This document shows positions 1 to 42,238 of a stretch of DNA of 42,238 bases, piece by piece. The DNA comes from a virus (taxonomy: Duplodnaviria; Heunggongvirae; Uroviricota; Caudoviricetes), in the IMG/VR virus record IMGVR_UViG_2703718851_000004, positions 1 to 42,238 of that record. One strand, 5' to 3'. The stretch's first letter is position 1, and each line of letters starts with the position of its first letter. A program made the position numbers and the translations under genes. The notes below the pieces were generated by a model. That model ran no database searches and was not told the DNA's origin. It saw only the letters and a program-made list of their open reading frames with translations.

Positions 1-90
1 TCACTCTGCCAGATGGCGCAATGCCATCTGGTATCACTTAAAGGTATTAAAAACAACTTTTTGTCTTTTTACCTTCCCGTTTCGCTCAAG

Positions 91-105
91 TTAGTATAAA
101 AAAGC
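91..105. repeat. attR: att core repeat at int-distal junction (attR-type)
   Basis: TTAGTATAAAAAAGC, reverse complement of lambda core GCTTTTTTATACTAA; identical copy at 40894..40908; host-like flank at 1..90. Confidence 0.9.
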
Positions 106-251
106 TGAACGTGAAACATTAAAAATCATTAATATCAATGCATTACAATATCTTTAGTCTAAAAAATAGACTACATAATGCGACAAAACACAACATATCC
201 AGTCACTATGAATCAACCACTTAGATGGTATTAGTGACCTGTAACAGAGCA

Positions 252-290
252 TTAGCGCAAGGTGATTTTTGTCTTCTTGCGCTAATTTTT
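252..290 (+). terminator. Hairpin plus T-run, terminator-like element between att arm and gtrA
   Basis: Perfect 10-bp stem TTAGCGCAAG/CTTGCGCTAA with 14-nt loop followed by TTTTT. Confidence 0.4.
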
Positions 291-549
291 TGTCAACATA
301 CTGGGTTATCTGAATTTACAACCATGCTCAGTATCTCGATAAGCGCAGAGAAATGATGCAGTGGTGGGCGGACTGGATTGATGAAAAGGTGGAGTGAGGA
401 AACTTAAACACCATCGGATAGCACAAAGCCTTGCAATCCAGTGCAAAGCTTTGTGTGTCTCAGTGTTGTCTCATCAACCACAGCAAGTATCGATCGATTG
501 AGACTTGGATGATAGACTTCATGCCTTTGATTATTAGCTGATAGAAGAA

Positions 550-912
550 ATGTTAAAACTATTTGCAAAGTACACCTCTATTGGCGTGCTGAACACCCTT
601 ATACACTGGGTGGTTTTTGGTGTATGTATCTATGCCGCGCATACCAATCAGGCTCTGGCAAACTTCGCAGGTTTTGTTGTGGCTGTGAGTTTTAGCTTCT
701 TCGCGAATGCAAAATTCACATTCAAAGCATCAACTACAACGATGCGCTACATGTTATATGTCGGGTTCATGGGAACACTGAGTGCTACTGTTGGATGGGC
801 TGCTGATAGATGTTCACTTCCTCCAATTGTCACTCTTGTCACCTTCTCCGCCATCAGCCTGGTGTGCGGTTTCGTCTATTCAAAGTTCATTGTCTTTAGG
901 GATGCGAAATGA
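550..912 (+). CDS. gtrA: GtrA-family bactoprenol-glucose flippase
   Basis: 120-aa hydrophobic ORF with GtrA-like sequence; first gene of three-gene cassette; stop overlaps gtrB start. Confidence 0.85.
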
Positions 913-1838
913 AGATATCTCTGGTCGTTCCTGTCTTCAATGAAGAAGAAGCGATACCAATTTTTTATAAAACGGTACGTGAATTCGAAGAATTGAAGTC
1001 ATATGAAGTGGAAATTGTTTTCATAAATGACGGCAGCAAAGACGCTACGGAGTCAATTATTAATGCTCTGGCTGTGGCCGATCCGCTTGTCGTTCCTCTT
1101 TCCTTCACCCGTAATTTCGGTAAAGAGCCCGCTCTGTTCGCCGGGCTTGACCACGCAACAGGTGATGCGGTTATCCCGATTGATGTTGACCTGCAGGACC
1201 CGATTGAAGTCATTCCTTATCTCATCGAGAAGTGGCAGGCAGGCGCTGACATGGTCCTGGCTAAGCGTTCTGATCGCTCCACCGACAGCAGACTAAAGCG
1301 CAAATCCGCTGAGTGGTTTTATAAGCTGCATAACAAAATAAGCAATCCGCAGATCGAGGAGAACGTCGGTGACTTCCGCCTGATGTCCCGTGCCGTGGTT
1401 GAGAACATCAAACTGTTGCCGGAGCGCAACCTCTTCATGAAGGGCGTTCTGAGTTGGGTTGGAGGGCGTACTGATGTTGTCGAGTATGCTCGCGCTGGGC
1501 GTGTCGCCGGAGACTCAAAATTCAATGGCTGGAAGCTCTGGAACTTGGCACTTGAGGGCATTACTAGCTTCTCAACCTTCCCTCTTCGCATGTGGACTTA
1601 TATTGGCCTGATGGTCGCCGGCCTGTCGTTTCTTTACGGCGCCTGGATGATTATCGACACGTTGGCTTTCGGTAATGCGGTACGTGGTTATCCTTCACTG
1701 TTAGTATCTATTTTGTTTCTGGGCGGAATCCAGTTAATAGGGATAGGTGTTCTTGGTGAGTACATCGGCAGAATTTACACTGAAGTTAAGCAGCGTCCTA
1801 GGTATATTTTGAAGGGCATTAAAAATGAAAAAAAATAA
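909..1838 (+). CDS. gtrB: GtrB bactoprenol glucosyltransferase (GT2 family)
   Basis: 309 aa; N-terminal GT2 motifs ([22 protein letters not shown]) and C-terminal TM helices. Confidence 0.88.
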
Positions 1839-3279
1839 TACTTATCACATCCCATTTATATTAATAGGGTTGTTTTATTTGCCATTCATCATAAACAATC
1901 AACTTTACGTTGATGATATTTTTAGGGCGCAGAATGGTTTTGATGGGTGGTCTCAAAACGGAAGGCCTTTAGCAGATTTGCTGATGCATCTGCTAATGAT
2001 ATCCTCATCCAAGTTACCTGGTTATGGAATATTTGGACAGGTATTATCAGTAGCAGTAATGTCAATGACAGCAATTTTCTATACTCGTCACATACTTGGT
2101 TCGACAAGCGTGGCAGCGTTAATTTGCGCGTCAGGCTTCGCGCTAAGTCCATTTTATATAGAAAACATGCTCTATCAGTACGATAACCTGCCAATGACGC
2201 TTTCACTTTGTGGTGCGGTTGTTGCTTCTGTCTACGCACTTAAAGAAGACAAAATCTACTTTATTGCATCTTTTATTATCATTGCTTTTAGCGCGGCTTT
2301 ATATCAGACATCAATAAATTCATACATAGCTCTTGTGGCAGTAAACTTAATTGTGAAATTAAAAAAATCTAATGACTGCGCAAAGGAAGTTATTATTTTA
2401 GCTTTAAAAGCAATGGCATCTCTCGCCATTGGCATGATTCTTTATTATTTTATAATAAAGGTTGCTTTCCCGATGACTGGAACAAGAGACCAGGCAATAT
2501 CGTTAGATGCGTCACTTATTGATTACTTTGTAAAAAGAATGGTTAGATTTTATACTTTATTAGAATCAAGTCTATCTATCTATTATGTGGCAATATATTT
2601 ATTGACTTTAGCGTTACTGGTAACAACAACCAAACCAAGAGTTTCGTTTTTAAATATCGCGATAATCATAATCTGTATTTCCGTGGTTGCCATATCACCA
2701 ATAGGAATGCTGGCGATTTTCGGTGAATCAGCCATTGCAGCGAGAATGATGATGGGGGCTGTAGGATTAACAGCTTTAATTTTCACCATGATATCCATAA
2801 GCGAAATTAGTAATAATAAAAAATATTTTGCAATCGCTGTCATCGCAATACCTTTATATGTAATTTCATATGGCTTTTCCTTTGCTATCAAAGAGCAGAG
2901 AATTTATGACAAGTCAATTTTATACCTGTCAATTAATGACATCAGAAATAGCTCAGATTACAATATAAATTCGTACATTGTATATTCTGGCAGGGCGCCA
3001 ATAGCTCCCTTATCGATAAATACTGTAAAAGCATATCCATTAATCTCTACAATGTTGGTTCCAACATATGATTGGACGTCTAGCATGGCTGCCCAGTCAA
3101 TCGACATCCCAAATGTAAAATTCAATTTTGCTAGAGAAGAACAGAAAAAGATAATATCCAATGTATGTGCATCTATAACCAAGCCAATAAAATCCACCAA
3201 TTCTTATTCGATATATTTCAACCAAGAAAACAATGGCTTTTTAATATGGTTAAAAGGAGGAGGCAACACCCCGTGCTGA
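1825..3279 (+). CDS. gtrC: GtrC-type serotype-specific O-antigen glucosyltransferase (polytopic membrane protein)
   Basis: 484-aa multi-TM ORF directly after gtrB, start overlaps gtrB stop; markedly AT-rich relative to flanks. Confidence 0.7.
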
Positions 3280-3312
3280 AGTAATTTGGGCGGCATCGCC
3301 GCCCATTAGTGC

Positions 3313-5472
3313 TTACGTCGAGTAGGTAAATGGCGGCTGCTCCTCCAGTGGAACAACTTTTAACCTATTAAGTGAGTAATATGCAGAGTTTCCGGTAAAG
3401 GTGAGAGTCAACACCCCCGTTGTTGAATTAAAGCTTGCAGATGGTGCTGGTATGGTAGATGTTCCAACTAAGCTTCTGCCTTGATATCCAGTAACGCTGC
3501 AAACATTACCCACCAAAACATTAAATCTTAAATCTTGCTGTAATGTTACAGCCACATTTTTCATTAGAAGCCTGCATGAGTATTCTCCCCCTGCCACACA
3601 ATTGCTTACCTGTATATCGAATGTGTTTGCTCCTTGAGCGATTGAAGGTGAACGCATGGTGTACACATCAAGAAGCCCTTTAAATTGGACTGTATAACCT
3701 CTCAACGGCGCTAAAGTATCAGCTATATTTTCTGTAATTGGATGCTCGCAATTTATTTTGATTCCATAACGCCCGAAGCCAAGATCTTTGGTAATCAATT
3801 TAAATGGTGATCCAATCTTCATGTCGTGAACATTGATCTGTGAGATATCAGTCTTGACTACCGCCCCACTTGACAGTGTGTTTCCAGATTGAACAGCAAA
3901 ATCTTTTATATCATGGTTGCAGAAAACACCGAACGTATTAATAGTTGACCCCACGCACTGACACCAAACTCGGTGACCAGTCTCGCTGGCGGCTACATTT
4001 ACACTCTCACTATAACCTCCGAAAACATTAACGTTACCACTATAAAAGAGGGCGAAATCTCGATTGTACCCCTCCCATGTTACTCCGTGCATATTTATGT
4101 CGACACAGTCGTGGGCATAGAGAAAAGTGGTGACATAGGCAATATTTGGTCTATTTGATACATCTCCGGATCTGTGGAACCATTGTGCCGTGCCTTTATC
4201 CCATGTTTGCGATAAATTACCAGTATAATATCCTCCTACCAAGTTTAGTGCCGTAGTGTGGGGTGTTAAAAATGTTGCATATTTAGCGCCTTGTGCAAAG
4301 CAATTCTCTACCGCAGTCCCCCAAGAACCACTTATCCAAAAGCTAACCTTACAGTCATACACTGCAACTCCAATCAGTTTGGCATCCGGAGTCCTCCAGA
4401 TTCTAATTCCCGCCTGCGTATCTGGACGGCCCAATAAAACAATATTCTCTATATATGGTCCATAATATCCAGCACTCAAATACAGCCCATTTTCCACACT
4501 GTTTGTCACTGTATATCTTGCAGTGCCGTCTGATAGCCATGGAGCGGTATCTAGAAGCAATTTATTTACATCCATGGACGTCATAGCAATAATAATTGAG
4601 CATCCTGCGCGTGAATATCTAAAGCCAGACGTTCCTCCCGTGCCAATTACCCTTACATTTGGAGAGAGATAAATAGTGTCATTAATGAAGTATTGAGCAG
4701 TTGGAAAAACAACATCCCCGCCTTGATGTGAGTCATATGAGGCATCAAGGTAAGGGTTTAGATATGAAATCGCAGCATTGATAGCTGGCGCGCAGTCGAA
4801 GGTACTATCGTTAATTTTTGCCCCAAACTCCAACGGACTCACCGTCCTTGCGACATACGCAGAGGATATCTCTCGCTTCCAGCGTCCTGTTCCAGTATTG
4901 CCAGTTGGGTTAATGGTATAGCCTCCGTCATCAGTATCAGTGCTGGTTGAATTCCAGCGGAAATATCCTCCGCCATAACCAGTTCCAAGGTGATAAGAAT
5001 CAACATAGACTCTTCCATTTTCCTTAACTGATGAGTATGCAGTAAATGCTCGTAGATCTGCTATTGATGAGAATGTACCAAATAATGCATAAGAATCAGG
5101 CGCAGACATCTTGGCAAGCCATTCTGCAGAAAACTGATCCGGGTCATACTTCAGCACATTAGGAAAATAGAACTGCTGCACACCGTATGCATCATAAACA
5201 GCCATCGAATGGCCTTGCACAGTTACGAACTTGGCAATCTGTCCGTTATATACCGGGTAACCAGCAGCGTTAATGATGATTGGTTGCGAAACAGGAACGT
5301 GAGATCCGTCTTCATTCTCTACATAAACCTGAATCTGGTTTTCAGTATTTACCGGGTCAGTGTCAATTTTTCCGATATAAATTTTGCCATTGGCTACGGC
5401 TTTAAAAGAACGAGCCATAGTGAAGAGTTGCGAAGGCATCGATACAATCACATTAGCTGTAATATCTGTCAT
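3313..5472 (-). CDS. Tailspike protein; P22-type N-terminal head-binding domain with divergent receptor-binding domain
   Basis: 719 aa; first ~110 residues match P22 gp9 head-binding domain from memory (MTDITANV...[11 protein letters not shown]...LKYDPDQ); last gene of virion module. Confidence 0.88.
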
Positions 5473-5530
5473 TTAATTTGCTCCAGATACAAGGAATCGC
5501 CGCAGCATGGCTACGGTGAATTTTGGGCAT

Positions 5531-5553
5531 AAAAAAACCCAGCCGAAGCTGGG
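5531..5553 (-). terminator. Intrinsic terminator (minus strand) upstream of tailspike gene
   Basis: Stem CCCAGC/GCTGGG with loop CGAA, followed on minus strand by TTTTTTT. Confidence 0.6.
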
Positions 5554-5605
5554 TCGTTGCGTTGGTTATCTGTCAGTAGTTATGTACTGGCTGAAGGATT
5601 TGTAC

Positions 5606-5636
5606 AAAAAACCCACCTGAAGGTGGGTTAATTTTT
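5606..5636. terminator. Bidirectional intrinsic terminator
   Basis: Stem CCCACC/GGTGGG with loop TGAA, flanked by A-run on one side and T-run on the other. Confidence 0.6.
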
Positions 5637-5719
5637 GCATTTACCTGGGCCATATTGACTACTTATAAAATGAGATCAATATTTAATCGCCCAATAACGG
5701 GTGTATGTTGAGGTATATC

Positions 5720-5899
5720 ATGGCGAAAAAACCAGGTGAAAACACAGGAAAAAACGGCGGAATATACCAAGAGGTTGGCCCACGCGGCGGTAAGAAAGAC
5801 AATTTTGCCACCGTCAAGGACAACGAAAGGCTTCCGCCAACAACAAAGCCAGGTCATGGCTGGGTATTGGATAAGCGAACTCCAGACAGCAAAAAGTAA
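5720..5899 (+). CDS. Small basic K/G-rich hypothetical protein (59 aa; alternative start 5705)
   Basis: ORF with GAGG RBS 8 nt upstream of ATG 5720; candidate TTGACT -35 at 5655..5660; terminator immediately downstream. Confidence 0.5.
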   Translation: MAKKPGENTGKNGGIYQEVGPRGGKKDNFATVKDNERLPPTTKPGHGWVLDKRTPDSKK

Positions 5900-5905
5900 T
5901 ACTCA

Positions 5906-5927
5906 AGCCGGGTCACTCCGGCTTTTT
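5906..5927 (+). terminator. Intrinsic terminator after small ORF
   Basis: Stem AGCCGG/CCGGCT with loop GTCACT followed by TTTTT; overlaps the stop of the convergent 5913..6278 gene. Confidence 0.55.
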
Positions 5928-6278
5928 GATATGTCGCTCGCAGAACTCAACAAGCCTGCTCATTAAGTAGCAGTAAGTCTCGTTGGCTCTTCCTGGTTCA
6001 ACATCAACACCTACCCTTGAGCAGATATCGAATGCCATGTGAGCACACTCATGGGCAATAGTAGATAGTTTGCCATTGAACACGCCTATCACATGCAAAA
6101 CACCATTCTCGCTGCTCATTGTATGAGACGCTCCGTTGGCATCCGAGTCCTGCACGTCCACACCAAGTTTTTGATGCAGGCGTTGCCATTCTGGAAAGTC
6201 TCTACAAAACACAATTGTACCGCTCTCAAAGAGCGGAACGAGCATCTTTGGTACGTTTCCAATGTTAACTTTTTTCAT
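5913..6278 (-). CDS. Hypothetical 121-aa protein with HExxH zinc-metallopeptidase motif (mini-zincin-like)
   Basis: ORF with AGGA RBS; motif [11 protein letters not shown] (H76-E77-x-x-H80) with glutamates 14-20 residues downstream. Confidence 0.55.
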
Positions 6279-6308
6279 GGTATCCTGCGTAAAACTAAGG
6301 AGGTTGGT

Positions 6309-6803
6309 GTGTCTGATTCTATGAGTTACGCTGTGCTAGTTGCCGCAACTCTATTTCTGGGGATAGGGTTGCAGATTGCGTGGTTCTTTTTTTCTAGTTT
6401 TATTAAACGTAAAAGAATTGAATCAAGGATATCTGAGATTTCTATTGCTATAGGGAAAAATGCTGAAAATCCAGAGAATGAGGCCTGCGCACTGAATTAC
6501 CTTAAAGAAAAGTTTTCCCCTGAAAAATTTGAAAACAGAATTACTGATGCTCTTGGATTGGTAATATCAGTAATTCATATGCCACTAAGTTTACTGATAA
6601 CAGTGTGGTACTTCGCCATGATCGCCGGAAGAATATTTGGTTTCATGAATATAGATCCTGTAGTTCTTTGGGTTCCAATGATACTGCAATTGTTGTTAAG
6701 CGTTGCTATCTTTATTTTTTCTGTTTTTATAAAAATTGTCTTTGGAAGATACCCCGGAGAAGCGAAGGGATTTAATAAAGAATTCATAAAAACTATAAAA
6801 TAA
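6309..6803 (+). CDS. Hypothetical AT-rich integral membrane protein (about 4 TM segments); start GTG 6309 or ATG 6321
   Basis: AAGGAGG RBS at 6296..6302; four long hydrophobic stretches; AT-rich; divergent from the HExxH gene. The 6093 upstream extension of the ORF is judged non-coding. Confidence 0.6.
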
Positions 6804-6825
6804 ATGCCGTCCCTGGCTTACAGTG

Positions 6826-8700
6826 CTACTGCCGGGTAGCTTCGTTAACTAAGAGCGGGCGCACGGCAGTAGCCGCCTGATTTAGCGCTCTTTCATAGGC
6901 TGGTGTTCCTGCTTTGGTGTTTGCCAAGCGTAAGAGAGCATTCCTTGCTGCTTTGGATTCATACAAGCGCATCATTGCACCGAAACCAGCCTCAAGCCCC
7001 ATTGATACGCCAAGAGTCGCAGTTGCGCCAATCGTCCTTATCCTGTTGGCTTGCGATTGCCCCGTCTGAGTTACTACATTTGCGGTGTCTGACCTTGCTG
7101 TTTGCTGTAGAACTTCATGAAGAGCATCAAGTTCTTTCATGTGCTTTCCAGAAAAAATAGTGTTGTAAATTTCACCGCCTGACTGAGATTTCAGCTTATT
7201 AACTTCAGTGATGAACTTGGCTGGAGAGTCACCTGCCTTTTCCGCTATTTTGCTGACGTAAGCTGCACGCATAGCATCTTTCCCTTTATCATCCAATGCG
7301 CTCCAGATTCGTTTCACGTCAGATGGTTTTCTACTTAATACAACGGTATTTATAAGTTCAGGACTGGCTTCACTGCTTGCCTTGTTGAGCTTGTTAGCAA
7401 TGTTTTTATTAAGCACCTTATTATAAACGTTTGCATAATCGGAATTTGCTTTAAGGTATTTTGCTGCGTCTGATGCACCTAGGTTTTTAGCAACTGCGTT
7501 ACGAAGGTCTTTTGACATTGCATTCTCTACCATATTGGTAGCTGCTTTTGCCTGGTTGGGGAAGACCATAGCATCTCCCTGAACATTAGATCTAAATGCT
7601 GTTCTGTGCTGGCGCAAGAGATCAAACGTAACATCCAAATCAGTTGCAGGGTTTGCTAATTCTTCACGTAGGTTACGCAAGGATGTAAGCAGGCTTTGAT
7701 TGGCAGACGTCCCAAGCCGTTCCTGTCTTGCGATCGCTGTATTCAGAGCATTCATGGTATTTGTGGTATCAACTGCGGCATTACCCATTTTATTGGTGAC
7801 GTCATTGATAACAGCGCCAGCGGCATCCTTCCGCCCCCTTAACGTGGTGGTCAGAGATTTCACCACATCATCAGGGTTGTACTCACCAAAACGGTCAAAA
7901 TAATTGCTTACCAGCTTACTACGCGTTGCATATTGCTCCGCTCTCTTTGAGCCTGTCCCGAGCAAAGCCCCCTCGGCATCCTGAGTAAGGCCGCGAGTGA
8001 AAGCATTTTTCGGCGGGATAACATCAGATGTCATTGGTGTCACGCCCATCGATTCTGATGTGGCAATTTTCTTCGCCACTTCTGGCGCAATATCACCTTT
8101 TATAGCCGTTATTCCACGCCCTATTCCCTTTGCTGCTGCGGAAAGAACCCCCTGAGCGGCAAGGTTAACTCCGGCATTTTTAGCTGCATTTTGTGCGAAA
8201 TCGCCTTTCTGATTTGCGGCCTCTGCCAGTGATCCAATAGCCATGCTTCCTGCCGTTCCAACTCCTGGAACTAAATACCCACCAATTGTTTCACCGGCTT
8301 GCGCGTAGGGGTCTGTCGGTCTGTCTACTGGACGATAAACATCATCCAAAACCTTGGGTCCACCAAGCCCCTGACTGATTGCATTAATCAGACTTGCGCC
8401 ACCCTGCAATACGTCAAATGGTATGTTTACCAGACCACGACCAGCCTGTTCTGCAATTTGCCCTGCACTTTGACCACCAGTGAGCCAATCGCCAGCTTGT
8501 TGCATCAATGATGGTTCTTCTTTCTGCTGCTGAGTCGGAGGGTATGCTGCATAAAACTGATCTCTTGCTTCAGCCCATTTGTCACCAGCCTTAGGGGCAA
8601 CAACCTCATCAAAATATTGCGCTTGAGCCTGTGCTTTCTGTTCTTCAGTTAACGCCTGATACTGTGGAGAGGCGATAACATCTTTCCATGCTTTAGCCAT
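6826..8700 (-). CDS. Ejection (injection) protein, P22 gp16-like
   Basis: 624 aa; last of three ejection-protein genes in P22-type order (7, 20, 16). Confidence 0.75.
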
Positions 8701-10088
8701 TAATCACCCCATAGTGAAGAAAAGTTACTGCTGGCTGCTGGCTGTGATACCTGTGCAGGTTGAGATTGCTGCCGCTGAGATTTACCAACATTAACGTTAT
8801 ATTGTTGGTTGTAATTGTTGGTGTATTCCTGAATCTCACGAATCGACTGCTGCATAGCCTCCGGGCTTGAATAGTCAACCTGCGGCATCCCCTGAAAATA
8901 CATCTTCGCTTCTGCAACGGTGTTAATACCACTGGCACCCATGTCCCTTGCTGCCGCCACACCCTGATTCTGCATTCTGCCCTGAATACGTTGTGCTGAG
9001 TTATATAACTGGCGCTGCTCTTTTCCTGTTAATCGGCTGCGAACATCAGCACCAATTGCTGGATTACCTGCACCGCCTGTCATTCCTGTCATGAAATCGA
9101 GAGCAGAAGCGTCTGCATTTGCGATCGCGTCGATATCCTTCTTCATGGCATAGTTTTGTGCTGATGCAGACGATGTTGCAGGCGCTGCGATTGAACTGGC
9201 AGGAACGCGAACCATATTCCCCTCGTTGTCGATGCCTTCGTAGAACGCATTAGCCCCAGCGCCGTGAAGCTTCCCGCCTACCGTTACAGTTCTGCCATCT
9301 GATAACTGAACTGTACGCTCATCATTCCCAGCGATTCGTCTTGTTGACGCTCGCTGCATTGCCAAATCCTGACCTCGTCGCGCAGTAGAAGCAGATAAGT
9401 CCTGACCGCGCATCGTGATGTTCTGACCTCGTGATGTTAGTGCCTCTCCTGCCTGATTGCTGCGGATTGTCTCTGCCAGTCTGCCTCGGTCAATCTCACG
9501 ACCAGCCATCTTGTCCTGAACATTGAAGTAATCAATCGGACCAAGAGCAGCCATTCCAAGGTGATCAACAAACTCACCAAATCCTGAAGGGTTCTGCTGA
9601 TACATCTGAGCAACGCTGTTAGGGTCAACACCGACGCGAGTCAGTTCCTTGGCGTTGTTTTGCAGCCATGATTGCATTGCTTCTGGAGACGATGACGCAA
9701 GGCGTGCACCAGCCGCTAAGGTGCCGATAGAATTACGCTGGTCTTCATCAATGAATCCCATGCCTTTACGAACGGATTCAATCTGGTCTGGATATTGAGT
9801 AGCCAACTGACGCAAAGCACCGCGATCACCAGACGCATAAGCATTAGCGTACGCCTGCTGAAATTCTTTCTGCCGCTGAGCCTGCTTTTCCTGCTGAAAC
9901 ACCCCCGCAATACCTGAAAGGCCTTGCAAAGCAGTCAGCCCAACATTGTTAGCGCCTGAACGCTCAATATCATTGTTCTGCCTGATAAGCTGAAGCGTAT
10001 TGCCGATGTCATTTACGCTCGGAGCGTTTGAGTTGACGCCGCCGATACCAGCCAACAATCCGCCGTTTGTTCCTTGCCAAGTAGCCAT
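8700..10088 (-). CDS. Ejection protein, P22 gp20-like
   Basis: 462 aa; synteny between gp7-like and gp16-like genes. Confidence 0.75.
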
Positions 10089-10097
10089 GATTACCCC

Positions 10098-10790
10098 TTA
10101 AAACAACGAGCCAAGCAATCCGATACCAGCACCAATGCCAGCGCCCCAAGGCGTTGATGTTCCCAAAAGGCTGGCAAGACCTGCACCGGCAATCGCACCA
10201 GACGTGCCACCGCTAATTGCAGTCTGAAGACTTGATGGTTTATTGGCATTAGCAGCGGCAAGTGCTGCGCTTTGCTGTGCAATGCTGCTCATGTTGTTGG
10301 CGTATGTCTGCCCGGCGTTTGCCTGACCTTGCAGCGCACCAAGCCCAACGTTTGCCAGATTGTTGTAATTGCTCATCTGGTTTGATAACCAAGACTGACC
10401 GAGAGTCGGCGCGATCGTAGCCAGTTGATTGCTTGTGGCTGTCGAACCAAGTCCCCCCGTCGCCTCCGCAGCAGTAAGACTCTGGTAACGAGCCTGACCT
10501 GCAAGGTCTTTATACTGCTGAGAGTTGTAATACTGATTAAGTGCCTGCCCCTGACCTTCTAAACTGGAAAGGTTCTGAAGCTGGTTAACATACTGCTCCG
10601 CAAGAGGCGTGAACAGAGCAAGGTTTTTCATGATCGTCTGCCACTGCTGATTTTGCAGGTCTGCGGCATACTTCTGAGCTTCTGCTGCATACTTTGCGCT
10701 TTTATCAGAGCTGCCACCTTTCCCGCCTTTTTCAGGGCAATAAGGTTCCTCGCCGCGCAGTTTTCTGCCCAGCTTAAATGCATATAACAT
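10098..10790 (-). CDS. Ejection protein, P22 gp7-like
   Basis: 230 aa, Q/A/G-rich with C-terminal hydrophobic segment; synteny. Confidence 0.7.
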   Translation of the reverse strand: MLYAFKLGRKLRGEEPYCPEKGGKGGSSDKSAKYAAEAQKYAADLQNQQWQTIMKNLALFTPLAEQYVNQLQNLSSLEGQGQALNQYYNSQQYKDLAGQARYQSLTAAEATGGLGSTATSNQLATIAPTLGQSWLSNQMSNYNNLANVGLGALQGQANAGQTYANNMSSIAQQSAALAAANANKPSSLQTAISGGTSGAIAGAGLASLLGTSTPWGAGIGAGIGLLGSLF

Positions 10791-10792
10791 GG

Positions 10793-11248
10793 CTATCTCC
10801 CGTGATTCAGGAAGTCGATTAGTTCTTCGCGTGTAGCACTGTAAAATGTCACGTCATCCACGCCTTTGAAGTATTTCTTGATGGTTCCTACACGCTTAAG
10901 GCCAATCATTGCGCAGTACATCTGACCGTGGCGGAATTTGCGTGCAGCGAACGATGTGACGCACTGAACGGTGGTGTTAGTCAGAATGTATCGCCAGAAC
11001 GCAAGCCCGATTTCCTTGCTGAAGCCGCGAACCTCTGGCAGGTACATGGCGTGGCAATCGAATGTCAGCGGCTGAATCTCCTGATAGTAAACAATGCCGC
11101 CGAACTGCCCGTGCACGTTCACCTCAAAGTAACGGCAATCATGTTTATAGTCGTATCCATCACCGTTGTTGCTCCCGGCAATAATGTCAGGGTGATTTCC
11201 GACTGCTTCGATCAAGTCGATGTTTCGCGTTGGTTTGAATGTAATCAT
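10793..11248 (-). CDS. Head assembly/ejection-associated protein, P22 gp14-like
   Basis: 151 aa; position between tail needle and ejection proteins. Confidence 0.65.
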   Translation of the reverse strand: MITFKPTRNIDLIEAVGNHPDIIAGSNNGDGYDYKHDCRYFEVNVHGQFGGIVYYQEIQPLTFDCHAMYLPEVRGFSKEIGLAFWRYILTNTTVQCVTSFAARKFRHGQMYCAMIGLKRVGTIKKYFKGVDDVTFYSATREELIDFLNHGR

Positions 11249-11949
11249 CAGTCAATCAGCCCATGTAATCTAAGTGCTGTTTCAAGCGCCAGAATACGCT
11301 GCCGCGCCTGCTGCAAACCTGTAGCGAGAGCCGCGACTTCGGATTGTGTGTACGTAGTGCCGACCGTGTATGACTGGTTAGCGTTGAATGAGCCAAGAAG
11401 AGGTGTACCTGTGGCTGCAGTCCATCCGGTATTTCTTGCTCCAACAACCTGAATTCCATCAACTGAATATGATGTTTTTACATCCAGCGGTGACGCAAGA
11501 GACTGCGATTCGGTTACGGTTTTCGATACGTAATCACTCTTAATGTCAGATACATCGCTTTCTACGCCATCCAGTCTTTGGTCAACAGTGACCAGATGCG
11601 CCTGAATATCGATAACCTCATCCAGCAAGTAATCAACATCGCTACGCAGTACGACTATCTTCCCTTCGGCGGTTGTTAACCTGACCTCAAGGAGATTTAT
11701 CGCTTTTGTGTTTGCGGTGATTCTTGCATCGTGGTCAGCCAGTTCGACATCCTGCTCATCGTTCCTGACCTGTGCATCATAAGCGCCCTGTCCGGCCTCG
11801 TTGGCCTTGTTAGCCACGTTACCAACATCAGTGCCCTGTGCGATAACGTAAAGCAGATACGACTGCGAGAAGATATTGCGTGGAAGGACTGATGTGTCGA
11901 GCCGTGTAGCCTGAATGATTACCGGCACATTGAGATTCGAATCCGCCAT
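11248..11949 (-). CDS. Tail needle protein, P22 gp26-like
   Basis: 233 aa; N-terminal [16 protein letters not shown] and C-terminal LRLHGLID resemble P22 gp26 from memory; central coiled coil. Confidence 0.85.
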
Positions 11950-13367
11950 TACTCAATCCTTATCTGAGCGCCAGACAGAGTGACAGGTGACTTCGTGATA
12001 ACGCGCAATTTGAAACCAATGTTTTTCCTGATGCGCCCTACTTTCTTCCACAAAACGCGTTTGTCGTAAACGAACGGTTCATTCTGCTCAATCATCTGCT
12101 CACGACCGTAATTTATGCCGTCAGTGGTTGCAGAGAGGAACAGGCGGTCGGCGTACTGAGCTACGCCAGTGGATGATTCCACCTCCAGATCGAAGCATCT
12201 GGCGTTATCCGCTTTGAACAGTGGAGTAAACAGCAGGTGTTCCTGTTGAAGCCCATACTGACTGCTGATATCGAACTGCAATTTCCCGGTCACCGATTCC
12301 AGCTTATCGCCGCACGTTATCTGATTTCCTTCGTAAATGAAATCGATAGCGCGGTACACATCGTCATACAGGCCTGTTTTCAGCACACACCATTGCGGAC
12401 CATTGGCACTTGAAGATGCGTCGTACACGAGTACATGGCGCGGAAGGTGGATAATCAGCAGCTCATGAGCATCAAACCGCAGCGATTCCATCACACCATC
12501 AGCCAGTTCATCAGCAGTGTAGGAGCGGAGAATTTTCTCAATGCTCGCGATGGCGATTGGTGACACCTGACCGGAGCCGATGATATATACAGACGGTGCA
12601 CCTGTTGCCGGATTGCTGATGAAAGCATAGGAATCAGCAAACGGCGTTTTGCAGTAAGTCCCGGCGATGCCTTTTTGCACCATCAGTGATGGCTGCGCGA
12701 CATACAAAGCAGCACCAACGGTGGTTGCGCCAGTCAGGGAGAAATATTCAATAGTCGATGAACCAAAGCAGACGATGAAGTCTCGCCATGTTCCGATGCC
12801 GAGGATACCGTCCGGCTGCGATTCTGCGCGATATTGTGCGCTGTAACGGTCAGGATGCGATTCGTCTTCAAGGTCAGTGATAAACCATGAATCAGAGCCG
12901 TCTTTTGACCACGCATAACGCCCACGTAAGCGCGTAATGTCACGAACAGAACCTAACTCATACTGAGTGAATCCGCTGTCTGTAGGCCAGTTTGAGACGG
13001 TTTTAACCGTACCATCATAGCGATACTCGACCAGTTGACCATTAACGCCTACCGCCTGTGATGTTCGACCATGCGCCATTGATACGCGACCACTTCCGGC
13101 AACATTACCGACTTCGCTTTCTCCTTTGTACAGCTTGCCACCACACACGCGATAAACAGCATTCTGCGCCATGTTGTACTCGACGCCGCGCGATACACCG
13201 TTCACATCAGAGCGTTTGGCAATGCCCGGGAATGAGCGAAGATATCCGCTGCTGTTGAGGATTTCTTTGGGTGTAGCCAGCATATTCACTGGCAGATAGT
13301 CGATATAGTCGGCGTTTCGAAAGTCTTTGCCGACACCTTTCATAAGCGGAAGTTGCTGAATCGGCAT
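11949..13367 (-). CDS. Tail accessory (head-completion) protein, P22 gp10-like
   Basis: 472 aa; synteny between gp4 and gp26. Confidence 0.8.
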
Positions 13368-13375
13368 TTATTCAC

Positions 13376-13858
13376 CTATGCGTTTGGGATATCGCCATCA
13401 ATCATAGGGAGATCGCCTGGATAATATCGGTCAGATGTAAACACGTCATATTTATTACCCTGTCCTACAGGAAAATCTCCACGTCGTCGCATTGAAGGAA
13501 CAACCAGAGTGTCGGTCATCAAGGCATCATATGAGCGTTGGGCGTTACTGAGAACTTGCGGAGTTGGCTCAAGGCTGTAATCAGATAGCATTCTCAGCAA
13601 TAACTGATAGCCTACTGCGTGTTTGTATTTTCTTGGAAGACCTGACTCATCATCTGGTAATGGCTGCTCATCTCCAGTTGCGAAAGCGTAACCAATGTCG
13701 CCGGGGTTAATCATCCACTCGGACATCATATCTTCCAGATCATTTACACCATCTTCAATTGATTGCGGCTCAACATCAGTCAGCGATGCATTAGAAGCAA
13801 TAGCAAACTTACGAAGCGCAAAAAGGACGATCTCACCCTTTGTCAGTACTGTTGCCAT
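13376..13858 (-). CDS. Tail accessory protein, P22 gp4-like
   Basis: 160 aa; first gene after coat in P22-type order 5-4-10-26. Confidence 0.8.
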   Translation of the reverse strand: MATVLTKGEIVLFALRKFAIASNASLTDVEPQSIEDGVNDLEDMMSEWMINPGDIGYAFATGDEQPLPDDESGLPRKYKHAVGYQLLLRMLSDYSLEPTPQVLSNAQRSYDALMTDTLVVPSMRRRGDFPVGQGNKYDVFTSDRYYPGDLPMIDGDIPNA

Positions 13859-14018
13859 TGTCCGCCGCCTTACGACATCGCTTACTGGTCGGTTTCAATT
13901 CATCAACTGAGGCAACAAAGCCCAACCTTTCGAAAAACTGGAAGTCTTTTTCTGCGATAACGGCCTGTACATGCCCGGATTCGTTATCTGCGGCAAGGAA
14001 TACACTCATCCGATCCAT
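13833..14018 (-). CDS. Small hypothetical protein between coat terminator and gp4
   Basis: 61-aa ORF with AAGGAA RBS 6 nt upstream of ATG; overlaps gp4 start. Confidence 0.4.
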   Translation of the reverse strand: MDRMSVFLAADNESGHVQAVIAEKDFQFFERLGFVASVDELKPTSKRCRKAADNGNSTDKG

Positions 14019-14036
14019 ATTGTTTCCTTAAAACAT

Positions 14037-14058
14037 AAAAGGGGCGTAAGCCCCTTGT
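14037..14058 (-). terminator. Intrinsic terminator/attenuator after coat gene
   Basis: Stem AAGGGGC/GCCCCTT with loop GTAA, followed on minus strand by TTTTATGTTTT. Confidence 0.6.
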
Positions 14059-14060
14059 TA

Positions 14061-15332
14061 TTACGGATTACCGAAGAACTGACCGCCCATGTGAGGGTTA
14101 AAGCACACATATGCAGGCAGTAAGTCGAAGCGCATTTTTTGCACGTTGGCATCGCCATCTGCGTATTTATGTACGCGGATGGAGAAACCTTCATATGTTG
14201 CAACAGCAGAATCAATACTGTGCAGTTTCGGCAGTGGGATAGAGCCAAGTCCACAGAAGAACTTGTTATAGAACAGGTTTGGCTTCATTGTCTGGCTAGC
14301 AGTGCCTACTACAGATACGGCATCGCCTGCCTCTACCTGACGACTTACAGAGTTGTACTGCGGGTTTGTAGTGTCATAAATCGGAACACCAGAAAGCGTA
14401 ACCGTCACATCGCCACTGCTGTCTGAATTAGCATCAGCAGTAACCGTTGCAGTGAAGCTAATTGGTGTGGCTCCGTTATACAACGCCTGTTTGGTCTGCT
14501 GTTGCAGCCAGTAGGTATTGGTGAATTTGACCTGATCACCAGCTTTCAGAAAACCTGTAACGCTGGCTGTCGCTCCGGTCAATGTTACAGTGAACTGGTA
14601 TGAGTCTTTAACTGCGTTATAGGTAACAGTTGGCTGTGTTTTGACTGTCAGTGTTCCGCCAAATGCCCCCTGCGTACGAGAGGCAAGCCCATTAGACATC
14701 AGTGCGCGAATGCCGCCAAAATTGGTTGGGATCTGTGCGTTCTCCCATGCAGTACGAACCAATTGATCTGAAGCATGCAAACCAGTCTGCGCATCAGCAA
14801 GTCGCTGTGCAGACCATGGATCCATTACAGCATAGTTTTCACCTTCATTAACGCCGAGGTCTTTCAGGAAAGATGCCGTCTGCGCAACATCAGACCATTT
14901 GGTGATTGGAGTATTGGGGCTACCAAGTGACAACGCACCGTTATTCATCATGAAGTGAGCAAGCTCTGTTTCAAGGTCGGTAACGATTCGCTGGCGAACC
15001 GGCGCGAGAATTTCTTCCAGCTGGTTAAGCTTGATCGCTTCCTCCAGTTGCTGATATTCAACAGCAACAGTGATGTAGTTACCTACACGCCCCGTAGCTT
15101 TACCTGAGATCAGGTTGTTTTTATTTTGCCCTGAAATATCACCAGTGGGAGTACGGAGGGATGAGAATTGATGCGGACGTTTAAAGCTAACGCTATCGCC
15201 AGTGCTGGAGTTGATTTCACCTGCCAGCAACTGACGGTCTACGGTTTTCGCCAGAACTAAATCTGACATAAAACCCGGAAGGAATTTTTTCAGAACGATT
15301 TGACTGACGTTACTGTCGAGATTGTTAGGCAT
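14061..15332 (-). CDS. Major coat protein, P22/Sf6 gp5-like
   Basis: 423 aa; follows scaffold gene; followed by terminator. Confidence 0.88.
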   Translation of the reverse strand: MPNNLDSNVSQIVLKKFLPGFMSDLVLAKTVDRQLLAGEINSSTGDSVSFKRPHQFSSLRTPTGDISGQNKNNLISGKATGRVGNYITVAVEYQQLEEAIKLNQLEEILAPVRQRIVTDLETELAHFMMNNGALSLGSPNTPITKWSDVAQTASFLKDLGVNEGENYAVMDPWSAQRLADAQTGLHASDQLVRTAWENAQIPTNFGGIRALMSNGLASRTQGAFGGTLTVKTQPTVTYNAVKDSYQFTVTLTGATASVTGFLKAGDQVKFTNTYWLQQQTKQALYNGATPISFTATVTADANSDSSGDVTVTLSGVPIYDTTNPQYNSVSRQVEAGDAVSVVGTASQTMKPNLFYNKFFCGLGSIPLPKLHSIDSAVATYEGFSIRVHKYADGDANVQKMRFDLLPAYVCFNPHMGGQFFGNP

Positions 15333-15343
15333 TTATCTTTTCC

Positions 15344-16228
15344 TTATTCGATTTTTGCGCCGGGGCATAATTTGTTGAATTCGTCTTGTTTCGCATCAGC
15401 ACCGCCACCACGTACTTCCGGCTCTGGCTTGATGGCTTTCTTTGGTTTTGGAGCAAGGCTTACCTGTTTGCTAATCTGCCCCAAGAGGAATGCTGCGCGA
15501 ATTGGATCTGTCTCAGCGGCTACACGCTGGCGTAATTGCTGACTCTTACCTAAGCCATAGGCGAGTAGTTCAGAGCCTTCGTCTGCACAGTGAATGATGA
15601 TTTCCTGCTGAATTGGTGGTAGCTCACTAAGAACAATGGCTTCCATTTCCTGATAATCTTTCACAGGAAGTTTGGCTGCCCGTTGTTTATGCGCTTCTAC
15701 CCTTTGCTGGAAACGCTGTTGGTATTCCTGTTGCTGACGTAGTTTTTGTTGCTGCTGCTGTTCGACACGGCCTTTTTTCTCATGCCAATCAGTCAATGCC
15801 TGTTCAAACGCCTGTTCGTCATAATCACACGACTCAAGAGTCGGTTTTGGTGGAATAGCGTCTGGTTGTGGTTGCTGATGTTCCGCAGGCTTGGCTAATG
15901 CTTCCTCAAGCTGGCGGCGCAACTCACGGTTTTCTTTCTGTGTTTCTTTGAAGCCTTTGCGAAGATCTTTCACCCATTGCGGTGCAGGTTGCCCGTCAAT
16001 GTGATCATCATCGTCAGCGTTAAGCTGAATTTCTTCATCACCAATACGCAAGGCGTAATCTTCTGGTGTCTCTTCGGTTTTTTCAGGCTCAGTTGCCACC
16101 TCTTTACCGTTGTCATCCTGGCTTTCATTCTCAGGCTGTGACTCTGTTTGGATGATGGTTTCTTCTGCATTTTCCTGTGTTTCAGACAGGCCAATAACCT
16201 GACCGTCGATGATCAGTTCGTTTTCCAT
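15344..16228 (-). CDS. Scaffolding protein
   Basis: 294 aa, acidic and Q-rich helical protein between portal and coat. Confidence 0.8.
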   Translation of the reverse strand: MENELIIDGQVIGLSETQENAEETIIQTESQPENESQDDNGKEVATEPEKTEETPEDYALRIGDEEIQLNADDDDHIDGQPAPQWVKDLRKGFKETQKENRELRRQLEEALAKPAEHQQPQPDAIPPKPTLESCDYDEQAFEQALTDWHEKKGRVEQQQQQKLRQQQEYQQRFQQRVEAHKQRAAKLPVKDYQEMEAIVLSELPPIQQEIIIHCADEGSELLAYGLGKSQQLRQRVAAETDPIRAAFLLGQISKQVSLAPKPKKAIKPEPEVRGGGADAKQDEFNKLCPGAKIE

Positions 16229-16241
16229 TGATTACTCCTGG

Positions 16242-18377
16242 TTAACTCGGCATTAAGTCTGCCGGAGACTGTGGTGGTGACTGGAATTGCTGTTGTTGTG
16301 ACTCGGCGACATCTTTCAGAAGGCGTATTGCCTCCATCACTGCTTTGTCATCGATGTTTCTGGCTTGGGCCAGTTTATAGACAGTGTTTGCCTGACTCTC
16401 CATCGCATCCTGCTGGGCAGTAAATGCTTTGATTTGAGTTTGAGCAGTTTCGTTAGTTGCTTTTTGCGCTTCTGCCTGCGCTGCTACCATTTGCGCCTGA
16501 GCGAGAACCATTTCAGGATTTGGCTGGCTTTGTGCTGCCATTTGCGCCTGTTGAACAATCTGCTGCTCTTTCTCATTGCGTGGTTTTGCAATACCAGATA
16601 TCAGCAGTTGGTTTCGGTTGTACTCTTTGAAGTCATCAAGGCCTTCGCCATCGATATTGTCCAGAATAATACCCTGAATTGCCGGGCGCATTGGGTCTGT
16701 TGGAAGCATAGAGCTAAGGACATTTGTCAGTACAGAAACCGTTGCATCACGTCGTGCTGTGTAGCTTGGTCCAACATCAACCGTCACATCGTATCGACCG
16801 ACAGAAAGGTCATTTAACGCAACAACAGCCCCTGTTTGCCTGTCAACAACCTGTGCGCTCAGGACAGCGATATCATCACTTCCATCTTCGTTAACGATGC
16901 GCACTTCACGTTCTGAACCGTACACTTCACGCGCCATTGACAGCCATACTTCACCAGCGCGTTTAAGACTTTTCGCCATATTGTCCAGATAGATAAACGA
17001 AGCCATATCTGCTCTGTTCATCAAGTTGTTAACCGTTTCCTGAGCAATATTACTTGGCATCTGCTGCATGGCCTGACTGCCGCCTGTAACCTCCTGAATA
17101 TCAGCACTGGTTTGCTGTAGTAATGCAGCCAATGCCTGATTCATAACCGCAGGCTGTGTATATCCTGCCGGGGTAGCTCCAGCGATGATGTTGCCAGATT
17201 TATCTCTCACTTCGCGCAACGGCAAGAACGCTGGTCGTTTCTTGTTGCGAGCCTCCCAGTGCTTCTCAAGTCCACGTATTTGCTCCATGCCAACTATAGG
17301 GATCTGACCGGGGTCTTGCGCTGCAGTATCAGCCAGCATTGATACCTGAAGGTTGTACAAACGCTGTGGATCCATTGCTTTTGCAATATGTCCTTCGACA
17401 CGCTCAATGTCATCAATGAACCAGCGTTTTCCATAAACCGGGATGAGGGGGATATGCTCACCAGGAATACGTCGAGGTTTCTCAAGGAAATCATCACCAT
17501 CCACTACGGATACATACACACGACGGCGCTTCACTGAGCGCCTTGCCACTTCCTGAAATCCAGCTATTGCCAGTTCATCTTCAATATCTTCGACCTGATC
17601 ACTGTCGTATGTTGCAATCTCTCCAGTGATTGGATGTCGATAACTGATGACGTCAACAGACTCTTTACGAACTTCGTAATACTTCGCTATGTAAATAACA
17701 TCTGCATCAAACCAGTCATATTCCCAACTGGTCATAGACGTTACATCCAGAGAAGCAGGAGGTTTCTTTCCGTATTCAGCCTCATATTTTTCAGGTGACA
17801 ACGAATACATGCAGAACGCCCACAACGCGTCAGATTTGTCGTACTTCTTAGCGTCAGGGTCAAACCACACAGAGCGCGACGGGTCGTATATTGGTTCAAT
17901 AGCAATACGCTGACGATCGTCCATGGGGTCGTATTCATTGACCAGCATCGACGTCAAACGGAAGCAACCGAAACCACCAGTAGCAGCGTCGTCAAATGCA
18001 TTATCGCAAGCCTCACCGCCATCAGTTTCTTCGTAGTCAGCACGGAACAGACCATTTAATTTATTGGCTAACTCTTCGCTTGCCTCTCTGTCACCAGGAC
18101 GAAACTTAACGGTGATTCTGTTATTGCGGTATTCTGCAATGATGCGGTTAAGTTCAGTTGCTACCTTATTGATTTCAAACTTAGGATACTTCTCGAACTG
18201 CTCATCAAGCTTAGTTCCAGCCGCCGTTGCTCCTTCCCATTGACCTCCGGGGACACGAGCAAACCTCGTAGCTTCAATGCACTTTTCGCGCACTTCCTGC
18301 TGTGGAGAATAGGCGCGGTCAAACCTGAGCATGATCCGCTCATGTTTTTTCTCTAATGTCTCTGCCATGTTTACCAA
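16242..18377 (-). CDS. Portal protein
   Basis: 711 aa; follows terL; size and position as P22 gp1/Sf6 gp3. Confidence 0.88.
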   Translation of the reverse strand: MVNMAETLEKKHERIMLRFDRAYSPQQEVREKCIEATRFARVPGGQWEGATAAGTKLDEQFEKYPKFEINKVATELNRIIAEYRNNRITVKFRPGDREASEELANKLNGLFRADYEETDGGEACDNAFDDAATGGFGCFRLTSMLVNEYDPMDDRQRIAIEPIYDPSRSVWFDPDAKKYDKSDALWAFCMYSLSPEKYEAEYGKKPPASLDVTSMTSWEYDWFDADVIYIAKYYEVRKESVDVISYRHPITGEIATYDSDQVEDIEDELAIAGFQEVARRSVKRRRVYVSVVDGDDFLEKPRRIPGEHIPLIPVYGKRWFIDDIERVEGHIAKAMDPQRLYNLQVSMLADTAAQDPGQIPIVGMEQIRGLEKHWEARNKKRPAFLPLREVRDKSGNIIAGATPAGYTQPAVMNQALAALLQQTSADIQEVTGGSQAMQQMPSNIAQETVNNLMNRADMASFIYLDNMAKSLKRAGEVWLSMAREVYGSEREVRIVNEDGSDDIAVLSAQVVDRQTGAVVALNDLSVGRYDVTVDVGPSYTARRDATVSVLTNVLSSMLPTDPMRPAIQGIILDNIDGEGLDDFKEYNRNQLLISGIAKPRNEKEQQIVQQAQMAAQSQPNPEMVLAQAQMVAAQAEAQKATNETAQTQIKAFTAQQDAMESQANTVYKLAQARNIDDKAVMEAIRLLKDVAESQQQQFQSPPQSPADLMPS

Positions 18378-19783
18378 CCGGAGGATGAGGGAACGTATAT
18401 TTCAGTTTCTTCGCGGACCAATGCCGGGCAATGCATACACATCATCAGCGCATCAGCCAGGTTAGGAGATGGAATACCGAGCTTCTGCTTCATTTCGACC
18501 TTAGTCATAAGCTCCAGCTTCCCGTTATTATTGAATTTGCGCTGAATCTGCGTCAGTTCTGCAAACAGCTTCTCCAGCATCTTCTCGCCTATCGCTTCTT
18601 TGTCGAAACTCAGCATGTCGTCGGGGTCTGCATACTCACCGTGGACAACCGCCCGATATGTCAGATACAGCCTGTCAGCCAGCGCGTAATAGAATTGCGC
18701 TCGCTTATTGCGGAATACATCGCCAATAGTGCGAACGTTGTCGCCCTGTACGACTTCATCAGCCCATGCTCCGGCCTGATAAGGCGCATCTTCATCGAAT
18801 GGCGATTCGCTGCCCTTGAACATCGTAGCGGTAATTTTCTTGCCGGAGAACGCTTCCGTTGTCTGTCTGCGTAGCCCGGCACCAACACCATCACCATCCC
18901 ACAGGTAGTGGTCAGAGCCGTCTTCAATCGCCAGCGAAGTAGCCCAGTCAGCACCCTCGTTGATGTCCATCAGCAGACCTTCGGCAATGCGCTTAACTAC
19001 CGAACCGTGACGCGATGCATAACCTTTAGCATCTGGCCCTGTATCTGATGGGTCATGCGCAGAGACAACAGCACCTTTCGCTTTCCATCCGAGTTTCTTG
19101 TGCGCATCGGTTGCGGCTTCAAGCCATTCACGTTTGATGATTGCCATATCACTTGCGCTTACTGGCTCACCAAGCCAGATGTGACGATACAGTGTCGGAT
19201 TTCTGCGTTTACACTCTTCCATCTCCAGACGGAGAACTTCAGGAAAGTGCGGGTTGTCGGTGTAGTTCACCGTCAGTAGGCAAATATCATCGGGAGGATT
19301 TACGACGAACCGCTGATAGGTATCGTCGAGTATGTTTTTCGGGTTGAAGCTTACCCATATTTCAGAGAACGGCTTACGGATGGTTGGTATCAGGATATCC
19401 CACGATTCCTTCGTTACCGCTTCCGCTTCTTCCACCCAGCAGATATCAATGCCTTCGAGCGATTTAATCTTCGTCGGGTTGTTTTTGATGCCGTAGAACA
19501 TGAATTCAGCATTCGTTCCGAGATGACGAATCATGGAACGCTGAATTTCAAACTCGGCCGAATACCCTTCCCGCTCGATGGTGTCTTCAAGCAACCGGAT
19601 TACCGAATCGCTGATACTGTTTTGCAGTTCACGAGCGCAGAGAATACGCACAGGCTGCCGACGTGCCGCCTCAACAAGCAGCCTCGCAATTGCCCATGAT
19701 TTACCGCTACCTCGACCGCCTTTGGCGACTTTGTAGCGATGCGCCTCAATGAACGGTTCAAAGATAGGATTAATCGAGGTCAT
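18371..19783 (-). CDS. Terminase large subunit
   Basis: 470 aa; Walker A-like KGGRGSGKS near N terminus and C-terminal nuclease region; overlaps terS stop. Confidence 0.9.
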   Translation of the reverse strand: MTSINPIFEPFIEAHRYKVAKGGRGSGKSWAIARLLVEAARRQPVRILCARELQNSISDSVIRLLEDTIEREGYSAEFEIQRSMIRHLGTNAEFMFYGIKNNPTKIKSLEGIDICWVEEAEAVTKESWDILIPTIRKPFSEIWVSFNPKNILDDTYQRFVVNPPDDICLLTVNYTDNPHFPEVLRLEMEECKRRNPTLYRHIWLGEPVSASDMAIIKREWLEAATDAHKKLGWKAKGAVVSAHDPSDTGPDAKGYASRHGSVVKRIAEGLLMDINEGADWATSLAIEDGSDHYLWDGDGVGAGLRRQTTEAFSGKKITATMFKGSESPFDEDAPYQAGAWADEVVQGDNVRTIGDVFRNKRAQFYYALADRLYLTYRAVVHGEYADPDDMLSFDKEAIGEKMLEKLFAELTQIQRKFNNNGKLELMTKVEMKQKLGIPSPNLADALMMCMHCPALVREETEIYVPSSSGW

Positions 19784-20220
19784 TTTCCGAATAGAGTGCT
19801 CATCGGTGATGTTTCAATCTGAATTGCGCCGCCGTCTTTGCCTGTTAGCTCGTGATCAACCTTGTCGCGCCATTTATCCTTCTGTCGGTTCTTAAGCCAG
19901 AAGATGGCGGCGGTTGTATCAGGCGGGTAATACTTCTCAAGCGGAGTTTCGACAATTCTGTTTTCAATAACACGAATATCGATGTCTGGAGCCACGAAGC
20001 CCATAGCGCGTTGATAAAGACGGTCACTAACTTCTGCATCAGCGACGGCCTTACCCTTTTTTATGGACTCCGAAAACTTAGGATAATCAAGCTTCCACTT
20101 GTTAATAGTTGACTCACTGACTTCAAAGAAATCAGCAAGTTCTGCGTCTGTATAGCCCAGCAAGCACAGTTTGCGTGCCTGTTCGGCATACGCCTCTTGA
20201 TACTTTGTTGGGCGCGCCAT
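19780..20220 (-). CDS. Terminase small subunit
   Basis: 146 aa; N-terminal HTH-like segment (DAELADFFEVSESTINKWK); directly upstream of terL. Confidence 0.8.
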   Translation of the reverse strand: MARPTKYQEAYAEQARKLCLLGYTDAELADFFEVSESTINKWKLDYPKFSESIKKGKAVADAEVSDRLYQRAMGFVAPDIDIRVIENRIVETPLEKYYPPDTTAAIFWLKNRQKDKWRDKVDHELTGKDGGAIQIETSPMSTLFGK

Positions 20221-20222
20221 GT

Positions 20223-20465
20223 TTATGCTCCGGTAGTGAACAGGTCTAACGCTTCCTTCGATTTACGCACCGCTTCGATAGTGCGGGTCGTGATATCTGA
20301 ATTAGCGCCACCTGACTGGAAGTGAATTTTGAATAGCTCAAGCTTCAGCTCGTCAGTGCCAATGAACTGAAATGCTTCTTCTGCAGCTGCGTTCTGGTTC
20401 ATGACCAGTTTGTAAATCTCTAACTGGAATTTCTGTTCTTCAGTCATGGGAATAATCTCTGCCAT
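20223..20465 (-). CDS. Hypothetical protein upstream of terS
   Basis: 80-aa ORF, 2-nt spacing to terS start. Confidence 0.45.
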   Translation of the reverse strand: MAEIIPMTEEQKFQLEIYKLVMNQNAAAEEAFQFIGTDELKLELFKIHFQSGGANSDITTRTIEAVRKSKEALDLFTTGA

Positions 20466-20568
20466 TGTTGGCTCCGTTTATCCGTTAAAAGGGATATCAG
20501 TTAAGTTATCCCGTGTAGGGTATAAGCCATTATCAAAGCCACTCTGTAGGGAATGGCTTTTGTAATAA

Positions 20569-20949
20569 CTACTGTTCGCTTAGCTTCTGCTTCAGCAAGT
20601 AACCTTCGAGCATCCAGATTTTGTTTACAGCATTCTGCCGGGCAATCTTCCGACCAATTTCTGCATCAAAGTTTTCCGGGCTTGCACAGGCACTCTCTCC
20701 GGTGACGGTGAAGCCATTCTTCAGCACCAGTACGCAGAAAGTGAGCAACTTCAATGGTGATAAATCACGATCGCCTTCTTCTGGTTTTTCCCTGCCACAA
20801 TATTCGTTGCTGGAAATGGCACCATTTCGTCCATCATAAGCAGTAAAGTAATGCTCGCTTTTAATCACGTCTTCGATGTGCTGCGGGGTGATTCGCGGTG
20901 CCGTTTTGCCTTTCTCAACGATTTCTTTTTCGATTTGCTGGTCGTTCAT
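20569..20949 (-). CDS. Conserved phage protein of unknown function (possibly Gp49/Sf6-gp66-type family)
   Basis: 126-aa ORF between lysis cassette and terminase genes; family assignment from memory only. Confidence 0.5.
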   Translation of the reverse strand: MNDQQIEKEIVEKGKTAPRITPQHIEDVIKSEHYFTAYDGRNGAISSNEYCGREKPEEGDRDLSPLKLLTFCVLVLKNGFTVTGESACASPENFDAEIGRKIARQNAVNKIWMLEGYLLKQKLSEQ

Positions 20950-21327
20950 AATTATGACCCTGTAGAGTGGTTGCTTGATTAGGATGTCTTTCCATCAGTC
21001 CGCCACCACAAAGAATCTTTTTTGCCATAAGGCTGGAGGTTCATCTTTCAGTGGCTGCCAGTGTTATTTCCCCACTTACTGGCTTGGGTTGTTTCGCTGT
21101 ACTGCCGTAACTGGTTGCCCAGAATAAATTCCGGTTTCATTATCAAGCCCACCCGTAGATAGGCTTTGTAATGAACTGGCCCTTATCTCAACGCAGCCCC
21201 TTACCGCGCGCCAGATGCTCAACTTCAAGCATCAGCAATGAGATGTTTAATCTGGATTTACTCCAGAAGTGATCACCACCCTGTCTACAGAGCCAGATGT
21301 GAAGGATGATGAGTAAAATTATCGCTA

Positions 21328-21795
21328 TCATCGAAGGCATTGCGTCCTAATGTATTCCTGAAGCGTTCTCAGTGCTGTTTGGTCGCGGATAACTCCGTCC
21401 CGGATATCGAGAACGTTTCGTCCAGCAACTGGAGAGAGTTCGACGGTGGCATCATTGCCCATGCCGGAGGCGCTGGAGGTTTCGGCTGAGGATGGCACAG
21501 GGCATTTTCCTTTGACGAGCACCCTGCCACCATTATCAAGCTTCCGCAGAAGAGCATCATTTTCAGCTTTCGCATCAGCTAACTCCTTCGTGTATTTTGC
21601 ATCGAGCGCAGCAACATCACGCTGACGCATCTGCATGTCAGCGATGGTGGCGTTCGCCTTCTCCAGTTCACTGGCCTTGTTATCGCGCTGCTCTTTGTAG
21701 GCGATTGCGTTATCACGGTAATGATTAACAGCCCATAACAGGCAGACGATGATGCAGATAACCAGAGCGGAGATAATCGCGGTTACTCTGCTCAT
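21328..21795 (-). CDS. Rz: Rz i-spanin
   Basis: N-terminal [21 protein letters not shown] anchor and coiled coil, lambda Rz-like; start overlaps endolysin stop (ATGA). Confidence 0.88.
21369..21575 (-). CDS. Rz1: Rz1 o-spanin lipoprotein embedded in Rz (+1 frame)
   Basis: 68 aa; lipobox MVAGC and proline-rich segment [11 protein letters not shown]. Confidence 0.8.
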
Positions 21796-22295
21796 TGCTG
21801 CCCCCACAAACAGACTTCACGCTCAATCTCACGACGAGTCATGAGACCTTTCCATTGCTTACCGCCAGCATATGTCCAGCGACGTAGCTGATCACATGCG
21901 CCTTTGATATCGCCCTGGTTTATTTTGCGAAGAAGCGTCGATGTTCTGAAATTGCCAGCGCCCACGTTGTAAACGAACGAGTAAAGAGCGCCGCGCGTTG
22001 TTTCCGGTATATCAACTTTTATGTACGGGTTAATTTGTCTGGCGACCGTGGCAAGGTCTTTATTCAGGAGGGCTTTGCATTCTGCTTTGGTATACGTTTT
22101 ACCGAGCATGATGTCTTTTCCTGTATGCCCGTGACATACAGTCCATACACCAACAATATCTTTGTATGGTATGTAGCTGACACCTTCCAGACCATCGTTA
22201 CCACTTGGCCCAGTGATTAACACAGATGCTATAGCAATAGCCCCGCCACTTATCGCCGCTATTACGCTATTTCGTAGTGCCGGTGACATTGCCAT
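21792..22295 (-). CDS. SAR endolysin (lysozyme, phage-21 R-type)
   Basis: 167 aa; Gly/Ala-rich N-terminal signal-anchor-release segment ([13 protein letters not shown]) followed by lysozyme domain. Confidence 0.88.
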
Positions 22296-22470
22296 TCAAT
22301 CTGTCCTCGCGCTCTTTGCGCTTGTAGTACCAGTTGATGCCAAATGTGCCGACAGTACAAAGAATACCAATGATGACAGCCCAGTCATTCAGGGAGAGAA
22401 TGCCACCCATCGCAGTCAGTCCTCCGAAGCTGTAACTGAACCATTCTCTGATTTTGTCCATACGGTACAT
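22267..22470 (-). CDS. Pinholin (class II holin) with dual-start motif
   Basis: 67 aa; two hydrophobic segments and charged C terminus; Met1/Met4 dual start (MYRMDK); overlaps endolysin start. Confidence 0.75.
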
Positions 22471-22714
22471 GCTCTACCCCTTCATTGAGGGGATTTGCTC
22501 TATTTAATTAGGAATAAGGTCGATTACTGATAGAACAAATCCAGGCTACTGTGTTTAGTAATCAGATTTGTTCGTGACCGATATGCACGGGCAAAACGGC
22601 ATGAGGTTGTTAGCGCAACCTCCTGCCACCCGCTTTCACGAAGATCATGTGTAGAAGGCCGCAGCGTAACTATCACTGATGAATTCAGGATAGTCAGTGG
22701 CTACGGCTCAGTTA

Positions 22715-22790
22715 TGGTGCTGGTTAACGGACTTGAACCGCTACCCATTCGCTTACAAGGCGACTGCTCTACCATTGGAGCTAAACCAGC
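22715..22790 (-). tRNA. tRNA-Thr (anticodon UGU)
   Basis: 76-nt cloverleaf: 7-bp acceptor GCTGGTT/AACCAGC, D-stem GCTC/GAGC, anticodon loop CTTGTAA, T-loop TTCAAGT, encoded CCA; one G-A mismatch at top of anticodon stem. Confidence 0.65.
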
Positions 22791-22795
22791 ATGTT

Positions 22796-22869
22796 TGGCG
22801 GGACAGCGTGGACTCGAACCACGATAAGAAGTTAACAGCCTTCCGTAATGACCTTTATACGACTGACCC
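22796..22869 (-). tRNA. tRNA-like element with Asn-type anticodon loop (possibly degenerate)
   Basis: T-arm CGTGG-TTCGAGT-CCACG, encoded CCA, loop CTGTTAA (GUU); but T-T mismatch in acceptor stem, weak anticodon stem and 3-nt variable region. Confidence 0.35.
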
Positions 22870-22873
22870 AAAT

Positions 22874-22915
22874 AAAAAAAGCCACCGTTGCAACTTAAGA
22901 GTCACTAACGGCAGC
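22874..22915 (-). terminator. Intrinsic terminator downstream of candidate late promoter (tR'-like)
   Basis: Minus strand: imperfect stem GCTGCCGTT/AACGGTGGC followed by TTTTTTT. Confidence 0.45.
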
Positions 22916-22925
22916 TTACCTTCTA

Positions 22926-22955
22926 ATTATGGCTAAATGGATAATTGCATGTCAA
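22926..22955 (-). promoter_or_regulatory. Candidate late promoter pR' (Q-utilisation region)
   Basis: Minus strand TTGACA (22950..22955), 18-nt spacer, CATAAT (22926..22931), overlapping the 3' end of the Q-like gene. Confidence 0.45.
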
Positions 22956-23451
22956 GGCCTTTAACAGCAACATGCTTAACTTTCTCAACACGTTTACGCA
23001 TTTTGAAAGCATTTTGCATTGGCTGGTACAAAACAAATAACGACGCTTTCAGGATGTCGTCAATTTCGTTTCTACAGGTTGCCATTGAAGGTTTTCTCCA
23101 TCCCTCGCCACCACGTCCACACATCTTGCGTGGCTTTGCAGTCGCGTGATAGTAGGATGCAATTGCTCGCTTAGATGAACCATGAGCGTAGTAGCTGAGG
23201 AGGATGCCAAAGGCTTTCTTGTCAATGTACATGACGGAATCGACGACCTGAGAAATCAACATTCCATCATCATCATTACACATTGGCCTTGTCATAACTC
23301 TTCCCGGCTCTACGCTCTCCATGAACTTCGCTATTACGCTGCTCATGCGCTTTTCCAGGCGGCCTGAATAAACCCATGCGCCCCACAGTTCAAGCCAGCC
23401 ATTCAGCCACTCATGCTGTTCTTTGGTGAGGTTTAGTTCTCTTATGCCCAC
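22933..23451 (-). CDS. Late-gene antiterminator Q-like protein
   Basis: 172 aa; WGAW and CNDDD motifs resembling P22 gp23-type Q (from memory); position between nin region and lysis cassette. Confidence 0.75.
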
Positions 23452-24113
23452 GCGCCTTCTCCCTGTGCCTGAATCAATGTGAGGTTTCCGCAGAACACTG
23501 CGCCGGTATCGATATACATCTGGTTGGCAAATTTGAGTGGTTTCACTGCTGGCGTATGACCAAAGATGAACGTGTCCGCGCCTTTGATTTCTTTCACGAT
23601 CCCGTCTTGTGAGTTGCTGATTCGTTCGCGGTTCCAGATTACCTGCTGATGATCAACTGGCTTTCCAAACTCGTATTCGTCACAAGGATAATCGGCGTGG
23701 CAGATGACATATTTTTTATCTTTGCTCACCAGTTCGATGATTAACGGAAGTTCATCTGCTTTATGGGCAAGAGCTTTAGCCAGAATTTCTTTGTCGTAAT
23801 CGAGATTAAAGAACCAGCCACCGCCATTAAGCATCCAGTGATTGACGTTTCCGCGCTCTGATAAGCCATCAATCATCATTTGCTCATGGTTTCCACGTAC
23901 AGCTCTGAACCAGGGGAATGTGATTAATTCCAGGCATTCGACGTTCTCTGTACCGCGATCGACCAAATCGCCAACCGAGATAAGCAGGTCTTTTTTGGTG
24001 TCGAATCCTATCGTCTCCAGTTTTTTCATCAGGTTCGTGTAGCATCCGTGCAGATCGCCAACTACCCAAACATTTCGGTATTTGCTGCCATCAATTCTTT
24101 CGTAATAGCGCAT
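23442..24113 (-). CDS. Ser/Thr protein phosphatase (lambda orf221/NinI-like)
   Basis: Metallophosphatase motifs GDLHG, GDLVDRG, GNHE; start at MRYYERIDG with GGAG RBS. Confidence 0.88.
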
Positions 24114-24297
24114 CTCTTTCACTCCATCCGCGATGAACCATGAGAACGTCGTTGACGATGGCGTGCATTTTCCCGTCTTTATCATCAACGTATTTTCTTA
24201 CCGTGCCGCGACTACATTTCAGTCTGCGTGCTACTTCTGTCTGGTTTCCGTATGCTTCAACGAGCATGTCTGGAATGGTTTTTACTGAGAACGTCAT
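24091..24297 (-). CDS. ninH: NinH
   Basis: 68 aa, matches lambda NinH from memory ([27 protein letters not shown]...). Confidence 0.85.
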
Positions 24298-24905
24298 GCG
24301 GCCTCACTTCTGCTATTTCGCAGGTCTTTGAGTTTCTGTTGGTACTCTGCCTTGATCGCCTTGCACTCTTCGATAGTCCAGCGATGGCGGCTATGGTTTG
24401 ATTCGATTTCGTCTACTGCTTCCTGCCCGATGCGGTTAATCAGTTCGACGCGATACGGAACTAGATTTCCGCTTTTGTGCTGGTTGCACACCACGCATTG
24501 CTTGTGAATATTGCGTTCATCAAATCGGAGTTGAGGTGCCGCAGCAGTTGTCCGGTAATGCCCGGCATCCCACTGAGCAGACGTGAGCGTTCCGCACGAG
24601 ATACATGGTAAGTCGCGGTCTCTTTCTCTGATGAAGGCGTTTACGGCTTGTTGGGCTTGTTTAATCCAGTAACTGCGGGGCTTTAAGGCGAGTTTTCGAA
24701 TCTTAAGTTTATCTTTCTGTTTCTGCTCCTCTCGTCGCCGTTTCTTCTCTGCTGCTTTTTCCGCTTTTTCGCGTTCTTTGCTTCGTCGTTCGAGTGCTAT
24801 CTTTGTTCCACACTCTGGAGAGCACCACCACTGATTAGCGAATGCAGGGTGAAACCATTCCCGACATTCTTCGTTTTTACATCGTCTTCGCGCTGGTTTA
24901 GCCAT
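24294..24905 (-). CDS. ninG: NinG (Rap) recombination-associated protein
   Basis: 203 aa; lambda NinG-like with Cys-rich motifs ([14 protein letters not shown]). Confidence 0.85.
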
Positions 24906-25074
24906 CGTATTCTTCCTCGTACATTGAGCTATTCGGATCGCTCATCAGTTCTGCGCAGCAGTGCTCACACACGTGAACTTCCAGCACATGCAGCTTCTGA
25001 CCGCAGTTAGCGCACGTTAAAGCCCGCTCGACGCTTTCTTTCTGGTATTGAATTGATTGGGATGGGCTAAGCAT
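24898..25074 (-). CDS. ninF: NinF
   Basis: 58-aa ORF translated by hand ([40 protein letters not shown]...); overlaps ninG start. Confidence 0.7.
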
Positions 25075-25441
25075 TATTGGCGTCCTGCATCATGAGAAAT
25101 ACAATCATGGCGGCGCGGAGTGGGTTATTGTCTATGGTAATAAATTCACAAAATCTATCCGCCTCCCACCAATATTCATTCTTCATTCCAGGATTATTTC
25201 TTTCGTATGCACATATGCTGATCTGATGTTTTGCGATTACAGGCCATGCAGCTCTCGGATCATTGCAGTAGTCAGGTAAAGGGTTTAATGGCTCAAGACT
25301 TGTATCAGCATTTCCGTAATACCATTTATTTGTGTTATTCCCTGATGTTTCAGGCTTACATGCCCAAAGGCCCTTAAAAATTATGTCTCCTACCATTCTG
25401 TTAATTTCAAAATCACTTAACTGTGAATAATCCATTGTCAT
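25067..25441 (-). CDS. Nin-region protein (NinX/DUF-like), AT-rich
   Basis: ORF starting [15 protein letters not shown] with ATGA overlap to ninE stop; family name from memory, low certainty. Confidence 0.55.
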
Positions 25442-25620
25442 TTCCTCGCACGATGTCTTAGCCACCGGATATCCCACAGGTGAGCCGTGTAGTTGAAGGT
25501 TTTTACGTCAGATTCTTTTGGGATTGGCTTGCGTTTATTTCTGGAGCGTTTCGTTGGAAGGTATTTGCAGTTTTCGCAGATGATGTCGGTGAAACCTCGC
25601 CGCTTGCTCTGCTGGTTCAA
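25438..25620 (-). CDS. ninE: NinE-like protein (TTG start)
   Basis: 60 aa; core [15 protein letters not shown]...[21 protein letters not shown] resembles lambda NinE; only start codon available is TTG. Confidence 0.65.
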
Positions 25621-25804
25621 TGGAAATAACCAGGTCTTTGTCGCCTAACTGCCAGATAATTCCCTGCTCTTCTTCGCCCCCTGTCATTGCCTCCACATAA
25701 GCCATAAGGTAATTCATCATGATGTTTATGCCGTCGACTCCTTCGCTTTCTGCATCTTCCATGAGGTCAGAGAAACGCTCGATGTAGTCTTCTTCTGCGC
25801 TCAT
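25535..25804 (-). CDS. NinD-like acidic protein (3' end overlaps ninE by ~86 nt)
   Basis: ORF starting [11 protein letters not shown] with GAGGAA RBS; continues in another frame across the ninE start. Confidence 0.5.
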
Positions 25805-25814
25805 AGCTATTTCC

Positions 25815-26651
25815 TCAGGTTGAACATTCGCAAGGTAATGCGTCGTCATCGGCAAACATGTCTATTTGCAGAGCTCGCTCAGCAACTGCTTGCTTAGCAA
25901 TACTCCAGAATTTTCCAGATGGGACGTGTTCATTTGGCTGAATTCCAAGTCTTTCCATTTCGGCAAATAACCCCTCCCTTTCCTCCAAATAAACTGCGCC
26001 AGTTTCATCCTTGTGAATTGCATATCCGATTTCCTCTTCCGCAGCTTTCGCCTCATTCCAGATGTCTTTACGAAGCACATAAACGCAGTACCAGTGTTGC
26101 CATCCTGCCTTTAAACAGCCAATGCAATTTGCGTGCTTAAATCTCGAATAAGCCATTGGGCGGTTAATGCCAATTTCTTCCGTAGAGTGGATTGTTCTTT
26201 GCGGCCATAGGGCAATCGGATAGTCAGTTTTATAACCTCGTTCAGCCATAACACCCACGCGGCGCTGAACTCGATGCATTTCATTTCTGTCAAATCCGTA
26301 GTAGTAGATATTTTCCTTTTGGCTATCATTACGCTCCAGCCACAGATCAAACGGTCCTGTCTTAAGCCTGTTGGTGCATAGAATTTGACCTGATCCAACT
26401 TTCCATGCCCTCGCGTCAAGGCAAACAGATATTGGAGTAGCGTCTTTCCACCTTTCATGGTTGGCATACGTAACATCTATCCCTAAATAACTTGATATCT
26501 CATCCTTAAATCTCTTGATGTCCTCGTCTTCTACTGTGCTACTGATGTCGTGGTTAAGCAGGATGACATTTTCTCTTCCATATTTTCTGACCACCTCTAT
26601 CGCGACAATTGCCGAGGAGTGGCCTCCGCTATACAAAACTACGTGCTTCAT
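25815..26651 (-). CDS. NinC-like PP-loop/PAPS-reductase family protein
   Basis: N-terminal PP-loop motif VLYSGGHSS; ATGA overlap with upstream ORF. Confidence 0.7.
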   Translation of the reverse strand: MKHVVLYSGGHSSAIVAIEVVRKYGRENVILLNHDISSTVEDEDIKRFKDEISSYLGIDVTYANHERWKDATPISVCLDARAWKVGSGQILCTNRLKTGPFDLWLERNDSQKENIYYYGFDRNEMHRVQRRVGVMAERGYKTDYPIALWPQRTIHSTEEIGINRPMAYSRFKHANCIGCLKAGWQHWYCVYVLRKDIWNEAKAAEEEIGYAIHKDETGAVYLEEREGLFAEMERLGIQPNEHVPSGKFWSIAKQAVAERALQIDMFADDDALPCECST

Positions 26652-26848
26652 GCCCATACCCTCTGTTGATACTTACTCCTACCCTTTGGCTCGCTGGCGT
26701 ATTCTGGAAGCAACGCGGAAACCACCCATAACCGAGGGTCTGCGCTTAGCGTTCGTTGAGTTTTTACGTTGCGGGATTGGTAGGCGGTGATTAACTGAGT
26801 TGCTTCTTCGTTGGTGAGGTCGTGATGGTGAAACCATGTGAGCTTCAA
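26648..26848 (-). CDS. Hypothetical 66-aa protein (TTG start, translationally coupled to Dam)
   Basis: Strong GGAGG 6 nt upstream of TTG; start overlaps Dam stop, stop overlaps ninC-like start. Confidence 0.4.
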   Translation of the reverse strand: MKLTWFHHHDLTNEEATQLITAYQSRNVKTQRTLSADPRLWVVSALLPEYASEPKGRSKYQQRVWA

Positions 26849-27384
26849 TCGTACCTCCTGTCAGTGAACCTGACGCTCTGACCGATAGCCATCAATGCCG
26901 CTTTGGATACGGTAGTAAACATCCGTCGAGGACTGATGAACGGTCGCCAAATCAGCAGCATGGAGCCTTTGCTGTTTCCCTTCTTCTCCAACCCTGTCGA
27001 TGGTTCGATAAAATTAATCCGTCCATCAGTGATAATGCGAACTTCGTCGACACTCTCCAGAGCCTTGCTGAACCATCCGACTGACATATCCTCTGGCACA
27101 AGCATAACTACCGTCTGTCGCTGTTGTATGCACTGCTCAGCGGCTTTTTCCACCCACGGCCTGATATTGCTGTACGGTGGGTTATTCCAGATTGCACCGT
27201 GGCTTACCCACTCAGAATTGAGCGCGTCGTCGGCCTCAGTTAGCCAGTGAGCACACAGAGCATTTTTGTCGCTCGCTGCCGAATCCAGCCAGAATCCAAA
27301 CTCAATATCCAGTGCATCAAAAAGCCAAAGCGGCGTTTGCCAGCAGTCCTTGTCGTGTGCTGGCGTATTTGATTTGATAGTCAT
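26845..27384 (-). CDS. Phage DNA N6-adenine methyltransferase (Dam family)
   Basis: Catalytic NPPY motif (WNNPPYS) and sequence typical of phage Dam; start overlaps ninB stop (ATGA). Confidence 0.85.
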   Translation of the reverse strand: MTIKSNTPAHDKDCWQTPLWLFDALDIEFGFWLDSAASDKNALCAHWLTEADDALNSEWVSHGAIWNNPPYSNIRPWVEKAAEQCIQQRQTVVMLVPEDMSVGWFSKALESVDEVRIITDGRINFIEPSTGLEKKGNSKGSMLLIWRPFISPRRMFTTVSKAALMAIGQSVRFTDRRYD

Positions 27385-27821
27385 GCAGCCCGATCTCCCC
27401 ATCTCGCTTTCCACTCCAGAGCCAGTCTCGCTTCGTCTGACCACTTAACGCCACGCTCTGTACCGAATGCCTGTATAAGCTCTAATAGCTCCGCAAATTC
27501 GCCTACACGCATCCTGCTGGTTGACTGGCCTATTACCACAAAGCCATTCCCGGCAAGGTTAGGAACAACATCCTGCTGCTTTAATGCTGCGGTAAACACA
27601 CACTTCCAGCTTTCTGCATCCAGCCAGCGACCATGCCATTCAACCTGACGAGAGACGTCACCTAAGCAGGCCCATAGCTTCCTGTTTTGGTCTAAGCTGC
27701 GGTTGCGTTCCTGAATGGTTACTACGATTGGTTTGGTTGGGTCTGGAAGGATTTGCTGTACTGCGTGAATAGCGTTTTGCTGATGTGCTGGAGATCGAAT
27801 TTCAAAGGTTAGTTTTTTCAT
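27381..27821 (-). CDS. ninB: NinB (Orf) recombination mediator
   Basis: 146 aa from MKKLTFEIRSPAHQQNAIHAV..., matches lambda NinB from memory; GGGAGAGGG RBS. Confidence 0.88.
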   Translation of the reverse strand: MKKLTFEIRSPAHQQNAIHAVQQILPDPTKPIVVTIQERNRSLDQNRKLWACLGDVSRQVEWHGRWLDAESWKCVFTAALKQQDVVPNLAGNGFVVIGQSTSRMRVGEFAELLELIQAFGTERGVKWSDEARLALEWKARWGDRAA

Positions 27822-27840
27822 GACTTCCCTCTCCCCCAAA

Positions 27841-27869
27841 TAAAAAGGCCTGCGATTACCAGCAGGCCT
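27841..27869 (-). terminator. Intrinsic terminator between replication genes and nin region (tR2-like)
   Basis: Stem AGGCCTGC/GCAGGCCT with 8-nt loop, followed on minus strand by TTTTTATTT. Confidence 0.7.
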
Positions 27870-27898
27870 GTTATTAGCTCAGTAATGTAGATGGTCAT

Positions 27899-29779
27899 TT
27901 AATACTCCGTCACGTTTTCCTGTCGCCACGCCTCGTCATATTCCGATTTCGGCATATTGGCGATGTAGCTATATGGCGATCCTGATTCAAGTTGCAGGAA
28001 CTGGTGCGATTGCTCGTCAAGGAACAACGGGACACCACCTTCCCAACCTTCGCCGTTACGTTGTTTTTCAAGCATCAAAACAGATGCCGGAGATGCCAGT
28101 AGCTGTTCGTCCTTCTCTGACATCTTTTCACCACTCTGAACTCTCTGTAACGCTCTCTCGCGAGCCTTGTTACGCCAGATGATGAAAAGGTTGTCTGTCA
28201 GGTCTGTTATCGCTCCAGAGCCTTTTACGTCCATTTTCCCGGTTGGTTTTTCTTCGCTGTCTCCTTTTCGCGAGTGAGTAACGAGAATGACGTGGGAGTT
28301 TGTTTTGTTTTTGAAGTCGCAAATCGAGTCAACAAACGCCTTCTGCCCGTTATAGTCATCGTCGCCTATGCCACATTTCATCAGGCTGTCGATGATGAAT
28401 AACTGGATCCCGTATCGGCGGCGAGCGTAGTCGAATATTTCGATCAGCCTGTCGGCTTTCGCCGTTCCGGTCAGACCAAACACCCAAAGTCTTTCGTCAT
28501 AAAATTTAAATGCAGAGTCAATTTCCAGCACTGGCGGCATCTTGCAGCACGTCGCCTGACGGGTAAGGCGCTTAAGGAGAATACCAGGCTTCAGCTCAAG
28601 TGACGCGATGCACGTCTTCACACCCTGACGCATTGCCTCAAGTGCCATATGCCCGACAACCTCCGTTTTTCCGTGACCGTTCACACCATTGACCAGCGTC
28701 AACTCTGCCTCACGGAACTGGAATTTATCTGCCAGAGATTCCCACGGTGGATTAAACAGATACTGCTGCTTGCCGTAGAAAGCGTTGATAGTGTCCTGGT
28801 AAAACTCTCGCGCACTGTAGAGTTCTTCAGGATCGAAGTAGGATGCCGTGCCGATGTACTGCCAGATTTCATCCTCGGTAACACCGTTCATCAGGCATTC
28901 GTTGATGTCTTTGTACGGCAGAGTAACAAGACGGCAACGATGTTCACCGAGTCGGCTTGCGATTTCCCTTGCGGCTTCACGACCAACATCATCAACGTCC
29001 ATCGAGATGAATATTTCCTCAAACCTGTCGAGGTTGTGGTACTCAAACTCAATCCACTGTTGCTTAGCGCCTTTCCCTCCACCAAACGGCACGGATAACG
29101 CCGAGATGCCGTATTGCGCATAGCTCATACAATCAATTTCGCCTTCGCAAAGCACAACCGCCCTCACGCCAGCGTCCAGAGCCTGCCATCCGAACAGACA
29201 AGGTTCGCAATCACCTTCTGCCATAATGACTTTCTTCCCGTCCGGGCGCTCAGTGCTGATTCGCTTGACCTGCAACAACTCACCATCGCGTTTGTACGGA
29301 AGCACCAGTGCATCAAGTTCTCGTTCTCCCTTCCACACCTTGCCGCTGACAACCTCGTAGCGCTTTACGACTTCTGGCGATATGCCACGCGATTGCAGGT
29401 ACTCAAGATGGGATTCTGTTCTGGTAACGTAGCGGGCGATTTTCTTGCGGTCAGGTCTGGAGAATTTCTTCTCACGTTTGGCATCGAAATGGTGATCGTC
29501 ATCCTTGATTCCGAGAAAGGCTTTCGCTTCCTGCATAGCCTGATGCAGGTTAATTCCACGACATGCCATCCACAAATCAAGCATGTCACCGCCGTCTCCC
29601 TCAGCGAAATCAGCCCATTTTTTCTTGCCGCTAAGGTTGACCTTAAGGCTGTTTCCCTTGTCACCGTTGACGTTACCGGCAACCCACTCATGCCCCTCTT
29701 TCTTGCCGTTTGGCAACAGGTGCGGAGCCACCCTGTCAACCTGCGCCCAAAGCAGGTCGCTAAGTTCACTTGGCGTCAT
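27899..29779 (-). CDS. Bifunctional DNA primase/helicase (TOPRIM primase domain + DnaB-like helicase domain)
   Basis: 626 aa; acidic TOPRIM-like region and Walker A GVNGHGKT in C-terminal half. Confidence 0.8.
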   Translation of the reverse strand: MTPSELSDLLWAQVDRVAPHLLPNGKKEGHEWVAGNVNGDKGNSLKVNLSGKKKWADFAEGDGGDMLDLWMACRGINLHQAMQEAKAFLGIKDDDHHFDAKREKKFSRPDRKKIARYVTRTESHLEYLQSRGISPEVVKRYEVVSGKVWKGERELDALVLPYKRDGELLQVKRISTERPDGKKVIMAEGDCEPCLFGWQALDAGVRAVVLCEGEIDCMSYAQYGISALSVPFGGGKGAKQQWIEFEYHNLDRFEEIFISMDVDDVGREAAREIASRLGEHRCRLVTLPYKDINECLMNGVTEDEIWQYIGTASYFDPEELYSAREFYQDTINAFYGKQQYLFNPPWESLADKFQFREAELTLVNGVNGHGKTEVVGHMALEAMRQGVKTCIASLELKPGILLKRLTRQATCCKMPPVLEIDSAFKFYDERLWVFGLTGTAKADRLIEIFDYARRRYGIQLFIIDSLMKCGIGDDDYNGQKAFVDSICDFKNKTNSHVILVTHSRKGDSEEKPTGKMDVKGSGAITDLTDNLFIIWRNKARERALQRVQSGEKMSEKDEQLLASPASVLMLEKQRNGEGWEGGVPLFLDEQSHQFLQLESGSPYSYIANMPKSEYDEAWRQENVTEY

Positions 29780-29886
29780 GATTCCCTCAGATTGAGATTT
29801 TTAAACCAGAAATCGACAAACGAAATACTTAACCAGCCGTGGTTATAACCAGCGACCAGTAGCGATTTGATTTTTGATTTCATGGT

Positions 29887-30747
29887 TCACCTGTCGAAAA
29901 ACACGTAGCCAGTTTTCGATACGGTGATTGCGGATGATGGTTTGGATTGTGGTTGAATAGTTTCTGGCTTCTCGTCGTTCCAGCGTTGACCGTTCAGGTA
30001 GCTCGATGGTAACAACCTGTCGAATCCGAACTGCTTACCATTCCTGCATGCGATGTCTTCTGCCAGCATCGTGGCAAACTCGCTTGCCGTACCCCTGGTA
30101 GTTTTACGCCATTCCCTGAACTGTGTTCTGAATGCCGAAGCCGCGTTTTTCTTCCCGGCTTTCCGCATGCCTGCACACCAGAATATTTCCTCGAATGCCT
30201 TGTCGGTTTCTTCGTGACGGTCAGATGATTTTTCACACTCCGTCCGAACACTTTCGGACATAGTGTTTTTATTATTTCTTTTTTCTTTTGTAATAGTTTC
30301 TTTTGTGTGTCCCTGTTTTGGTGACAGCGCTGTCACCGTTTTGGTGACACTTTTTGTCACCAATGCAGTGACATTATCACCAGAGTAGTGACACCCTTCG
30401 ATTTGCCATTCTTCGATGTTCTTGTTAGGCCCGATTTGCTGGCCTTCGCGAAGGATAACCTTCATCGCGATAAGCTCATTCTTGGCCTTGTTTACCTTCT
30501 GTCTTGGCAGCCTGGTAATTTGAGCTAACTGACTATCAGAAATGCGATCCATCTTTTTACCGTAGCCGTATGTTTTACGGCATATGGCGTGGGCAACCTT
30601 GCTCTGATTTTTCGTTAAATCTGCGCCGATAAGCTCTTCATACAGGGCATTTGCAAGACGGGTATAACCATCTTCAACTTCTGCCACACGACGCTCCACA
30701 GGCCGTTGTGAAGGCCTTAAATGTGTTACGGTTGCAAGATTACTCAT
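29887..30747 (-). CDS. Replication initiator, phage O-like (N-terminal replisome-organiser domain)
   Basis: 286 aa; N-terminal region resembles phage O N-terminal domain; iterons and AT-rich tract inside the gene. Confidence 0.75.
30321..30394. repeat. Origin-like iteron cluster inside O-like gene
   Basis: Repeated GTGACA/TGTCAC units including perfect 16-bp palindrome GTGACAGCGCTGTCAC, adjacent to AT-rich tract ~30246..30310. Confidence 0.6.
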
Positions 30748-30886
30748 GACCTTTCTCCTTCTGCATCAGCTTCACTTTTTCCAACTCAGCCCGGAATCGA
30801 CCAGGCTGCTTGAAGCTGGACAGGAAGCGATCACGTAGTATGTGTTTGTGAATTTTGTCCTGGTAAGGACTGAGTTGTTTTGTCAT
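30740..30886 (-). CDS. Small hypothetical protein between cII and O-like gene
   Basis: 48-aa ORF translated by hand ([21 protein letters not shown]...), GGAG RBS, overlaps O-like start. Confidence 0.3.
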
Positions 30887-30898
30887 AATGACTCCTGT

Positions 30899-30972
30899 GG
30901 ATTGATCCAGTAATGACCTCAGAATTCCATCTGGATTTGTTCAGAACGCTCGGTTGCCTCCGGGCGTTTTTT
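30899..30972 (+). ncRNA. oop: oop-like antisense RNA overlapping 3' end of cII
   Basis: Sequence matches lambda oop RNA from memory; ends in hairpin plus TTTTTT; antisense to cII stop region. Confidence 0.65.
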
Positions 30973-31212
30973 ATTGGTGAGAATCGAAGCAACTTGTCGT
31001 GCCAATCGAGCCATATCGTCGTCGACGACGCCCCATTCAAGAACAGCAAGCAGCATTGAGAACTTTGGAATCCAATCCCTCTTCCACCTGCTGATCTGCG
31101 ACTTATCAACTCCCACAGCTTCCGCTGTCTTCTCAGTTCCAAGCATTGCGATTTTGTTAAGCAACGCACTCTCGATTCTTAGAGCCTCGTTGCGTTTGTT
31201 TGCACGAACCAT
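30919..31212 (-). CDS. cII: Transcriptional activator CII
   Basis: 97 aa from [35 protein letters not shown]..., matches lambda CII from memory. Confidence 0.92.
31190..31203 (+). promoter_or_regulatory. CII-binding site of pRE (TTGC-N6-TTGC)
   Basis: TTGCGTTTGTTTGC within cII 5' end, on the strand reading toward cI. Confidence 0.75.
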
Positions 31213-31291
31213 ATGTAAGTATTTCCTTAGATAACAATTGATTGAAGGTATGCAAATAAATGCATACACCATAGGTGTGGTTTAATTTGAT

Positions 31292-31323
31292 GCCCTTTTT
31301 CAGGGCTGGGATGTGTAAGAGCG
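31292..31323 (-). promoter_or_regulatory. nutR (boxA CGCTCTTACACA and boxB GCCCTGAAAAAGGGC)
   Basis: Minus-strand sequence CGCTCTTACACATCCCAGCCCTGAAAAAGGGC between cro and cII. Confidence 0.85.
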
Positions 31324-31331
31324 GGAATGTC

Positions 31332-31547
31332 TTAAGCGGCTTTGTGTTCCGGCGGGAACACGTCATCAAGACTGACTTTTGCGCCTAACTTGTTTAGGCA
31401 CTCAACAAGAGCACGGCATGTTTTAAGGTCTGGGAAGCGACGACCAGATTCCCAATGTCCGATAGCTCCCTGTGTGCATCCAACTGCCTTAGCAAGTGTT
31501 GTTTGAGAGATATTCAGTGACTCTCGATATTTTCGTAGGTTGCTCAT
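31332..31547 (-). CDS. cro: Cro-like repressor (XRE-family HTH), non-lambda
   Basis: 71 aa from MSNLRKYRESLNISQTTLAKAVG... with GGAGGG RBS; divergent from cI. Confidence 0.8.
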   Translation of the reverse strand: MSNLRKYRESLNISQTTLAKAVGCTQGAIGHWESGRRFPDLKTCRALVECLNKLGAKVSLDDVFPPEHKAA

Positions 31548-31575
31548 ATGCCCTCCATAGTAACCATGAAACAAT

Positions 31576-31649
31576 AATACGATATGTACTTTTAGAATGC
31601 AAACAAAAAATACATCTTGTGCATGGATGGTTTTAGTACAGAGCGTAAT
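31576..31649. promoter_or_regulatory. OR region with divergent pR/pRM and candidate operator sites
   Basis: Two 15-bp sites with dyad AGTAC-N5-GTACT character: AATACGATATGTACT (31576..31590) and AGTACAGAGCGTAAT (31635..31649). Confidence 0.5.
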
Positions 31650-31658
31650 AATAAGGGT

Positions 31659-32318
31659 ATGAAAATGAAATGGTATGAACTGGCTAGATCCAGAATGAAA
31701 GAGCTCGGCATAACTCAAGAGAAGTTAGCTGAAGAGCTTGGTATGACGCAGGGTGGAATTGGTCACTGGTTGCGCGGATCTCGTCATCCATCTCTTGACG
31801 AGATTGGTGTGGTGTTTAAATACCTTGGTATTGATAACGTCTCATTCAACCACGACGGTACATTTTCACCTGTTGGCGAATACTCATCTGCCCCCGTTAA
31901 AAAACAATATGAGTACCCTGTTTTTTCTCATGTTCAGGCCGGGATGTTCTCGCCTGAGCTTAGAACCTTTACCAAAGGTGATGCGGAGAGATGGGTCAGC
32001 ACAACCAAAAAAGCCAGTGATTGTGCGTTCTGGCTTGAAGTTGAAGGTAATTCCATGACCGCGCCAACAGGATCCAAGCCAAGCTTTCCTGACGGGATGT
32101 TAATTCTCGTTGACCCTGAGCAGGCTGTTGAGCCAGGTGATTTCTGCATAGCCAGACTTGGTGGTGACGAGTTTACCTTCAAGAAACTGATCAGGGATAG
32201 CGGTCAGGTGTTCCTACAGCCACTAAACCCGCAATATCCAATGATCCCATGCAATGATAGCTGTTCCGTTGTAGGGAAAGTTATCGCCAGCCAGTGGCCT
32301 GAAGAGACATTTAGTTAA
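31659..32318 (+). CDS. cI: CI prophage repressor; LexA-like S24 C-terminal domain, non-lambda N-terminal HTH domain
   Basis: C-terminal ~130 aa nearly identical to lambda CI from memory; N-terminal DNA-binding domain differs; start 31659 or 31665. Confidence 0.9.
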
Positions 32319-32350
32319 CAGCCTCACCACTCTAAAGCACACAACAATAA

Positions 32351-32378
32351 CCCGACCTTAGTGTCGGGTTTTCTTTTT
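32351..32378 (+). terminator. Intrinsic terminator after cI
   Basis: Stem CCCGAC/GTCGGG with loop CTTAGT followed by TTTTCTTTTT. Confidence 0.7.
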
Positions 32379-32443
32379 CCAAAATATAAACCCATTAAAT
32401 ACAAAGCGTTATAAAAAACCAATTATATTTAGAACATTTTGTA

Positions 32444-32472
32444 TTGACTCGATAAAGTACAAATCGTACTAT
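32444..32472 (+). promoter_or_regulatory. Candidate pL promoter with overlapping OL operator
   Basis: TTGACT, 17-nt spacer, TACTAT; dyad site AGTACAAATCGTACT (32456..32470) overlaps spacer and -10. Confidence 0.5.
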
Positions 32473-32512
32473 TTAGCCATCAGCAGGACGCACTAACCAC
32501 CATTGAAGGTGA

Positions 32513-32543
32513 GGCTCTTAAAAATTAAGCCCTGAAGAAGGGC
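32513..32543 (+). promoter_or_regulatory. nutL (boxA variant GGCTCTTA and boxB GCCCTGAAGAAGGGC)
   Basis: GGCTCTTAAAAATTAAGCCCTGAAGAAGGGC upstream of N. Confidence 0.85.
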
Positions 32544-32653
32544 AGCATTCAAAGCAGAAGGCTTTGAGTAGCGCGAAATGCAGCTGCAAGACAGCAACCG
32601 TGGAGATAAGCATCACGGCGCGTTACTCAAAGCTAACTGACAGGAGAATCCAG

Positions 32654-32986
32654 ATGGATGCACAAACACGCCGCCGCGAACGTCGCGCAGAGAAACAGGC
32701 TCAATGGAAAGCAGCAAATCCCCTGTTGGTTGGGGTAAGCGCAAAACCAGTTAACCGCCCTATTCTCTCGCTGAATCGCAAACCGAAATCACGAGTAGAA
32801 AGCGCACTGAATCCGATAGACCTTACGGTGCTGGCTGAATACCACGAACAGATTGAAAGCAACCTGCAACGTATTGAGCGCAAGAATCAGCGCACATGGT
32901 ACAGCAAGCCACGCAGTGAAATGGGTGTGACTTGTGTTGGTCGCCAGAAGCAACGCGGAAAATCAATTCCAGCTTATTACGATTGA
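32654..32986 (+). CDS. N: Antiterminator N
   Basis: From MDAQTRRRERRAEKQAQWKAANPLLVGV..., matches lambda N from memory; AGGAGA RBS. Confidence 0.9.
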   Translation: MDAQTRRRERRAEKQAQWKAANPLLVGVSAKPVNRPILSLNRKPKSRVESALNPIDLTVLAEYHEQIESNLQRIERKNQRTWYSKPRSEMGVTCVGRQKQRGKSIPAYYD

Positions 32987-33256
32987 GGTGAGCCATGCTC
33001 AAGAAAGTCAAACGCCGACTTTACAAAGAAGGTAGATATTCATGCCATTTGCCAAAATGCGACACAGCAAAATGGAGTGTCGACGATTGGTGTAACTGGA
33101 TAGATAGATACGGAACTTGGTGGGATAAATAACAGGTAACTTAAGCGGATTTATTTTCGCAGCAAACCACTTATTTGAGGTGATATATGGAAGAAGAATT
33201 TGAAGAGTTCGAAGAGCATCCGCAGGATGTGATGGAACAATACCAGGACTATCCGT

Positions 33257-33457
33257 ATGACTACGACTATTGATAAGAATCAATGGTGTGGACAATTCAA
33301 GCGATGCAATGGATGCAAGCTGCAATCGGAATGCATGGTTAAGCCTGAAGAAATGTTTCCTGTAATGGAGGATGGGAAATATGTCGATAAATGGGCAATA
33401 CGAACGACGGCAATGATTGCCAGAGAACTTGGTAAACAGAATAACAAGGCTGCCTGA
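33257..33457 (+). CDS. ral: Restriction alleviation protein Ral
   Basis: 66 aa MTTTIDKNQWCGQFKRCNGCKLQSECMVKPEEMF..., matches lambda Ral from memory. Confidence 0.85.
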   Translation: MTTTIDKNQWCGQFKRCNGCKLQSECMVKPEEMFPVMEDGKYVDKWAIRTTAMIARELGKQNNKAA

Positions 33458-33498
33458 TGGTGGCCTTTATTTTTGGCATAAACAACAGAATAAACACT

Positions 33499-33536
33499 GC
33501 TCCGTGTATTCATTCCAACGAGTGAATACACGGAGC
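33499..33536. repeat. Perfect 14-bp inverted repeat with 10-nt loop
   Basis: GCTCCGTGTATTCA ... TGAATACACGGAGC; no clean T-run on either side. Confidence 0.8.
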
Positions 33537-33633
33537 AATGTCGCTCGTAACTAAACAGGAGCCGACTTGTTCTGATTATTGGAAATCTTCTTTGCCCTCC
33601 AGTGTGAGGGCAATTTTTTTTGATGGAGGATAT

Positions 33634-34602
33634 ATGAGTGAAGTAACAGATTTAGTTGTTATTGAAAAAGCAAATGCAATGACTGTATTTCAGTCTGCCG
33701 ACCAGATTGAAGAAATTCTCCAAAAGGTTGAACGTGAAGTTATGTCCTTTGTGCCTGATATCACAACGGCAAAGGGCAGAAAGGAGATCGCTTCTCTGGC
33801 GTATAAAGTTGCGCAGACGAAAACATATCTCGATGGTCTTGGCAAAGACCTTGTTGCTGAACTGAAGGAAATTCCAAAGCTAATTGATGCCAACCGCAAG
33901 ACAGTGCGCGATCGCCTTGATGAACTGAAAGCCAAGGCGCGCCAGCCTCTTACTGATTATGAGGAGGAACAGGCACGGATTAAAGCCGAAGAAGAAGCTA
34001 AGGCAGCAGCTGAAGCTCTCGCAAAGCAAATTGAGTCTGACCATGAAATAGCGATTTTGATGGATCGCGAATTTGACCGCAAAAGAGAAGAGGCAAGACT
34101 CAAAGTGGAGCAGGAAAAGCGAGAGCATGAAGAACGCTTAAAAAGAGAAGCTGAAGAGAAAGCCAGAGCAGAAGCCGAAGCAAAGGCAAAAGCCGAAATT
34201 GAAGCAGCAGCAAGGCGAGAAGCAGAAGCTAAGGCAGCAGCGGAACGTGCAGAGCGTGAACGCATTGAAGCCGAGCAACGAGCACAGCGCGAAGCAAAAG
34301 AGGCAGCAGAACGAGCTGAAAGAGAAAAGCAGGCGGCAATTGAAGCAGAACGCCGAAAAGCACAGGAGGAGGCTGAACGAATCCGGCGCGAGGCTGAAGC
34401 AAAAGAGCAAGCCAGAATAGCAGAAGAAAAAAGAATCAAGGAAGAAGAAGAGCGTAGAGCAAAGGATAAAGCTCACCGGAAAGAAGTAAATAACAAAATA
34501 CTTGCTGACCTTATCAAGGTTGGTGCATCAGAAGATGTTGCTAAAAATATCATAACAGCCATCGTAAAAGGCGAAGTATTCGCAACAAAAATAACCTACT
34601 AA
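33634..34602 (+). CDS. Hypothetical protein with long A/E/K/R-rich coiled-coil segment
   Basis: GGAGGA RBS before ATG 33634; central ~170 aa of repetitive EAKA/ERAE-type sequence. Confidence 0.7.
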   Translation: MSEVTDLVVIEKANAMTVFQSADQIEEILQKVEREVMSFVPDITTAKGRKEIASLAYKVAQTKTYLDGLGKDLVAELKEIPKLIDANRKTVRDRLDELKAKARQPLTDYEEEQARIKAEEEAKAAAEALAKQIESDHEIAILMDREFDRKREEARLKVEQEKREHEERLKREAEEKARAEAEAKAKAEIEAAARREAEAKAAAERAERERIEAEQRAQREAKEAAERAEREKQAAIEAERRKAQEEAERIRREAEAKEQARIAEEKRIKEEEERRAKDKAHRKEVNNKILADLIKVGASEDVAKNIITAIVKGEVFATKITY

Positions 34603-34626
34603 TAAAACCAACATAAGGAACCACCC

Positions 34627-34758
34627 ATGATTTACGCAATCGCGGGAGGCGCTCGCATGGGTGCCTTCCAACTAAATGAATCTTTACTTGAACGAATCAC
34701 CCGCAAGTTACGTGACGGATGGAAAAGAGTTGAGGTCTTATTATGCGCAATGAAATAG
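34627..34758 (+). CDS. cIII: CIII-like FtsH inhibitor
   Basis: 43-aa ORF containing ESLLERITRKLRDGWKR core as in lambda CIII; AAGGAA RBS. Confidence 0.7.
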   Translation: MIYAIAGGARMGAFQLNESLLERITRKLRDGWKRVEVLLCAMK

Positions 34759-34895
34759 CCATTAATCACCAGATGCTTCGTGCGGCACAAAACAAAGCAG
34801 TAATAGCCAGATTTATTGGTGATTCCAAAATGTGGCTTGAAGCAAATAAAGCGATGAAATCAGCTATCAACCTTCCGTGGTATCGCAGGAAATGA
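34743..34895 (+). CDS. Small protein, possibly Kil-like
   Basis: 50-aa ORF overlapping cIII stop and next start; ...ARFIGDSKMW... weakly reminiscent of lambda Kil. Confidence 0.35.
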   Translation: MRNEIAINHQMLRAAQNKAVIARFIGDSKMWLEANKAMKSAINLPWYRRK

Positions 34896-35050
34896 GTTTC
34901 ACAGATAACTGGTCAGACGAAGAATTCATTCGTCAGATGAAAGAATTAATCGGTAACGAAGGAGATATTCATGTCACTTGCAACCACAGTGAAGGAGAGC
35001 AAGTTACAGAGACGCATGTACACGCAGAAAGCTCTCTGGTATCGCCATAA
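34892..35050 (+). CDS. Small acidic hypothetical protein
   Basis: 52-aa ORF coupled by ATGA overlap to the upstream ORF. Confidence 0.35.
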   Translation: MSFTDNWSDEEFIRQMKELIGNEGDIHVTCNHSEGEQVTETHVHAESSLVSP

Positions 35051-35151
35051 TGGTGACCGCGAAGGAATGCGGGTATGCCTTAATTTGTCCCGAGTCGAAG
35101 TATTAAATCAGCGTTATTTCCTTGGTCCATGTCCATTCTGAGAACAATCAT

Positions 35152-35757
35152 ATGAGCAAAGAATTTTACGCAAGACTGGCAGTTATTCAGGAGAATCTGA
35201 ACGCGCCAAAAAATCAGTACAACTCATTCGGCAAATATAAATACAGAAGCTGCGAAGACATTCTTGAAGGCGTTAAGCCGCTACTGAATGGCCTGTTTTT
35301 ATCAATCAGCGATGAAGTTGTGTTGATTGGTGATCGGTATTACGTGAAAGCCACGGCAACTATTACCGATGGCGAAAACAGTCATACGGCAACCGCCCTT
35401 GCACGAGAGGAAGAAAGCAAGAAAGGAATGGATTCTGCACAAGTTACTGGAGCTACAAGCTCTTATGCACGCAAGTATTGCCTCAATGGTTTGTTCGGCA
35501 TTGATGATGCGAAAGATGCAGATACAGACGAGCATAAACATCAGCAGAACGCAGCAGCAAAGCAATCAAAACCATCACCTACACCTGAACAGGTTCTAAA
35601 AGCATTCACTGACGCAGCAATGCAAAAAAACACCGTAGAAGAGCTTAAACAGGCGTTCGCCAAAGCGTGGAAGATGCTCGAAGGCACACTTGAGCAGCAC
35701 AAAGCGCAGGAAGTTTACAACATCAGACGAGACGAATTAGAAGGAGCGGCTGCTTAA
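35152..35757 (+). CDS. erf: Erf single-strand annealing recombinase
   Basis: From MSKEFYARLAVIQENLNAPKNQYNSFGKYKYRSCEDILEGVKPLL..., matches P22 Erf from memory. Confidence 0.85.
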   Translation: MSKEFYARLAVIQENLNAPKNQYNSFGKYKYRSCEDILEGVKPLLNGLFLSISDEVVLIGDRYYVKATATITDGENSHTATALAREEESKKGMDSAQVTGATSSYARKYCLNGLFGIDDAKDADTDEHKHQQNAAAKQSKPSPTPEQVLKAFTDAAMQKNTVEELKQAFAKAWKMLEGTLEQHKAQEVYNIRRDELEGAAA

Positions 35758-36140
35758 TGGCACATTCGATTACTGTAAGACTAAACAAACCTGCAAGAGA
35801 GTTTCAGGCCGGGGAAAATATCGGATTCAACATCCGTGCTGGCGTTCAGTATTACGATCGCCAGACAAAAAAGAAAGAATGGACAAACTACAGCGCCGTT
35901 GTATTTGCCAAGCCGGGAGCGCAAGCGGATTACTATCGTAGCGTTCTGGTTGAAGGAGGCATTGTAGAAATTACCGGAGAAAACATCAGGGTTGATGTTT
36001 ATCAGGGGCAAAATGGTCAATCAATCACTCTTGAATTACTGAATGCAAAGATTGGATTTGCAACTTCAGGAAACAGCCAACAGCAGCAAAGTAGCAATCA
36101 TCAAAATCATCCTGAATACGACGATTCAATTCCCTTCTAG
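35757..36140 (+). CDS. Short single-stranded-DNA-binding protein with SSB-type acidic C-terminal tail
   Basis: 127 aa; Q-rich linker and C-terminal EYDDSIPF; AAGGAG RBS; start overlaps erf stop. Confidence 0.65.
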   Translation: MAHSITVRLNKPAREFQAGENIGFNIRAGVQYYDRQTKKKEWTNYSAVVFAKPGAQADYYRSVLVEGGIVEITGENIRVDVYQGQNGQSITLELLNAKIGFATSGNSQQQQSSNHQNHPEYDDSIPF

Positions 36141-36163
36141 ATTAGCAAAATAAGGATTCCATT

Positions 36164-36457
36164 ATGCCAGCGCCTCTGTATGGTGCGGATGACCCGCGCC
36201 GCTGTTCCGGCAATTCCGTATCGGAGGTGCTGGATAAATTCAGGAAAAACTACGACCGGATAATGTCGCTACCGCAGGAAACGAAAGAGGAAAAGGAATT
36301 TCGCCATTGTATATGGCTTGCAGAGAAAGAAGAACGCGAGCGAATTTACCAGACATCAATCCGACCATTCCGCAAAGCCACATATACCCACTTCCCTGAA
36401 ATTGACCCGCGCCTGCGTAATTACCGCTCACGCTATGGCGCTATCAGTAATGACTGA
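36164..36457 (+). CDS. Hypothetical protein
   Basis: 97-aa ORF in coupled early-left gene string. Confidence 0.5.
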
Positions 36458-36632
36458 GGAATTTACCATGAGAGGACTTGCATACAATCCCGGCATTCTT
36501 CCGGCAGAAATGATTATTCGCCAACGCGTAAAGCCAATGCCATCGAGAGAGGAATTGCTAAAGAGAAATTCTTTTCCGTCAGTGAATCAAAACAAATATC
36601 TGAATGCGATGTGGCGGAGTGGGAAGAAATGA
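36450..36632 (+). CDS. Hypothetical protein
   Basis: 60-aa ORF from [15 protein letters not shown]...; ATGA overlaps with neighbours. Confidence 0.4.
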
Positions 36633-37111
36633 AACAAATGACACTAATTGAGATGGATGGATTTCTGAAAGGTAAATGCATCCCAAGTGATTTAAAGGTT
36701 AACGAAACAAACGCTGAATATCTGGTGCGTAAATTTGCTGAAGCGGAGGCCAAGTGCGCGGCGCTGGCAGCGGAGAATGCGGGGCTGAAGTCTGGCGCTA
36801 TGGGCGAAATCAAGGTTATCAACCGTGGAGGGCAGGCATATTGCGTAAAAGATGGAGTGCAAGTTAATCCCATGTATGCAAGAGGGTGGAATGACTATCG
36901 CGCAAAGTCTCTGCAATCAGACACCCCAGCCACCGATGCTTTCCTGGCTGAAGTACGGGCGCAGGGGGTAGAGATGTACGCAGATAACCTCGACAACGGA
37001 GCAGACGACGCAGAACGAGGTGGTTTTGATGATGCCGTTAAGTTTCTACGCAGTGAAGCGTCTGGTGTACGTTTGTTCGCCGACCAGCTTCGCAAAGGAG
37101 GCAACCAGTGA
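36629..37111 (+). CDS. Hypothetical protein
   Basis: ORF from [15 protein letters not shown]...; start overlaps previous stop. Confidence 0.55.
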
Positions 37112-37653
37112 GTGTAACGGTTGAAAAGATTGATGTGTTGTCATTCGTTATAACCGGTGCAGAGCGACTAGATCCGGTTCGAGTGATGATTGAAAACTAC
37201 GAACCTGGTAAGGGAAGAATCACCATCACCTGCTACGGAAAAGCGTGGACTGCGGCTTGGTTTGCTATGGGCGGTGATGATGTGCAGACGTTCATTAAGC
37301 GGGTCAGCAACGAGTATCTAATCGGCTATTTCGACCCTCAACTGCGAAGCACGGTCGACGATGACAACGATGCAAATCTGCTTTTCGTGAAGTCAGAAAT
37401 CATAAAGTTACGAAGAGAGAGAGAAATCGACGCGGTACAGGCTCGAGAAATGTGGGACGAGGCGGAAAACGCCGATGACGTAAAAGAAAGCTGCTGTTGT
37501 TTCGGTGTCGGTAACAAACTGCTGAATCTCTTTGGTGATGATCCGTGGTATGCCGACTGGCCAACGGCACCAAACCCGAAATACCAGTATCTGGAACGCG
37601 TACTTAATGCAGTGAGAGACGGTCTTAAGCAAATAGAGAAGGTGGAACCATGA
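37108..37653 (+). CDS. Hypothetical protein (GTG start)
   Basis: 181-aa ORF with acidic central region and CCC motif; GTGA overlap with upstream stop. Confidence 0.55.
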   Translation: MSVTVEKIDVLSFVITGAERLDPVRVMIENYEPGKGRITITCYGKAWTAAWFAMGGDDVQTFIKRVSNEYLIGYFDPQLRSTVDDDNDANLLFVKSEIIKLRREREIDAVQAREMWDEAENADDVKESCCCFGVGNKLLNLFGDDPWYADWPTAPNPKYQYLERVLNAVRDGLKQIEKVEP

Positions 37654-37949
37654 CTGTATGTCTTATTGATAAACGTCGACGTGGGCAACAAATACCATCT
37701 GTTGAAATGCCGAATCACACATGGTTTTGCGTACTTGATATCGATGGTATGGATGCGTTGGTTAACACTCGTCATTACTGCGATACCGCAACAGCTACTC
37801 CGGCGAAAGCAAAGAAAATGGCTGATCTGATAGAAAACTGGACTCCACCTGATGGTTGGTGCAATGGGAATGATCGAGATTGGCATGAAAAAATGAAGGG
37901 CTATATCTGCGATTTCTTACGTAAATGCAACGGATTCAGGGTGATGTGA
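37650..37949 (+). CDS. Hypothetical Cys-containing protein
   Basis: 99-aa ORF, ATGA overlap with upstream gene. Confidence 0.5.
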   Translation: MTVCLIDKRRRGQQIPSVEMPNHTWFCVLDIDGMDALVNTRHYCDTATATPAKAKKMADLIENWTPPDGWCNGNDRDWHEKMKGYICDFLRKCNGFRVM

Positions 37950-37950
37950 C

Positions 37951-38649
37951 ATGAACAAGATTGACTATCAGGCACTGCGTGAAGCGGCAGAGAAAGCCGG
38001 TGAAGATAAGTGGCAGGCTAAAAAAATAAATGGTGATTTTTTCGTTATTCGTCACGGTAGTTATACAAGACAGCATGGCTACACATCGTATCAACCCATT
38101 GCGGAGATTGATTGTAAGCCAGTCCGGGATTTTGTTGCCAAGGCTAATCCGGCTACCGTGCTGGCACTACTGGATGAACGGGAAAGGAACCAGCAATACA
38201 TCAAACGCCGCGACCAGGAGAACGAGGATATTGCGTTAACGGTAGGGAAGCTGCGTGTTGAGCTGGAAGGCAAAGACAGCAAAATAGCCAATCTTACCGC
38301 CGAACGCGATGCTCTTCGTGAAGGTGAGATGGGCGACGCTAGGCATAGCAACACACGGGCCGCAGCTGATATCTACTTCCAACTGGTCGAGGAGTGCGAA
38401 ATTCCTGCTGGCGGATCTCTGGTCGAGTACGTTGACGATATGCGCGAGAAGCTGGAAGCCGCAGAGAAGCGCATTGCTGAGCTGGAGTTGCGGGAGGTTG
38501 TGCTTCCGCAATGCTATAGCATGTTGCATCGCGTCGATTTTGACGAGCCTTACCACACTGAAATGGTTTACAGGCAGCATCAGGTTCTTGAGGCACTGCA
38601 CAACGCTGGAATAAACGTCACCGAATCAGGTAAAGGAGAGGCATCATGA
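37951..38649 (+). CDS. Ead/Ea22-like early protein
   Basis: 232 aa; N-terminal MNKIDYQALREAAEKA and central coiled coil typical of Ea22-like proteins (from memory). Confidence 0.55.
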   Translation: MNKIDYQALREAAEKAGEDKWQAKKINGDFFVIRHGSYTRQHGYTSYQPIAEIDCKPVRDFVAKANPATVLALLDERERNQQYIKRRDQENEDIALTVGKLRVELEGKDSKIANLTAERDALREGEMGDARHSNTRAAADIYFQLVEECEIPAGGSLVEYVDDMREKLEAAEKRIAELELREVVLPQCYSMLHRVDFDEPYHTEMVYRQHQVLEALHNAGINVTESGKGEAS

Positions 38650-39164
38650 GCACTATCACAAGAGAATGGCTGCAGCAGGCTATCAACGATTATGAAAGCG
38701 TTCGTGATGAGCTTCCTTTCGGGCTTGATGATTACCAGGGGAATATCCTGGCTGCCCTGCGTATCGCACTGGCATCGCTGGAAGCAGAGCCGGTGGCGTG
38801 GAAGGTAACATTCACGCAAATTGACCGTGAATATAACACGTTCACTGGTATGTATTCTGACAAAGCAGAAGTCGAACGGTGGGTGCGGCTGCATAAAGCA
38901 TGTAATTTTCGGGCAGATATAACACCGCTTTATACCGCCAAGCCAGTGCCGGTAACTCCGGGTGGTTGGATAAGCTGTAGTGATCGAATGCCGGAAGACA
39001 CCAAAATGTTACTGGCATTTAGTCAAGGTGAAATCGTGGCCGCATATTGGAACTGGGTTGTAAATCCAATTGATTACAAAAAATATAGAGCTTTCACGTA
39101 TTTATCAGGAAATATCTTGGATGACGTAACTCACTGGATGCCGCTACCAGAGCCTCCACTTTGA
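38646..39164 (+). CDS. DUF551-like phage protein
   Basis: 172 aa; C-terminal HWMPLPEPP motif characteristic of the DUF551 family (from memory). Confidence 0.6.
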   Translation: MSTITREWLQQAINDYESVRDELPFGLDDYQGNILAALRIALASLEAEPVAWKVTFTQIDREYNTFTGMYSDKAEVERWVRLHKACNFRADITPLYTAKPVPVTPGGWISCSDRMPEDTKMLLAFSQGEIVAAYWNWVVNPIDYKKYRAFTYLSGNILDDVTHWMPLPEPPL

Positions 39165-39260
39165 AAGCGAAGCTTATACATATCTTTTACATCAGCAATC
39201 TATTGTTAATCTCCAATCAATGTTACGTTGTCATCTCACTCATGCTTTGGAGGTAGTGAT

Positions 39261-39440
39261 ATGTCTTGTCCAAAATGCGGTTCTGGAAATATTGCAAAAG
39301 AAAAAACAATGCGTGGATGGTCTGGTGATTATGTGTGCTGCGATTGCGGATACAACGACTCTAAAGACGCATTTGGAGAGCGTGGTAAAAACGAGTTTGT
39401 TAAAATTAATAAAGAACGCGAAGGCAACGAAAAAAGCTAA
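39261..39440 (+). CDS. Small zinc-ribbon protein
   Basis: 59 aa with CPKCGSG ... CCDCGYN motifs; GGAGG RBS 7 nt upstream of ATG. Confidence 0.6.
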   Translation: MSCPKCGSGNIAKEKTMRGWSGDYVCCDCGYNDSKDAFGERGKNEFVKINKEREGNEKS

Positions 39441-39503
39441 TTTATTTATTCATATATGAAAACAATGTAACCAATATTCGAATTGAAGAACTGAAAGAAC
39501 ACC

Positions 39504-39527
39504 AAACCGCCTGATGGCGGTTTTTTC
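39504..39527 (+). terminator. Intrinsic terminator upstream of xis
   Basis: Stem ACCGCC/GGCGGT with loop TGAT followed by TTTTTT. Confidence 0.7.
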
Positions 39528-39541
39528 TTGCGTGTAATTGC
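39528..39541 (+). promoter_or_regulatory. CII-binding site of pI (TTGC-N6-TTGC)
   Basis: TTGCGTGTAATTGC just upstream of xis start, as in lambda pI. Confidence 0.75.
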
Positions 39542-39553
39542 GGAGACTTTGCG

Positions 39554-39772
39554 ATGTACTTGACACTTCAGGAGTGGAACGCTCGCCAGCGACGTCCAAG
39601 AAGCCTTGAAACAGTTCGTCGATGGGTACGCGAATGCAGGATATTCCCTCCTCCGGTTAAGGATGGAAGAGAGTATCTGTTCCACGAATCAGCGGTAAAG
39701 GTTGACTTAAATCGACCAGTAACAGGTAGCCTTTTGAAGAGGATCAGAAATGGGAAGAAGGCGAAGTCATGA
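39554..39772 (+). CDS. xis: Excisionase Xis
   Basis: 72 aa MYLTLQEWNARQRRPRSLETVRRWVRECRIFPPPVKDGREYLFHESAV..., matches lambda Xis from memory; overlaps int start. Confidence 0.95.
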   Translation: MYLTLQEWNARQRRPRSLETVRRWVRECRIFPPPVKDGREYLFHESAVKVDLNRPVTGSLLKRIRNGKKAKS

Positions 39773-40820
39773 GCGCCGGGATTTACCCCCTAACCTTTAT
39801 ATAAGAAACAATGGATATTACTGCTACAGGGACCCAAGGACTGGTAAAGAGTTCGGATTAGGCAGAGACAGGAGGATAGCAATTACTGAAGCAATACAGG
39901 CAAACATTGAGTTATTTTCAGGACACAAACACAAGCCTCTGACAGCGAGAATCAACAGTGATAATTCTGTTACGTTACATTCATGGCTTGATCGCTACGA
40001 AAAAATCCTCGCCAGCAGAGGAATCAAGCAGAAGACACTCATAAATTACATGAGCAAAATTAAAGCAATAAGGAGGTGCCTGCCTGATGCTCCACTTGAA
40101 GACATCACCACAAAAGAAATTGCGGCAATGCTCAATGGATACATAGACGAGGGCAAGGCGGCGTCAGCCAAGTTAATCAGATCAACACTGAGCGATGCAT
40201 TCCGAGAGGCAATAGCTGAAGGCCATATAACAACAAACCCGGTCGCTGCCACTCGCGCAGCAAAATCAGAGGTAAGGAGATCAAGACTTACAGCTGACGA
40301 ATACCTGAAAATTTATCAAGCAGCAGAATCATCACCATGTTGGCTCAGACTTGCAATGGAACTGGCTGTTGTTACCGGGCAGCGAGTTGGTGATTTATGC
40401 GAAATGAAGTGGTCTGATATCGTAGATGGATATCTTTATGTCGAGCAAAGCAAAACAGGCGTAAAAATTGCCATCCCTACAACATTGCATGTTGATGCTC
40501 TCGGGATATCAATGAAGGAAACACTTGATAAATGCAAAGAGATTCTTGGCGGAGAAACCATAATTGCATCTACTCGTCGTGAACCGCTTTCATCCGGCAC
40601 AGTATCAAGGTATTTTATGCGCGCACGAAAAGCATCAGGTCTTTCCTTCGAAGGGGATCCGCCAACCTTTCACGAGTTGCGCAGTTTGTCTGCAAGACTC
40701 TATGAGAAGCAGATAAGCGATAAGTTTGCTCAACATCTTCTCGGGCATAAGTCGGACACCATGGCATCACAGTATCGTGATGACAGAGGCAGGGAGTGGG
40801 ACAAAATTGAAATCAAATAA
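39750..40820 (+). CDS. int: Tyrosine integrase Int
   Basis: 356 aa, near-identical to lambda Int from memory (MGRRRSHERRDLPPNLYIRNNGYYCYRDPRTGKEF...). Confidence 0.97.
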   Translation: MGRRRSHERRDLPPNLYIRNNGYYCYRDPRTGKEFGLGRDRRIAITEAIQANIELFSGHKHKPLTARINSDNSVTLHSWLDRYEKILASRGIKQKTLINYMSKIKAIRRCLPDAPLEDITTKEIAAMLNGYIDEGKAASAKLIRSTLSDAFREAIAEGHITTNPVAATRAAKSEVRRSRLTADEYLKIYQAAESSPCWLRLAMELAVVTGQRVGDLCEMKWSDIVDGYLYVEQSKTGVKIAIPTTLHVDALGISMKETLDKCKEILGGETIIASTRREPLSSGTVSRYFMRARKASGLSFEGDPPTFHELRSLSARLYEKQISDKFAQHLLGHKSDTMASQYRDDRGREWDKIEIK

Positions 40821-40893
40821 TGATTTTATTTTGACTGATAGTGACCTGTTCGTTGCAACAAATTGATAAGCAATGCTTTTTTATAATGCCAAC

Positions 40894-40908
40894 TTAGTAT
40901 AAAAAAGC
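40894..40908. repeat. attL: att core repeat at int-proximal junction (attL-type)
   Basis: TTAGTATAAAAAAGC; phage side 40821..40893 matches the lambda P' arm from memory; identical core at 91..105. Confidence 0.9.
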
Positions 40909-40954
40909 AGGCTTCAACGGATTCATTTTTCTATTTCATAGCCCGGAGCAACCT

Positions 40955-42238
40955 GTGAACACATTTTCAGTTTCCCGTCTGGCGCTGGCATTGGCTTTTG
41001 GCGTGACGCTGACCGCCTGTAGCTCAACCCCGCCCGATCAACGTCCTTCTGATCAAACCGCGCCTGGTACCTCTTCTCGCCCGATTCTGTCGGCAAAAGA
41101 AGCGCAGAATTTCGATGCTCAACACTATTTTGCATCCCTGACACCAGGTGCTGCAGCGTGGAATCCTTCCCCGATTACCCTGCCTGCGCAACCTGACTTT
41201 GTTGTCGGCCCGGCGGGCACTCAAGGTGTAACGCATACCACGATTCAGGCGGCGGTAGATGCGGCAATTATCAAGCGTACCAACAAGCGCCAGTATATTG
41301 CCGTGATGCCTGGTGAGTATCAGGGAACGGTATATGTCCCTGCCGCTCCGGGTGGAATTACTCTGTACGGTACAGGTGAAAAACCGATTGATGTGAAGAT
41401 TGGGCTTTCCCTTGATGGTGGCATGAGCCCTGCCGACTGGCGTCACGACGTCAACCCGCGCGGCAAATATATGCCAGGTAAACCAGCGTGGTATATGTAC
41501 GATAGCTGCCAGAGCAAACGCAGCGACAGTATCGGTGTTCTCTGCTCTGCGGTCTTCTGGTCACAAAACAATGGCCTGCAACTGCAAAATCTGACCATCG
41601 AAAACACGCTGGGCGATAGCGTAGATGCAGGTAACCATCCGGCGGTGGCACTGCGTACTGATGGTGACCAGGTACAGATTAACAACGTTAACATTCTCGG
41701 TCGTCAGAACACCTTCTTTGTCACCAACAGCGGTGTGCAGAACCGTCTGGAAACGAATCGTCAGCCGCGTACGCTGGTGACCAACAGCTACATTGAAGGG
41801 GATGTGGATATCGTTTCTGGTCGCGGCGCAGTGGTGTTCGATAACACCGAATTCCGCGTGGTGAACTCACGTACTCAGCAAGAAGCGTATGTGTTTGCAC
41901 CGGCTACGCTGTCCAACATTTACTACGGTTTCCTCGCCGTAAACAGCCGTTTCAATGCTTTCGGTGATGGTGTGGCGCAACTGGGCCGCTCGCTGGATGT
42001 TGATGCCAATACCAACGGTCAGGTGGTGATCCGTGATAGCGCCATCAACGAAGGTTTTAACACGGCTAAACCGTGGGCCGATGCGGTGATCTCTAATCGT
42101 CCGTTTGCGGGTAATACCGGCAGCGTAGATGATAACGACGAAATACAGCGCAATCTGAATGACACTAACTACAACCGCATGTGGGAATACAATAACCGCG
42201 GCGTGGGTAGTAAAGTGGTTGCAGAGGCGAAGAAGTAA
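40955..42238 (+). CDS. ybhC: Host YbhC-type outer-membrane lipoprotein (pectinesterase-fold family), GTG start
   Basis: 427 aa; signal peptide with lipobox LTAC; GGAG RBS; lies beyond the att core, so chromosomal. Confidence 0.88.
   Translation: MNTFSVSRLALALAFGVTLTACSSTPPDQRPSDQTAPGTSSRPILSAKEAQNFDAQHYFASLTPGAAAWNPSPITLPAQPDFVVGPAGTQGVTHTTIQAAVDAAIIKRTNKRQYIAVMPGEYQGTVYVPAAPGGITLYGTGEKPIDVKIGLSLDGGMSPADWRHDVNPRGKYMPGKPAWYMYDSCQSKRSDSIGVLCSAVFWSQNNGLQLQNLTIENTLGDSVDAGNHPAVALRTDGDQVQINNVNILGRQNTFFVTNSGVQNRLETNRQPRTLVTNSYIEGDVDIVSGRGAVVFDNTEFRVVNSRTQQEAYVFAPATLSNIYYGFLAVNSRFNAFGDGVAQLGRSLDVDANTNGQVVIRDSAINEGFNTAKPWADAVISNRPFAGNTGSVDDNDEIQRNLNDTNYNRMWEYNNRGVGSKVVAEAKK

Follow-up and report, generated by a model that had tools for sequence, protein, structure and literature searches.

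What might eight small genes, packed between a single-stranded DNA-binding protein gene and xis, do for the phage that carries them? The question is raised by positions 36164-39440 of a 42,238-nucleotide sequence from a virus of the Caudoviricetes (IMG/VR record IMGVR_UViG_2703718851_000004; the whole stretch is called the window here). An earlier note, made from the sequence alone, had described this block as eight translationally coupled early genes of unknown function in the accessory region of a lambdoid phage. The features on which our analysis relies are as follows.

22715..22790, minus strand: tRNA-Thr(UGU), outside the block (ARAGORN; 100% identical to HK446 tRNA-Thr(UGU))
34892..35050, plus strand: Gp33-like small protein, a relative of the reported OLD trigger (88% identical to HK446 gp33)
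35152-35757, plus strand: Erf recombinase, upstream of the block (Pfam ERF at 1e-43)
35757-36140, plus strand: Gp31/SSB-like protein, 127 aa, directly upstream of the block (99% identical to HK446 gp31)
36164..36457, plus strand: gene 1, Abc2 (anti-RecBCD protein 2) by homology, 97 aa (Pfam, phrog_656, PDB match)
36468..36632, plus strand: gene 2, DUF2737 protein, 54 aa, pI 11 (Pfam, Shine-Dalgarno site, homologue length)
36629..37111, plus strand: gene 3, EaE / HK97 gp37 / Oad2-family protein, mosaic variant, 160 aa (phrog_614, tblastn, alignments)
37108..37653, plus strand: gene 4, probable Phage_phiTE_072 (PF26211) family, 181 aa, GTG start, pI 4.6 (PF26211 tag on homologues)
37650..37949, plus strand: gene 5, DUF7739 protein, 99 aa (Pfam PF24881)
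37951..38649, plus strand: gene 6, Ead/Ea22-like protein, 232 aa, with a conserved N-terminus and coiled coil and a non-lambda C-terminal region (Pfam, BLASTP)
38646..39164, plus strand: gene 7, EaA-like protein with a C-terminal DUF551 domain, 172 aa (Pfam, BLASTP, phrog_60)
39165..39260, no strand: AT-rich spacer of 96 nt that ends the overlap chain (sequence and junction table; same 96-nt gap in HK620)
39261..39440, plus strand: gene 8, EaG (P22), Cys4 zinc-ribbon protein, 59 aa (HK620/EC556 identity)
39504..39523, plus strand: terminator-like G+C-rich hairpin with a T-run behind it, in the stretch from gene 8 to xis (terminator scan)
39554-39772, plus strand: xis, lambda-type (Pfam Exc at 3.9e-41)
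39750-40820, plus strand: int, lambda-type (lambda integrase arm-binding and catalytic domains)

The gene context agreed with the proposed location, an early-left accessory region in a P22-like prophage of the lambdoid kind, flanked by the recombination module on one side and xis on the other, and regions of this type are indeed where counter-defence genes sit. The genes for cI, N, Ral, Kil, ERF, Xis and Int all lie on the plus strand, virion genes of the P22 type were found in the prophage, and int is followed by the chromosomal gene ybhC, which is also adjacent in related E. coli genomes. The 127-aa Gp31/SSB-like protein gave a weak TIGR00621 ssb hit and ends in DDSIPF. With a probability of roughly 70%, we read the block as the hypervariable "ea" accessory segment of the distal PL early-left operon in a P22-like prophage that has a lambda integration module. 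Judging from the gene order (cI, N, ral, cIII, kil, gp33, erf, gp31, block, xis, int), the block would be read from PL under N antitermination, minutes after infection or induction, and its products, small proteins of which several are acidic, would act through the binding of host proteins.

All eight ORFs of the earlier note exist on the plus strand and are free of internal stops, at or near the positions first read for them, except that the most probable start of gene 2 is 36468 in place of 36450. Plus-strand ORFs of at least 54 aa fill about 97-98% of 36164-39440, against 22.5% +/- 9.7 (maximum 59%) in 500 shuffles, and the chain is therefore far beyond chance. Homologues of each ORF are conserved in numerous phages and prophages, and for every ORF full-length homologues with invariant residues occur across genera. 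The eight are genuine, conserved genes. Databases and EC556 do contain frameshifted variants of EaG and incomplete DUF551 genes, which could be taken to mean that the ORFs, or some of them, are chance occurrences or decaying remnants without function; the coverage and the homologues just described, the Shine-Dalgarno (SD) sites before most starts and the confident AF2 models of genes 4 and 5 largely refute that explanation, to which we assign almost no weight.

The junctions bear out only part of the chain of overlapping stop and start codons. Four of them are 4-nt overlaps (ATGA between genes 2 and 3, GTGA between genes 3 and 4, ATGA between genes 4 and 5 and between genes 6 and 7) and genes 5 and 6 are separated by 1 nt, so that five of the seven junctions show an overlap or a gap of at most 1 nt. 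The exceptions are genes 1 and 2, with an 8-nt overlap only if gene 2 starts at ATG 36450 and a 10-nt gap with the probable ATG 36468, and genes 7 and 8, which lie 96 AT-rich nucleotides apart. Such overlaps permit translational coupling without proving it. Tight packing and internal SD sites suggest that genes 1-7 are translated as a near-continuous series; coupling of the eighth gene by overlap does not hold, as it has the 96-nt gap and its own GGAGG SD instead, and it would be translated from this ribosome-binding site. An Rfam search returned no RNA family and a repeat search returned repeats at chance level only.

The block had also been called uniformly of unknown function, with Ea22-like and DUF551-like as the only applicable labels. 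Six further family assignments were found. The NCBIfam search gave no family for genes 1-7, and PDB sequence searches returned nothing meaningful for genes 3-8. Two genes fall outside the description, gene 1 as Abc2 and gene 3 as a member of a family that includes a reported OLD inhibitor, while several others have no demonstrated activity. Not every ORF has received a well-characterised function, and the original finding stands in this reduced form.

Gene 1 is the clearest case. It matches Pfam PF11043 Anti-RecBCD_p2 over residues 1-97 of 97 (6e-64, 212.7 bits, cutoff 25), falls in phrog_656, labelled 'abc2 anti-RecBCD', and is 97-99% identical to Abc2 of HK75, HK446, HK620 and EC556. Over 97/97 residues it is about 90% identical to PDB 8B1T/8B1U 'Anti-RecBCD protein 2' (E 2.2e-58), and the structure and mechanism of the Abc2-RecBCD complex have been published (PMC9836394). 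By homology, gene 1 is Abc2, a relative of the structurally characterised RecBCD modifier, and like the characterised proteins it would bind RecC and reprogramme RecBCD.

Gene 2 would span 60 aa if translated from the originally proposed ATG 36450. Its match to Pfam DUF2737 (PF10930; 3.8e-31, 107.2 bits, cutoff 25) begins at residue 7 of that version, a GAGGA SD precedes ATG 36468 and none precedes ATG 36450, and its homologues HK620 hkaI, HK75 gp29 and HK446 gp28 (96-100% identical) are 54 aa long; for these reasons ATG 36468 is most likely the start. A literature search found nothing on DUF2737, and we regard gene 2 as a candidate for a further cassette-like host-protein binder.

Directly downstream of the DUF2737 gene lies the slot of gene 3, which homologues likewise occupy in HK446, HK75 and HK620. 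Gene 3 falls in phrog_614 and was matched by tblastn in 231 phage records, with the annotation 'EaE' in SE1, Gally and others; it is 60% identical to HK75 gp28 and 41% identical to HK446 gp27 (E 6e-37). The latter is Oad2, an identity that we confirmed by reproducing the 54% figure given against HK75 gp28 in a July 2026 preprint, according to which Oad2 binds the P2 OLD tRNase and blocks both tRNA cleavage and defence (bioRxiv 10.64898/2026.07.10.737580). This inhibitor result comes from a single preprint. Oad1, an unrelated vibriophage protein, was dropped as a relevant relative. By alignment, gene 3 belongs to the EaE/Oad2 family and consists of a conserved N-terminus (residues 1-38), a unique segment (56-97) and a C-terminus of the HK75/HK620 type (113-160). 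Relative to Oad2 it has a 21-aa deletion and the unique middle segment, and it lacks the Oad2-type C-terminal module, the C-terminus of Oad2 aligning over the last ~10 residues only.

From this family membership, the likeliest role of gene 3 would be to inhibit directly an abortive-infection nuclease of the OLD type (ABC-ATPase/TOPRIM), which the phage's own RecBCD manipulators, Gp33 and Abc2, would otherwise set off. The same preprint reports that Gp33 triggers OLD toxicity, that the tRNA-Thr(UGU) of HK446 rescues phages from OLD, and that HK75 is OLD-sensitive despite its own gene 3 homologue (bioRxiv 10.64898/2026.07.10.737580). Since the C-terminus of gene 3 is of the HK75/HK620 type, gene 3 may be altogether unable to inhibit P2 OLD. 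The OLD-resistant tRNA-Thr(UGU) in the same prophage could provide a second layer against OLD. That a Gp33-like trigger, Abc2, a relative of Oad2 and a tRNA-Thr(UGU) identical to that of HK446 occur together suggests that the phage lineage is shaped by OLD-type immunity, and gene 3, a naturally occurring chimera within the Oad2 family, could help to find out which module determines specificity for OLD.

The 181-aa, 99-aa and zinc-ribbon proteins had been singled out as the least explained, and they still are. The precomputed PF26211 tag is carried by the 99%-identical cluster representative of gene 4 and by 120/120 homologues among the matches listed, and three Cys are invariant in these homologues. 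In Klebsiella prophages this family fills the corresponding slot, and on a 106-kb replicon it is found together with Ead_Ea22 and DUF7739. Gene 5 scores 76.7 bits against DUF7739 (cutoff 27) and is 91-92% identical to HK75 gp27. Its description as Cys-rich does not reflect a conserved property, Cys93 being the sole invariant Cys, and a metal site postulated from Cys-richness was rejected on that ground. Compared with solved structures, the models of genes 4 and 5 had no significant structural neighbour and no convincing relative, and a literature search found nothing on DUF7739. Both may be further cassette-like binders of host proteins, a role assigned here by guilt by association. The phiTE_072/DUF7739/Ead_Ea22 trio is found as a group on lambdoid prophages and on ~100-kb replicons alike, and about 8% of complete E. 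coli genomes have it; because it travels together, without known function or structural relative, it is a reasonable candidate for anti-defence screens.

The third member of this trio, gene 6, matches Pfam Ead_Ea22 (PF13935; 2.5e-26, 93.3 bits, cutoff 27) and is 63% identical to HK620 hkaG. Its residues 1-112 align with residues 1-79 of lambda Ea22 at 49% identity and nothing matches beyond residue 112; by alignment, the lambda-type Ea22 C-terminal domain is absent, and a search of PDB sequences, the NMR structure of that domain included, gave no hit at E <= 1. Residues 107-171 of gene 7 match Pfam DUF551 (PF04448; 3.7e-21, 76.2 bits, cutoff 22), and the protein is 31% identical to HK620 hkaE. 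PHROG profiles join the N-terminus of gene 6 to the body of gene 3 or gene 7, and phrog_60 fuses a gene 6-type N-terminus to gene 7 sequence. Genes 6 and 7 would be Ea22-type scaffolds with swapped C-terminal modules, from a family linked to the lysis-lysogeny decision.

These two genes bring in a different account of the block, in which its main effect is to tune the choice between lysis and lysogeny and the physiology of the host, namely the cell cycle, SOS and the oxidative-stress response, and in which it is not primarily concerned with counter-defence. Besides the Ead_Ea22 signature and lambda Ea22 match of gene 6, the literature reports that Ea22 favours lysogeny, that YfdS and variant V2 of the Stx-phage Ea22 contain the DUF551 module, and that the exo-xis regions of lambda and Stx phages have developmental effects; the lambda exo-xis genes are documented as modulators of lysis-lysogeny and host physiology, not as anti-defence factors. 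The lambda set, however, shares just the N-terminal third of one gene with the block, and genes 1 and 3 have counter-defence relatives. We consider this account unlikely, though well worth weighing. Developmental and counter-defence roles are not mutually exclusive.

Gene 8 is 98-100% identical to HK620 hkaD and the EC556 'Eag protein', and only 17 relatives were found among 1.84 billion representatives; C3, C6, C26 and C29 are invariant. Its best Pfam hit was Lar_restr_allev (PF14354; 7e-5), which some family members bear as a precomputed tag, at 23.4 bits and thus below the curated cutoff of 28.6; equally many members match a generic TFIIB zinc ribbon. BLASTP aligned gene 8 to RalR with 30% identity (E 0.001), its four Cys align with those of RalR, and hhalign gave E 3.5e-4 with nothing for the YdaE control, although at a probability of only 37% over 24 ribbon columns. 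Its place just upstream of xis recalls ralR in Rac, where the order is recT-ralR-rcbA-xisR-intR. A Lar/RalR-type zinc-ribbon factor alleviating type I restriction, or a small DNase toxin, nevertheless seems an improbable identity for a protein with these scores in a prophage that has Ral already. We prefer to see EaG as another possible cassette-like host-protein binder. The hairpin downstream of it sits in a segment 99% identical to HK629, in whose counterpart a lambda cII site is annotated beside the excisionase.

A scan of the spacer before gene 8 gave no sigma-70-like promoter site. This bears on whether the block might be a defence or superinfection-exclusion cassette, expressed from the prophage to guard the lysogen, since accessory regions and prophage ends often hold defence genes and the region is hypervariable. 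The genes, however, are part of the PL operon under repressor control, and no promoter-like site was found internally; two of their products are relatives of counter-defence proteins, and no block protein matched a PADLOC model, bar one 12.8-bit coiled-coil match (E 0.0086). Such a cassette is disfavoured and, in our estimate, very unlikely.

Returning to the early accessory segment as the preferred reading, we tentatively propose, while holding it somewhat doubtful as a whole, that at least one of the proteins of genes 4, 5 and 8 is a new kind of counter-defence or host-takeover factor and that gene 3 may inhibit an OLD-family nuclease other than P2 OLD. If true, the prophage would have a three-layer anti-OLD kit: an inhibitor linked to the trigger, a tRNA-Thr that resists OLD, and one more cassette.

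Neither the phage records nor the complete E. coli genomes included one with at least 80% of the region in a single place, and five related loci showed the same anchors with different cassettes between them. The flanks are conserved (genes 1, 2 and 8, 94-100% identity) and the interior is divergent (31-63%), an arrangement that would let recombination swap cassettes in and out. The accessory-region tables of Silas et al. 2025 list Abc2/DUF2737/DUF551 neighbourhoods; searching the accessible part of its supplements with peptide strings from genes 3, 4, 5 and 8 gave no match.

Among known systems, the segment hkaJ-hkaD of HK620, like abc2, eaE, eaD, eaA and eaG of P22, lies where this block does, after the recombination genes and before xis. 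HK620 shares the anchor order abc2, DUF2737, EaE-like, Ead, DUF551, EaG, with genes 1, 2 and 8 97-100% identical and a gap before eaG that is likewise 96 nt long, but covers only 46% of the block DNA. Our block adds the phiTE_072 and DUF7739 pair and lacks hkaF, genes 3, 6 and 7 are 58%, 63% and 31% identical, respectively, and the integration module is lambda-type, not IntS-type. The HK446/HK75 hotspot (bioRxiv 10.64898/2026.07.10.737580) has the same order Gp33-Erf-Gp31-Abc2-DUF2737-EaE family, and in HK446 the identities are 88% for Gp33, 99% for Gp31 and 98% for Abc2, with an identical tRNA-Thr(UGU); xis is reached there after one or two genes, whereas the present block has five more. With the lambda exo-xis region (orf60a, orf63, orf61, ea22, ea8.5) the block shares operon position, early expression logic, the Ea22 N-terminus and coiled coil of gene 6, and a lambda-like xis-int and sequence upstream of xis. 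Lambda has Gam where the present phage has Abc2, and none of the eight proteins had a BLASTP hit to orf60a, orf63, orf61 or ea8.5 at E <= 1e-3. Lar/RalR of Rac is, like gene 8, a small Cys4 zinc-ribbon protein encoded between recombination genes and xis; the similarity of gene 8 to it is sub-threshold and confined to the ribbon, and Rfam gave no antisense RalA-like RNA. Set against these systems, the locus belongs to a familiar kind of region, here in a mosaic combination that is new. Regions of this type are textbook knowledge, and the presence of one is not news by itself; the added value lies in a sharper list of experimental targets.

The block of eight + strand genes at 36164-39440 is an accessory region of the P22 "ea" type and corresponds in position to lambda exo-xis. 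The window reads almost entirely as a P22-like prophage, whose virion genes of the P22 kind include those for the P22 coat, the P22 portal and a tailspike head-binding domain, with gtrABC at the left end. On the + strand from about 31.6 kb, genes for a cI-type repressor, N, Ral, cIII, Kil, a Gp33-like 52-aa protein, Erf and a 127-aa SSB-like protein follow one another in that order; after them come the eight genes, lambda-type Xis and Int, and chromosomal ybhC, a neighbour of lambda attB. This order makes the block the distal portion of the PL early-left operon, and its expression would thus be early and PL/N-dependent. A search for sigma-70-like promoters within the block found none. Between gene 8 (eaG) and xis, a G+C-rich hairpin with a perfect 8-bp stem and a T-run (39504-39523, detected on both strands) may limit non-antiterminated read-through into xis/int; the segment around it matches phage HK629 at 99% identity, and in that phage an annotated cII site adjoins the excisionase. 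On a rival reading, the block genes are mainly lysis-lysogeny modulators.

Elsewhere in the window, a low-GC (35-40%) cassette of gtrA, glycosyltransferase-2 and GtrII genes (550-3279, + strand) lies beside the tailspike gene (3313-5472, - strand) and is likely an O-antigen-modifying (seroconversion) moron. Between ral and cIII, an ORF of 354 aa (33538-34602, + strand) encodes a very long predicted coiled coil rich in Glu, Lys, Ala and Arg, with no match in Pfam, NCBIfam or PADLOC; translation of this ORF may really begin at an internal Met.

All eight ORFs are free of internal stops and together span 97% of 36164-39440. ORFs of at least 54 aa on the + strand cover 98% of the region, versus 22.5% +/- 9.7 (maximum 59%) in 500 shuffles, a coverage to be set against the rival view that the ORFs are junk. 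The junctions are as follows.

Genes 2/3, 4/5 and 6/7: ATGA overlaps
Genes 3/4: GTGA overlap
Genes 5/6: 1-nt gap
Genes 1/2: overlap with ATG 36450 as the gene 2 start; 10-nt gap with ATG 36468
Genes 7/8: 96-nt AT-rich spacer, gene 8 having its own GGAGG Shine-Dalgarno (SD) site

For gene 2 we prefer the start at ATG 36468, which would leave the 10-nt gap after gene 1, because ATG 36450 has no SD site and the DUF2737 profile match begins only at residue 7 of that version, whereas ATG 36468 has a GAGGA SD and yields a 54-aa product, the length annotated in phages HK620, HK75 and HK446. The eight overlap-chained genes described in the earlier note are thus a real, compact chain with five of seven junctions overlapping or separated by at most 1 nt, but the chain is probably interrupted by 10 nt at genes 1/2 and certainly by 96 nt at genes 7/8. 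Translation would be coupled through the overlaps, but not into gene 8.

Close homology identifies gene 1 as Abc2: it has full-length Pfam and PHROG matches and shares ~90% identity with the Abc2 chain in the RecBCD complex structures 8B1T/8B1U, for which a mechanism has been described (PMC9836394). The remaining assignments, apart from genes 3 and 4, were these.

Gene 2: DUF2737 (Pfam)
Gene 5: DUF7739 (Pfam)
Gene 6: Ead/Ea22 (Pfam)
Gene 7: DUF551 at the C-terminus (Pfam)
Gene 8: P22-type EaG (annotation of relatives)

Gene 4 had no match in the Pfam copy searched, and all of its listed homologues (223 homologue clusters in all) carry the PF26211 (Phage_phiTE_072) tag. The products of genes 2, 4, 5 and 8 may bind host proteins. 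The block had been described as of unknown function and a possible site of anti-defence genes; the general idea holds in part, and two of the eight genes are already explainable. According to another rival reading, the block is itself a defence cassette. PADLOC, Rfam and repeat scans were all negative. The residual value lies in the chimeric gene 3, the apparent anti-OLD toolkit of this prophage, and the phiTE_072 and DUF7739 proteins, which have no structural match.

The most informative result concerned gene 3, which tblastn places in the EaE/HK97 gp37 family. A July 2026 preprint (10.64898/2026.07.10.737580) reports that HK446 gp27, which it names Oad2, binds the P2 abortive tRNase OLD and inhibits it, that P22 EaE is related to Oad2, that Oad2 can occur as a fusion with HNH or EaD/Ea22 modules, and that HK75 is OLD-sensitive despite a 54%-identical Oad2 homologue. 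We reproduced this 54% between HK446 gp27 and HK75 gp28 from both phage sequences, which fixes the identity of the Oad2 gene as HK446 gp27. Gene 3 shares 41% identity with Oad2 (E 6e-37) and 60% with HK75 gp28; moderate homology plus synteny place it in the EaE/Oad2 family, within which it is a chimera. In a four-way alignment, every protein shares residues 1-38 and two short motifs; gene 3 lacks a stretch of 21 residues, its residues 56-97 are unique, and its residues 113-160 are of the HK75/HK620 rather than the Oad2 type. Because its C-terminus is of the HK75 type, we put the chance that gene 3 inhibits an OLD-family nuclease at only about one in three.

The same preprint reports that OLD is triggered by Gp33 of the Oad2 locus, a possible RecBCD manipulator, and that HK446 tRNA-Thr(UGU) rescues phages from OLD (10.64898/2026.07.10.737580). 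The window holds counterparts of both, and the prophage apparently carries an anti-OLD toolkit.

34892-35050, + strand: 52-aa protein, 88% identical to HK446 Gp33
22715-22790, - strand: tRNA-Thr(UGU), 100% identical to that of HK446

The upstream module resembles that of HK446 (Gp33 88%, Gp31 99% and Abc2 98% identical). RefSeq mislabels Gp33 homologues as 'recombinase'. The tRNA-Thr forms a pair with a tRNA-Asn(GUU), the pair spanning 22715-22869 (- strand). Compared with HK446, the tRNA-Asn lacks 1 nt immediately 3' of its GTT anticodon, and a single substitution lies in the short spacer that separates the tRNAs.

Genes 4, 5 and 8 encode the proteins explained least. AlphaFold2 modelled gene 4 (181 aa, pI 4.6) confidently (pLDDT 84.5), as a five-stranded sheet at the N-terminus plus a helical domain. 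Gene 5 (99 aa, not acidic) also gave a confident fold (pLDDT 86.5), for which Foldseek returned no significant match, and we regard any resemblance as weak; gene 5 had been called Cys-rich, which is not a family feature, since Cys93 is the sole invariant cysteine. DNA of both genes occurs together in 463 of 5426 complete E. coli genomes, with 106 of the places on plasmids. The gene 4 family is Enterobacterales-wide: in Klebsiella prophages (L007-L010, 6001-6537) it occupies the equivalent slot between recombination genes and xis, and on a 105.9-kb Salmonella contig (L006, 6001-7882), a phage-plasmid-sized replicon, it is flanked by Ead_Ea22 and DUF7739 genes. The Klebsiella neighbours are an MT-A70 methyltransferase on one side and a DksA/TraR zinc finger on the other, just before xis. 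Single-assembly predicted fusions (phiTE_072+DUF7739, DUF7739+DUF2737 and DUF7739+Abc2, among database proteins P0004, P0158, P0159, P0163 and P0174) probably reflect a shifted frame at ATGA overlaps or a different order of the genes; they point to further adjacencies among these cassettes.

A search of 1.84 billion representatives yielded only 17 relatives of gene 8 (59 aa), whose family keeps four invariant cysteines. That EaG is a Lar protein is a rival reading: Lar is its best Pfam match, below threshold, and generic zinc-ribbon models match the family as often. BLASTP and hhalign matches to RalR of the Rac prophage were weak and confined to the zinc ribbon, with the YdaE control negative. 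In Rac, ralR stands in the equivalent positional class, but the prophage studied here already encodes Ral. Several database EaG entries are frameshift variants at A-runs (window 39261-39459); P0136, Eag of 'Salmonella phage 22', has a C-terminal tail in an alternative frame that is open in the window too (ORF 39220-39459).

At no single locus of any phage record or complete E. coli genome was 80% or more of the region present. Across the loci of HK620, HK75, HK446 and EC556, genes 1, 2 and 8 are 94-100% identical, and identity falls to 31-63% for genes 3, 6 and 7; conserved anchors frame swappable cassettes. In PHROG profiles, an N-terminus of the gene 6 type is fused to the body of gene 3 or of gene 7, in agreement with the modular architecture of Ea22 (PMC10834534). 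Lambda ea8.5, orf61, orf63 and orf60a have no counterpart among the eight proteins, and the sole match of the block to lambda exo-xis is the first 112 residues of the gene 6 protein, 49% identical to Ea22. The region itself is of a known kind; what is new is its mosaic combination.
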